A stretch of 58,916 nucleotides of DNA, counting the filler, from Basidioascus undulatus (Eukaryota): assembly GCA_000826855.1 (NCBI GenBank). It is 6 parts of 6 records of this genome, joined end to end, with 100 filler letters (N's around TTAATTAATTAA, not from the genome) between each part and the next. Parts side by side here need not be neighbours in the genome. Positions count along the whole stretch, not along the records: positions 25,656 to 52,534 come from JTLS01000177.1; 5 more parts are not named here. One strand, written 5' to 3'. The notes below the pieces were generated by a model. That model saw nothing but the letters and a program-made list of their open reading frames with translations. It did not search any database and had not been told where the DNA came from. Made by a program: the position numbers and the translations under genes. This document shows, in pieces, positions 1 through 58,916 of the stretch; position 1 is the first letter of the stretch, and each line of letters starts with the position of its first letter.

Positions 1-1994
1 GGCAAGGGTGGTAGGAGGGGGGAGATGTGATGCACCGCCTATCAACGTAATGTATGCACCGCGCGTGCTGCGCGGCCAACGGTCGCTTGGCTCACTCCTA
101 GAGCCATGTCGAGAAAGGTCAGTGTCAGTTACACCGATCCCCATCGGTTGTGGACAGGGTTCCTACCATTCCTTAGCCCAGACCTCGGGGCATTCCGTGT
201 CGTTGGGCGTGTTGCGCACGAGAGAGGCATACGGCTCGGGAAAGAAGCCCGCTTGCTGACGTACGATCACAGCGTCAGCATGCAGCCTGAGACCTTCTTA
301 TTTACAGTACAACGTACATGCTTCACATACAGCAGCCGCTCACGGTCTGTATAGTGAGGCGGACGCGGGTAAGCAGGCGTACGACCCGCGTACTGGCTTG
401 GGCGGGGGATGTAGTTGGTAGCAGAGAAGGTGGAGGAACCGGACGTGTCGGTCGAGCTGCGTGAAGGGGTGGACAGCTTCAGGCCCTCGAAGGACTCCTC
501 GAGGTCTACGTTGGTACGCCGCCAGCTGAACTGCCAGTACACGTCCTTCGTGCCGTCCGGGTGGTGCCGTTGCTGCGTGGACCTCTGGTGAGCAAGGCCC
601 TGACAAAGTGTTACGAATGAGCGCACTAGGCCGTAGAACAGCATGCAGTCTTTCTGCGACAGCCAGAATACCACCCCTGTGAGCAACCGGGCGCATTGTT
701 TCGAGAAATGGAGTCGTACCAATAGAATTGCCGCATGGGTTTTCGAGTGTCGCGAAAGGGCTTTCCATTCAGCTGCGGAAACGCGATGAGTGGCGGCGTA
801 GATTGTGATAGGAAGCGGTCGCACGACGCCGTCTTGCGGCCGGTTGTGGTAGATCTGCCGACGAACTGACGAGCACGGAGAAGGTGAGATTAATGCTCGA
901 CTGCAAAATGTAGAGAAAGGCTTACCCCGCGAGCTGGCGCCGTCCGCCCCCACCACGAGGCCTCCGCGTAACCGCGAACCATCCTCGAACGTAACCTCGA
1001 CCCCGCCGTCTTCTGGAAGAACCCGGTAGCTGCGGAAGGTCTTGCCGTACCAAGTCCGCAGGCGGTCGCCGTGCCCGAACAGCTTGCTGGATTTAAGTGA
1101 ATAGTACGGTAAGCTGCAAGCGTTCTACTCATGAAGGACCATTGTAACACGAACTTTCGGAAGACTGCGCGATTGACACGCAAAGCGTCCTTGCCTTCAA
1201 TTTCCGCTTGGATGATGCAGGACCCGTCACGTCCGTCAATGATGGCCTACGTGCACTCGTCGTAAGTGTCAATCAACTGTCATCTCGGTCTTCGGAGGCT
1301 ACTCACCGCGCTGGAGACGAGTTCTTCGGGATACGTAACACTGAAAAGCAGGTATGCATGTCAGTTGGACGATCCCGGCATGATGGACGACGAACACACC
1401 TCGAACGGATGCAGAGGGACAAATGGTCGTCCGTGAGACATTTCGCAAGACTGTCGAAGCCCCAAGAGAGCGTAAAAGCGAAGCCTTGAGGTCGATAGTC
1501 GGCACTGTCAAGCTGCGTCAGTCCGATGATTACCTGCAAACTCGGTGAGTGAGTCTTTGCAAACCTGAGGTCACGCTCGCATAGAACGAATGGGATGCCT
1601 GGGGTGGGTTCGAAAGAGATTAACCTGTGTCCCCATTTGGCTCGCCAGCAAACATGTACCTTCTTTGGAGAGGTAGTTCGCGAGAGCCAAGCCGCCGATC
1701 TGTCGCGTCCACAGTGTGCCACGGCCTCAGCCACCTAATACACCTCAGAATATGGTCAAGACGTACTCCAGCACCGATGATGATGATGCGCTCTCGAATT
1801 TCCAAGGGGCTCGCCTCGATATCAATGCTACCCAAGCTGGAAGGATAGACCGCAAAGGGGCGAGAGGGGGCTTCCTCCGGATCGCCGTCGATCCCAATGT
1901 GCGCCCAGCTCGAAAGAAGACGGCCCTGTTTACCAGTGATGCTGGGCGCCACGGTGACCCAGCCGCAACGCTTCTCGTCTGTCTCGTGTGGCAT
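1..1994 (-). CDS. FAD-dependent monooxygenase (aromatic hydroxylase type), multi-exon, 3' end runs off window
   Basis: Spliced translation gives all three FAD fingerprints: IIIIGAG|IGGLALA (GxGxxG), VTFEDGSRLRGGLVVGADGASSR|VRRQI (DG motif) and ITLIG[D] at the window start. Also ERDLSADYRPQGFAFTLSW. GT-AG introns keep frame; ATG at 1994. Confidence 0.9.
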
Positions 1995-3257
1995 TATTTC
2001 AGGGCTGTGTACGGGACCAAGCGCGATAGAATGGGAAGGTAGAGCGAAAAGACGAAGGTACGTGCACAGGTCGAGAAGCAGGCAGACAGGAGGCAACGCC
2101 TCGACGAAAGAGTAGTGGGATGACCTCTTAAGCCTGTACGATCAGCAAGGGGGAAGACCGGCTGTGCCGCCTCATTCCAATCAAAACGCCGCCCGAGGGC
2201 CGCCGTAATCGCCGGCGCAGGTTTTTTTGAGTCGGGCGGACGCGGAGGGCGAGTACAGTTTCTGTTCACGGAAGGTACCCGCGCATCGCGAAGCGGAGGG
2301 AAGACGCTTGGGGAAGACGCCCCTTACCGACTGTGTCTTCCTCACACATACTTACTGCCCAATACGAACAGGCGGGAAAAAATACAGCGCATGTCGGTGC
2401 TGCCTAGTCCTGCACGAGCGTCCGCGTGGCAGAGTTACAGCCAGGCACCCGGCAGACTTGCGACAGCGACGGCTCCAACAGCCCCAGACGCTCGTTGCGG
2501 CAAGAATTTTGAGCGGAAGGCACGACTTGACGACGATCACCGCGCCGATCCCACTTTATCACATCTTGCGCGTTTCTTAAAAGACTCCGCTTTTCTTACT
2601 CTCTTCAGCCCTGGGGGCATAGTTATCCCCTCCGAAATACTGAAAGCCACTGACGCAGTCGAGATGGCGTCTTGAGAAGACGCAGGAAGGATGCTTGGCT
2701 GTCAACTCTTGTGGTGGGGTCCCGTTTCAACCTCGGTCACGCACTGTGCTTTCCCAATTATGTTCCTGGGAATTTTGCCGTTGCGCAAGCACTGTAAACG
2801 TAATGGCACCCAGGGTATCGGCGAGGGAAAACACGTTGCCATATGTGTGGACGCAACCCACTCGCAAGTGTCGATACCGCTCTCTCGTTTTCATGGTCTT
2901 TGGGGCCGTGCTGCGGGTAGCGGGTCTTGCCTACCCAGGTTCCCAGAATACATAAGCCTCGTCTCAATATCACATCTGCGTCACCCGGATTTGCTTTGAA
3001 TTCAAGGAAAGAATCGAGTGACCTTGGAACTTCAGGTGAGGATTAGAAGTAAGTGCAGAACCAGTAGTATTTAATCCGCCGCGGCCTCAGCCTTTCAGAC
3101 TGAAACAAACCAAACTACTGGCACGGCGCCACTCCACACTTGGCCGTCAACCATCATCAGCTCTTCCCAGTTTCCCCGCTTGAACAACATCAACCCTCTT
3201 CTCGATTCCTCCAAACATTCCCGTACCTTTCCCCAGCAGTTTACGCAAGCAAGCACC

Positions 3258-3638
3258 ATGCTCTCCCGCGCCGTCCTCCCCCGCTCGATCTCATTCCGCA
3301 CCACCTCGCCCACTTGGCGCGTCCAGCCTGTTCACTTCGCCCCATTGGCCTCCAGCCGTTCCATCACCACGGAGACGCTCCGCATGATCGAGGCGCTCGT
3401 TCCGGGCGCAGGGATGGACCGCCGGCTGTTCTTTCTGGGCTGTTGCGTCCTCGGATCACTTAGTACCACAGCAGCGGGGTTCAACTGCTATGGCCGCCGC
3501 GTCCGGAAGCACATGGAGGAGACGATCGACCAGGCCCCCCGGAAGTCAGAAGGGCATCGCAAGCCGGTCTTCAAGTCGGACCGTAAGGTAGCGGCCCATG
3601 TTGAGGAGAGAAAGAAACCCATATCCGAGGGTCGGTAG
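3258..3638 (+). CDS. small hypothetical protein (126 aa) with mitochondrial-presequence-like N-terminus and one hydrophobic segment
   Basis: ATG in CACCATG context after a pyrimidine-rich leader and TATTTAA (~3068). N-terminus is Arg/Ser-rich and acid-free (MLSRAVLPRSISFRTT); hydrophobic LFFLGCCVLGSLSTTAAGF. No family recognised. Confidence 0.45.
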   Translation: MLSRAVLPRSISFRTTSPTWRVQPVHFAPLASSRSITTETLRMIEALVPGAGMDRRLFFLGCCVLGSLSTTAAGFNCYGRRVRKHMEETIDQAPRKSEGHRKPVFKSDRKVAAHVEERKKPISEGR

Positions 3639-4681
3639 TGAGGCAAGTTATTGGGAGATGACTCCGAAGGGCGGGCGGAGAGCCATGAGCGGGCTGGTAG
3701 GGCCCTGGCAAGGAAACTGGCTGGACAAAGGTGAATGTTCGTTCTTCGCGGACCCGATCTGAAGGTCTGCGAATCAAAGAGACTTCGACTCTTCGAACAC
3801 CGTCGTGTACACACATCTCGTCAGTCGTTGGCGTTATTCCTTTCGAGTTCATCGGACCCTTCCGCAACGGGCTTGGTGGCAATAGTGGAAAGCCGACATC
3901 CCACTGGCAAGTGGCGCGGCGGAAGACGAGATGCACATGCGTTGCAACTTCCTCCTGCCGCTCGTGCTATGATCCCATCTCAGCTGTTTAAGTCCAAAAC
4001 TTGACGGCGTTTCCGCGATACAAAAACTTGAGCTCTTTGTGCCCTTACTTACGTAGCGGGACCATCGAGCCTTTGAGAGTCGCAGCCAACCTAGTCAGCA
4101 CTGTATGCCTGCCGTCGCCCCTCTCACCCCCATCTGCCTTCATTCCCTCTAAAGCCAGAAGACCGAAGATATTAATGCATCGCGCAGGGCGGTTGACCAC
4201 ACTGAAACGTCTCAAGAAATAAAACTTGCAGCAATGTGTTGTCCTATCTAAGACGTACGCCTGCAAAGGCGTTGACACAGTTAGGACACATGAACGTTCG
4301 CGGGAGGCCTTGCGCTGTTGTGCAACGTAAAACGACTGCTCGAAGCCAAACTGCAACTCTCACGCGAGGACTGATTCTTAAGCGCGGGCGCGGTAAACTC
4401 TTCATCAAGACGGGGGACGACAGAACCCAACACCACCCAGCCCCATCGACAAGCAAACAGCGCCCCGACGATTCTACTCGCCCGAAGAGGGGACCCGGGA
4501 AGTCGGAGAAACAGCTTAGAGGTCAAAGAAAGAAAGTAATTGAGACAAAGCGCGCTAAGGAACAACTATTTGAGGCGAGACGACACGAAGGGTGGAGATT
4601 GCTTGGCGGGAAAGTGTTGTGTGGATGGGGTTTGGGGATGCGAAGGGATACGATAGAACCGGAAACGAAGAACCGAAGCCT

Positions 4682-6031
4682 TTACGCCTCGGGCGCGGCC
4701 TCGCCGGACGCCTCGGGGGCGGGCGCAGGCTCGTCCTCCTTCTTGGTCTCGGACTCCTGCTGCGGTCATGCCACAGCGTTAGTCTCTGAGCAGCGTCAAC
4801 TACCGGCCGCGAACAAGAAGCTCACCATGTCGCTCGTCCACAAGGTGAGGTTGTCGCGGAGGAGCTGCACAAGTGGAAACGTTAGACACCTCGTTCTCAA
4901 GATCCTTCCCCGGTTCGGATCGTCTTACCTGCATGATGAGCGTGGAATCCTTGTAGCTCTCCTCGGAGAGTGTGTCGAGCTCAGCGATGGCGTCGTCGAA
5001 CGCCTGCTTGGCAAGGTGACACGCGCGGTCGGGCGAGTTGAGAATCTCGTAGTAGAAGACCGAGAAGTTGAGGGCGAGACCGAGGCGAATCGGGTGGGTG
5101 GGCGGCAGCTCGGTGAGGGCAACGTCGGAGGCGGCCTTGTACGCCTCGAGGGACTTGTCGGCGGAGTCCTTGCGCTTGTCGCCGGTCGCGAACTCGGCGA
5201 GGTAGCGGTGGTAGTCGCCCTTCCTGTTAACCGTGAGAAACGTCAGCGGCGTCGACGCGATTGAGTGCACAAGCCGGTTTAAGGCCTCGTCGCAGCCCGA
5301 CACACCCCCTTCAGGGCGTGCAGAAGTCTGCGACAGGACCTGGTGCAGGCTACAAGGGCGATCGGGAAGATCGACGCACATCTTGTGGTAGAAGACCTTG
5401 GACTCGCCCGAGGCGGCCGAAGGGATGAGGTGCTTGTCGAGGACCTCGAGGATGTCCTCGCAAATCCGGGCAAGCTCGCCCTCAATCTGAACACGCCCGC
5501 GATCATGTCAGTTCTACGCGTTCGAGAGTAAGACGCATGTGGCTGTGTTCAACGCACCTTCTCACGGTAGCCCTTGATCATGGAGACCTGGGACTCATTG
5601 CCCTTCGACTCCTCCTTCTGCTCGATGGACGAAACAATCCTCCAGCTGGCACGGCGGGCACCCTGGTGAGGGCGCGTTGGGGGACGCGTCAGGGCACGCT
5701 CGGACCGCAGGATGCGGGGGAAAAAGAGCGCGTACGATGACATTCTTGTACGCGACGGAGAGCAGGTTGCGCTCCTCAACGGTGAGCTCCTGGTCGGACG
5801 AGGCGACACGCTTCATGCTCTCGACCATCTCTGCGCGACGGAACGAAAGCGCAAGATAGCGCGGTCAGCAAGCCCCTTGTATACCGCTGCCGTCCCGCGC
5901 TCCGCGCTCCGCCGCCCTGCCTCCTCGCGCCCTGAACTCGATCTGCTCGCCAAAACACACTCACCCTCGTAACGCTCAGCCTGCTCGGCGAGCTTGGCCA
6001 GGTAGACGCTGTCCTCGCGGCTCTCAGACAT
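4682..6031 (-). CDS. BMH1: 14-3-3 protein (7 coding exons; 5'-UTR intron 6032-6128 ends directly at the ATG)
   Basis: [97 protein letters not shown]. All introns GT-AG and in frame; TAA at 4682-4684. Confidence 0.99.
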
Positions 6032-6322
6032 CTGAGACAAAGGAAAACACCAGCCGACAACACGCGTTTCAGCTTGGCCTATCTCTCGCGCGCCTGTTTC
6101 CAGCGCCGACAGAGAGCGAACAACGCACGGTGAATTAGATGGTACGGTGGATGGGAAGCGAAGGAGGTGTTGATAGTTGGTGGAAGGCGAGGTACGTGCT
6201 GCGGGCGACAGGGGAGGCGCGTGACGTGGGCTGTCAGTATCGGTGCTCGTGTGGAGCGGAGAAGACCCGCCGCTGCGTCTCCCGCCCGCGAACCGGCGCA
6301 GAATGGACGCGGCAATTGCATC

Positions 6323-6422
6323 NNNNNNNNNNNNNNNNNNNNNNNNNNNNNNNNNNNNNNNNNNNNTTAATTAATTAANNNNNNNNNNNNNNNNNNNNNN
6401 NNNNNNNNNNNNNNNNNNNNNN
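6323..6422. other. artificial contig linker N44-TTAATTAATTAA-N44
   Basis: Identical 100-bp unit at all five gaps; the core carries stop codons in all frames. Confidence 0.98.
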
Positions 6423-7741
6423 TGAGGGTTACGAGACGGGAAAGGGCGGAGAGCGTTTGGGGGAGGGGCGTGCCGGGCGCGGGGTAGGGGGGGAAATGAG
6501 GGACTGCCGGACGGTAAGAAGTCAGCTAAGAAGTTAGTGATCTAATCAGGACGCAAGGAAGTAAAGAAGGAGAAAAACGGCGAAGATGGGGGTGTAAGGG
6601 GGAAGGAGAGGAAGAAGGACCAGAACGAAGACGCACTCTTCTCCTTCAACTCGACCCTCAGCTCCCGCTTCGTAGCGCCCAAGAACCGCCTCCAGCCGCC
6701 TCCCCACCGCTGGACGTGCACCGCGCCCATGGCGACGTGAGCGCCCGCCCACCCGCTCTCCCAGCTGTCCTGGAGCCAGGCCTGCACAGCGCGGACGTCC
6801 ATGCCTGGCGCGAGCGAGAGGCGGAGGGTGATGTTGAGGGGGGTGAGCCAGGCTGGGTCGGGGTCGCCCGAGGGGGAGGAGTTGGCGGAAGAGATGGAAG
6901 AGATGGTGCTGGTGGTGGAGGAGGAGGAAAATGATGATGAGGGGGAGGAGGAGTTCACACCGGTGGAGAGCGGGAGGGAGATGGGGTGCGGGATGGAGAT
7001 GGTTCCGAGCGCGTGGGAGCCGGCGGTGCTGTACCCCGGCGTGAAGAGCTCGACAGGCTCGGGAAGGGAGACGGTCACGCCGCCCAGGAAGCCAACGCCC
7101 CACCGCCCGAGCTTAAACCTCAGGCGCGGGAGCCATCCGCCTCGCTCGTCGACAAACCCGCCTCCAACGCCCATCGCTCGATCCGCATCGACACCCGCAC
7201 TAACGGTGACCCACAGACTGACGCCCTCGTCGCCCACCTCCTGCACCTGCACCTGCTTCACCCGTCCCAGCACCACACTGCGCCTGAGTGCCTCCTGACT
7301 AAACGGCCTCGCGCTCTCCTTCGCGGGCGGCGCGCCCGCGCGCATAAGCACCTCCGCGGCGAGGAGAGCGAGGCACAGCCCGAAGAGGGCGAGCCACAGG
7401 CCGGTGATGCAGCATGTCCAGGTCCTGCGGCGGGTGCCCTGCCTCCGCGTTGGATGGGACGCGCGATGGAGGGAGGAGCGCAGGGTGGGCGGGGGCGTCT
7501 GCCAGGGGACGTTGGAGAGCCCTTGCGGACCGAAGAGCGAGGCACGGCCGTGGTGCGTCGGATGCGGCGGGCCGGTGGGCTGGAACGAGTGCGTTGAGGA
7601 TGTGGGTGAGGAGGGGAGCGCGGACGTTGAGGTCCCGGCGGTGGGGGCGGAGGAGGAGGTTGAGAGCAGCGGGGAGCGCTCGGAAGGGTGCACGGCTTTG
7701 CCCTTGTCTGATGGGCGACGCTCGGACGGCGATAGCGACAT
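6423..7741 (-). CDS. Tag1-like / DUF3712-type type II vacuolar membrane protein, N-terminal part
   Basis: ERSPLL dileucine-type motif, Ser/Pro-rich N-tail, one TM (CCITGLWLALFGLCLALLAAEVL), then a beta-rich lumenal region. Intron donor GTGCGT at 6636; next exon PHFPPYPAPG...LSRLVTL is cut by the gap. Confidence 0.65.
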
Positions 7742-9199
7742 CGCGGCTCCGGATAGCGAGCAGGTTAGTTGAAATAAAGATTCTGGCGCTGGGGATGGAG
7801 CAGGATGGGGAGAGCGACAGGAGGAGGTCAGGAGTCAAGAGCAAGAGCCCCACAATCGCGGATGCTTTCTTGCCGGCGCGGGAATCCCGCTCATACAAAC
7901 CGGGACTCGCTCGGGCTTCATGCAAACGCCTGCCAGGCATACAATCGACTGAGAGCTGTTGAGTGCCAGTCGTCACAGTGTCAATGATCCGGGGCTGTAT
8001 GGAGGAAGCAGCGGAGGTGGTACGAAAGGGGCAGTTGAAGAGGTCGTTCCAGACGCTGTGGACAAGGTACAGCAGCTCCATCAGCGTCGGCACGACACTT
8101 CGCGCAACGCGGAGGCGTTCGTTGGCTGCCTTTCAGTTAGCTCAGAGGCAATAATTAGAAGAGTTATAAATTAAGCTGACTTGGAAGAAGTTGTATGCCA
8201 GGCTGCGTGCCAGCGGTGAACGGCGTGTGAACTACTTCGGAAAATCGAGCACGTGCGTCTCGTGTAAAGTCTGCGTGGAAGACCACTGGCGGTATAGGAG
8301 AAGAATACCTAGTCTGAACGTTCAAATTGAGAGGGGAAACTAAAGAAACTTGCATCTACTCTGCCGGCGGCACAACAATGCTTGGGCAGTCGATGAAAGT
8401 GGCTGCAGTGCGCTGCCGCCCTGCGGGCGTTGCTTTCTCAATAGCGCTTCCAGATCGACAGCGGGTGAACCCCTTCCAACGAGAACATATTCACCTGCGA
8501 AGTTCCAGCAAGAAGTCTATTATCCATTCCGTCAATTCAGGACGGGGGGCCAACGACCGCCCCACGCCCCGGCTCCCTTTCACGCAGAGCAGACCCACCG
8601 CGTCCTCTCACGCCCGTCCGCAAACCTTCGGCAGCCCAAGCCCCGGATCAAGTAGATACCTAGCTGAAGGTGACAGGCTTAAATGATGTAAAGGCGAAAC
8701 GCGTCGGCGAGTTACTCGTTGAGTGCAAGCCGAGCGTGCATGCCGGGAGCTGCCACCCTGCCCAGTATAGTTCCTACACGCAAAACTCTGTGGCTTTTTC
8801 TCTGGAAACGAGCTTCAGTGTGCTGTGCGAGCGTCCTTCTGGAAGTTGAAATGTCGTAGCCAAGAACTGCGTCGCACGGTTTCAAGCCGAAAAACGCAAA
8901 ACCTGTAAACCTCGTCGTGATATTCTCCACGAATTGTCAGCTGAACTCCTGGCTTGTTCACGGTAAAAGATCTTATAAATTCTATGCTGCCCGACAATTG
9001 ACTTGAATCTCGTGATTCTGTCAGACAGCTGGCAGCACTCCAGCCCGTCAACTCGGACTTCCCTGCTACGGTGCTCAGCCGAGAGACAAGTCGAGAGGCG
9101 AGGAATGAAGCATGAGGGCCCAAGGATGAAACTTTCAAACAGGGAGGGACAAATGCGGTGAGCGTCGCAGTTGGCGGCATGCAGCAACGATAGAAATGA

Positions 9200-10215
9200 T
9201 GGCTCTTCAGCGAACTAGTGGCTCCTGTGTGATTTGCGAAAGAGTGCAGCCCATTTCTGGAAGGAGAACGGCCGCCAAGTAGTCCCTTCAGCGGGGGGCG
9301 GGCGAGAATGGTCAAGAGGTACGTGTACCAGTCCCCTGGGGCTTTGCAGCGGTCCGGTCCGCGCTCGTTGGGGAGACGGATGCCCAGGCATGCTGCGCGA
9401 CGATGGCCGAGAAGCACGAGCGCGTTGCGGATGAGGCGCGAGGGGCTGGTCAGAGCGAAGAGGTCGCTCCGAGGTGCAGGAGAGGCGCAGGTGGTCGAGG
9501 ATGCAGGTGGAGGATGCAGGTCGAGGATGCAGGTCGGGATATCCAGGTCGAGATGTCCAGGTCGAGACATTCGAAGGTCGAGAGCGCTGTTGGAGCAGTC
9601 GAGACTGACAGTCGCGCTGAGGGTTGCGAGCCTGCAAACAGTCATAGGGCGAATTCAGCAACGGAAATCCACGATTAAATGCAGCCTTAGCAGAGCTCAG
9701 ATCCAGACGTACCGTCGCAAGCGCCTTCTTCGCAAGCTGCACACGGCGCCGATTGCCGCCGTCGAGGAGCCCGAGGATCTTTCCAGAAGCGTTAACCTCG
9801 AGCTTAGATGTGATCTCCGCGATCGCGGTGAGCGTGTCGGGCGACTTGAGGGGTCCGACAGCCCGACGAGGGCGAGGAGGATATCGGCGCAGGCGGAGTG
9901 GAAGAAGGGCGCCGAAGCGTCCAGATCTAATGTCCAAAATTCATCTGAATTAAGGAGAAGACTGAAGAGACGCTTGAGAGGGGCTGGGACGTACAAGAAG
10001 TTCACAGTGGCACCTCCGTCCTTCTTAGGACGACAACCAATAACGCTCTCCGCAAGTGGAACGGCTATAAATATGCCCTTTCTGCTGTCCAACTTGATGT
10101 GAGTGGTGTTATGAAGGAACGCCTTGTCTTCCGATGTGAGCTTGGGCCGCGTGGGAGGGCTCGAGGGGTTCAGGAAGGGCGCAGAGCAGACGCCGCAGAG
10201 GAAGTAAGCGGACAT
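9200..10215 (-). pseudogene. degenerate hypothetical gene (CxxC at N-terminus)
   Basis: ATG at 10215 (MSAYFLCGVCSAPF) after a CT-rich tract. The protein-like frame needs a +1 base in the C4 run (G4 at 9850-9853). GTACGT..TGCAG intron ~9631-9712, then a minisatellite whose units are not multiples of 3. The 3' boundary is uncertain. Confidence 0.35.
9497..9582. repeat. degenerate 13-14 bp minisatellite (GAGGATGCAGGTC-like, about 6 units)
   Basis: gaggatgcaggtg / gaggatgcaggtc / gaggatgcaggtc / gggatatccaggtc / gagatgtccaggtc / gagacattcgaaggtc. Confidence 0.8.
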
Positions 10216-10316
10216 GCTGGCGACAAGAGAGGTTTCTGTGTGCTGGGGAGTATGTGGGGCCGGGAGGGGGGTAGGATAAAAAGCCTGGTTATTACAGAGT
10301 GGATGGTGGAGAGGAT

Positions 10317-10362
10317 GAGGAGGAGGAGGAGGAAGAAGAGGAGGAGGAGGAAGAGGAGGAGG
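10317..10362. repeat. (GAG/AAG)n trinucleotide microsatellite
   Basis: Direct reading; forms a pyrimidine tract upstream of the minus-strand ATG at 10215. Confidence 0.85.
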
Positions 10363-11463
10363 GAGTCGCCGTAAAAGGGCGGTAGTCTTGCGCAACTGAC
10401 GCTCTGCTGTCTTCGCCGCTCCTCCGCACATCGCACCGGGTGAACCACACCGCTTGAAGTTTGTCAGTACAGATGAAATATCAAAGGCTTCCTCAATCCG
10501 AACTAGGTCATTAAGGGGCACTTTCTGTTGTGCTGCGTTAATGGGGCTAAGCCCTCTGATAGTAGACTCGACACACTGCAAACGACCAAGTATGTGTACT
10601 AGTACCTTGGATGTCTAAAAGCCATCGGTAATTTTTCTTCCCCTTGCCTGCCCCTGGGCCCGGGCGAGGGGGAAGGTGGGAAGAGGATGCGCTCAGCTGG
10701 CTCTTGGGGGTGTCCGCGCGGGTCCGTCGAGGGAGATGAGGGATTGATCGATAGCCCCTTGAGGCCTTTACTGAGGGTAGAGAATTTGATTGGGCTTCTG
10801 CACTGGCACCCCAGGTCGGCCATGCTGGGCTGCCTGTGGGGCGAAAGGCAAAGTCCACTTGCACCTTTCGCTTGCGTGTCCTTTACGGACGTGGAGGCGA
10901 CAGTTCCGTTGCATTAACATATGGTTGTTTAAAGAGTTTCAGGGATTGTGCCCACCCCTCTGAGCGCTCTTAGAAGGGATGTCCACGTATGTTGTACGGC
11001 CCTGCTCCAGCGCGTCAGCGGTACGAACTCGAGGAGCGACTGCTGCAACTGCTTCAACGAAACGGCCCCAGTGACCTGTTACGGTAGTCATGGTGATATA
11101 ACTTGGGCACTATTTTCTTGGGGGTCATCTAAAATCACTTCCGAAAGGCCGCAGTTCCGCCCTATGAGCTGCACTGCACTGCTTAGCTATGTCAGGCGCG
11201 AATTTGGAAGAGTTTCCCTGCTTCATGCGAGTCCAGGTGGATTATTTAGATAGTGCGCCAATCACTCAGAGATGTCTTCGTGTCTCATCCCGAGCCCATG
11301 AATTTTGATCAGACAATTGGATAAGACTATCTGTTGTTGGCGCAGTAGTGGAAGGTTCGGGAGGCGCACGACAACATTGCGCATTGAAAAGAAACGGCAA
11401 TGTTCCAGGATCATACCCAAGAGAAAGGATTAATGCAAGAGATAATCGAGATAGTGAGGTTAT

Positions 11464-12058
11464 CTACTGCTGGCGGATGCCGTTGTCCTGTCTGGCCTGA
11501 ACAGCCCCGTCCTTGGGGCCCGGGACGTTGCAGAAGTTGGGCGGGAGGGTAAAGGGAATGTTGTAGATCTTGCCATTGAGGTTCGAGTTGTACTGAGAGC
11601 AGTAGCCGTTCGTCCTGACGTTGACTGTGAGGGAGGGACACAGCGGTGTAGTGAATGTGGTGGTCAGATCAGTATTGGTGCAATGCCACAAACAAGGAAA
11701 GCGAAGGAAAGCTGGGGACTGACAAAGCTGGACTCCGAAGGTTGTGCCGTCGGCGCGGAAGAAGTTGGGGTTCCCAATAGCATCGTTCCCGTTGCCATTG
11801 ATGAAGTTGTTCTAGATCGCGCCCTCCGCTGTGCAGTTTGCATGTCGCAAATGAGTGGAACAACTCAGCGGCTCGACCTTCAACGTCAAAGGTGGAAATG
11901 AATCTTACAGCTGTTTTCATGGATCGTCATGCAGCGCGTCGCGGCGTTCGCCCCGCCTGCAAACCGCCGTTGGACTAAGGAACGGAGCAGATGGCGAGGC
12001 TGGATCGGGCACGCACCTTCGGCGTTCGTGTTCTTGGGCTGCTCGTCACAGCTCCAGT
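11464..12058 (-). pseudogene. NucA/NucB-family deoxyribonuclease remnant (C-terminal four exons, in-frame stop)
   Basis: Spliced: WSCDEQPKNTNAEG|GANAATRCMTIHENS|SEGAI*NNFINGNG...FGVQLF|NVRTNGYCSQY...QQ*. The CDE-P..EGG..C..EN signature matches NucA/NucB. TAG at 11812-11814; no recognisable 5' exons before the neighbouring gene. Confidence 0.7.
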
Positions 12059-12231
12059 CTGTGTAGTTAGAGACTAAAACGCTCGGTCACAGGGTGCAGC
12101 GAGCCAGCGGGTTGGGCTCATAGGATCGAACAAAACAGGCTTCTGCGGTGTCCAGCAAGTCCATAAATAGCACAAATCCCCGAGAGCTTGTCTATATCGT
12201 TACGTCGTAGCTTCAGTGATATACGAACGCT

Positions 12232-12639
12232 CTAGTCCAACCCGATCTTCTCCAGCACCTCCCGCATCTTCCCTTCCTCCCCAAGCACCTCAAAGTGCCC
12301 GCCCACCACGTCACTCAAATCCACATCCTCGACGCCCGCACCCTTCCCGGCGCCCGTCTCTCCGCTGACGGGCCCAAGCCCCGCAACGCGCACGCCCTCG
12401 CGCGGGTCGCGGAACGCGACGACCTCGTGCAGCCTGCAGACGAGCGCTAGAACGGCGTCCTGCGGCGCGTAGGCGTTGACCAGGCGGTCGGCGGTGAAGG
12501 ACCGAAGATGTGCCCATTGTTGGGGGTTCGGCGCGAAGGGGAGGGAGATGAGGATTAGGGAGGAAAGCGGCGGGGTGCGCGGGGCCGGGAGGGAGAGCAA
12601 CGCATGCACGAGCGTGAGGGAGCCGAGAGAGTGGCCAAT
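12232..12639 (-). CDS. DUF726 (TMCO4/Mil1-like) alpha/beta-hydrolase-fold protein, last exon
   Basis: IGHSLGS lipase-like motif, RLVNAYAPQDAVL, VAGLGPV, VEDVDLSDVVGGH. Acceptor at 12640; upstream part lost in the gap. Confidence 0.85.
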   Translation of the reverse strand: MGHSLGSLTLVHALLSLPAPRTPPLSSLILISLPFAPNPQQWAHLRSFTADRLVNAYAPQDAVLALVCRLHEVVAFRDPREGVRVAGLGPVSGETGAGKGAGVEDVDLSDVVGGHFEVLGEEGKMREVLEKIGLD

Positions 12640-12741
12640 CTGCGATGGAAGGCCGGCATGGGTCAGAGGGAGCTTAGTTGTAGAAGGCGAGCGGAGGTCG
12701 TACGAGGGTGAGCGGGCGATTGCCGTGTACGCGCTGCTGCA

Positions 12742-12841
12742 NNNNNNNNNNNNNNNNNNNNNNNNNNNNNNNNNNNNNNNNNNNNTTAATTAATTAANNN
12801 NNNNNNNNNNNNNNNNNNNNNNNNNNNNNNNNNNNNNNNNN
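12742..12841. other. artificial contig linker
   Basis: N44-TTAATTAATTAA-N44. Confidence 0.98.
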
Positions 12842-13707
12842 CGGGTTCCCCCCCGGGTTCGCGGAGGAGGAGCGCATCCCTTTGCCGGTTCTTGCGAAGC
12901 GCGGGGAGCGGGTCCGGCCGGTGGAGGATGTGGGGCCGTACAAGTCGTAAGTTGGCGGTGTCCTTGAGATAAAGGGAGAAAGAGGCTGATGATGGGTGCA
13001 GATGGACGACCCTCTACCCAATTTACATCGACGCGAAGCAGCCATACGGCGTGCGGAGGGTCGAGCGGAGGGAGGCGCAGTGGTGGCCGCTTGCGCAGGA
13101 GATGGCGGAGGCGGCGGCGACGCTGGGGTACGATGTGCTGTATGAGGTGCGTTTCCCGTATTCTTCCTCTTTACCCAAGATTCTGATGGTGCGGGTGTGT
13201 GTGGCAACAGCCGACCAAAACGCACCCGCGCGACTGGGCGAACCCCGGGCGCGTCAAAGTCCTCTTCAATGGGCCCGAAGCGTTCCAGCACCCCAAAATC
13301 ACGACCAGTCCGTTCCCCTCTCCCTCCTTCCCCTCCTCCACCTCCTTCTCATCCCTCCTCTCATCCCCACAGAGAAGAACCTAACCCGCGCCATCAGCGG
13401 CATAATAACGCGGAACAACCCTGTCCTCCGGCCGTCCCCAGAGTCCTCCACCTCCTCCCAGCCGCCGCGCCCGCTCCCCGCGCCGAAGAACCGCCTCCCG
13501 TCGCACAGCCCCGCGCTCGAGACGGGGATGTTCGTCGACGCCGCCGTGCGCAGCCTCGAGGCGGACCGGGAGGCGGAGCGCGCTGCTCGTGCGGACGCCG
13601 CGCCGGGGGGAAAGGGGAAGGAGGTGGTGGGCCGTGGGGCGGGCGAGGGCAAGGAGGGAAAGGAGAAGAAGATCAAGATTAAGAGAAGGGTGGTGAGGGC
13701 TGGGTAG
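12842..13707 (+). CDS. SEC65: signal recognition particle SRP19 subunit (5' partial)
   Basis: WTTLYPIYIDAK...RRV, WPLA, E|PTKTHPRDWANPGRVKV; basic C-tail; three in-frame GT-AG introns. Confidence 0.95.
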
Positions 13708-14255
13708 ACGGGGAGGGAGGGAGACATGGACTGCGATTGGCTTGGGCGGAGATGCTGGACTGCGTGCTGTTGCCTGAGCTTTTGTCTCGTCAGAATAATG
13801 GACTACTCGATCAAGACCTCGCTTGCCAGTCACTTCCCTCAGTCCCTCAGTAGAGACGTTTGCACCGACTCTACGGCGCCCGCCCCAACCAACTTCCCTC
13901 CCTGGAAAGCAAAGCGTTCGGGCAGCCGTTGCGCTGTTATCGGATTGATTCCACCTCCGTCACGAGAGCAAGAATTCCATGCTCGGGGTTCTTGGCTTCT
14001 CCTCCTCTTGTCTCGTTACAAACACGCTTATTATAACCTGCCTCATGCCGCTTTTTAACCTCGGAGTGGACGGCGCGTCGATCCCTTGTTGGAGCTCACG
14101 TCTTGACCTGACAAACAGGCGTCGTTTTGCCACTGGGCCCTCACACGGCAGGGTCGGCTTGCCTCTTGTAGCCTGCTCTGAGTACATTATGCGCTTTCCT
14201 ACTCACCTGAGAGTATTCTTTCTTTCTTTACATTTTATCAAGTGATAGACAGCCG

Positions 14256-15154
14256 ATGGAATACGACTACCGCCCCCTCTCCACCGCCGCGACGCTCTCC
14301 AGCGCGTCCGAGCAAACGCACACGACCGATCTCACCCCCCTCCGCACGCCCGACCTCTCCCAATCCCAAAGCCTCACCTTCTTCGTCCTCCCCCCTCCTC
14401 CCCACCCGCCTTCTTATTCTTCCCCCACGCACTCCCCGCGCTCTTCCCTCAAACCACACCCCGCTGCAGCCCGCTCCGAGGCGGTGCTGACGCTCGTGGA
14501 AGAGCGGGGGCTGCTCGGGCTTGGGAGGAAGGGGTGGAGGGTGGTTGATGAGGGGCTGGAAGGGGAGGGGGAGGAGGGAGAGGTGAGGAGGACGGTGTGT
14601 GAGGTGTTGGACGGGGGGGTGGGGCGGAGGGCGGTTACGGTGGGAGGGATGAGGAGGGGGACGAGGGAGGTGCTGGGGAGGGGAGCTGGGTGAGTCCGCT
14701 CCTTTTGAAGCTTAATTTTTGGAGGGGCTGGAAAGAGGAGACAGGGTTGGGACAGAGACTGACTGCGAGGTGGATGTGAGCGCAGTGCCACCCCACACAC
14801 TTTTACATTCACCTCCCCGCACACCTCCCGCTCCTACACCTGGCACGTCCCGCCGTTCCCACCCGTACGTCCCCTCCGTCCCCCTTTTCTATCCCTCAGC
14901 CACCTCCCCTTCCCCCTCCCCCTCTTTCTCTCGGTATTTACAGCCTAGCCCCACAGTACGCCTGCCAGTCCCCAACCGGCCTCTGCGCGACCTTCACGCC
15001 GCGGGGAGGGGGAGCGGGTGGAGGAGGGGGGACGCTGGAAGTGGACCGAGAGGTGGGGGAGGGAGCGGATCTGGGGTGGGTGCTGGGGGTCGTGTTGCTG
15101 CTTGAGGCGAGGAGGGAAGGAGACGAGGAGGGGTTGCGGGTCGGGTGTTGCTAG
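14256..15154 (+). CDS. hypothetical protein, DUF6593-like basidiomycete family
   Basis: Introns at 14690 (GTGAGT) and ~14865 (GTACGT). Spliced tail HTFTFTSPHTSRSYTW...ATF...GTLEV...LGWVLGVVLLLEARR resembles DUF6593. Confidence 0.55.
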
Positions 15155-15899
15155 TATTCCTTGCATTGAATGCAATACTTCCTTGTATGGTGTTGGTAGT
15201 TAGCCCTTTGTCTCTCCGAAGTGCGCACTACTGGCAAGGTCGTTTCGGGCTGGAGGACTGCGGCGAGACGGTTCTATCTGTGCGTCGTAAGTTAAGGAAA
15301 TGTAAGTAACCAAAAACAGACTGGTTTGAGCTGCCTCTTCCAACTGGACACACAGCGGACACGGAGGAGCAGGTGCACTTTGGCAGCATCAAAGGCAACG
15401 AGCGCAGCACGCAGCGCACGCAACATGACTTCAATTTTGTCAACGTAATCCCAACGTGTTCATGCCACAAGCTGCACAGTTGCGTGTTGGAAATCTTGTA
15501 TATTTTATTGAAAACAGTGGTCAGGTTCGGCCAAAGCAGGGAAGAGGTGCTCTTTCTGACCAAGTCCTGGTCGGTCTCAACCGTCTCACGGTTTCGGCCG
15601 GCTCGAGGGCCTTCACCCCCGTAAACCGTTTAGTTCTTTCCGCATTTCCTGGTTCATGAGAGTGAGGTGCTCTGTATTCTGATGATGTCTTGGCATTATT
15701 CTTCGCCTGAGCGTCCCGGCGTCGTGGACTGGAGCTTCGACTTTCCCTCTCACCAACCCACCCGCTCGCTGCTCTTCCATTCTCACGGCAGCACCCCGCA
15801 GCATTCTCCCGAGCATTTATACCACTCCCGTACCTTCTCGTTCTCGTCGTCTGGAGCAGCAGCGTACTCCCTGTGCGCGCAGACATATATCAAGACACC

Positions 15900-16993
15900 T
15901 CCGATGTGTAAGCTCGCGCTCGTTCCGCCCTCGCCAAAGCTCCTCGGCACTGACAGACTGGCTCCACCCGCAGGGGCTTGAGCATGGTCCCAACCCGGCT
16001 TCCCCCGTGCCAGGCGAGCACCATCACGTTGGACGATGCGAACGCGACGTGCCAGCAGGTGAGCTGGGCCAGGGCTAGGGACAGGGGCGCTCTCGCTGAC
16101 CTTTCGTTTGTGAATGGAGTGGATGGCGGAAAACAGTACAGCTTGGGGGGTGAAAGAGACTGCCGTCATAGACACCACGTGGTGTGGCTGTTCTCACTCC
16201 CTTCCGTGCAAATGTTGAAAAGGGATGTCCGGCTGCACGCTTGCAGCAACGGGTCCGCATTCAGCCTCTTCTACACCCCTAGCGAAGGTCCTACCATTTA
16301 TCAAGGATCTTCCTCGCTGGGGATGGAGAAAATCGATGCGCGGAGCTGGCGGTGGACTGTCCCCACAGACGAATCAAACGACTCCCACACCTGGAGCGGC
16401 GGGGCTATTTTGGCCAGGGTGTCGGCTTCGACGTCGGCCGGCGTCTTAACGTCCCGCCGTCCATCTCGCTCATCAGTAGGGCGGTGGGAGCCAATAGAAC
16501 TGCGGTAGCTGGGGCCGCCGCCGCTGGGGGAATCCTTCGGCGGTGGTACTCGCCGTGTACGTTCTTTTCTCCCCTTCCAGAGCACCTCTGCTTCCGCCGT
16601 CGCAGCGAGGCTGCCACCCTCGTCCCGGCGGACGGTGCGGGCGTGGAGAAGGAGCTGTCAAGTCTGAAAGCGCAGAACGACCTCGGCCCGGGCGACCTCC
16701 CCTACTACGCTCCTCTTCTCACTCTTCAGCCGCCAGCACCCACTCTCGTTCCGCCTCCGCAGCCCAGCACCGCCCACGCGTACACGACACTCGACTTGCA
16801 TATGCACCACTCGGGCCCGCTCCACTACGACTACTCAGGCTGGCGAGACCACTGTGGTCATGCCCGTCAGGTCCGCACCGCCGCGGGAGGACGACTAGTT
16901 GGGCGTAGGCGACCGCTACTTTCCTGCTTTTCCCCTTTGATTTTCGGATTGTTGTTTGTTTGTCCTGGGATCAGGTTGTTTTTGTTGGCTTGA
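15900..16993 (+). pseudogene. possible degenerate single-pass membrane protein gene
   Basis: Splice-site-bounded, protein-like segments (AFSLFYTPSEGPTIYQG, WRWTVP, AVAGAAAAGGIL..VVLAVYVL..RRR) lie in different frames with a stop at 16506-16508. Confidence 0.25.
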
Positions 16994-19148
16994 CGCTGTT
17001 CCAAGCTTGCTTCGGTTGTAGAATGGATTGACCTATCACGGAAAATTTTGATGAAAGAGAAAAAATGGCGTTTGAGTCACGGTACCGCTGCAAACGTATT
17101 GCCTGAACTACTGAGTGCGGTGAAAGTGCATTCATGCAGCTCGCTGATCGCTGGAGCGAGATCGCTGGAGCGGGAACGACCGGACAAGGATATGTAGTAG
17201 GCTTGAGGTCTTCACACTTATTCCTGCTCAGTCATGCACAGATTGCTCATGTCCATCCTTCCGAACTCCCATGAGGCCCGTCGTGGTCAGCTTACTCACT
17301 CTTCGGTGCAGGCAGGGCGTGCCTGCTCCACCGAGTCGCGTCTTCTGTGGGTTTGATGGAAGAGGGAAGGATGAGCAGCACCATTCAGCTACTTGCCGGC
17401 CGGCTGCGCCTCGTCGTCCCTTTCCGCCGGTCGATTACGCACTGGGGGTCTGGTTAACACGCCTGTGCATAAAGAGGTTGTATATTATATTCTGTCAGTA
17501 CTTGATTACGATGGAGAATTTCAAGAAATCCAACAGAATGCACGCGGGTGCCGCCTGCACTGCTGCCTGGCTGCATGTTGCCCGGCGAAACGCCTGGGGC
17601 CTGCACGCGGCGACCGCAGATTGTTTGAGGGATTCCTCGGCGGTTGATCATACCGTTGAGAGTTCATTTGGCCTGGGTCTGATTTACTCTGAGCAGGACG
17701 GGGCACGCCGTAAGAAGAACTTTTGTGGATTTGTGCAGCGGCAGTCTCAACATCATGTACGACCGTGGGTGAAACGGACCAGTTACCTCAAGTGCGAACG
17801 AGGTATATGAGGGTCTCAAACCTATAAGGGCAATATGAGATGTCTGCGGAAGCGAAACATGAGTGCCGGTGCGCCTCGACCTGCAGCTGCTAGACGTCAA
17901 TTTGACTCGCCACTGAGCAGCGATGGATACTCAAGTTCGACGCTCGCGACAAGGTGAGGATCAGAGTTAACTCAAGTTTCGGGTGCTGGACGAAATTTAC
18001 TGCAGGGAAGGGCTTCGGTATGGCTTGCAGTTGCTCAGTGACAGACGGGCGAGCTGATCCTGCCCGACATGTGCGCAGCTGCATTGCCAACGTGGTTGTA
18101 GGCCTTGCAGGACAAAGCACAGTCGACCAGTGCACGATGCCGACACATTCCACTCCAGAATACAAGCATCCCCCTTCAGGTCCGTTGAGATTAGGTGAGG
18201 CGCGCTGTTGCGAACGCAACCGAGCTCGGAAATCGCGGGCGGCGCTTCCTCTGCATTGAATGCTTCCTGCATCCTGCACACTCTTTCAAGGGGGCGTGTC
18301 CTCTGCGCATACCAACTAGAACCTTCCTCCCAGCCCCTTTCCAAGCGAGCTCCGCCTGACTGACACGCACGTTTGCGAGTGCCGCCCTCGTTATTCCACT
18401 GGGGCCCCACGCCGATCAGGCCATCCAGACAGTCAGCCGTTTTCAGGATCCAGGTGGGGACGCACGAAGCCTCGGGGAGAGGTCGGTCGGTGGATAAGAG
18501 GTGCTGAAGCACAATTTAGTGTCCCTTAGATGAAAGAGAAACGGTCAGCGCTCACGGTTCGACCTGCACAACCTCAGCTGCCCGGACGTGGGTGTAGTCC
18601 AAGTGCCGGCAGCGAAGGGCCAATCCATTGACGATTGGTTGTCGCTTCAGCACCCAGCGCGGGTCAACTAGAGCACAGTATCCTTCCATCAGTGCATGTC
18701 AGTGAATATCAAGCTAGTCGAAGAGTTGCGATTCTCTCGATGGAGCAGCCGGGGACGGGACCGCACGTAAGCGTCAGCGTTAGCGGGCGTTGGACAGCGA
18801 ATCTTGTGGGAGTGTGAGGGAGTGTGGGATGGACGCGAGGTTGAGTTGCGCTGGGCTGAGTGAAGGCAAAGGGTTGAGGAAGCAGCGAGAGGCAAGAGTG
18901 CGAGGATGACACAATCGAGTGTTACGCGTGGGTGAGCGTGGGTGAACGTGACTGGAAGTATGAGTTCCAGTGCCAAATCGAGTGCGAGTGTGTGTGGGGT
19001 GAGAGCGTGAATGAATTTTGTACGCGAAGAGAGAGTGAGGATGCGAGCGGGCGCGAGGTTAAGCGCGAGCGTGCCGAATATCCTGCCTCCAACGCGCTCC
19101 GTCAAGTTCCTTCAAGCTCCGTATCCACATGCATACCCCCCTCCCATC

Positions 19149-19248
19149 NNNNNNNNNNNNNNNNNNNNNNNNNNNNNNNNNNNNNNNNNNNNTTAATTAA
19201 TTAANNNNNNNNNNNNNNNNNNNNNNNNNNNNNNNNNNNNNNNNNNNN
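19149..19248. other. artificial contig linker
   Basis: N44-TTAATTAATTAA-N44. Confidence 0.98.
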
Positions 19249-19711
19249 CGCGCCATCCTCCTCCCTCACAGCGCGCTCCGCCTCCCTCAGCGCCTCCCCA
19301 AAGTTCTCACCAACCTCCACCACCTCAGCGCCATCCCTTTTCAAAACACCCTTCACCCCCTCGCTCGCCCCCATGGGCAAGTAAACCGTGCACCGCACGC
19401 CCAAGGCCTTCGCAGCCCACGCCGCCGCGAGCCCGGCGTTCCCGCCCGACGCGGCAATGAGGTGCACGCTTGGCCCATGCGCCGCGAGCGCGCGCTGGGC
19501 GAAGAGGCTGAGGCCTCGCGCTTTGAAGGATTGGGGGGGCTGGAGGATCTGTGGGGAACTAGGGGAGGAAGATACCGAGGAGAGGGTGAGGGGGAAGACG
19601 CACTTCAAGTTTGAGATGGATTTGGGAGGAGAGGGAGGTGGATAGGGAGGGGGAGTACAGGAGAGGCGTGGCGCGGTAGAGTGGGGGTAGGGTGGGGGTG
19701 GGCGCAGCCAT
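19249..19711 (-). CDS. PLP-dependent L-serine/threonine dehydratase (Cha1-like), N-terminal part
   Basis: TPLLYS...IHLKLE|ILQPPQSFKARG (PLP lysine) and ASGGNAGLAAAWAA. Confidence 0.92.
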
Positions 19712-20796
19712 TGGGAGGATGGTGGGGGTTGAAAGGCAAGAGGGAGAGCAAGGGACGAAGGCCAGGAGATTCGGCCCGAAGTCGCAGGGGCAGGGGCAGA
19801 GTTGGCGTGTGCAACCGCTCGCCGCGTGCACAACGCCCGCTGCGTTTTGAAAGAAATTGTTTCGACGCTCAGATTGCTCTCGGGCTACCTTGTGAATGCA
19901 CTTGTATCTGTCAGATGGGCGGCATGAAGAAATGCATCGACGTCCAAGCTTGACTACTCCTCAGCTGGAACGCAGGCTGAGCGCTGATCGAGAGCTTCTC
20001 GCGAGCGATGGGGCTATACAATCCCTGAAGAGATGTATTAACTTGTCAAGATATGGCCATTGCTAAGCACGGCAAGGAATCGATTCCCCTTCCCGTTACA
20101 ATTACATGTTACAGTGGCGCAAATTCACTCTCTAATTTACTTCTTGGGTTTGGATTGAAGACATTAGAACACAGCTAAATTAATAAGAGCCTCAACCCCT
20201 ACCTCAAATTCGAGCTGCAAGCGACATGCACAACCTCAGACGGCGACACAAACCCTCAAAGAAGTGGGTATGGGAAGACAGAAGTTTGGATCATCAGCTG
20301 GCTTAAGAAAAGGACTCAAGTGCGGTCACGAACTGTGTGCCTTCGTTGATATCCATATGTTGCTGAACGCGAGAACCTACCACTTCAAGCTGCCGACGGC
20401 AGACGGGCGATCTCAAGACACTAGTCGCAGATGTTTCAAGACCTTATGAGTGAACATTTGCGGGAGTCGGATTCCACTATACGTATCACCGAAAGACTTC
20501 TACAAACTGTCTACTGAAAAATGAAGGAAGTTTCAGTCTGTCGGGTGGTGAATAACCATGTAACTTTCTGGTCTTTCTTGCAAACTGGCGACACGCGGAT
20601 TGCGCGAGCGCTCCCCCAAGCCAATTCCATAGGGAATCAGAATGCTAGAGCTGAAAGTGAACGGTGTCAACAGGTAGCAGGCTTTCATGCTCAACAGACG
20701 GTACCGCTTTAATACATAAGGCAGCTGGCAGTCAGTCAACTCACCGCGGACACATCATCCGCATCCGATATCGCATCTTGACACAAAACCGCGCGT

Positions 20797-22062
20797 TCAA
20801 GCACGGTGGCGGCGGCGACCGCGCTCCGGCTCCTCGTCGCTAGCGAGACCCTCGAAGGGATCCTGCGAGGCAACACGCCGGGGCTGCTTGACGACGATGA
20901 GAGACTTGAGCCTGAAGAAGTTGGCCAACCAACTCAGTCAGCATGTATACTTGTGGAAAGAAAGAACACGGCGGCGACTGACCACTCGTTCTCGCGCTTG
21001 AGGTCGCGCATTTCGGCTTCCAGCTGGAAAGCGCGGTCCTGAAGGTCGTCAACCTGAGAAAAAGAAGCGGAATGTCAAAGGGTGTGCCTCCAGTGCGGGC
21101 ATACATAGAGCGATAAGACGACTCACAAGCTTCTCAACAGCCTGCTCGCGCTCCTTCTTCTTGGCCCTAAAGCGAGCGGATGCGAGGGTGTTGCGGCGCT
21201 TGCGGTCTTCGAGGACTGCCGGATGGGTCCCACGGCCTAAAAGTATCAGCAGAACTCAAAAGCCCACTTGACAAATTAAACTCATTCGCACGAGGGTGGC
21301 GCTCCTCCTCGTCCTCCGCGTCCGCCTCGTCCCACTCCTTGGCCTGCGGGAGGCTCACGAACGGCTTGACGTACTGGGCGGGCGCCGGCTGGGAGAGGAG
21401 AAACGTCGCGCGGATAGGCTGCGAGCGGTAGACCGGGGCATAGTACCCGTTCTTGCTGTCGCGGGCGGCCTCGTAGCGCTGGTTGTACGACGTCTCGGCC
21501 ACCTCCTGCTGCTGCTGGATCGGGGGGTACGCGTGGAACTTGGCCGCGGGCGTATCTTGCTTCGCCACCGCTGTCTGCTGCGAGACGGCCGCGAGCCTCT
21601 CGTCCAGCGAGGGCTCCTCCGGCTCAGGGGCGAGGAGGCGACCAGGGATCGGCCACCCCGCGGGAGGGACGAGGGGGCTTGTGGAGGATGCGGCGGAGGA
21701 GATCGACGACGTCGGGCTGCTCAAGTGCGACTTCTTGTCGTCCCACTCGAGGGAAGCAGTGCCGGGCTAGGAGGGGATAGAGAGGCTGGCCGTTCAAGTC
21801 TTTCTGGGAGCTGGAGGGGCATAAGAGCACGAAATGGCCGACTCACCATCTCGTCGAAGTTGAACTGCACGTTCTGCCACGCAAAGAGCTCCGACTCGGC
21901 CTCCTCGCGCGAGTAGCCGAGCGCCCCATAGTCGCCATAGAAGATCCTAGTGAGTTAAATTATCAAATAATTTGAATCAGTTGAAAGAACAATGTAGATT
22001 GTCAGAGGGAGGGAGTGTATGACGGACGGCTTGTTCAGGATGTCGATCCACGAGAGCGGCAT
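20797..22062 (-). CDS. bZIP transcription factor, MetR/Cys-3-like sulfur regulator family
   Basis: EDRKRRNTLASARFRAKKKEREQ plus zipper LEAEMRDLKRENEWLKSLI; N-terminal ELFAWQNVQFNFDE motif; six exons all in frame. Confidence 0.85.
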
Positions 22063-23786
22063 GTTCGCTCTGCGGCTTTAAGCTTCAAGTCCGTGAAATT
22101 GTGCTGGGGCGTCTTCACTCGAGTATCAAAGCCGCTCAAATTGGTGAGGTCAGCGAAGAGAATGATGGAAGCGAGTGAGGGAGAGAGGCAAGGAGAGCTC
22201 GCCAGAGCTCGTCAGAATTGAAGGGCTGTTGCGAAGGGATTGAATCGAGCGGCTGGACGCGCTGAACTGGGATGGTACGAATGCGGCCTGGGTATGAGCC
22301 TTCTCTTAGGGGCAGTTCGATCTCAAGCCAAAGGGTGGACGGAAGGGGCAGTGGCACAGCTGAAGGAGGCGGGGCAGGCAAGCACGCAATCTGCGCTGGC
22401 GTCGACTTGCGAGCTCCAGCAGTCCAGAAAGCTCCGAAGCGCTTTTCGATGTGGGGAAGCACACCCACTAATTTGGACCAAAAGAAGAGATCTTCAACCA
22501 CCAGCTGCAGAGCCGACATCTGATGAGCCACTGCAGGGTGTCGAGGATGAAAATTTTGAGGGGGAAGTCTTCAGTTTTCCTTAATTGACCACCTTTTTCT
22601 GTCGGTGATGTAACGACCCAGCACCATCTTACCATATAACTTTACTTCACGTCCGAATCTGAGATGCATAATCCATAGGCATCATCTCGGCGTCACCGAA
22701 TAGGCGTATCGCATGGTGCAATATCCATGTGCATCGCTAGGCGTCGGGCAGTTCTGGAAGGTTTCAAGCGAAACGGCGACCCACATTCTCCGTTAAAAGT
22801 ACACACGGGTATTGATCCTTGTTTAGGCCCGAAAACCTCAATATTAGGAAGCAGAGAAGCAAGCTGCCCGATAACCACCCCAGCTTTCCCACTTGGGGCA
22901 CGTTCGCGAAGAGATACGCGGCCAGCCATCGTGGTAACCTGTCATAGCTTTGGAAAAAATGTTCTTGACCTTTATGGTAATGTACTGGTAGAAACCGCAG
23001 GGAGGGCGAAGGTGAGGAGAGCAGCAGAAGTGGTGCTCTTGCTCACGCCACCTGTGTGAGCAAATACGGAGCTTGCGCTTTGTCTATAGAGAACCCAAGA
23101 TCAACCTTCCGTAAACTGAGCAATTTCAACCTAAGCTGGTAGAAAAGTGAAATAAATCACACCATCAACTGAAGTCCAGTTCCTCGCCGTACGCGAAGAA
23201 ATGGATGCTCACCGTTCGTCCTCTAGCCCGTCATTCCGCTCGATGACTGGAACAATCACACGTTCATTGTAAGTCGTCACTGCGTCAAGTCACGCCTGCC
23301 TGCACTGCAATGGGAAACGAACACGCACACGACTACGCTGTGCCTCGGTCGCACAGTCCGGTAGCTTTTCAATGCCGGCGGAAAGGGAATATACTCTGCC
23401 TCTGTAGGGGACTATTAGACCAGGTTTGACTGATACACAAGGGTGCAAATCTTGGGAGCGGCACTGGTAAAGCCCACAAGAGCAACGCGAAGAAAGCGTG
23501 AATGTTGCAGGCGGTGCCTGCAAGGCATGGGACTACAGTACAGTCTCAATGTCACGGTCACTACAGTCTCGATGTCACGGTCACCAACAGCGGTTGAGAT
23601 CCCCAGGAAGTACACTTTCTAATTTTATACCTGGACTTGCCTGTATCATAGCGAAGTTGGGCCGGGCCGTCTGGCGCTGAGAGGAAGTGAAGCCGGGTAT
23701 CGGCGTCCACACACCGTCATGTCCGAGGTCTGGACTCTTATCGCCATGGTAAAAGCTGTTAAGCTCAGCCATGGGGAGGTTATGGG

Positions 23787-23794
23787 TATATAAA
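23787..23794 (+). promoter_or_regulatory. TATA box (TATATAAA)
   Basis: Canonical TATA about 60 bp upstream of a GTGAGT..CAG 5'-UTR intron (23851-23911) and the ATG at 23919. Confidence 0.5.
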
Positions 23795-23918
23795 GGGTAC
23801 CAGCCTGTCCAGACGGGGCTGCAGACTACCACCTTCGACCCTTCGTCCAGGTGAGTGAGCCAGCCAAGCAACACGGGCTCTCACCATTGACGTTCCCTGA
23901 GTTTTCCACAGAGTCATC

Positions 23919-24310
23919 ATGCAGATCAAGCTCGTCTTGCCTCCGTCTTTCATTTTGCCTGTATGGCAAATGCTGTCAAGCGGCTCTGGTTCAACTACCC
24001 GGGCTGCCAGAACCCGCGGCCGTCCAGGGAAACATCCAATGTGCACTGAAGCCAACCATCGGTGAGTGTCTCGCCTGCTCTTTCGCTTCTCCGAGAGTCT
24101 CCGATACTCAGCTTTGGCAAAGCTACACCGTGACCCCAAGTGCCGGCGCTGTTCTCGTCTCGGGACGGTGAGCCCCAACGGCCGCACAATCCACTTCGGT
24201 AACGACTGCCCGGACGGGTATAGCTACACTTCGTTTTTAGGCAACGGTTGTGCTGTCAACATCCGCAGGGAAGCTGCTATTGGCTTGACAAGGTCAGTGA
24301 TGCTCAGTTG
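23919..24310 (+). pseudogene. frameshifted small secreted Cys-containing protein
   Basis: MQIKLV/LASVFHFACMANA signal-like peptide and WFNYPGCQNP/AAVQGNIQCALKPTI| need two frameshifts. A further Cys-rich exon follows (FGNDCPDGYSY..GNGCAV). Confidence 0.35.
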
Positions 24311-25555
24311 ACTTCAGAGATACAAGCAGCCATGCTGGTTGATGTACGGACTCTGTTCAGGGCGCATAGCGCGTCGAAGGATCGGGGCCGAGCGTGGCTC
24401 TGCCGCCTCTCTTTTCCTTCTCTGCACAAAATAGCTACGTCTTCCCTTCCTTTACCTTTCGCGTAAATGAGACTTTATCCTCCTCTATCTGTCTGTTCCA
24501 AATTCCAACAGTAAGGAGCCCATTCGTTGGACCCACGTATCCTGGTCGTTCTGCTGTACCCAGCCCACACTTCCACAATAGCCCTTTATTCGGACATAAA
24601 ACTCACCACCAATTTGAAGAGATGTTATTCGGTTGGGGGTGCACGCCTTCTCGTTTGCCGTTGCAGGGGCGGGGGTTACGACAGTGCGCAGACAGTGCGC
24701 CAGTGTATCCGCAACAATGTGGTAAAGCCTTTGTTGTGTCATGCTATCGAAAAGCCTTTACTGTACTTAAAGCGCAAAAAGCAGGCGGAAGGAGAATTCA
24801 AGCGGTTCCCATACAAGGCCCGACGCCCACGGTCACTCGCAGCCGCCGAGACTCCGGGTAAAGGCGAACTTGAGGAGATCTCCTTGGCGCCCATACTCAT
24901 GGTGCGAACATGCACCTCGGACATGGTGGCGCCGTTTGTGGACGGCATCAATGCGATCCAGGCTTCGCTTACTCTGCACGCTAGACTGGCCTCACCCCAA
25001 TCTGTCACGGTGACACGCAGAACCTATTGGAAGGTTCAGAGCAATTCAGGACATTCTTTCCGGCTGGAGAACGAGCCGACCAAGTGTGTACGCCTGAAGG
25101 CTGAGCTTTCTACCATCAAGCGCCTTCGCGCCGCTTTGACTCCACCTTCCTCTTCACATGACGCGTCCAGGACGAGGCTTTGCACTCGATGAATTCTACT
25201 GCGGTTATTTCGCCCTACAATTAAATAGTGGTATCCGAAGGACTTTGCTTTTCTGGCGCACACACTCCACCTCGATACACGATCATGAGGGCAGCAAAGT
25301 GAGGCCGTGCCGCCCACCGGAGTGTCGGGCAGTTGCCACTCGCTCGCGTGTCGCTCATTGTAATCCATCATGTGATGAACTTGGGGCATCCTCTGCATTA
25401 CACTGTCCGATGCGTTCCCAGGCATTGGTGTACTCCACTTCAAAAAGACCTCAAGTGTGGGGACGAGCAGCCGTTATATAGCTTCAACGACGAAGATGAG
25501 CTTTCACCGCGTACCCAAATCACTCTCTCGACAGTTTCTCCCCCCCCCCAAGCAC

Positions 25556-25655
25556 NNNNNNNNNNNNNNNNNNNNNNNNNNNNNNNNNNNNNNNNNNNNT
25601 TAATTAATTAANNNNNNNNNNNNNNNNNNNNNNNNNNNNNNNNNNNNNNNNNNNN
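25556..25655. other. artificial contig linker
   Basis: N44-TTAATTAATTAA-N44. Confidence 0.98.
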
Positions 25656-26112
25656 TTCCCACCCTCCTCCGCGCCGCCGGACCCCGCCGTCTCCCCGCGC
25701 GCGCTCGCCTCCCCCGGCAGGGACGGCGTCCGCGTCCGCCGACGAGTTCACCCGTGTGAAGGAGGAGCGCGACGAGTACAAGCGGCGCGTGGAGTACCTC
25801 GAGGCGGAGCTGGCAAGTGCGAAGCGCGAGGCGGACGTTGCGCGCGGGAAGGCGCAGACGCTCCAGCGCGTTGTGGATCGGCTGGGGGACGTTGCGGTCG
25901 GCGCGGGCAGACGGGGCAGAAGCAGGACGAGGACGCCCAGCAGGAGTAGGTCACCGAGCAGGAGCGCGAGTCCGCCTGCGAGGAGGCGGATGAGCAGGTC
26001 GAGGGAGAGGGAGAGGAGCCCGAGCCCGAGGAGAGAGAGGAGAGAGAGCGTGGACCGCGATCGCCAGAGGGACAGGGGGCGCGTGGACGATAGGCGCCGC
26101 GGGAGGTCATGA
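25656..26112 (+). CDS. C-terminal part of a coiled-coil, RS-rich nuclear protein
   Basis: Open frame from the contig start: VKEERDEYKRRVEYLEAELASAKRE (coiled coil), then RSRSPSRS/RERERSPSP, TGA at 26110-26112. Confidence 0.7.
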
Positions 26113-26570
26113 GGGCATGGTAGCTTCGGGTTGGAGCGTGATGGGTGGACCGGTGGATAATGCAAAAGCTGTAATCACTGGAGTGATGTAGAGTGTCTGG
26201 TCGCTTGATGGGGCGCAGTTTGCCAGCGAGCTTCAGTGCTCACTGCTCTCCGCGTCGTCTTCACAGGTCGCCGAACCCTGAGCCGCTGGCAGAAGATCTT
26301 CACCGAAAGGCAGTTCCTTTTACAGCAAGAGCATTCTGCTCATTCCTCTCTCCTGCTCCCATCTATTCTCTGCTTCCCTCGTTTGTGGTATCGCTGAAGA
26401 CCTTATGGTCCAAACTGACCTTTTGCACTGCGCGCGACAACAGCGTTTCGTACAAGTATGTACTATGCAGTCTCGGGCGCGGCGATACTGGAGCGTCAAG
26501 TCATGATGTTGCATCGCTTGTACTTTGCGCAGTATCCCCGTCCCCGACCCTCATACCGCATAGCAAACCT

Positions 26571-27953
26571 CTACAACTTGGCCTTCTCTCGCTCCCTCTT
26601 CTCCACCTTCCTCAGCACGACGTCCTCCACCCACTGTGCCACCTCCCTCTCCACCTCCTCACTCCTCTCGACCATCACCCAATGGCCGCACCCCTCCAAC
26701 CTCACCCTCCTAAACTCGCCCTTCACAAACTTCTCCATCCCGCGCGCCATCTCCTCCGGGATCGCAAAGTCCTTCGTCGGCTGTACGAACAGCACGGGCA
26801 TCCCCTGCGGCAGGTGCGTGGGGACCCCCGCGGCTTGCTCCTCCAGGAAGCGGTGGTGCGTCGTGCGGTACCAGGACGTGGGGCCGAGGAGGCGCGAGCG
26901 GGAGAAGGACTGGACGTAGAAGGCGTGCTCCGCGGGCGTGAGCAGGTCGGAGCGGATGGAGCGGAAGCGGGAGTCCCGTGACGAGTCGTCGAGTGTGCCG
27001 GGCGTGGACCAGTGCGTCTGGCGCGGCTGCTGCGTTTCGGAGGCGGACGGGGAACGGTGCAGGAGGTGGATGAAGGTGCTGATCTGTTGCGAGGGGTGAA
27101 TGATAAATGTGTGAGTGGAAGGAAAAGGGGAAGGGAGGAAAGGGCAGACGGACGTTTCGCTCGAGCTCCTCCGCATTGCGCTCGTCCGCGAGGTACAGCT
27201 GGTAGTTGAAGTTTGGCCGGCGCTTGACGATCTCCTCGAGGGGGATGTACTCCTTGTTTGGAGGCAAGTAAGGGAGAGCGAGCCTGCCGTCCATCAGCCA
27301 TCCCCGAATCGTTCAGCGGCTTCTCAGGGGAACTCGCTGCAGCAGGGGATGGAACGCACCCAGCGACCCCGAGCACCCGATCAGGGTGGTACTGCGCCAT
27401 CCTCCACACCGTTGCTGCGCCCCAGTCATGCCCCACTAGGATGACCCTCTGCAGGCCCAGGAGGTCGAGCAGGGCTACGAGGTCGGAGGAGACGGATTTG
27501 AGGGAGTAGCGCCCGATGTCGGCCGGCGCATCCTGCGGTGCCGGGAGTGGGATTCAGCTTGCGAGGGAGAAAAGAGCTGGGGGGAGCTAGGAAAGACGCA
27601 CCGTGCCTGCGTAACCTGTGAGAGATGGCACGACCACCCTCCACCCCCTCTTCGCCCACGGAACGATCTGGTGTCTCCACCCGTACCTATTGTCCGCCTC
27701 CCGCCCAACTCAGCACTCGGCTCCCTCCCCCATTCGCTCTCTATCACGCTCACCAGAGGTCCGGGAACCCGTGCACGAGCAGCAGCGTTGGCTGAACGGT
27801 CGGGTCGGGGAGGGGCACGCCCTGCGCGTCGAAGGGCGGGACGTCGATGTACGTATACGTGAGGCCGTTGAGCGTCGCGCGGAGGTGCGGGTACGAGGAC
27901 GGGTCGGAGGGCGTAGGGAGCTTGAAAGGCTTTGGCTGCGGTGCGGCGGACAT
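26571..27953 (-). CDS. soluble epoxide hydrolase-like alpha/beta hydrolase with PTS1 (-AKL)
   Basis: LVHGFPDLW|YGWRHQI, GHDWG nucleophile Asp, YQLY lid Tyr, WYR, GCGHWV catalytic His; ends KAKL*. Confidence 0.95.
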
Positions 27954-29300
27954 GGTTCGTGCTTGGTTAGGTCGAGTTGGATGGGGAGAAGGGGAGGGGG
28001 GCAGGGGGGAGCGCGGATGCGAGGAGGGGCAGATGATGTCAGTTGGGGACCGGTTCGGAAGTGCGATAATAGCCGGGTGGAGGGCGAGGGTTCGTCGTTG
28101 AAGTTGCAGCCTGCGATGCTTGCTGTTGCCAGCGAGTTCCAAGACGGTCGAAGAAGTGGTGAGGACGGTGTTTAGACAAGAACAGGAAGCGACTGCATTA
28201 AAGCAAGCTCAGAGGACCGGAGCGGCCGTGAAGCGTCTCGTCCCCACAGCAGTTTCAGATCTTTGCGACCGAGTCAACACCCCATGCTCTACTCCTCTCG
28301 GGCCCTCATCCTCTTCTTCAAGAACTCCTCAACATGCAGCTCAAACGAGCGTGCCTTCTGCTCCCGGTCGCCCACACTGCGAACTAGCATCAGTGCCCCC
28401 AGCTTGACCCGGGCAGTCCACATCCTCGAATCATGCTTACAAGCCCTCTTCTTGCCAGACACGCAGATGTATTCGTTGACCGAGCCACCCTCAATCATTG
28501 AGCTGCAGTACGCGGTCGTCGCCGCGAGGGCTTAGCCGGAGCCGGCAGACGTCGCGACGATGTCGACGGGGAGCATGGGCGGGGAGGGGTTGAGGGGGCG
28601 GACTGATCACCAGCAGCCCGCGAAGCCGAGGGCACGCTGCGCCAGACACAAAGCGGCAGATTTGCCGTCACCACGGCTAAGTTACTGAATTTACTATGCG
28701 CTGTGGTACTCGAGGTAGGCCATTCCATTATCGTGATGCTGTTCTGAAATCTGCCCTCTTGCAGCTAGCACTTTCAGCAACCGTCCAAGCCGTAGCAGAC
28801 TTGACATGTGAAGCCACACATGAAGGTTTTCATGGACGCACACAGTATGTTTCGCAAAAAAACAGTTACGTGAAGTGTATCAGCACCGGAAGATGCTACG
28901 AATAGTACATCAAAGCGAGCCAAAGGACGCAACTGCACCAGCGGAGTTTTCTGGGGCAGGACGGTCGGTCGCGGCTCCGGCTCAGGCTGAGTTTGGACTT
29001 GACGAAGTAATTACCTTCTGTCATCAGATGTGAGCCGTGGAAGGCTCGTCTCTGTGTTTTGCCCTGGCGCCCGCAGCAAACTTCAACGCAAGTCATTCCA
29101 TCAGCACACACTTCTTCTTTGGAACCCGCCTTCCCGGTTGTTAAGAGTCCCCAATAGCGCTTTAAAACGTTGTCCTACAGGGTATGGTGGTATTCACAGG
29201 GTATTGTCCGAGAGATCAAGGTGGCGTAACAAGCGAATGGGGGAAAAGGGATCGACTGCACAGTATGTTACCTAATTTCACAAAATGACTGCGCTACTTT

Positions 29301-31515
29301 CTAGTTCCACTTGGGGTTCTCGGGGTCGGTCAGGTCAAGGATGACCGAGGAGTGCTGTGGTGAAGGAGACAATAAAATAAGCAGCATCCAAAGGGAGCAA
29401 GAATAAGGCTAGGAATTGAAGGACGAACAGGACGGCCGCCACCGCGGTTGTAGAACTCCTGAGTGAAGTCGATGGTACGGTTGAAGTTGAGCGAGCCGTC
29501 CTCGAGGATGTCGATGTACTGGACTTTGAAGTCCGCGGGGGTGTTAAGAATGGAGATGTCGCCGCCCTGGAGTGCGGGATCAAGAACGAACAAATCAGTG
29601 TTTGGGACCGTTTGTGAGTGCATGCACGATGTGGGAGGATGCACTGACCTGGACGAAGTAGTCGGTAACAACGAGCGCTGAAAGGGTGGGATCGCGAAAT
29701 TAATGAGAATATCCGACAGGAAAGAAAGGATGTGTTGCGGCTCGCTCACCCTTCTCGTCAGGAGTGAGCTTGAGGAAGTGCGGGCCGATGATGCCCTGGT
29801 CCTCGTCAGGGTTGTCGAGGCGCTTGATGTTGTTCAGGTCGCTGATGTCGAGCGCGGCAATATGGTTACCGCCCGTGATGGAAGCGTAGAAGAAGCGGCC
29901 GTCCTTCGAGAGCCTGCAAAATAAATCAAAAGTCAGACGATGCAGGTCGTGTGTTGTGGGATGTGCGCACCAGGAGTAGATGGCCGTGCTGTCGCGCGCC
30001 TTGTCGCCGAGGTCGAAGAGGAACTCTGTGACGCCGGGCTGGCCGTCCTCCCGCGTGCGCTCGGGGTAGATGATCCAGAGCTGACCGAGGTGGACGGCAG
30101 TGGCGATGGCGGCACCCTCGCGGTGGTTGGGGATGAACTGTAGGAAGGTACGAGTCAGTTTCGCGATTCGAGTGAAAGGCAGGGACTGGAGTCGACACTC
30201 ACCTTGACGTCCTGGATACCGCCGCCGCCGGGGATGGTGATGGTCGACTTGATGGTGCGGGTGCTGTAGTCCCACAGGCGGAGCGTGTTGGCACGCTGGA
30301 TACCGAAGCTGGGCTTGAGGATCGACAGCGGGACGACGTACTTCATTAAGAGTAAATGAAAGTCGTCAGGCACTGGGTGAGCACGGCATGGTAAATGGGC
30401 GATGCACGCACGTCAGAGGTGAGGATGAGGTTCTTGTCAAAGTTGATGTCGAGGCCGTGGGGGGTGAACTGCTCTCCCAGGATGTTCAGGAGGCCGTCGA
30501 CGTCCTCGGGGTGCTGATGGCTGTAAGAGTCGAAGAACGCTTAGCCTGGCTGTTCTATACGCCTGAAAATAAAACCGGAGAAACTCACATGATATTGAAG
30601 TCGGCGTCGGTCTCGACAAGGCGGCCGGGGGAGGTGCCAACGGCGGCTGGGTGATATCGAGTCAGGCGAGTGTCCATTGTATGCCTGGCAATGAAAGACT
30701 CACAGCCCATGTATGTGATGAGGAAACCGCCCTCGGGGAGCGCACGAATTTCGTCGGCGATGGACGCGAGGAGAGCACGGTTGCTCTTCTTGAAGGAGGG
30801 GTTGTAGGGGTCGCTGATGTCGAAATAGTATGCAGTGTCCTGTGTTAGGGATCAAATTAGCTATGAGTGCGTGAGACAAGCATGCGGTGAAAGCTTACCT
30901 GCGTCTTCAGGAGGGACAGCAGGCCACCGCCGACGAGAGTCTTGCCGTCGGCGCTGCAGGACCAGCCATCAGCCGAAGAGAACGAAAGATCTCGAGAGTA
31001 TGAACACTTACGAAGCACCAAGATGGTGGGGTTCGTTGCCGGAGGAGGGCACGTCAACGAGGGTGATGAAAGTGCCGAAAGTTTCCTGCGGGAGCCACTT
31101 TCAGTTTCGGCTGCGTACCAGCATCGACAGGAAAAAGGAATACACACATCGTCGAGCGAGTACACGGCAAGGAAGTCCTTGTGCTTCTTGTCACCGGCGC
31201 CCGTCCAGAAGTAGCCAAGCTTCTTCGGGCGGAGCGTCGATGGCGTGAAGGGCGGCGACTCGACGGGCGGGGTCGGCACTTGCAGAACGGGGAGCGGCGG
31301 AGCAATGTCGGCAAGAGCCTCGGTCACGCCGGGGATCTCAGGAATGAGCGGGGGGAGGGCTATTGGGAGAATCAAGTGGAAATGAAGAAGAATAGTCAGA
31401 AATAGCTCTGCACATATCCGCCAGATTCAAGGAGACGAAGCTCACAGAGCTGCGGCAGAGCGGAGACGAAGCCGGTCGCAGCCAAGAGGGCCGCAAGGGT
31501 AGCGATGGAACGCAT
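29301..31515 (-). CDS. secreted SBP56 / methanethiol-oxidase-like beta-propeller protein
   Basis: Signal peptide MRSIATLAALLAATGFVSA; DFLAVY, GNEPHH, FLITYMG, TPHG, LTSDY, TLRLWD, GPH, TDYF and GRPH motifs. About 12 exons, all in frame. TATA-like TACATAAAA at 31619-31627. Confidence 0.85.
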
Positions 31516-33513
31516 GTTCGATATTACGATTGACTGGTACCGCAGAAGCGAGAGACTGAATTGGTGTGGAAAGAGTGAAGGATGGGGGATGAGGTCGAGG
31601 CGAATACGCCGCCTCGCCTTTTATGTATCCCCTGCCCGGCCTCTGCCGCGTCCTCCTGGCCCGCGAGCCTTTTCCGCGAAGGCGTAGCATGACAACATAT
31701 TAGATCGCAATGGCAGCATTGACACAGGGCATGCGGCGTTGAGGGAGCCGGTGGCAGTAGGGTAACCTGAAATGTCGGCGCAGTGTGCTGTGTCCCGCCG
31801 GACTGCAGAGAACGACACTGCCAAGCACTGGAAGAGTTTCAACAGCGTCGTTAGCTACATGCCAAGGAGTCTGTGAATAGATTTTTGACAAGGGTGCTAG
31901 TTTTAGCTTGAGGAACGGGTGTCGAATGCGGGTCTGTTAACATTTCATTAAGGTGACGCGAGCGCACACTAAACACTCGCAACGAAGTCGTCCGCCCGAG
32001 CTTGCGGAATGCTTCAGCTGCCTTCCATTGCTTCCATGGAAGAATAATATCATATTGAAAGAATTTTTCTATCGCAATATGAGCGATCACTGGAAGGATT
32101 GGGGACGAGACAAAGCTTGACCTGAGTCTTCCTGTGTTTGTTCCATCAGACGTGACGCAGACACCCTATAGCCTACAACCCATGCCTCTTTCCAGTGGAA
32201 CTTCTCCAACACAGTACCTATTTCGCCATTTCAAAGATTATGAAATTCGTTGGGCAGTGCCTCATACGACGTTCCCGGACAGGGCGCTTGGTTAGCGGGG
32301 TCCAGAAGCCCTGGAGAACATCACGATTGCAGCTGCGCACACCATCTCGACGACAACTTCCCCCGGTGATCGGTTCATGCGTTGCGCTGAGAGCGCATAA
32401 TTGGCGTCGCAAATACCGCTCACACAAATGGTAAGTAGTTGCCACATCGCTGAGTCTAATCGACATCGCATAAATTTCGACTAGCGCCTCTTGCGCGACG
32501 AGAGTGGGCGATGGCGACTACACCTCCTTCGACTTGGATACCGACTTTTGCATGTACTCGTCAATTTGAAACGCTGGCCATGGGTCTGAAAGAGCTAAGT
32601 TATATTCGCCAGCTCCTTACTATGCACAATGCTTGCATCAATTGGGCTTACCCCATGTCCGTCGACTTGAAGGATACCCATCGGACTCGCTACGCACGCG
32701 TGGACTTTACGTCCATACCTAATGGTTGAGGCAAGGCAGAAACAGGAACGATTAGAAAAATTGGTAAAGCCTCTGATCTGTGATGAGCCTGCAGGATTGA
32801 GGAGCCTCAGACCTAGCAGTCTGCTTCAATCTTTGTTACGGCTGTTTATCTTTCATTATTGATGGATATGATCTTTTTTTGCGCATACTGTAGCATAATT
32901 TTGCACTGATATGAGTGCTTCATTATCATAGGATCCATTTCAAGGTCAAAGCGTCGTCGCTGCCCAGAACAAGAGAATAAATGTGTGACTTCAGCCTCCC
33001 TTAGGTAACTGAAAGCACACAAGATTTATATACTTTAGGAATTTGAAATTTCTCTGTGTTCATCGGCACTCCCTCTACCACGCTCAAACAACGGCCCTTG
33101 TGAGCGCCGCGCAGTTGTTGACAAGTGTAGGTCGGCGCGAAGTCCTCACAACCGCACAATGCGAAGTCTTTACAACCGCATCTTCACTAAGTTCCCCAGG
33201 TAGTGGTTATACTTGCCGGCAGGAGCTGCAAAGCTGGACGGGGATGTCATCCTGTGCATAGATTGTCGGACCTTGCTTATCTTGTCACAGTAGAGAAGCA
33301 ATGCTCCGTTACTCCAAAACAACCGCACACAACCTTTACAGGTGTATTTCCCAAAATTAGGACTACCCACGCGAGGAGAAAGCACATGCGCAGTCGGCAT
33401 CAAAACGCTCGATCGGCATCTGAGTCTGCGGAATCTTCTGGGATCGCTGCTTCCGAGGACTGCTTTCTCTCTCAGAACGGAGAGCGTCCATCTCTCTTGC
33501 GTTCAGAAGCAAT

Positions 33514-34437
33514 ATGCAAGACCCACAGTGGGAATTTCCTGACGTTGTTCTAGCGTTGACGACCGCAGATTCCGCCGATGCGCAACTGGAGGCCATTCGC
33601 AAGTGCGTCCTCGCCGTGAGCTCCATAGGACTATTCATCACGAAGCTTGCTAATTACTCTCACGGTGGGGATTCGTTCTATACACCGGTTCGAGCATCAG
33701 ATACTTTGCGCCTGACGCGGGCTTCAACCACCCAATGTGCCGTGTTAACCGAGGCCCTGGAAGCAGGGATAGATGGATTCTGGGAATCTACCAGTGGGTT
33801 CTCATATTTTCTGAGTCTACCTGATTTTGATTCGGGTGTGGGCTTCGAATGGGCCGGAGCAGATGGTATAGGATCTTGAGCCCCAACATCACGCTCGAGG
33901 TCACCCAACACGTGTGGAACCGAGAAACGAACACGCTTTTCTTGGAGGTAGTGTCAGTGTTGGAAGAACAATTTGTTATAATATTACTAACTCCGAATTT
34001 ACGTGATAGACAAACGTTCCACGTCTTTCTGTCGCCACTCAAGCCGCATCCGACTCGGTGCGTCCATACTGTTTCTCCCCGCCACTTCCACCGGTCATGT
34101 ATCACCATCTCACATGATCTTGGTTCGGCTTTATCCAGCCTAGCGGTAAAGGTTCAGCTCCAACAGGACCCCGACGGTCTGTACCGCATTATCTATCAGG
34201 AAGACTGGTATCAGCCAGAGGTGCGTCCATTTCATGCAAACCGCCTGATCTCAATGGCTTCTAGGTGCTTGCACGAACTAACCGGGAATTTTTTTGCAGG
34301 ACATCACATACGTCTTCGTCCCTCAGTTTGCACCGCTCGTTCTTATCGCCAAACACATCTGCACAGTTATGTGCAACGTGAATGCGCAGGTGGTCCAGAC
34401 ACTTCTGGGTTGGTGGAAGCCGCGGAAGGACACCTAG
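33514..34437 (+). CDS. fungal SigF-like NTF2/SnoaL-fold protein
   Basis: Spliced: MQDP..VLALT..Q.EAIRKYFAPDAGFNHPMCRV..SRDRWILGIYQWYRILSP...YRIIYQEDWYQPED; six exons in frame. Confidence 0.8.
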
Positions 34438-34860
34438 CAGGTGGGAGCTAAGAACAAGGAATGTAACTTGTTTCAGAGGACTGTCACATGGTGTTTCTTA
34501 TGTTTGAGAACCTTGAACAGCCCATGGTTGAGCATTGGAAGTGCGAGGCGCGCGCTGAAAGGCGACGTGCAGCTGAGCACTAATTACTTAACAATGGCCC
34601 CTTCAACTGACCGGGTTGAAAATAAACCAAACAAACAGGCTGTGTTTCAAGTCCGCAACGGCAGTGACACTGACATCGTGACAGTGTCTGTTCGTTTGCC
34701 AGATGACTCTTGATGACTCCTCCGCTCCTCCGCGGCCCGTCGGTCCCAGAACTGCCCACTGGCCCCTCGACGAGCATAAAATTCTCCACGCACGTGTACG
34801 CCTCTGCCTGAACATTCATCATCCTAGACAGGCTTGTCTTCGCTGTTGCGCACCATCGTC

Positions 34861-36867
34861 ATGTCCACCTCCGCGGCCACCATCTCTCCGGCCTCACCTT
34901 CCAGCAGACTCCTTCTCTTTATGGGAGTCTTTCATGGGCTGTTAAAGTCGAAACAGCTCCCTGACGCACTCCACATCCTTCTCTTAGGGCTTGCGGATCG
35001 AGTTCGCGCGGAGGACTGGATTCGGCGCACTGGTATGGGTCACGAAGCGTACGTTGTGCGGAAGTACTCTTCACCTCGCGCGGAGTACTGAGCAGGGAAT
35101 ATGAGGAACAATGTTCACCACAACTGCACACTTCGAGAGCCCGGACGAGTCATACAACTGGATCATGGCTTGGCTTGCCGACCACTTCCATCCCGCTCCA
35201 GTTGTGATACTGATGTTCTTGAACGCCCGAGCAGCACAACCCAGCTGGACTTCTGCGTCCGACTTCCTCGTTTGAGTTTCTAGCAGAAGGGACGATGGCG
35301 ACTACTCAGGCTCGAGTCGCTCGAAGTCAAAGCGCAGTACTGTGACTGTCCGCTACCGTCTCTCTTACGGTCCGTCTCCGACCGCCCAAAGAAAAGACCT
35401 CTTAGCAGCGCCGAGAAGTCTTCTATCTTCTTGTGTTGCAGATAACCATCGATGGATTACTTTCCAAAACCACCTGCTGCGAGTTTCCCGCTCGCAGCGT
35501 GAAGAAGGAAACCCTTGGACTACTGAACGTGTCATCGGGATTCTCTCACCATAACGTCCGTTCTATCTCCACATATACTTCTTTCCCCGTGCCGAGCTAA
35601 TGACCGTCTTTTCGCAGTGCGTACACGCCCTCGTGCTCCATCATCCCGCAGCTGATCGAGCACGCGCGGGACCTGTACCTTCGCAACTCGCAGTCGAGGC
35701 TTGTCGTCTACATGGGCGAGTCCGTGTATCTTCTACCGCTTTAACCCAAAGTCATCGGTGGGCTGACACCCCTGATCTTGTTCAGCCAGTACGGGGACTG
35801 GCGCCGCCTTGCTTCGAAGGTGCACCTCTCGCTCGCATCTGTCATCCTGCCGGACGGGATCAAGGAGCGACTGCGCGCGGACGCGCAGAAGTTTCATGAC
35901 AGCGATGAGTGGTACGTTTCCAGGGGGACGCCATATAGGAGAGGTTATCTGCTGCATGGTGAGCCTGCTGCGTCAGTTTCAGCTTTGATGCCGAAGCTGT
36001 TTTCCAACGATTTGTTCCAGGTACGCCCGAGAGTGACAAGTCCAGCACCATTCATGCGCTTGCGTCCAAGTTCGGTCTGGAGGTCTATATCATTCCCCTC
36101 TCGATTAAAGGGCACGCCCATTTGCTGCCGACCCTATTCTTGCTGGCCCCATCCTTCTGCAGCTCGGGAGGGTGCATTTGACTGACCTAATGCTTGTATT
36201 TTGAAGCCTCAACGACGCGACCCTGGCAAACCTGACGACCGGCACTCCCGGACGCTGTAGCCTCTACCTCGAGGCCGACGCGGCATTCCCTCGCGCGCGG
36301 CCAACACCAGTTGGACCAGCAGCAGCAGCAGCAGCAGTCACGGTGGCGAGCGCTGCGAACCTGTCCAGGCCGCCTCCCACGGCGAGGCGACACGACCGTG
36401 ACGCTGCCCGGGCTGCTGAACGCGATCGATGGCGTCTCAGCGCAGGAGGGTCGTCTACTTCTCGCTAACCCCAACTACCCCCAGCGCCTGGATCCCGCGC
36501 TTTTGCGACCTGTAAGTATTGTTTCGCCTCATTTGCGGTTCCGCCCTCTTTTCCACCCTTCAAATGGAGATTATCCCAGCTTCTGACTTCGGAAGTGGTA
36601 CTACAGGGCCGCATCGACATTCGCATCGAGTACACGCACGCGTGTCCAATGCAAGCTGCTGAGCTCTTCGGGCGATTCTACCCGGAGGTGATAGGGCGCG
36701 TTGCGGGAGACGGGGTAGACATGGTCGAGGAGTTCTCAGGGCATGTGGCGGAAGGGAGGTTGAGCGTCAGTCAACTCCAGGGGTACCTACTGCTTTGGAA
36801 GGACAGGCCGCAGGAAGCCGTGGATGGTATCGGCGAGTAGGTCGCTCAGGAGTTAGGGGATGTATGA
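34861..36867 (+). pseudogene. BCS1-like AAA+ ATPase pseudogene
   Basis: SVILPDGIKE, WYVSRGTPYRRGYLLHG, TLPGLLNAIDG, LDPALLRPGRID. Walker A decayed to GTPESDKS and Walker B to LYLEAD. Frameshift near 36300-36390; TAG at 36838-36840 where a Trp would fit. Confidence 0.85.
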
Positions 36868-37582
36868 GGAGAGCGCCTAGAGCGGAACCCCTAGATTTAT
36901 TGATTGAACCTTTGCATCATTGTTTAATTGCTCGACGTGGTCAAAGTCACGTAAAAGGGACACGCTTGGAAGTCGACTGGCGACGTTTTTTGAGGTCCGA
37001 CTGCCTTCTGCTTATCACCTTCACCACATTATCGTCGGTCTTAGACTGTTTTGTTGCCTGTTACATAAGCCTCACCTTGAAGCTCCGCAAACATAAGAGG
37101 CAAACTGCCACACTCCGTTGTTCCGATCTTTTAGACCAACCACCCCCGCCAGAGTACCCGCTCCAAGATAGGGACCTTGCTGTATCTGCTCCCTAGTACA
37201 TAGGATCGAACGGAAAGAACATATTATCAAGAATTATTAGGCACGTGCACAACGCGTTGATGAGGCATCGACAGGGCATCGCACTGGAAGTCAGTTGCGC
37301 CCGCGACGGCACCCAAAGCAGCCTATGTGTGCAGGTGGGACCGATCCCTGTATTACGCCTATGAGGAATTTTTAACTATCTCCCACTTCATCAGACTTCA
37401 TGGTGGTGCAGAATATGGGAAAGACAAGGCGCACACATCGGCAGCGCATATTTTCAGGTTAGGTCTGGAACTGGGCGCGTTCGTCCGGCCTCCCCAACTC
37501 TCATCATTCCCTTCACGTCTTCTCTCGCGTCGCAGGCTCACCCAGACTCCTGCTCATCTACACTTGACACAAGTCTGTGACT

Positions 37583-39911
<2,329 letters not shown>

Positions 39912-40162
39912 TGATTCTGTAATCATTGTAAAATGTCCTGGACAAGATGTACTTTGCTGGCACAACCTTTACTGCATCATCTGCAGATGAGATATTCGAG
40001 GTTGAAACTTTCAGAGACTCCATCGAGCCCGCGAAGATGGCGGGCTGGTATAGCACCCAGTAATCCGCTTCGATTCTCAAGGAATGGTTAAGTGCAGCAG
40101 AAATCGATTTGCATCCTGCAGTCGTGACATACACGCGACATTGCTCGCAAAATCTATGCATC

Positions 40163-41293
40163 TCATGCTGATGCCTCGGCCAGAATCCTCTTCGCCTCCT
40201 CCGCAATCTTCCCCTCACGCTCCGCCCGCTTAGCCGCAATAGCCGCAAGAACGTGCGGCGTGCGCTTCTGAGCGCCGCGCCCGTTCGCACCGCGCCAGCG
40301 CCAGCCCTTGTCGAGCTTGATCGCCATGCGCGCACGGTACTGGGCGCGGGTGTCGCGCTGGTAAAGCTCCTCGAGCTCAGAGGCCTTGGGCGGGTCGGGG
40401 AAGTAGAAGGGCTCAATGAGACCGACGACGGCGCGCTTGTACGCCGGACCGGGCCCGGACTTGCCCGCCTTGCGCACGAGGCGGTTCTCCTGCGTGCGCC
40501 GGACTTCGGGGATGCGGTTGTCGGTACGGATGTAGGTGGTTTGGACGCTGGCGTGCGGGGGAGCGACGGGTCAGGATTGCGGCGGATGGGCGACGGACGG
40601 TTCGACGCACCCGTAAACGGCTTGGAGGTAGTTGCGAACGTCGAGCTTCGTGCACGACTGGGGGATGCGGAACGTCGCCTCGTAGGGGTTGTACGGCCGG
40701 CCAGGCGGGGTGTTGTTGCGCACCATGCGGAAAATGAGGTTCGGAAGGAAGACGGGGTTCGTGGTCGTGACAGTTACGTTAGTCTTCTTCACTTGCACTC
40801 CGCGCTCGTCGCGCTCGTTAAAGTCGTCCGCGGTGGGGAACGGGCGGCTATGGTCATAGCCCTTCGGATACTCGACACCGCGCGTCCGGGACCGCCACGC
40901 CATGCGCTCAGCGATGTACGCCCGCCGCAGCGCCTCCTCGTCCGCCTCGTCGACGGCCTTGCTCGCCTCCGACGCGGGCGGGAAGGCGTTCTCGGTGCGC
41001 GGCCAGCCATACGCGCGCGCGCGCCGGAAGTCGAGCTCCTGCTTCGGGGAGAGGATGCCCTTTCCCGTGTACTCGAACTGCGACGACGGGTCCGCCCTTC
41101 GCCTGCGCACGTCCAGGGGACGCGAGGCCTCCTGCGCGGAGGCGGGCGTGGGCGTGGGAAGTGCCGGCGCGGCGGAGGGGTCGTCGGAGCGGAAGACGTG
41201 CGTCGTAGTGCCGGCCATCTCTGAGGAGGGCGGCTTGGGCGCATCGCGCAGCCTGAGGGAGGTAGCGAAGCGGCGGAGAAGGGAAGGGCGCAT
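40163..41293 (-). CDS. MRP20: mitochondrial ribosomal protein uL23m
   Basis: Presequence MRPSLLRRFA; VFLPNLIFRMVRN, ATFRIPQSCTKLDVRNYLQAVYG|VQTTYIRT, YKRAVVGLIEPFYFP. Confidence 0.93.
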
Positions 41294-41831
41294 GGTGGGC
41301 TGGGAGAACGAAGGTGTCAGCCGTGGCCCTTCAGGCAGCCTTGGTCGAAGGTGTCCGCCTCTTCAAAGATCAAAGATATGACAAGATCGAAGGTACGGAA
41401 TCAAAGAGGTCCATGTCCTCTGACCTGGAATTTTGGATCCCAGACCCTCGACTGCACCCGGTGCCTCCGACTGCCGGCTCGAAGCGAAAAGAGAAGACTA
41501 CACGGACTACTCACCGGCAGCGATTTCGATCACCCTCAGGATGACACCAAAAGAGAAGTGTAATGAAGCGCCCTGTAGTTTTGCGCCAACCCGGGGCGAA
41601 GGGGTGAAGTCGAGGAGGGGAGGAGTTGGGAAAGGGTAAGGAGAAGGTAGGCGAACGCGAAGCGAGAAGGCCCGTCTGCGGCCTTCTGCGAATTCTCGAG
41701 CCGATTGGACCCCGCCGAGTGCCGCAGCCTGTAATATTCCGCACACTTTCCTTTCTTTCGCCCGCCACCCTACGTTCGATCGTTCATACAACACTCCCAT
41801 TATCCACAAAATAATCACCAATTACTTTGCC

Positions 41832-42764
41832 ATGGCGCATCACCTAAAGACCGACATAGACTGGTGCATTGTCGATTTCCTCACCCAGCATGCGCACCAG
41901 CAGGCTTACGAGCACCCTCGGGACGTCCTCGATACTCTTCTCGCTCTCACCATGATCTCGCACGAGGTCAGAGATATCGCGCTCCTGCACGTATATCGGA
42001 GGATCGTTCTCCGTTCTCCATCCGGACTCGCGGCACGGCCTCTCTGACCAGCGTTCGCTCGCGGCCTCGAACCATCTGGGCCGCGTCGCTTCTCCTGCTT
42101 TCTATGATGCCCCATACTACGGAGTTATTGGAAGCGGCAGGTATCCGCCACTCATCTATCCTTACATATCCCAGATCCAATACTTGGCGCGGCGGTAGGT
42201 ACCCGCCCCTCACTGACCCGACCGCATCCGAGATCTGCACCCTGGTCGACCTCCTTCGAGCGGTGCAGCTAAATCTCCGTCAGCTCCTCGTCGATAACGT
42301 GACTTTGCAAGCTCTCCAAATGGAGCGCAACCGGAGATAAAGATATTGCGGCTGCCGTGCGAGGACTTCTTGAGTCCTCGCGAACACGCCCAAATCGAGG
42401 CTGATCAGACTCATTGCACTGGTGGCGGACACCTCGGTGAAGCAGCGGGTGGCCGGCGCAGTTCGGGACACAGGCGACCCTACGGGAGCCAGCAGTGCTT
42501 CTGATTGCCTGGAAACACCTGTATCAAGATCCTGTCTTCAGAAATGACTGGAAAGGCAGCGTCAGGCAGCGGTCGTGCGTGAACAGGGTGCTCAGCCTGA
42601 GAGGGGAGAAGCGATGCTCGGCCCTCGTTGGGCTCCCTGTCTTCCCCGTCAGTAGACTAACGGAGACAAATGGTCTTCTCCTGGAGCAGATTTGGGCGGT
42701 TGGTGCATGTAGAGAACGTAGTATCCCTGTTACAAATACATCACATATTTATTTAGGACATTGA
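41832..42764 (+). pseudogene. degenerate F-box-like (basidiomycete expanded family) gene
   Basis: DIDWCIVDFL...TLLALTMISHEVRDIALLHVYRRIVL F-box-like N-terminus, followed by frameshifts and stops (42045, 42338). Confidence 0.55.
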
Positions 42765-42774
42765 AAGCAACATT

Positions 42775-42848
42775 GGCCGCTTAACTCAGTTGGTTAGAGT
42801 GTGGAGCTAATAACTCCAAAGTCGCAGGTTCGACCCCTGCAGTGGCCA
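42775..42848 (+). tRNA. tRNA-Ile(AAT), intronless
   Basis: GGCCGCT/AGTGGCC acceptor stem, ACTC/GAGT D-stem, TGGAG-CT-AAT-AA-CTCCA anticodon arm, GCAGG-TTCGACC-CCTGC T-arm; oligo-T terminator about 8 nt downstream. Confidence 0.98.
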
Positions 42849-43849
42849 ACCAAGTCTTTTATTTTGTGGATCTCATTTTTGCTTCGTACACCGTTTCCAG
42901 GACGCACGTCGAAGAACGAAAGCAGTGCGAGGTAGTGAGAGATCGGATCGCACTTAAATGCTCTGACCTGCTTTCTGGGTCGTTCTCCCCGCCTACGTTC
43001 AGCAATCCCTAGTACTGCGCAGTCAGTGGCAGCTCTTGATCACCGTTATGAACCGTCCACGCCGCAGTCGTGAAGCCGACCAGCCCGCGCAGCCCCCAGC
43101 CATGCCCATCAATGCCCATGCCCGCATCCGGCAATGCGCGGGTTGCGCGTGAACGGCACGGCTCATTCGGTCGCCCAACGGCCTCAGAAAGACAACTGAT
43201 ACGGTTTGAACCTGTTGGTGCATGTTGAGGAATAAGACTGTCTGCAGGCCGTGTAGCTTCCAACTGAGGAACGCAAGAATGCCACATTTTCGGCGGTGCT
43301 CGCCCGCTGAGGATCGTTGTGGCAGGCACGTATTCGAATTACAAATCTTTACGAATCCGGAAAACGTTTATCAACCTGGGTATGACGGCTATTGAGCGAA
43401 TGCGCTGGGTTGCAAGTTGATCAGAAAAGGTTCTTCTATATTCGACGAGACGCAAATGCATCGCGACAGGTACTGCAAAGGCCCTCCTGTCAGATAGGTA
43501 CCTTCATGGGTGAAGATGGCAGCACGCCACAACGCAGCCTGAGCACTGGACTATAAAAGTCCGCATCTGTATGGGGCAGAATGACAGCCTTTTGCGAGGT
43601 TCCTACCTTTCACGTTGGTGGGCTTTTCCTGGCCGAATCTACTTTTCTGGGCTGCGGCTCGCAAGGGGCTGCGCCGCTGTGTGCTCGCCGCTCTGAAGGA
43701 TATAATTCAACTTGGGTGCTGAGTGGGAACGCTGCACTCCCCTCTTGACGACATTTCTCACTGTGCTTGTTGAACCGACACCCGTGCTGTGCTTCACGAG
43801 TTCCACACCCTCCCGTCTTTCCACCTCTCTTGCGCTTGGCGCGACTGTA

Positions 43850-45166
43850 ATGTCGACGATAACCTACGAGAAGCTTGAACAAGAGCTCAAGCACTGCCGC
43901 GAGACGGGCACGCCGTTCGACATGAAATCGGTGCAGAAGAAATACAACTTGGCTGCTAAACGACAGCTGGTTAAACGTGTAAGTCGCACATCTTTCCTGC
44001 ATCATGACTGGGTTGCGCTGCGTGTCAATGTATATCTTACCGGGCTGGACTGACCCATTTACCCTGTATCTCCATACAGTTAGCCAAACTCGAAGCTGCC
44101 CATCAAGTTGGCAAGACGGGCGCCGACCTCGACTCGCGACTAACCGTCTTCCGGCTGACGCACGACCAGCTTGCGGAAAGGATCAGGGCGGGGGCCACGT
44201 GGGCAGAGTTAGGCGAGGAAGGGGGTGTCAAGTCGACTTGTGAGTGTGCGATCAACGGCTGAGATGTGGGTAAATGACGCTGATCATAACGACGCGCTTT
44301 GTAGATGCCCAAGCTGTCTGGGGAAGCATCCAAGTGCGCGCCGCGTTTCAAGTTCCTTGTAGCAAAGAGACGATGACTGACACAGCTTCACAAAGCACAA
44401 ATACCCTGGTGTGTCATTCAATTTCGTAGACGCCATGTCCGCTAAAGTACCAATGTACTGACGCTGCAATCGTATTTCAGGCGTCAAGTACATGCACGGC
44501 AAGGGCCGGGGGCGCAACGGCCACCCCGTCACGGAAGAGGACCGCCAAACTGTCTTTCAGTTCAAGACAGGACAGATAACTCGCTCGCAGGCGTACGAGC
44601 GTCTGACGGCTTGCGGGCGGACCCGCGGAGGAGCGAAGCAGATTCTGAAGTTCGTCAGTTTCACCATCCCATTCTCCAGTTCGCGTGGCGCTTCGGTCAT
44701 CTGAAAACGACTACTCCCTAATGCAGCAAGAAGGCCTCGCACGTATCCCAATCGCGGGAAGCTTCCTCTGCGTCGTCGGCAGCGTCAAGGCCTTCCCTGC
44801 TCACCTCTTTGCTTACCCGCTCGCCCTCGCCCGCCCTTTTCGAAAGCCCGACCACTATATCCTCATCGCCCGTTGGTCATACCATCGCTCTCCCGGTCGC
44901 TGCGCTCCTCAGGGACGACCATAAACACCCCGCGCAGCCGTTTCGCCCGCCGCGACTGCGAACCAACGCGGAAGGATGCGCTCCGCAGGCCTCGCCGCAG
45001 CGGCATCTCGGGATTGCGTTGGTCTCTAGCGGGGAGGAGTAAGGGTAACTGTGAAGGGCAGGGGTCGCAAATAAGACATGAGCCGTTAAGGGACGAAAGT
45101 GATGATGGTGAGAGTATGGAGGAGGAATTCGATGAGATAGACGAGCTTGAAGCGGAAAACCCATGA
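43850..45166 (+). CDS. multi-exon hypothetical (orphan) protein, possibly frameshifted near the 3' end
   Basis: MSTITYEKLEQELKHC..; GT-AG introns join LAKLEAAH.., YAQAVWGSIQ, HKYPGVKYMHGKG.. in frame. The acidic tail EFDEIDELE lies in another frame. Confidence 0.45.
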
Positions 45167-45239
45167 AAACTTTGCCCTTTCTTTGAGTGTCGATGTCGCC
45201 TTCGTGGAACTTTCCGTCCGCAGCGGCTGCCGAATTCAG

Positions 45240-46155
45240 TTACAACAGTATTGGATGGATCATCCCAAACCCCCTTTCGCGTACAAGCATGTGAAATGCC
45301 AGGTGCAACTCATCATCGAGAACCCACACCGTCCCCTCCAGCACGCTCTGCTGGAACACCTCCATCCCTGTTTCCATTATACCCCTTTCCCGCTTCCATC
45401 TCTTGCAAATGATCTTGACATTGCCCACCGCCACCCCCAACAATTCTCTCTCCAGCGCGACCTCGAACTCCACCTGGTGTTTCTCCTGGCAAATTCGCGG
45501 ACATGCCCAGTAGTATCTTCTTCAGCGCGCTCCCGTGGGCTGGCGAGTCAAGAAGTCGCGTATGCCTCGCAGCTCTTTTTGCGGGCGACGGGCGTTGATG
45601 CCGCCTACGGCGAGGCTTTCGAGCCTAGTGAAGCTGAGGAGCACGTCCATGTCCTCGGTCGAGGTGAAAACATATGTGATCGTAGCGAGCCACCGGAGAT
45701 TCGAAAAGTCGGGGAGGTCGTAGCCAGTAGTGAAGGGGGTGTCGGATGTTCTGACCCAGGCGAACTCACGCAATGGTACACGAGGCGGAATGGGTTCATC
45801 GGGCGACCCGTCCGAAGGGGCACCAGATGGAGATGCTGCATTCGAACATGCGCTCGAGATGGGGCATCCGCTCACATATCGTGTTGCCAGCGTCCTCAGA
45901 ACAGAATTCGGGAAGCGTGAGCGAGCGGGTGTGAGCGAGAAGTTCAGGGCGGGTAGCGGCTGTGCGCGCGAGATGCCAGGAGTAGAGCACGGGCGTAACA
46001 AGCTCGATGTACGTGCGCGATACGAGGCTGAGAGAGAGCAGCACAGATAAGTCGGCTGCGGGAGCGTACGCGAGCGGGACCGAAGGCCCGGACGACGCTG
46101 CGAGATGAGCGAATATGAGCCGGTGGACACCGTAAGGCAGTTCAAGCGGAGACAT
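45240..46155 (-). pseudogene. degenerate F-box/LRR-like gene
   Basis: MSPLELPYGVHRLIFAHL...LLSLSLVSRTYIELVTPVLYS, RMPHLE, SFTRLESLAV. At least two frameshifts (~45830, ~45520). Confidence 0.65.
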
Positions 46156-46489
46156 GGCCGCTGCGAGAGGGGTTCGACGGCCGGTGATGTTGGTAACGTG
46201 AAGAAGACGGTAATACTGTACCGGTAATTAATTCGTCGATACGGTACCATAACGTACTCGAAAGAACGCATGTGCATCTTCGACGGCCGACCTCATGGCG
46301 TTATTTCAAGGCTGTTCAGGTGGGGAAGACGTATGAGTGAAGTACACCTGCCGGCAGTGCGCTTGCAGCATGCGTGCCGTATGGACGCGTGAGCGACTCG
46401 GCTAGTGTCCTTGTATCTCCTCTTAAATCCCACTCGCCTCTCATCATCCTCCTCCCTCCAATTTCTACCCTCATCAGAACTACAGTAAC

Positions 46490-47669
46490 ATGCCGCATAT
46501 TCACAAGACCGATCTCTGCGTCAGCTACCTCTGGGCGGGGTCCGCTATCCTCGCAGGCAGCGCCCTGGTGTTCAGCGCGCTGTTCGCCCGCTTCGGGTAC
46601 CACAACCGGGCTATCCGCATCAGAGCCATATACTCCGCGTTTGCCGTAGCCGCCAGAATCTCCACTTTGCGTCGACCATGGGATAGCTGGAGGTGGTAGG
46701 AGCATGGCTGATCGACGGACGGGTGTGTGGGGGTGGGCTTGTCCAGGTCTCGTCCCTTCTCATGGCCCGCGATCATGGGAACTACGCACACGGACACAGC
46801 TTCGATGGGAAAGGGAACATTCAGCGTGAGGTGTTCTTCACCCGCTACATTCGTGCGTACCTCTCCTACTCAGGCTACGGCCCTTCAATGATTCCGTTTG
46901 CCGCCTGCTCACCCAAACATGTGAATCGTCTGGCCTACAGAATGGGCCCTCATTACGCCGCTGCTTGTGGCCGTTGCTTCCATCGTTGGCCGTATCTCGT
47001 CCAAGGAGACAGCATTCCTCTTGCTGGCCGGTGTGTGCTAACCAGCCTTGGCGCCAGCCTTACCGGCACTGTATTGTCCGTGCTGGGTCTTACTGGACGT
47101 TTCCTGTCATCGAGACTGACGGGTTGTGGATGGGGTACCTGTAATTCAGGGAGTCCGGATTCTGATTCATGGCCACCTTCCTGTTGGTCGTGCGCTCGCT
47201 GGCGGACTGTTCGCGTCGGCGCTGCGTACGTCTAAACAGCATTCTTTCCTTTGTCCTGCACCCCCAGCACAGACATTGGGCTACCCAGTTTATTGACTTA
47301 GTCCTGACAGGCACTTGCTCAACTTCACACCAGACCGTTTGGCCGACCTGCCCCGTCCGAGACCCGCCGTCTCGTGGGCGTCGCCGCCGTGCTCGCCGCC
47401 GTGCTCGCCGGCAGCCTGGTGCTGTCCCCGGTGGTTCTCGTCCTGACGCTGTTCAGCGGCATAGTCGGGTGCGTGATTCTTCCTGTCCTATTTGTCTATT
47501 CGAGCTCACCCTGACGTGCGCGTTCATCGAAACAACGATGACACCAGCCCCAACGCCGAGATTACGCTGTACGCGCTCGGCGACCTTCAGCGTCACCGTG
47601 CTTGGCCTCGTTGTTCTGCTCGACCTGCGTAACAGCGAGGACTACGGCAACATTAGGCTGCAAGAGTAG
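46490..47669 (+). pseudogene. opsin-related protein (microbial rhodopsin fold, Hsp30/Yro2-like) pseudogene
   Basis: Helix A YLWAGSAILAGS; helix B-C LMARDHG..REVFFTRYI|QWALITPLL; helix F SLVLSPVVLVL; helix G PNAEITLYALGD..VLGLVVLLDLRNSEDY. First donor reads TTGCGT; 27-nt residual intron; frameshift in helix G. Confidence 0.75.
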
Positions 47670-47978
47670 GCCTAGGAGACCTGAACTGCGGAGATGGGGG
47701 ACCGGATGTGGAGCGAGAGTTACTCGAGGCCTCAGCCTTGAGCAACTGCGGTGGAAGACGGAACGTTGGATGTGTTGAGCCTGTGCGGGGATAGCTCGCC
47801 AGCTTTTCCACCATTTTATTCCCCCTCCATCTCTGGAGGTGTGGCTTACAGCTGTGGTTAGTGCTGGCTTCCGTCGCGAAAACGAACAAGAAGACGAGTA
47901 GATAGTGTGAAATGAAGTCGCAAGCGTCTGGAGCAGTTGTGATCAGCAGGCCAATACATAAACAGGGCATGCAGGATT

Positions 47979-48608
47979 CACAGGGAAAAAAAGACCATCT
48001 TATGGTCAGCCATAAGCTGGCGTTAGGCCAATGATGTCTCGCCTGATGTCCAGCCGACATCAGGTCGCTTTATGTCTGCCTTATGGATGTCTTAGGGCTT
48101 CGCTTGCAATAGAAGGTTGGCTCGGGTTGTAAAGTGGCTCAAGTGCCAAACAACGTTCAAAAACATGAGTACAGATGGCTGCCTTTGACATGATGTAAAA
48201 GTTCATTCGAGGTACTATTTTTCTATCACAAAATACAATTCTTGATCCTCATATTCATCCAGTGGGCAGCCCAGATCTCGATCGAGATAAGACCTGGGGA
48301 AACCTAGCGCACGCGGCGTCAGCGTCGAAAGTCGTGCGGGAAAAACGCCTTGAAACCCCCAGCATAAATTACTATAGGTTATACTGAATTCGCTAGTAAA
48401 TTACTAGTGATTCTGCCCGCCAGCATATATGTCCTGTGGGTTTTCAGACGGCCGTCATGCGTCCTTCAGGCGGACATCAGGCGTACATCAATTCGTGTGT
48501 GGCCGTCTAATGGCTCAGACATAAGACAGACGCGATATGTCTAGACAACATAAGCCCGATTGATAATCGACTTATGACCTGGCCATCAGGCAGCTTTTTT
48601 CGTTTGTG
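47979..48608. mobile_element. non-autonomous CACTA/EnSpm(CMC)-like TIR element (630 bp)
   Basis: Imperfect ~38-bp TIRs (CACAGGGAAAAAAAGACCATCTTATGGTCAGCCATAAG vs reverse complement CACAAACGAAAAAAGCTGCCTGATGGCCAGGTCATAAG). 3-bp ATT duplication at 47976-47978 and 48609-48611; subterminal GACAT(C/A)AG motifs in both orientations. Confidence 0.75.
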
Positions 48609-49365
48609 ATTGTGGTGTAAATGTTCGGTGCAGGTGCAGATTGCAGACGCAACGGTGGTTTTAAATCCGTTGTCGCACTGCTCAATCGCGTCGGCGCGAC
48701 CTCGAGCAGGTATTGTGAGCGGCGACTGGGACCGAGATACGGACGATGTGCCTTTCCGTGCTCCTTTCTTTGAAAGAGAAGCGAGCCGTGTGTGCTACGA
48801 AAGGCTTTCGTTTTTCAATTCACCTTCAGTCACCATGCCCCTCGCAAATTGTGCAGGGGGCGCCTGTGAATCACTTCGTCGGCGCCTGCAATCAGAAACC
48901 GTTCGCATCGGCGGATATATGGTGTGTGCGCTTTATTCTTCTTCTAAAGATGCGCAGGCCCAATACCACAATGGCGGAGCCCAGAGGAGGAGATAGTACT
49001 ACGTGTCTCTCCGACGGACTTAGCGGTCAGAGGTTCCGGTGATTGTCGACAGGATGAGGGCGCCGATAGGGGGTTGGCCGAGGGCATTGAGTAATGCTGG
49101 TGGACTCAGTGAAAAGCCTACCGTGAATGGGGAAAATTGGGAGGCTATCAGTGGTCAGCGGGAACAACAACACCGAACTCCGCCTCGGAGGCTCGGCGGT
49201 GGAATCTCCGGTTGGGCGCGGTCAGTGAGGTCATGCGCCTTGGGGAGGAAGACCTCGTCGAATCCATCGTCTCTTGAGTTTTCTCCAATACCATCACCAC
49301 CACAACCCATTACATTCACTCCCATTCCCAAGCAATTAGTAGATCGGAACAGCAGAAGGACTAGA

Positions 49366-50815
49366 ATGGCGCAGGAAGCTAGAGCGAGGCCTGTTATTCT
49401 TGATACCGACGGTAAGCGTCCTCGGCCTCCTGACGGTGCGTGAGGAACCGCTGATTTTGCTGTTTGTTTCTCAGTGAGCTTCTACAGATCCGCACTAGAC
49501 TAGAGGCATGTCACAAAAGGCTGAGGATGTGCTCTATGCTCCTGATCCCTTGCAGCCCGGCGTCGACGACGTGCTCGCGATCCTCCTGCTCCTATCGCGC
49601 CCCTCTCCGTCCTCCCCGACTGCGTCCTTCGAAACCCCCATCATCCTCGACTCGATCACGGCCACGTTTGGGAACACGTCTGTCGACCACGCGTACAACA
49701 ACATCGTAAAGACGTTCCACGTCCTCCAGTCCCTGCCCGACCACGAGCGCGCGCGCTTCCCCGCCTTGCAGGACGGGAGAAAGATCCTATTCGGGAAGGG
49801 AGCGGACGGGCCGCTGGAGAGCGAGACAGCGCTGGCGGGATATTTTGTGCGTCCGTTCATGTTAACATGCTATCCCAACTCAGCGCTCAACCCCAACCGC
49901 CCTCCCCGCCCAGCACGGCCCCGACGGCCTGTCCTCCATCTCAGACACACACCCACACTTCACGCCCGCGCCCACAGCGCCGCTACCCGCGCCGCTCCAA
50001 GCGTCAACGCTCCCCTCGCACGCGCTCATCCTCGAGCGCCTCCGCGCGCACCCGCCAGGGACGGTCGACATCGTCGCCATCGGTCCGCTGACGAACCTCG
50101 CTATGGCGTTCCGCGCGGACGAGGAAACGTTCAGGAGAGTCGGGAGGGTGCTCGTTATGGGCGGGGCGCTGGAGGCGCCGGGGAATACCGCTCCGGAGAG
50201 CGAGTTCAACTTCTATGCGGATCGTACGTCTCTGCTCTCCTTCCCCGTGCTTTCAGTTCCCCGCTGACGGACGTGCTACGGCGATGTTCCCGACTCACAG
50301 CATACGCTGCCTCTCTCCTGACCACCGCCTCCCCGCCCCTCCCGATCTACCTCTTCCCCCTCGACATAACGACCGTGCACCGTATCCCCTACACGTCCCT
50401 CATCCCCCCTCTTCCGCCCACATCCTGCGAAGCCCCAGGCCCCTCCCCGACCCTCCGCTGCTACACCTCCTCCTTCCTCGCGCGCCCCCGTGCATTCAAC
50501 GCCTCGCGCTCCCTCCCCGATGCGTTTGAGGCGCACGACCCTCTCGCGGCGTGGGGCGCGTTCTACGCGTCCCTGGACGCCGCGCACGGGGGGTGGGAGG
50601 TCGTCTGGCGCGCGTTTGCGGTTGAGCGGGAGGGCAAATTGACGCGGGGGATGTGCGTGGTCGATCGGCGCGGGGGGACGGGCGAGGGACAGGGCGGCGA
50701 GGGCCGCACGGGGAGTGGGGAGGGGAAGAGCGGCGGCACGTGGGTGGTGAAGAGCACGCCGGGGATCGAGGTGTTTGAGAGGGAGTTTGTAGGCAGGGTG
50801 TTTGGGGAGGCTTGA
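49366..50815 (+). CDS. inosine/uridine-preferring nucleoside hydrolase (first intron is a stwintron)
   Basis: VILDTD|PGVDD, TFGN, YF|HGPDGL, AIGPLTNLA, VMGG..PGN, SEFNFYAD|P, PLDIT, HDPLA, TRGMCVVDRR. Confidence 0.95.
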
Positions 50816-51500
50816 GTGCCGGTGGAATGGAGGTGGATAGATTGGGCGATGTGCACGGGATGATCGCACGTTGTACTGTGGACTCTGTGTGCCAGGCTGT
50901 TCGGGCAGGTCTCAGCGAGGCCTTTCAGCCAGTTCTTGGCCTAATTGTGTGGCGTGAGGCAAACGCCATGCCCATCGACCCCTGTATACCAGTGTTTCTC
51001 GCGCACCCTCTAATGTCGAGTCGTTCCAGGCTTCAAGAATTCGAAGTACTTATATAAATTCTTTTTCGTTCGCAAGTCCTTGTTCAACATTGTCGTCAGA
51101 GGCCTCATGTTGCTCAATCATGCTTCCCCATGTCTACCGACTGGCCCTTCACATCCAGACCAACCGGCTCGGCAGCTTTTCCGTTCTCCACTTCCGAAAC
51201 AAAACCTAACCTGTCCGATCTCCAAGATTGAAGACCAAATTGCCCCTTCCGAAAGAAAGCGCGTTCCTCGAGCAGTTCGAATTGTCATCACCTCCGCTGG
51301 CGCTGTTCCTGCCCCTGCCGGCTTCCTGCCAGTGCCTCCGAGGCGTGTCCTCCGCGGACTGACAGCTGAGCGCTTTCTCCACCGTTGAAGGTATAAAACC
51401 TCTCCCTTAAGGGTTTTTCCTTCTTTCCTCACTTCCCCCTTCCCCGATTTGCCAATTTTCCGCCCTAGACCTTTCACTCGACCTCAATCCAACGTCTACG

Positions 51501-52104
51501 ATGCTCTCCTCCTCGCTTGAGCGCACCGTGACCAGCCTCGTCCACTCTGCTTCTCGTCGCACCAAATCTTCTCGTCCAAAGCGCTGGTTACGGACGACTT
51601 TGCAGAGCGCAACGCCGAACGTCTAACTCACAGCCTGCCCGCATTTCACGACCCGAGCAGTCAGTCTGACAAACTCCCCCCGCACCATTTCACAGGACCT
51701 CTCCAAGCTCCACGGTACCTCTTGTCGGGCCCTCACCCGCATCTACTCCGACATCGACGTCGACCACTTCCTTCTCCGCCCCGTCCCGCTCTGCCGCGCG
51801 ACCCCGCAGCAAGTCGACGACCTCCTGGCGTTTGTCTTCGCCGTCGAGCGCGAGCATGTTGCGCCCAGGCCGCTTTGGTACCGTAATGTCTAACCTGCAA
51901 CACTCAAGGAAGACGACCTCGAAGGGCTCGAAGACCTGCTCGACGCCTTTCCTATTCCCCCTCCGCGACGTCGAGCTCGAGCGGCCCACGTCGCCCTGCT
52001 CGTCGGTCTCCTCGTTGGGCTCGCTCACGCCGCCGGCGAGCCCGCATCCAGGCGGGGGTGGGACTCGGGTGAAGGGTGGCTCGCCTAAGAGGGTGCGGTT
52101 CTAG
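51501..52104 (+). pseudogene. small hypothetical gene, probably disrupted
   Basis: TATAAAA at 51392-51398, pyrimidine-rich leader, ATG at 51501. The protein-like frame (RIYSDIDVDHFLLRP..VDDLLAFVF..LEDLLDAFPIPP) is interrupted by TAA near 51890. Confidence 0.3.
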
Positions 52105-52450
52105 AGGAGAGGACTGTATGGTGGGCGCGGGCGTGAGTGACCTAGGACACACGAGATTTGAGTCGGCGGGACTGTGTGCTGAGCTTGCTGCTTTCTGGCT
52201 TGTGGGGAATGACTGTACTTTGTAGATCAACTGTCGTTGTTATATCTTATCGAACTTTCCTCTCCCTTCCCTCCATTACTCAAACTGCGTAACTTAACAG
52301 AATGTCGGCAGCGGACAATGCGACTGAAAGCTTTTGTCGTCGCTGCTTTCAAAAGGGATGCCTCTTCAGTCGTGTGCACACCTCTTAGGGTTGTCGCTCT
52401 GACGTTAGGTGGATGTTTGTCGGTCTGGTACACCAACAAAAATAAAACTC

Positions 52451-52456
52451 AAAAAA
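52451..52456 (-). terminator. RNA Pol III oligo-T terminator (T6)
   Basis: TTTTTT begins 2 nt after tRNA position 37 of the 5' half. Confidence 0.75.
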
Positions 52457-52457
52457 G

Positions 52458-52530
52458 TCGTAGTCAGATACTCTACCATTGAGCCAGCCGGCCGTGACCG
52501 ACGCAGGGATCGAACCTGCAACCCCCTGAT
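52458..52530 (-). tRNA. tRNA-Arg(ACG) in permuted order: 3' half (nt 38-73; 52530-52495), 1-nt spacer C (52494), 5' half (nt 1-37; 52493-52458)
   Basis: Halves reassemble into a complete 72-nt cloverleaf: GGCCGGC/GTCGGTC+A, GCTC/GAGT, TCTGA-CT-ACG-A|A-TCAGG, GCAGG-TTCGATC-CCTGC. Confidence 0.8.
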
Positions 52531-52534
52531 CGCG

Positions 52535-52634
52535 NNNNNNNNNNNNNNNNNNNNNNNNNNNNNNNNNNNNNNNNNNNNTTAATTAATTAANNNNNNNNNN
52601 NNNNNNNNNNNNNNNNNNNNNNNNNNNNNNNNNN
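52535..52634. other. artificial contig linker
   Basis: N44-TTAATTAATTAA-N44. Confidence 0.98.
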
Positions 52635-52692
52635 CTTGAACGACTGACCTCGTCATTACTAGTGACGCGCTCTACCACTGAGCTAAGGAGGA
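52635..52692 (-). tRNA. tRNA-Thr(AGT), 3' end lost at contig edge
   Basis: TCCTCCT-TA-GCTC-AGTGGTA-GAGC-G-CGTCA-CT-AGT-AA-TGACG-AGGTC-AGTCG-TTCAAG; AT-rich upstream. Confidence 0.9.
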
Positions 52693-53685
52693 ATATGATG
52701 AACTTTTCAGGTTGTTTTATTAATACAAACTATAAATAAGGCTGGAAGGAAGAGAATTACAAAAGCGCGCTGGGGTACAAATGTTTTAGTACGTTTACCC
52801 CGCTTCATTCTACAGGGTCCATGAGTCGTTGGAAGCGGGCTTTCTGCTAAAGGCAGCTGGGCACTCAAGGGTTTCCCATGGCACCCAGCAGCATGAGCAT
52901 TCAATCTGGTCGCTGCAAGACGCCGCGTACTGCAAGAGGTTTTGTTTAGACCTGAATGGTCTGCGAAGTAGTCCCCCAGCCCATTACCCCTTGAATATCG
53001 CGAGCTGTGAGAGGCGCAGTAGTCTCGCTGGTTGTCTACATACTGCAGGGCGTGGAGATTCTGCGACGAAGTCCTTCGTATTAGTTGTTAGGGGGTTTCT
53101 TTTCTTATTTTCAGTTTAACAGACCCTTAATGCCCAGTCGAAGCAAATCACGTCGACACAGTTGCAGTCGGCGCACCGAATTCGCATGGCAGGCAGCTAT
53201 TGGCTTTGCGAGACACCGCTGGTTGCTTGAAGTACCACTCTTAAACATTTTATTTCAGATCTACTTAGAGAGGCCTCATTTTTGGGAAAATTTATAGGAG
53301 AGCTTGCTCCCGACCGCTGCGAGAAGCCGCCGCCTCATGCAGAGTTAAATGATGGCACCGTTTCTCAAGATTCTTCGTGGAAGTATTACGATCCGCAACC
53401 AATGGGTAGTCACTACCTTCAAACCTTTCAATACGCCTGTTGTACACAGATAGTCAGATGTAAAATATGGCCCACAAGGAGGTCAGGCTATTCGGCCTGT
53501 TGCCCGGCCAAACCCACAGAGTCAAAAGACGGCTCCGGCGAACGCTATCGCCGGGCGAAGCCCTCCCCTCCTTGTCCTCTTCAACGCCCTCATCTCCTTC
53601 GCCATCCTCATCTTCGCAAGTAGTCCTCATTGGAATATCTGGCAGACCTCTACTGATAGTGTAGCTACGACGTTGGACCAGAATA

Positions 53686-54632
53686 ATGCCCGCATTCGTC
53701 GCATCCCCGGCCGAGACGCCTGGTGTGGACGCGGCTCACAAGCACCGCGGTCGCTGCCACTGTAATGTGCGTAGGCTTCCTGAGATTGGACTGAGGAGAG
53801 AAAATATACTGAATCTTACAGGCCATGCGCTTGCGCATATGACAGGCAGCCCGATTCACATTCAGCTTACCTGAGCTGCCCGACGCCTCTACGCATGAGA
53901 TGGACATCTTGGAGTGCAACTGCAGTGCGCTGCTCTCCTTGTCATCTAGACAGCACATACTGCAGCTTACTTTGGCGTCTATGGTCGTCCGTACCCGTGC
54001 GAATCTGCACAGGGCAAGTACAGGGCTTGACTGACAAGCGATTCTCCTGCTGACTTGACGTGGCATGGCTATTATGCCTGGCCCTGCTGGAACAGCATCT
54101 GCTGCATGAAGGTTTGTCAACATCCCACTTTCCAGCCCTGCCTGCCTTTCTCAGGCAACCACCACCTTACCCGGATGCTGTGGCGCAGCTTCGCTGACTT
54201 CCCCACTTGGATTGTGTGCCATCTGGAATGACCTGATGCAGGGTTTCCTACACCTCACGCTTCCGCAATCGCTACTCAAGCTCGAGACATCGCCTGCTGC
54301 TCTGACTACGTACACGTTCGGAACGCACACCGCGCAGCACTACCACTGCTTGACGTGCGGCGTCTCGCCGTTCTACATCCCGCGTTCGCACCCGGACTGT
54401 TACAGCGTGCGTCGGGCTAGAACATTCCTTTCACATTCGTGGACCAAATCATCGAGACTCATAGTTTTCAAATCTATACGCTGACGGTCGGCTCTTTCCG
54501 CGCCACAATGGACGTTCCTTCCAGGTCAACTGGCGATGCGTCGAGAAGGAGTCGTTCGAGGGGTGGCAAGTGAGGATAGTCCCGTTTGATGGAAAGAACT
54601 GGGAGAAGAATGTAGGGAGCATTCGGAAATGA
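53686..54632 (+). CDS. GFA / CENP-V family zinc-binding protein (six exons, one of them 1 nt)
   Basis: HRGRCHCN|AARF, ECNCSICCMK|GFLHL, YTFGTHTAQHYHCLTCGVSPFYIPRSHPDCYS|VNWRC, FDGKNWE. Confidence 0.93.
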
Positions 54633-55085
54633 ATACTGCGGTAGTCTTACTCTGCGAAAAATGCCATGTTGAAACAACGATTAAGCACTGCAGTCGCCGA
54701 CATTCGCTCGGGTGATACAAGTAGTGTCTAAGGGGTCATGCACTCTTGAAAAGAGTTGACTTGAACCTTTATCGTTCCTGTCCATACGTCTTCGAATTCA
54801 AAAGCCGAGGTGCCGGGGATGTTGATAGCGTTGCCCGAGCTCTGCTTCGGCCAGGCAATCCCAGGTCTTCTTTCAGAGGTTCGGTACACGCCTGTGGGCT
54901 AGGAAATGCGAGAGAGAATACTTCCTGCGCCATTCAACATCAATCGCAGAATATCATGTCAGTATTTAGCGACTTCCCATGCACAGGCTGGACTGTCACT
55001 GTCACGTGCGAGCGATCGCATGGCTGCGATCGCCCGTTGCCCCTTGCCTTCTCTCCTTGACCACTCGTATCGCCTTTATCACCCC

Positions 55086-56225
55086 ATGATCCTCCCATAT
55101 CAACCGCTCCTCTGCCTGACGTGTTTCTCGACGCCGAGCAAGCAGGACCTCGCGTCCTCCGCAATCCTCACGACGCCGTGCTGCGGCGGGCTCATCTGCT
55201 CGGCCTGCCTTGCGCGCTGGCCGCGCCTCGCGACGTACGATCCGTGCTTGAAATGCGCGACGGGCGTGGGCGTCGTTGAGCGTGGGCGTAGGAGGACCGC
55301 GAAGCGGAAAAAGGCGAATGCTGCCGGGAACGAAATGGAGGGGGAGGGCGACGAAGGCGATGGGAGGTTCGGGATCGGAGGCGAGAGCGATGAGGAGGAC
55401 GAGGATGGGCTGGGCGGTGGCGAGGAGCCCCCACCTGCTTATGAGGATGTTCAGGGCGAGGAACTTTTAAGGCCACAGGTGTCGGAGGCGTCTGTACCAG
55501 ACGCGGCATCTCCATCTCCTGCCGACGACGGGCCACCCTCCCCACCTTCCACGACACCCGCCCCTTCCCCTCGCGCACCCTCACCTGCGGGCCGACCACC
55601 GACACACAAGATTCAGAAAACCGATACCCTAGCCGGCGTAGCGTTGAAGTACAAGCTCGACGTGCGCCCTCTCCTCTTCTCAACGTTTCCGGCCGACCCC
55701 TACTCACTCCTGCCCTGCTCTCAACAGCCCCGCGACCTAGCGCGGCACAATTCCCTTCCACCCTCAACGCTCAGCACTACCCCGCATCTGCTACACACGC
55801 GAACCGTCCTCTCCCTCCCGAATCCCACGCTCCCCGCGCTCCCGCCCACCCCCGCCGAGCTCGCGCGCCGCGAACGCGAAGTCGCCGCGAAGCGCTTCGC
55901 ATCGGTCAGCAAGGAGACGGACCGGGACGTCGTGCAGACGTATCTTGGTCTAGCGGAGGGAGAGGGGAAGAAGGAGGATGGATCAGGAGGTGGAAGGCTG
56001 GAGGAGCGCGCGCTGGGGAATTGGGCGGAGGATGAGGAGTGGGAGGAGAGGGAGAGGAGGGACGGCAGGGACGGGAAGGTGCAGCGATGGCCTTTCGCTG
56101 AAGGGCCGTGTCAGGTGGGTGGGAAGGGGAAGGAGAAGTGGAAGGGGTGGGAGGGAGGCGGTGGATGGTGGAATGCGTTGCTGGGTGTGGGAGGAAGCGG
56201 CGCTGGGCATGTGAAGGACGGTTAG
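55086..56225 (+). CDS. intracellular LysM (CBM50) protein with N-terminal Cys-rich RING-like cluster
   Basis: CLTC..PCCGGLICSAC..PCLKC; PPPAY; LysM HKIQKTDTLAGVALKYKLD|PRDLARHNSL..LHTRTVLSLP; no signal peptide. Confidence 0.85.
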   Translation: MILPYQPLLCLTCFSTPSKQDLASSAILTTPCCGGLICSACLARWPRLATYDPCLKCATGVGVVERGRRRTAKRKKANAAGNEMEGEGDEGDGRFGIGGESDEEDEDGLGGGEEPPPAYEDVQGEELLRPQVSEASVPDAASPSPADDGPPSPPSTTPAPSPRAPSPAGRPPTHKIQKTDTLAGVALKYKLDVRPLLFSTFPADPYSLLPCSQQPRDLARHNSLPPSTLSTTPHLLHTRTVLSLPNPTLPALPPTPAELARREREVAAKRFASVSKETDRDVVQTYLGLAEGEGKKEDGSGGGRLEERALGNWAEDEEWEERERRDGRDGKVQRWPFAEGPCQVGGKGKEKWKGWEGGGGWWNALLGVGGSGAGHVKDG

Positions 56226-56830
56226 AGTCAGAGCTGCGCAGATGTGATGATGTGTTCCACGGTTCGGATTCGTGTAGTCTTTCATCCTTGGACAACGCGG
56301 GTCTCGGCCTGATGGACTGAGAACTGACAGAAGCGTGTGTGCTAGGTGCTTCTCCGTGTGCATTATGCAGTCTTGGGACCGTGCTCGATGGTGCTGGGCC
56401 TTGAAGTCCAGGAATCGCAACTTGACAAGGAAAATAATAGAAAGAAATCGCAGCCATCCAATGATCATGGGAGAATACAATCATGGACATGCATCGTCAG
56501 GTTGCAAAGTCCCCGGCCCCCGTCGCAGCCACGAGTCGCCGCTTTGCTGCTTTGCTGCTTTCCTCCACCAGGTTTTCATCATCCGCCATGCTTTGCGCGA
56601 ATTTGCAAACAAGAGGAACACATGTGTAGGCCCGAGAGCGAGATCAAAGTACAGTCCGGGCTATCTAGACAGACAAGGGAAATGAAACCAAGCGCGAGAT
56701 CATGATTCGCAAGACCCAGAAGAAAGGTATCGGACACGATAAAAGGACCCCAAAAGACGTATACGCGTACACCACTACAATCTGTATATTCAAACATCGT
56801 CCGTTCCATCCTTCTACTCCCGGCCATCCC

Positions 56831-58916
56831 TCACCAAAGCTGGGGCACCGCGCGCGCGTCCGCCTGGCCCTGCGCGGACGGGTCCATCTCGCTCGGCAAA
56901 AAGAACGCCTCGGTGCCCATGCTCGGCAGGCCGAGGTCGCCGAGCGTGCTCTCCTGCAGCCAGAGCGGGAGGTCCGCGCCGTTGCCCGTGGCGCCGACGT
57001 CGAGCCCGAAGCTGGCGAGGAGGTCGCGCGCGGACGCCCACGAGTCGATCCCATTCGGCCCGACGGGCGTGGGCGCGGGCGCGCCGAGGAAGGGCATGGA
57101 GGTCATTGGGATCGTTGTTGGGGAATAGGCGGGCGCGGCCGCGGAGTGGAAAGAGAGGGATGTGGATATGGATGGGGAGGGCGCGGAGGTGGGGAGGCTG
57201 GAGGCGCCGGAGGAAGGAGAGTTCGCGAGGGGCTTGTTGGATGCTGAGGGCGGATTGGGCGAGGCGCGCCGGCGCGCGTGCGCGAGCATGAGCCGCAGCG
57301 AGCGGGCGTAGCGGCTCGCGGGCACTGTGCGACCCAACGAGATCGACCGTCAGCGCCTATCGCTCTCGCTTGCCCGAAGTGCGAGAGTGGGAGGGCGGGA
57401 GAGGTGGAGAGAGGGAAGAGACGAGGGTAAAGGATAGGGGAAAGGGAGGGCGTACTCTCCGCCAGCAGCTTCGCCAAGCTCTCCACGCGGTCCATCAACT
57501 CAGCCATACTAAGCTTCATCTTCTCCGGGAAAAGCTTCCCAAGCCTTAACAGAAAGCTTCCCGCAAATGCCGCACACACGTGCGTATAATGCACCGCTGT
57601 TCCCCGCCCGCACGACCAACCACACGCATTCAGTCCGTTGCGCCTGTAAGCCAAGACCCAAGCAACGCAACGCACCAAACTTCAGATTACTCCTGTACGC
57701 GCCGTCCCGCAGACAGTGGTCGAGGCAGTTCTCGGCAGCGGCCATCGCGCGGCGCGCGACCTCGCGTAGCGCGGGCGGCATCTTGGCGACATCGTCCGGC
57801 CCGCGGATGACGCGGAGCGCGACGGCGTGGTGGAAGAGTTCCGCGTATTGCCGCTGGACGAAGAGCGACTGCGCGAAGAAGTCTTGATCGGGGTGCTTGA
57901 GCTCTGTCGGCAACCTCTCCCATCTTCAGCTACCATCCCTTACCGCCGGTGGGGAGAAAGAAAGGAAGACGCACTCAGGTACTCGTTCCAGTTCTGGTAC
58001 CACGCCCTATCCCTCCCTCTCATCAGCTGCTATCCCTTCCCCCCCAGACCAACGGAGGGGAAAGCACGCACTCGAAGTCCGCGGTCGCCTGCCTGAGCGT
58101 AACAAACACGTTCTCGTCCGCTGCGTCGAGGGGCTGGAGCTGCTCGTGCACACGCGCGCGGACCTGGAGGAGCTCGGCGGTGGAGACGAGGCGGACGTCG
58201 GTCGGGATGGCGAGCGGGTGCGCGAGAAGCGCGCGCGCGTTCGCGATGCCCTGATCGTCCCGGATCTGCGCGGTCCGACCGGTGCCGAAGCTCAGCCTGC
58301 AACCAAAACACCCCATGTGTCAGGACCTCGCCATTACTTCAGAGAGAAAGAAGAGTCGATCTGGAGAGGAGAGTAAAGGGGGAGAGGGAAGCGCCCACGC
58401 ACTGCTGCTCATGCAAATACAGACACAGCCAGATCCTTGCGCGCGTGAAGAGCTCGCGCTCCTGCTCCGGGTCGCTCGCGCGGCCCTGCTTGCGGAGGAG
58501 CCGGGGGATGGCCTTGTCGAGGCCCATCTCAAGCGCGCAGCGCACAGCGTGCCCACCGATGAGCCAGCCCTGGGCAGGTCCACCACCAAGGTCAGCGTCG
58601 GCCTACAGGAAAGGGGGAGAGGGCGCGCACGTTGTCTTGCCATCCGGCGAGGATGATCTGGGAGTGGCGGGGGAGAAGGAAGGTTAGCCGGAAGGCCGTG
58701 AGGACGCAAGAGGAAGACGGAAGACAAAGACGCACCATAGCTTGCACCGCCTCCTGCCGCACAACGGGGAAGAATAGCGACGCGCGCGCGATCTCACGCG
58801 CGGAGGCCAAGCACTTCTGGTAGACCTCGCTCGGCGGTCCTGGAGTGCACTCAGCCAGAACAGACGGTATCAGATTCTGAGTGCAGAATGGGGATGGGGG
58901 GGGGGGGGGGGGAAGA
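56831..58916 (-). CDS. fungal-specific transcription factor domain protein (Zn2Cys6/PriB-like), C-terminal part
   Basis: EAVQAM|IILAGW..GWLIGGHAVRCALEMGL, RARIWLCLYLHEQQ|LSFGTGR, DVRLVS, AVHYTHVCAAFAGSFLLRL. Confidence 0.9.

Follow-up and report, generated by a model that had tools for sequence, protein, structure and literature searches.

A putative donor-disrupted [D1,2] spliceosomal twin intron at the first coding exon junction in the nucleoside hydrolase gene of a basidiomycete

Introduction

Spliceosomal twin introns (stwintrons) have been described mainly in ascomycetes, as the initial annotation of the DNA analysed here had stated, and the literature that we found, to the extent of its accessible text, places them in Ascomycota only. 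A review locates them in species from a number of ascomycete orders (PMC7385547), and the Lipomyces case is called the first stwintron outside Pezizomycotina (PMC7138796). Within the available portions of two further papers, the position of the lipS stwintron is given as absent in 52 Basidiomycota orthologues (PMC5639578), and the reticulon-like gene as not found in Basidiomycota (PMC6616335). No basidiomycete stwintron, twin, nested or recursively spliced intron was found in the searchable full-text literature, which does not include the earliest subscription-journal stwintron papers. One nested-intron candidate (PMC3596301), considered as a basidiomycete case, was set aside, as its accessible part concerns Euascomycetes.

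The closest described systems are the uniquely occurring [D1,2] stwintrons known from Hypoxylaceae and elsewhere in Pezizomycotina (PMC9024468, PMC12403724, PMC5639578), which, in the available text of these papers, have a GGT 5' end and an internal U2-type intron that splits the external donor between G1 and T2. For stwintrons of Pezizomycotina, two-step excision was shown through RT-PCR of intermediates, with the splice sites pairing by intron definition (PMC5639578, accessible sections), and [D1,2] stwintrons are reported to lie typically at new, species-specific positions (PMC12403724, accessible sections). In Hypoxylaceae, the consulted sections of PMC9024468 give 7 nt as the dominant spacing from inner branch point to acceptor and 6 nt as the commonest outer spacing (50/81), and add that a GGT intron start is not recognised by automated predictors. 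The [D1,2] layout is shared by the sister stwintrons of Hypoxylaceae and Xylariaceae, which are repeated and internally symmetrical (PMC8469720 and PMC12403724, in the parts available). Within Agaricomycetes, 20 of the approximately 92,000 introns in the Ganoderma lingzhi re-annotation are GG-AG, a class no more frequent than GA-AG (35), CA-AG (21) or AT-AG (21) (PMC11590231 Table 1, from the accessible part of that source), so that not every apparent GG-AG intron has to be a stwintron.

Here we describe a 145-nt sequence in a window of 58,916 nt (the whole stretch of DNA that was analysed, filler included). It interrupts a nucleoside hydrolase gene and is very probably a donor-disrupted [D1,2] stwintron (49411-49555), for which we infer excision in two steps.

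Materials and methods

Three public sequencing runs were found to contain the gene, here called X1, X2 and X3, each of which is labelled 'DNA?'; the library kind of X3 is not on record. X1 and X2 derive from two studies, have contigs that amount to approximately 35 million letters per run and are both possible sources of the window itself; X3 (15.7 million letters) is from the same sample as X2. Contigs were placed on positions 48500-51500; they drop rare forms and show presence, not absence.

Architecture was assessed with the published [D1,2] formula (PMC9024468 section 2.1; Fekete, Flipphi and co-workers). Its first half consists of G, one of 24 donor hexamers, 25-80 nt, DYTRAY, 4-20 nt and HAG, and its second half of T with the remainder of a listed donor, 25-110 nt, DYTRAY, 4-20 nt and HAG. 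Model D, in the accessible text of the same paper, is a relaxed branch-point variant, CCTRAY, in which the motif starts with C. In a conditional shuffle test, the first G and the last 15 nt of the 145 nt were kept fixed and the rest was shuffled. Pfam families were sought in 194 of the window's 203 stop-to-stop ORFs, the nine left out all overlapping the hydrolase gene. Of the 21 loci returned by a metagenome contig search with the hydrolase, 20 were inspected; L017 was left out (match from query residue 37).

Structure of the insert and its host gene

The proposed stwintron lies at the first coding exon junction of an IU-nucleoside hydrolase gene of an Agaricomycotina basidiomycete, and the sequence-level feature is real, the coordinates of the 145 nt at 49411-49555 (+) all being confirmed by direct reading of the window sequence. 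The gene is composed of the following features:

49292..49365, + strand: 5' untranslated part, in the transcript-like X3 contig (the contig start is not the transcription start)
49366..49410, + strand: exon 1 coding, 15 codons MAQEARARPVILDTD, ending GAT ACC GAC
49411, + strand: lone G, carried by the DNA contigs of X1 and X2 but missing in the mature contig
49412..49474, + strand: internal intron, 63 nt, with GTAAGC donor, GCTGAT at 49450-49455, 16-nt spacer and CAG acceptor
49475..49555, + strand: external intron remainder, 81 nt (82 nt including G49411), with TGAGC start, CCTGAT at 49541-49546, 6-nt spacer and CAG
49556..49846, + strand: exon 2, opening PGVDDVLAILLL, with CCC GGC GTC GAC GAC start; PF01156 positions 7-69; X3 joints
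49847..49913, + strand: intron 2, 67 nt, GT..AG; X3 joint 49846->49914
49914..50223, + strand: exon 3; PF01156 positions 77-167, 86.2 bits; X3 contig
50224..50300, + strand: intron 3, 77 nt, GT..AG; X3 joint 50223->50301
50301..50815, + strand: exon 4 coding, stop TGA at 50813-50815; sequence and PF01156 match; X3 coverage up to 50675

No upstream ATG was found by sequence scan within 49292-49365, and the ATG at 49366 is the first in the transcribed stretch. The internal intron, with 32 nt between its donor and branch point, matches motifs 1-3 of published model A, and G49411 together with TGAGC (from 49475) makes the donor GTGAGC, which is among the 24 donors of the published list. The 3' end of the external intron (49555) is backed by an X3 joint. 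An AG followed by T occurs only once in the 145 nt, at 49473-49474, and the nesting point is therefore unique. The initial annotation had placed the exon ends at 49410 and 49556 and divided the insert into a 63-nt internal and an 82-nt external unit, all of which is exact in the sequence. Translation of the product likewise confirmed its statement that one-step splicing from GTAAGC leaves an extra G and shifts the frame, and the restoration of DTD-PGVDD that it expected from removal of the 145 nt is seen in the spliced frame.

Excision would proceed in two steps. In the first, the donor G|GTAAGC (49412) would pair with the nearest GCTGAT..CAG (49474) and 63 nt would be removed, the internal intron being directly preceded by G49411. 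In the second, the same G49411, joined to TGAGC, would become G1 of the external split donor, and the resulting GTGAGC would pair with CCTGAT..CAG (49555) for the removal of 82 nt. The expected outcome is the in-frame GAC|CCC junction, itself present in the X3 contig, with the motif DTD-PGVDD restored. The removed piece starts with GG, and the observed mRNA therefore cannot result from one GT-AG or GC-AG excision; with canonical signals alone, the sole route is for 49412-49474 to leave first, followed by the new GTGAGC..CAG unit. Judged from this arrangement of sites, two cuts, one after the other, are most likely required for the correct message.

Encoded protein and predicted gene products

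Joining 49366-49410, 49556-49846, 49914-50223 and 50301-50815 gives 1161 nt, or 386 codons and a stop, and the spliced product is a 386-aa IU-nucleoside hydrolase (Pfam PF01156, inosine-uridine preferring nucleoside hydrolase). The profile matches exons 2, 3 and 4 in order (positions 7-69, 77-167 and 170-280 of 297); taken singly, exon 3 scores 86.2 bits, and exon 2 (residues 1-73, 24 bits) and exon 4 (21.2 bits) both fall below the 34.2 cut-off. The alignment opens with the first residue of exon 2 at profile position 7, and the six profile positions that precede it are supplied by exon 1. Exon 1 is also the source of the first two Asp residues of the DxDxxxDD motif, which we take to be the N-terminal Asp cluster of the IU-nucleoside hydrolase. 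DTDPGVDD is present only once the 145 nt are removed, and the same motif occurs in the three homologues P0001-P0003.

These homologues are the three of 572 candidates that passed a protein search with exon 2 (best 40% identity), a search in which neither the gene's own protein nor a close orthologue was found among the 572. All three carry an unbroken IIDTDPGVDDVLAIL, with IIDTDPGVDD uninterrupted in 3/3, and the alignments of the spliced protein to P0001 and P0002 run from one terminus to the other, with 46% identity (165/361 and 168/365 aligned pairs, respectively).

The other possible RNA forms of the gene are predicted to be non-functional. Translation of the unspliced RNA predicts a stop after 25 codons, that of the intermediate lacking the inner unit alone a stop after 24 codons, and that of RNA lacking only the native 82-nt GTGAGC..CAG unit a stop after 25 codons.

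Agreement with the published formula

As in the [D1,2] class, the excised piece reads 5'-GGT...AG-3' (where GGT or GGC is accepted), a complete internal U2 intron runs from its second base, removal of the inner unit makes a canonical external donor, an external branch point (by relaxed CCTRAY only) and acceptor follow, and the mRNA is unreachable by any single canonical excision. The 145 nt match the formula from first letter to last under model A with the outer branch point taken per model D, which upholds the [D1,2] architecture proposed in the initial annotation; under strict model A the 145 nt have no fit, the outer CCTGAT failing DYTRAY.

Across both strands of the window, the combined formula gave two matches, against a mean of 0.08 and a maximum of 1 in 100 dinucleotide shuffles. 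The second, at 32719..32545 (-), is probably a chance match: its donors are weak, its acceptor is AAG, and every one of the three frames is closed by stops on either side. In the conditional shuffles, an allowed donor at positions 2-7 arose with a probability of 0.0077 (200,000 shuffles) and the remainder fitted, given the donor, with a probability of 0.0055 (553/100,000 shuffles), so that the combined chance of the layout given the fixed ends is ~4e-5. In Hypoxylon, according to the accessible text of PMC9024468, model A returned 282 candidates, 90 of which were authentic; at the present locus, the formula match also coincides at both ends with a GG..AG excision in a transcript-like contig, and therefore constitutes strong evidence.

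Evidence from public sequencing runs

X1 (depth 18) and X2 (depth 52.3) each yielded one contig across 48500-51500 with 0 gaps, and a G>T substitution at 50703 was the only difference of these contigs from the window. GG stands at 49411-49412 in the contigs rebuilt from both runs, which may be the window's source, and the extra G at 49411 is therefore real. X3 yielded one contig of 1095 nt at depth 22.9, covering 49292-49410, 49556-49846, 49914-50223 and 50301-50675. Its joint 49410->49556, which is unambiguous ('both' = 0) and has 119 nt on its shorter side, passes over the 145 nt whose ends read GG..AG, and the same contig is without the two GT..AG introns of 67 and 77 nt.

Two checks put forward in the initial annotation were thereby answered. 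The first asked whether reads carry GG or a single G, and the X1 and X2 contigs have GG with 0 gaps, these being runs that may underlie the window itself; the second asked for the mature junction GAC|CCC, which is present in the transcript-like X3 contig. None of the three X3 joints occurs in the X1 or X2 contigs over 48500-51500, and with the joined form absent there, it is therefore not a genomic retrocopy. X3 behaves as a transcript library and is called RNA-derived here only because of the three intron-sized joints. The hydrolase gene is expressed, according to this transcript-like contig.

Alternative explanations

The main rival to two-step excision, and an unlikely one, is that a non-canonical GG-AG intron is excised in one step, with the cut made before G49411, for example with U1 docked on GGTAAGC in a shifted register, and with the inner acceptor and TGAGC unused. 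The mature junction alone fits one step or two, and in a basidiomycete annotated by hand, GG-AG is found alongside other odd N-N..AG classes, all of comparably low frequency (PMC11590231, in its accessible part). One-step excision nevertheless leaves the in-register inner branch point, acceptor and donor remainder unexplained, features that would co-occur by chance at ~0.0055 given the donor and ~4e-5 overall. It is also at odds with general splicing chemistry, in which efficient catalysis requires U as the second intron base.

Less probable again is that the in-frame mRNA is one of several products, with one-step use of GTAAGC or retention possibly frequent and the nested layout serving to throttle expression as opposed to being a neutral two-step route. 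GTAAGC could in principle pair with the outer acceptor, and the product of that single step would be frameshifted; on the other hand, the sole X3 contig on the gene has the in-frame joint, with no other form (intermediate, retained intron or one-step product) in the contigs, none of those from X3 falling within 49411-49555; such contigs speak for presence only. The frameshifted product would run for 291 codons out of frame to a stop at CDS nt 873, which lies in the last exon, past the last exon junction at nt 647, and it is therefore not a classical substrate of junction-dependent nonsense-mediated decay (NMD). The suggestion in the initial annotation that mis-splicing might feed NMD is, as worded there, not borne out, as the frameshift stop lies beyond that last junction.

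That the stwintron is an artefact, either through an extra G introduced by sequencing or assembly error into a GT-AG intron or through an X3 contig that is a chimera or processed DNA copy, is highly improbable. In its favour, X1 and X2 are possibly the reads behind the window, and no record gives the library type of X3. Against it, GG appears with 0 gaps in newly built contigs of both runs (depths 18 and 52.3), each run coming from a different study; with a single G the intron would be 144 nt of GT..AG and X3 would still join 49410|49556; and the X3 joint has at least 119 nt on each side at depth 22.9, with the joined form absent in both DNA runs.

Comparison with described introns

The two-unit [D1,2] stwintron proposed here resembles the uniquely occurring [D1,2] stwintrons found in Hypoxylaceae and elsewhere in Pezizomycotina (PMC9024468, PMC12403724, PMC5639578; available text) in its GGT 5' end, in the internal U2-type intron that splits G1|T2, in the donor, CTRAY branch point and YAG acceptor of both units, which lie within the published distances, in its outer spacing of 6 nt and in an intron position that is not shared with relatives. 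It differs from them, as far as their accessible text goes, in its basidiomycete host and in that the intermediate is deduced here, whereas there it was demonstrated. Two further differences weigh against the stwintron reading, namely the outer branch-point motif, which starts with C, and the inner spacing of 16 nt, as opposed to the 7 nt dominant in Hypoxylaceae.

With the sister stwintrons of Hypoxylaceae and Xylariaceae, the insert shares the [D1,2] layout. Membership of that family was rejected, given no repeated copies, no special fold and unlike inner and outer units. No second copy of the 145 nt was found in the window (blastn), and no other X1 or X2 contig was found on 49411-49555 at 90% likeness. 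The fold of the 145 nt was unexceptional (z = -0.72; 49/200 shuffles fold as well), and 136/500 shuffles scored as well as the inner unit against the outer. The units are thus alike no more than shuffles, and an origin by tandem duplication is unsupported. Neither unit showed similarity to introns 2 and 3 beyond shuffles, except for a weak score between the outer unit and intron 3 (22/500).

In the recursive (ratchet-point) splicing of long animal introns, the first ligation makes the next donor, which lies wholly downstream of the ratchet acceptor. The arrangement proposed here would share with it the sequential removal and the creation of the next donor by the first ligation; it would differ in that one upstream base becomes G1 and in that both units are of ordinary short fungal size. 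The GG-AG introns of Ganoderma lingzhi likewise have RNA-supported GG..AG ends in an Agaricomycete, whereas, in the accessible part of their report, they are given as a splice-site class only, without a stwintron reading (PMC11590231).

Intron position among relatives

The best match among the 21 metagenome loci reached 41% identity to exon 2. The DTD and PGVDD codons are contiguous in 14 of the 20 loci inspected, and the other six have upstream frame breaks with acceptor-like sequence nearby, as read by eye. No intron at the window's exact position was found among these 20 distant loci (<=41% identity). This empty position agrees with the species-specific positions of [D1,2] stwintrons in the available text of PMC12403724. 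A single-copy 145-nt insert that is absent at this position in the examined relatives would probably represent a lineage-specific gain.

Five of the metagenome loci, L013 (537) and L018-L021, have an apparent intron inside the Gly codon of DxDxG, 4 nt downstream of the window's position, and a sixth, L012, has one approximately 7 nt upstream of it (both by eye). The region of the DxDxG motif may be a recurrent site of intron gain.

Phylum of the host and significance

Matches to genes neighbouring the hydrolase in the window agree with the initial annotation, which had named a basidiomycete host, and point to Agaricomycotina as the origin of the window. With a serine-dehydratase-like exon (19204-19884, -), the named matches before the first bacterial one were basidiomycetes only (38-69% identity), comprising Agaricomycetes, Calocera and one weak Kwoniella match. 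For a 14-3-3 exon, the named best matches (67-69% identity) were mostly Basidiomycota with Ascomycetes close behind, and this exon alone is therefore not decisive on phylum. On these sequence comparisons, the window belongs to a basidiomycete of Agaricomycotina that has no close relative in the searched database.

In the searchable literature, as far as its accessible text extends, stwintrons are known from Pezizomycotina and the yeast genus Lipomyces, and the Agaricomycotina case is new. Outside Ascomycota, it is likely to be the first stwintron with RNA support. In that event, nested introns with a split donor would be spliced in two steps by intron definition throughout Dikarya, and basidiomycete GG-AG introns would include unrecognised, mis-modelled stwintrons. 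The range of stwintrons would be widened to the sister phylum of Ascomycota, providing a second lineage in which to study the origin of nested introns. Automated predictors miss a GGT start, and such genes would therefore be mis-modelled at the N-terminus; here, this would mean the loss or scrambling of the motif that opens the conserved hydrolase domain. The locus also offers a concrete reading for some of the 'GG-AG' non-canonical introns in basidiomycete re-annotations.

Other features of the window

No Pfam family was found in the immediate neighbours of the hydrolase (194 stop-to-stop ORFs and eight long ORFs scanned). Pfam matches occur elsewhere, in stop-to-stop ORFs at 19204-19884 (-), 12235-13704, 26574-27553 (-), 33831-34448, 36469-36837 and 38804-39784; the families across these ORFs are PALP (serine dehydratase-like), DUF726, SRP19, alpha/beta hydrolase, SigF-like NTF2, BCS1-like AAA lid and RRM.

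The 14-3-3 gene (4826-6031, -) has at least five coding pieces, and tblastn hinted at one in-frame read-through insert of approximately 52 codons between FYHKM and GDYHRY. Its length suggests a single intron of approximately 150 nt, and so long single introns may exist in the host genome.

Downstream of the hydrolase, two 40-nt segments (51250-51289 and 51328-51367) are matched by other X1 and X2 contigs with 3-4 mismatches and look like short dispersed repeats. Within the hydrolase itself, position 50703 is G in the window and T in the X1 and X2 contigs (at all depth), and by codon count a Gly in the Gly-rich insert of exon 4 thereby becomes Val. This position lies 28 nt past the end of the X3 contig, and the two letters may reflect different alleles in a dikaryon or a discrepancy between assemblies.

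Follow-up and report, generated by a model that had tools for sequence, protein, structure and literature searches.

A candidate multi-copy family of circularly permuted tRNA-Arg(ACG) genes in a basidiomycete-like fungus

A tRNA-Arg(ACG) gene in which the 3′ half precedes the 5′ half was found at the end of a fungal contig, and the unit was found to recur at further loci in re-assembled sequencing runs. The existence of this layout and its multi-copy state are regarded as solid. The preferred reading, to which a probability of roughly 0.55 is assigned, is that a basidiomycete-like fungus carries, in its nuclear genome, a multi-copy family of circularly permuted tRNA-Arg(ACG) genes of type II (37/38), the transcripts of which would be matured by the splicing endonuclease, by ligation to a circle and by RNase P. 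A more far-reaching version is put forward tentatively, at somewhat less than even odds: every gene for the major arginine tRNA of the fungus, tRNA-Arg(ACG/ICG), would be permuted, with some tens of dispersed copies. Maturation would proceed through a circle formed by the yeast-type Sen endonuclease and Trl1 ligase and then opened by a single RNase P cut, the spacer C being retained as C74, and transcription would depend on an A-box-bearing remnant that an ancestral upstream 5′ half has left in the leader.

The window, i.e. the whole stretch of DNA that was analysed (58,916 nt; 1-58916), is composed of six separate contigs (6.3, 6.3, 6.3, 6.3, 26.9 and 6.3 kb) joined by N44-TTAATTAATTAA-N44 spacers, so that adjacency across the spacers is meaningless. 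The 26.9 kb contig (25656-52534) ends in the feature, which is read on the minus strand and takes up the last 84 bases (Table 1). Because the N spacer begins at 52535, the visible leader of the window copy amounts to 4 nt, as had been stated in the initial annotation.

Table 1. Positions of the elements of the permuted tRNA-Arg(ACG) locus in the window.
Feature	Position	Strand	Remarks
Leader, visible part CGCG	52531..52534	-	G at -3 is 52533 and could pair with C32 (anticodon-intron pair); contig end
tRNA 3′ half, nt 38-73, 36 nt	52495..52530	-	anticodon-stem 3′ strand, 5-nt variable loop, T-arm, acceptor 3′ strand, discriminator A
B-box-like GGTTCGATCCC in T-arm	52506..52516	-	upstream of A box in genomic order
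Intervening sequence of one nucleotide (C), linking discriminator A73 to G1	52494	-	proposed future C74
tRNA 5′ half, nt 1-37, 36 nt	52458..52493	-	acceptor 5′ strand, D-arm, anticodon-stem 5′ strand, loop CTACGA
A-box-like TGGCTCAATGG in D-arm	52476..52486	-	
Anticodon ACG	52459..52461	-	
Trailer C (52457) and T6 (52451-52456), Pol III terminator-like	52451..52457	-	directly after A37
Back-up T4 and T5 runs	52438..52447	-	within 20 nt after T6

With the halves swapped, all 21 of 21 stem pairs were formed (acceptor 7/7 including 2 G-U; D 4/4; anticodon 5/5 including 1 G-U; T 5/5), and the swapped 72-mer was identified as tRNA-Arg(ACG) by ARAGORN; the full cloverleaf described in the initial annotation was thereby reproduced, and the placement of both outer breaks at 37/38 was confirmed from the sequence. 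Four features of type II permuted genes were found: both halves lie on one strand, with the 3′ half first; a canonical cloverleaf and anticodon arise once the halves are swapped; the acceptor ends are linked by an intervening sequence (C at 52494, retained in a zero-mismatch contig of depth 298 from run X1); and both outer ends lie at 37/38, with sister-locus alignments stopping at 52449-52453 and 52525-52531. Two other ARAGORN readings of the swapped sequence with its flanks (Gly ACC and Ala CGC) were rejected, as they had non-canonical intron positions and borrowed leader bases; the 37/38 reading is preferred because the exact 72-mer yields Arg(ACG).

Chance formation was assessed by swapping the flanks round every junction position on both strands (116,122 windows) and searching the products with ARAGORN, introns allowed. 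At flank lengths of 37, 40 and 45, the matches were 14 neighbouring offsets at the Arg(ACG) locus only; at a flank length of 55, the ordinary tRNA-Ile(AAT) at 42775-42848 additionally appeared, trivially. In genomic order no tRNA was found at the locus by ARAGORN, nor by Rfam model RF00005, either at the gathering score or at E≤10. The T6 run after the 5′ half was present as annotated, and the accompanying claim that no 3′ half lies downstream agreed with a search of the 26.9 kb contig, in which no further downstream T-arm copy (≤3 mismatches in 17 nt) was detected, the other match belonging to the ordinary tRNA-Ile (42824-42840). A second D-arm copy downstream was likewise not found except in the tRNA-like gene of the next contig.

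The position of the A box within the 5′ half, with T6 directly after it, would also suit separately used pieces, in which the 5′ half is a stand-alone tRNA-half gene or is joined in trans as in split tRNAs. This is very improbable, since the halves are 1 nt apart on one strand, with no promoter space between them and no terminator behind the 3′ half; a single transcript is simpler.

Type II permuted genes have a TATA-like promoter upstream and a T-stretch downstream. Downstream, the locus is followed by the T6, T4 and T5 runs, its upstream side is beyond the contig end, and the ordinary tRNA genes of the window are AT-rich upstream. The intron-less tRNA-Ile(AAT) gene on the same contig (42775-42848, plus strand) is preceded, at a distance of about 20-35 nt, by an AT-rich, TATA-like stretch and followed by T4aT4 8 nt past its 3′ end; it is useful as the reference for tRNA gene layout in this genome. 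The next contig begins with a tRNA-Thr(AGT)-like gene whose halves stand in normal order (52635-52690, minus strand); it has an all-pyrimidine acceptor 5′ strand (TCCTCCT, U1) and reaches only 22.8 bits in Rfam. It is cut in the T-loop by the contig end; the contigs of this assembly thus repeatedly break within tRNA-like genes.

An assembly artefact at a repeat-induced contig end would account for a feature lying 4 nt from such an end, beside a contig that likewise ends in a tRNA-like gene. Contigs from independent k-mer re-assembly of two runs (X1 and X2; two studies, about 35 Mb each) bear on this explanation; both runs are possible sources of the window, and the samples are therefore not independent. 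The 52495/52493 junction claimed in the initial annotation was spanned at high depth in both, with 0-1 mismatches in X1 and 1 mismatch in X2, which makes an artefact extremely improbable.

Depth over the unique flank was 18 in X1 and 52 in X2. Against these values, a 53-nt contig covering 52472-52524 (T-arm, acceptor-C-acceptor junction and into the D-loop) with 0 differences had a depth of 298 in X1, about 16 times single copy, and a 56-nt variant with one difference had depths of 175 (X1) and 473 (X2), about 9-10 times single copy in both. Since there is overlap between neighbouring short contigs and the D- and T-arms also occur in other tRNAs, copy numbers were not read from the summed bin depths. 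Seven X1 contigs and eight X2 contigs follow the window through the 5′ half and T-run and depart from it at 52449-52453; among them are three with lengths of 3.0, 1.8 and 4.2 kb. Agreement of the diverging contigs with their consensus was 0.51-1.0, and only 0.51-0.75 where several share a break point, from which it follows that their flanks differ. One paralogue, found on a 4.2 kb contig of X1 and an 18.5 kb contig of X2, contains the whole unit 52451-52531 with 6 differences and ends 2 nt later; a second, in contigs of 2.6 and 50.7 kb, has 5 differences over 52469-52525. The repeated unit thus extends from A38, or from just before it, to the T-run. Taken together, the X1 and X2 contigs establish that the junction is real and present in some tens of copies, at no fewer than eight loci with unrelated downstream DNA.

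Such multiplicity also agrees with the main rival explanation, a tRNA-derived repeat family (dispersed and/or in short tandem arrays, descended from a tRNA-Arg dimer) that yields no decoding tRNA and is inert or gives rise to another small RNA. The junction depth corresponds to about 26 copies from the two variants alone, with summed depths higher still, and assemblies break inside the unit every time. Against this, the window copy and the 16-fold junction contig are free of defects, and the unit boundaries fall exactly at 37/38 with an immediate terminator at not less than eight loci. Exact boundaries and a terminator favour function, since selection would keep them and neutral decay would blur them. 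A repeat family is accordingly considered improbable, although it ranks ahead of the other rivals.

The sequence before A38 could be followed further in two sister copies, namely an 18-letter loose end (X2) and a 93-nt contig (X3, laid on 52473-52531). X3, a run of unspecified kind with zero depth over the unique flank and 0.21 of the words, was left out as evidence of expression. In both sister leaders, A38 is preceded by TYGAG and this in turn by a D-loop-like piece with GGTAG at its end; the CGCG of the window differs from the X2 leader at 1 of the 4 visible positions. A G at -3, three bases upstream of nt 38 as in the initial annotation, is present in 3/3 leaders (window copy, in which the visible leader is 4 nt only, X2 loose end and X3 contig) and can pair with C32. 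In algae, leader and trailer make up a BHB as the endonuclease substrate; for yeast-type enzymes it is an anticodon-intron pair with single-stranded sites. The leader of the paralogue in the 2.6 and 50.7 kb contigs has no tRNA likeness in the 30 nt shown and contains a T5 run.

In the X3 contig the leader piece corresponds to the true 5′ half as far as the D-arm, and the acceptor 3′ strand and C stand before it. As the first and last 30 nt of this 93-nt contig are identical, a 63-nt tandem or circular unit is implied, in X3 only, consisting of the 3′ half, C, the 5′ half to the D-arm and 5 nt, without nt 25-37 and without the anticodon arm. This is what a tRNA-derived repeat would look like and, together with the D-arm-like remnant directly before A38 in both sister leaders, counts against the permuted family and for the repeat family. 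The partial 5′-half remnants make the tandem-repeat context real. They are likely to be a vestige of an ancestral tandem duplication, as in the origin model of PMC3978253, and they may provide an A box upstream of the B box, a suggestion drawn from the two sister copies and not from the window copy.

The same leaders bear on the explanation that an ordinary intron-bearing tRNA-Arg(ACG) gene, with its 5′ half and intron past the contig end, is followed 1 nt on by a truncated copy serving as a 3′ trailer with terminator. With just 4 nt of leader in view, the window copy could have such sequence upstream, which weighs against the permuted family. Permuted genes have been proposed to descend from tandem intron-bearing tRNA genes, and one Ostreococcus gene has an additional 5′ half beside it (both according to PMC3978253); basidiomycete tRNA genes can also be intron-rich, as are 132/143 in Cryptococcus (PMC4090602). 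The visible paralogue leaders, however, lack a complete 5′ half (two have the D-arm-like pieces and the third, over 30 nt, is not tRNA-like). At the sister loci with visible leaders the explanation, which the initial annotation had named as a refutation, is thereby contradicted. Furthermore, a 36-nt trailer fully complementary to the gene's own 3′ half would hamper correct folding, and truncation exactly at nt 37 in each copy would be a coincidence. We regard this explanation as unlikely, and more so than the repeat family.

A normal-order joint of the two halves (52458-52530), direct or with inserted letters, was not found in the X1 and X2 contigs, which had possibly been thinned by a filter. 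The initial annotation had named the search for a normal-order Arg(ACG) gene as a check; the lack of a joint in these contigs is counted for the permuted family. An ordinary Arg(ACG) gene of different sequence may lie elsewhere in the genome, and this possibility is counted against it. Overall, the earlier interpretation is partly supported.

The open frames of the contig are split into short exons and encode a nucleoside hydrolase, an RRM protein, a BCS1-like ATPase and an alpha/beta hydrolase. The nucleoside-hydrolase exon matched 25 proteins, two of which had organism names (Sympodiomycopsis kandeliae and Parajaminaea phylloscopi, 51% identity each); both species belong to the Microstromatales (Ustilaginomycotina, Basidiomycota). 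The host is, on these protein matches, an intron-rich fungus and most likely a basidiomycete, in keeping with the fungal origin given in the initial annotation. On another contig of the window, a 14-3-3 gene frame (4803-5507, minus strand; Pfam 205 bits) shares 68-69% identity with proteins from Agaricomycetes, Moesziomyces and Sympodiomycopsis, with no closer named protein in the collection, which suggests a lineage without a close sequenced and named relative there.

In seven coding segments of the window, CGT, CGC and CGA make up 85/137 arginine codons, CGC being the commonest. From this share a high-copy Arg(ACG) family is expected, and the demand fits the copy number. The high demand for tRNA-Arg(ICG) and the lack of a normal-order joint in the X1 and X2 contigs speak against a repeat family without decoding function. 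With good reason we infer that the permuted genes would supply the cell's tRNA-Arg(ICG).

The machinery for each step proposed for the permuted family is universal in fungi. Pol III would start in the leader, transcribe the 3′ half, the C and the 5′ half, and end in T6; the B box stands before the A box, which is the wrong order for TFIIIC and is counted against the permuted family. The halves would fold as a normal tRNA body with the anticodon loop open. The splicing endonuclease, assisted by the C32:G(-3) pair, would measure from this body and cut before A38 and after A37, which would release the leader and the C-U(n) trailer, and the fungal tRNA ligase would join A37 to A38 to give a 73-nt circle. 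RNase P would then open the circle 5′ of G1. With a single C behind the discriminator A, the linear product would finish at A73-C74; the spacer C would thus remain as C74, and the CCA-adding enzyme would only have to complete the end, with no 3′ endonuclease step. Deamination of A34 to inosine would allow CGU, CGC and CGA to be read. These proposals draw on the maturation pathway of permuted tRNAs in algae (PMC3978253) and on the ruler mechanism and anticodon-intron pair of the eukaryotic endonuclease (PMC4090602). The C74 route would answer, in this case, the question posed for the 1-nt spacer of Thermofilum in PMC3978253.

Recorded from a few algae, one nucleomorph lineage and a crenarchaeon, permuted tRNA genes have been discussed as relics or as rare innovations tied to BHB-type splicing. 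In the titles and abstract openings of the literature searched, no fungal permuted tRNA gene was reported, and a 2026 review (PMC13578239), in its accessible part, names algae and archaea only as hosts of permuted tRNAs. A link to the end-specific telomere tandem arrays of Microstromatales (PMC13234504) was considered and rejected: the accessible part of that source makes no mention of tRNA, and nothing ties the contig end to a chromosome end.

Relatives were sought in other data sets, and none was found in those searched; this counts against the permuted family, as does the lack of a fungal case in the literature searched. In metagenomes, the exact junction pattern with a spacer of 0-12 nt gave 0 matches, whereas 109 loci fitted a more general pattern (T-arm, 21-33 nt, D-arm), with acceptor pairing of 7/7 in 3 and 6/7 in 3 more. 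These six were rejected, four as closed-hairpin tRNA-like modules (prokaryote- or phage-like) and two as adjacent ordinary tRNAs; none of the six was fungal or had an anticodon arm across its ends. The four modules (L063, L066, L084 and L096) combine a T-arm and a D-arm with a closed 7-bp acceptor-like hairpin. Some lie beside tRNA arrays and are preceded by an ACTTCGA-type motif; on the module itself none gave an Rfam match at the gathering score, and L066 also carries HEARO RNA.

At the Arg(ACG) locus itself, a sub-threshold Rfam match to YrlA (RF02553) was obtained (30.3 bits; gathering score 69), which is explained by the order T-arm, acceptor-like helix, D-arm. A YrlA or Y RNA-like tRNA mimic was rejected, as the score is far under the gathering score and the locus has an open acceptor, a 1-nt link and a full ACG anticodon arm. 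YrlA is, moreover, bacterial.

If the more far-reaching version is true, Opisthokonta would gain their first permuted tRNA genes, and no multi-copy permuted family would have preceded this one. Should the genes work, the ruler-type splicing machinery of opisthokonts would be able to run the circular pathway, the permuted layout would be able to spread as a gene family, and an essential isoacceptor would go unnoticed by standard tRNA finders in some fungal genomes. The 5′-half remnants in the sister leaders would be a rare snapshot of the tandem-duplication route to permutation, and the 1-nt spacer suggests a shortcut (spacer as C74) that could be tested in genetically tractable fungi.

Type II permuted tRNA genes were reportedly described from algae and a nucleomorph by Soma (2007) and Maruyama (2010), and the permuted tRNA-Tyr(GTA) of Thermofilum pendens is said to have been described by Chan, Cozen and Lowe (2011). 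Several known systems can be compared with the present locus on the basis of PMC3978253. With tandem intron-bearing tRNA genes, the precursor proposed there, it shares the partial 5′ half that paralogue leaders keep before the 3′ half, as if the outer segments had decayed; it differs from this precursor in having a shortened outer 5′ half, without nt 25-37 where this can be seen, and no outer 3′ half downstream. The tRNA-Tyr(GTA) gene of Thermofilum pendens likewise has a 1-nt intervening sequence, but is archaeal, with its junction at 59/60, an encoded CCA and an extra intron (PMC3978253). Table 1 of that source records permuted genes, mostly of type II, in C. merolae, Ostreococcus, Micromonas, the Bigelowiella nucleomorph and Thermofilum, with eukaryotic spacers of 5-74 bp and, within this table, no Arg(ACG). 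The present locus has the same organisation as the type II genes of Ostreococcus, Micromonas, the Bigelowiella nucleomorph and Cyanidioschyzon merolae, as far as these are covered there: the 3′ half comes first, the junction is at 37/38, a spacer links the acceptor ends, a T-stretch follows and CCA is unencoded. It differs from these algal and nucleomorph genes in its host, a fungus (Opisthokonta), in its identity as Arg(ACG), in its spacer of 1 nt as opposed to 5-74 bp, and in being apparently multi-copy, whereas at most two genes per tRNA (Gly(CCC) of C. merolae) are recorded in that table.

Follow-up and report, generated by a model that had tools for sequence, protein, structure and literature searches.

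A stretch of 58,916 nucleotides of Basidioascus undulatus DNA (assembly GCA_000826855.1), referred to here as the window, contains a gene of the GFA/CENP-V family in which a single G at position 54013 is, very probably, a constitutive exon one nucleotide long. This prediction is drawn from the sequence of an otherwise intact gene, in which the G would be the middle base of a serine codon split over three exons.

The gene lies on the plus strand, maps to contig G000:C857, and its six joined exons encode an open 149-aa GFA/CENP-V protein. Coding exon 1 (53686-53766) begins with an ATG that we take to be the start codon, the profile match running only from residue 16 onward, and according to the gene model and the profile alignment it carries the CHC motif, i.e., Cys24 and Cys26 of the structural zinc site. 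It is followed by intron 1 (53767-53845; 79 nt, GT-AG). A rival upstream acceptor of this intron, TTACAG at 53821, would create a genome-typical 55-nt intron but would lead to a stop after 33 aa, and the productive form therefore needs the acceptor at 53845. Coding exon 2 (53846-53924) ends with the codons for C-N-C and an A, the first base of the serine codon. Next come intron 2a (53925-54012; 88 nt, GT-AG, GTGCGC...CACAG) with a predicted branch site CTTAC at 53966-53970, the predicted single-nucleotide exon (G, 54013; the middle base of the Ser54 codon AGC), which is backed by model enumeration, null tests and motif spacing, and intron 2b (54014-54095; 82 nt, GC-AG, GCAAGT...AACAG) with a predicted branch site CTGAC at 54050-54054. 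In both introns the sequence between the branch site and the acceptor is free of AG. The coordinates given for the two introns in the preliminary description are exact in the sequence, which reads CACAG|G|GCAAGT at 54008-54019. Coding exon 4 (54096-54111; 16 nt) supplies the final base of Ser54 and then I-C-C-M-K, in which Cys56 completes the three-Cys zinc site. Intron 3 (54112-54241; 130 nt, GT-AG), coding exon 5 (54242-54406; 55 aa, with Cys95 and Cys98), intron 4 (54407-54524; 118 nt, GT-AG) and coding exon 6, which includes the stop codon (54525-54632), complete the model. Intron 3 also contains an internal CAG|GC at 54154/54155, which in principle would permit two-step removal without an exon base; it is probably incidental, as the donor GCAACC is not enriched before branch sites (14 vs 14.0 expected).

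The identity of the gene was derived from several comparisons. Exon 5 is at most 65% identical to PF04828 proteins, PF04828 being the precomputed assignment of all of the best 120 of 214 matches, and it also matches PDB 3fac_A (E 1.4e-6). The joined 149-aa model scores 160.9 bits against a local profile built from 120 homologues, all of them PF04828, and is ~50% identical to the best full-length GFA-family matches, while a Pfam search with single exons gave no match. Seven zinc Cys are retained in the model (24, 26, 51, 53, 56, 95 and 98), arranged as CxC, CxCxxC and CxxC. Judged by this Cys pattern and by the profile match, the predicted protein is a member of the GFA/CENP-V family (PF04828). 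In Paracoccus GFA, the ligand pattern is described as a four-Cys and a three-Cys zinc site, with a zinc ion held by three Cys (PMC4682968); the spacing in our model is identical to that of the four-Cys structural and three-Cys exposed sites of the family (PMC2532784, PMC4682968). Mutation of the three Cys is reported to change the behaviour of both GFA and CENP-V (PMC4682968, PMC2532784), and the equivalent three Cys are reported to play a part in the CENP-V overexpression phenotype (PMC2532784). In comparison with animal CENP-V, the best matches of the present gene are compact members of 120-135 aa without the long N-terminus. Two further GFA-family paralogues exist in the genome, L001 (G000:C39) and L002 (G000:C2575); both are more distant, and inspection by eye found no split within the three-Cys motif in either. 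The family search that detected them missed the present gene.

The window is composed of six contigs joined at 6323-6422, 12742-12841, 19149-19248, 25556-25655 and 52535-52634 by linkers of the form N44-spacer-N44 (TTAATTAATTAA at one of them), so that genes on either side of a linker need not be neighbours. At two contig ends beside a linker, tRNA-like fragments were noticed by eye on the minus strand (52500-52534 and 52635-52690); the only tRNA called by ARAGORN is a tRNA-Ile at 42774-42852.

The need for one base between exons 2 and 4

A key question is whether the protein needs the additional base. With G54013 included, the CNCSIC motif is read in an open frame; when it is skipped, translation ends after 57 aa at a TGA (54107-54109), the premature stop already given in the preliminary description. 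Retention of both introns 2a and 2b leaves 89 aa, retention of the downstream intron alone leaves 66 aa, and retention of the upstream intron alone shifts the frame. The motif C[NDTS]C-x(1-4)-C was present in 300 of the 383 homologues collected (of the other 83, many of those inspected look truncated or continue through introns), and the gap between the second and third Cys (Cys2 and Cys3) was exactly two residues in all 300, the first of these being Ser in 291, Thr in eight and Tyr in one. Since this spacing is fixed in every motif-bearing homologue, exactly one base is needed between 53924 and 54096.

All models with up to three GT/GC-AG introns of at least 30 nt between exons 2 and 5 were then enumerated. 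This gave 132,428 models, of which 14,733 had an open frame. Two of the open models tied at 119.9 bits, the highest score; in these, the single-nucleotide exon was G54013 and G54024, respectively. The latter G (54024, plus strand) belongs to the second copy of an ACAGGGC repeat and yields the same protein, but it is a much weaker candidate: its donor, GCTTGA, reaches a U1 pairing energy of only -2.6 kcal/mol, occurs 13 times before branch sites against 25.2 expected, and failed the branch test. Thus, the earlier claim that CNCSIC can be built only through G54013 has to be narrowed, as a single-nucleotide exon is needed but a second site ties for it. The next best model (113.8 bits) uses a single GC-AG intron from a poor donor at 53929 and gives CNCSAIC, with three residues between Cys2 and Cys3, a spacing seen in none of the 300 homologues. 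An exon of five nucleotides followed by the GT at 54018 was rejected because it shifts the frame. What is generally known of the major spliceosome speaks against one non-canonical intron (GT...CA or TG...AG), which was set aside on this basis. Barring such an intron or a sequence error, the gene as it reads would require a single-nucleotide exon.

Splice signals, chance expectation and the order of splicing

To what extent do the sequences around G54013 resemble the splice signals of this organism, which look like those of a fungus rich in introns? In a 600-kb sample of the genome, the branch motif peaks 30-49 nt downstream of strong donors; for GT[AG]CGT, the two peak bins hold 81 and 96 sites, against 3-27 elsewhere. 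The offset from donor to branch site is 42 nt in intron 2a and 37 nt in intron 2b, both within this peak, whereas a single 170-nt intron would require ~125 nt. Both branch 5-mers are enriched in the sample (CTGAC, 203 vs 66.4 expected; CTTAC, 52 vs 32.6 expected). The donor of intron 2a, GTGCGC, pairs weakly with U1 (-1.4 kcal/mol) and is enriched before branch sites (58 vs 31.0 expected), in contrast to the donor of the 53929 route, GCTGCT, which is depleted (22 vs 38.2 expected) and has a pairing energy of +1.6 kcal/mol. GCAAGT was found before branch sites 30 times, against 15.8 expected, an excess part of which may be due to GCAA|GT donors; for G|GCAAGT the count was eight against 3.8 (p about 0.04), which weakly hints that this organism makes use of GC donors. 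Among fungal introns, GT-AG is reported to account for 98.7%, with ~1.3% being non-GT-AG (PMC7072748). The GC donor of intron 2b pairs with the organism's own U1 at nine of 11 positions, one of them a G-U pair, with -6.9 kcal/mol. This is the strongest pairing among the five donors of the gene, the other four ranging from -1.4 to -5.8 kcal/mol, and a level of -6.8 kcal/mol or better is attained by 51 of the 224 strong GT donors predicted in the genome sample. Intron 2b thus has the character of a U2-type GC-AG intron, in which a GC donor is combined with otherwise near-perfect complementarity to U1. Each of the two flanking introns is predicted to possess its own donor, branch site and acceptor.

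The distance from the predicted branch site to the acceptor AG is 40-44 nt in four of the five introns and 27 or 33 nt in intron 1, while the median in the genome sample is 19 and values of at least 37 occur in eight of 224 cases; weaker and nearer branch sites may exist in this gene.

Another important question is how often such an arrangement would arise by chance. A YAG-G-G[TC] site occurred inside the region in 1,417 of 20,000 dinucleotide shuffles; 34 of the 20,000 (0.17%) combined the site with a U1 pairing of -6.8 kcal/mol or better, nine combined it with branch sites in both halves, and none combined it with strong U1 pairing and, in each half, a branch site followed by a 3' tail free of AG. 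The site was present in 389 of 6,958 genomic windows of 171 nt, and 30 windows (0.43% of all) also reached the pairing threshold of -6.8. All of these shuffle and window figures flatter the case for a single-nucleotide exon, as the criteria were fixed after the site had been seen.

Short exons do appear to be real in this genome, since a scan of ~660 kb predicted 53 pairs of introns no more than 30 nt apart, compared with about six in shuffled sequence. The scan rested on 1,190 predicted introns, against 561 in shuffles, so that approximately half are noise, and its donor list deliberately included G|GCAAGT. It returned two single-nucleotide candidates, G54013 and one in L006 (about 9200-10000, plus strand). 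The latter was dismissed as a false positive located in coding sequence that mimics an intron directly ahead of a real donor; we take this gene to be transporter-like, with the look of a phosphate transporter. In L014, exons of two nucleotides, CA and AT, were predicted between adjacent introns at positions 6970 and 8026 (plus strand). An origin of introns 2a and 2b by duplication was also considered and rejected, as their alignment score of 23 was reached by about 11% of 500 shuffles.

The preliminary description had proposed that the upstream intron is removed first, on the grounds that its removal would place the GC donor in the context CAG|GCAAGT, held to be optimal for U1. The genome contains two near-identical U1 snRNA genes, L118 (G000:C700:4769-4943) and L119 (G000:C2593:14414-14588), detected with E values of 3.7e-8 and 1.1e-5, both under the Rfam cut-off. 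Both U1 copies begin with ATACTTACCTT; a U therefore reads position -3 of the donor, which makes AAG|GTAAGT, and not CAG|GTAAGT, the optimal match. The GC donor pairs at -6.9 kcal/mol as AGG|GCAAGT, before any splicing, and at -6.8 kcal/mol as CAG|GCAAGT after removal of intron 2a. As far as U1 contacts alone are concerned, nothing is gained from the first splice, and the argument for upstream-first splicing fails, while the exon itself and its downstream GC-AG intron are supported by protein conservation and by the splice-signal statistics. In plants, splicing around a microexon tends to start with the downstream intron (PMC8831610), and for APC11, sequential removal of the introns has been argued on steric grounds (PMC4674806). 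With a donor and a branch site both stronger than those of intron 2a, intron 2b would be at least as likely to be removed first as second.

We therefore propose the following scheme, in which both the occurrence of splicing and its constitutive character are predictions. The 171-nt stretch that separates exons 2 and 4 would represent two ordinary introns of the major spliceosome, GT-AG of 88 nt and GC-AG of 82 nt, each of which would be recognised over its own length by its donor and a branch site ~40 nt downstream. Introns 2a and 2b would have to be removed in turn, since U1 bound to the GC donor would cover the upstream acceptor AG. Either order of removal would produce the Ser codon between Cys2 and Cys3 of the three-Cys zinc site.

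Competing explanations

One G of a GG pair might have been lost in the assembly, with AG|GT as the original donor context or AG|GC as the original acceptor context, in which case the real structure would be a single intron of 170 nt. Either position would then be a GG dinucleotide, where loss of one base is conceivable, and the assembly is broken into 2,992 contigs. The same gene has introns of 118 and 130 nt, which also count against the exon, since beside them an intron of 170 nt is not implausible. An assembly error would, however, leave to chance both the YAG-G-GCAAGT site with the best U1 pairing of the gene, found at the low frequencies given above for shuffles and genomic windows, and the upstream branch site with its AG-free tail, and it demands a distance from donor to branch site far outside the genomic peak. 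Coprinopsis has 13 single-nucleotide exons in about 13,000 genes (PMC12230235); taken as a rough prior, this suggests that, at any one site, an exon of this kind is probably at least as frequent as the loss of a base in the assembly or a new frameshift at either of two positions. The lengths of the introns, the placement of their branch sites and the internal site then strongly favour the exon, and we regard an assembly error as unlikely. Even less probable, in our estimation, is that the sequence is right and the gene is dead or poorly spliced following the recent loss of one base, the internal site being incidental or a partial rescue. The stop-forming acceptor of intron 1 and the unusually long distances from branch site to AG in four of the five introns are compatible with such decay, and for Fusarium it has been proposed that a cryptic exon compensated for the loss of a base (PMC12940212). 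On the other hand, the gene bears no other lesion, its remaining exons are in frame with all seven zinc Cys kept, and the chance odds of the internal site are as low as under an assembly error.

An equally improbable set of readings would have the gene expressed by another route, i.e., through G54024 as the single-nucleotide exon, through the GC-AG intron from 53929, or from a start at the downstream ATG (54106), which opens a frame of 92 aa. The first of these would supply the same protein and the second is the next best open model, but the donors of both occur before branch sites less often than expected and show poor U1 pairing, the CNCSAIC spacing of the second has no counterpart among the motif-bearing homologues, and the 92-aa form would be without five of the seven zinc Cys.

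Relatives and known single-nucleotide exons

At least seven intron-bearing relatives (P0128, P0132, P0276, P0279 and P0281-P0283) have an uninterrupted CNCSIC, with read-through introns near K-G and after Y-S. As the motif is unbroken in these proteins, from which alone the gene structure was deduced, the split is apparently absent in the seven relatives and may be lineage-specific. Six eukaryote-like proteins (P0129, P0131, P0156, P0180, P0184 and P0197) show xSCS[IV]C after sequence resembling an intron; judged from the proteins, an intron would interrupt their Asn codon, 4-5 nt further upstream than the present split. No close orthologous protein of more than ~70% identity to exon 5 was recovered by word-based and full HMMER searches, judged by the best 120 of 214, 3 of 3, 150 of 590 and 120 of 7,582 matches. 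Metagenome DNA was searched for the same layout with a degenerate pattern (CNC followed by a phase-1 donor, then 91-151 nt, then a phase-2 acceptor preceding ICxxK), which sees this layout only; it returned 54 loci in eight sequence groups, none of them GFA (best profile E 0.1).

The preliminary description regarded single-nucleotide exons as very rarely documented, which overstates their rarity. In Coprinopsis cinerea, long reads are reported to reveal 13 of them in 13 genes, and their omission often leads to a premature stop (PMC12230235). The skipping of the present exon has the same consequence, and Coprinopsis, for which exons of 1-3 nt are described, is a basidiomycete (PMC12230235). The terms GFA, CENP-V and PF04828 had no match in five supplements of that study, which contain no per-gene list (PMC12230235). 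Most similar to the present exon is that of the Fusarium CYP621A P450 genes, likewise a single G, which is reported as conserved across about 20 orthologues and supported by 18 SRA reads (Nelson and Syed 2026, PMC12940212). Both exons are fungal, and in both the single G provides the central base of a codon belonging to a conserved motif, with flanking introns in phases 1 and 2 (PMC12940212); the Fusarium exon was likewise missed by annotation (PMC12940212). The two differ in that the Fusarium exon (AG-G-GT) precedes a GT donor, lies in a P450 gene and has RNA support (PMC12940212), while the present one precedes a GC donor, lies in a GFA/CENP-V gene and is predicted from the sequence.

In plants, the single-nucleotide exons of APC11 and VPS55 are described as experimentally validated and conserved across land plants (PMC4674806, PMC8831610). 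As in our gene, the coding exon of one nucleotide is needed to maintain the frame; the plant exons are constitutive, and sequential removal has been proposed (PMC4674806). The branch point of APC11 lies 44 nt upstream of the exon, compared with 43 nt predicted here (PMC4674806), whereas the donors differ, being GT in APC11, GTRAGT in VPS55 and GC in the present case (PMC4674806, PMC8831610). Ascomycete stwintrons, in which an inner intron interrupts the donor, branch site or acceptor of an outer one and the order of removal is therefore forced, resemble our case in requiring two consecutive U2 splicing reactions within a short stretch (PMC8469720, PMC9024468, PMC12403724). In contrast to stwintrons, the signals of introns 2a and 2b are both intact before splicing, one base would be kept in the mRNA, and either order is workable. 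A stwintron was consequently rejected, as no splice signal is interrupted and the second donor pairs with U1 equally well whether or not the first intron has been removed. By title, no single-nucleotide exon in a GFA/CENP-V gene or before a GC donor was found in the literature covered, with subscription journals largely outside this coverage and the Coprinopsis per-gene list likewise. Exons of this type are thus already known; the present one is, on the sequence evidence, very probably real, and its gene family and unusual GC donor would be new.

The finding does not change what is considered possible, since plants and Fusarium already provide validated single-nucleotide exons and the long-read annotation of Coprinopsis contains others. 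For annotation, the exon, if real, would illustrate how a zinc site can be lost: a model that misses G54013 is left with a 57-aa stub or a 92-aa fragment. The 171-nt unit, with its two candidate G sites, may serve as a convenient minigene or natural substrate for studying the order of splicing around a single-nucleotide exon. A lineage-specific, GC-bounded exon that splits a zinc-site codon could also act as a switch that sets the level of GFA/CENP-V through unproductive splicing, given that any skip leads to a premature stop and that the gene has a stop-forming acceptor in intron 1 and unusually distant branch sites; we consider this role doubtful. If real, the exon of B. undulatus would extend the few fungal cases of single-nucleotide exons to another gene family and to a GC donor.
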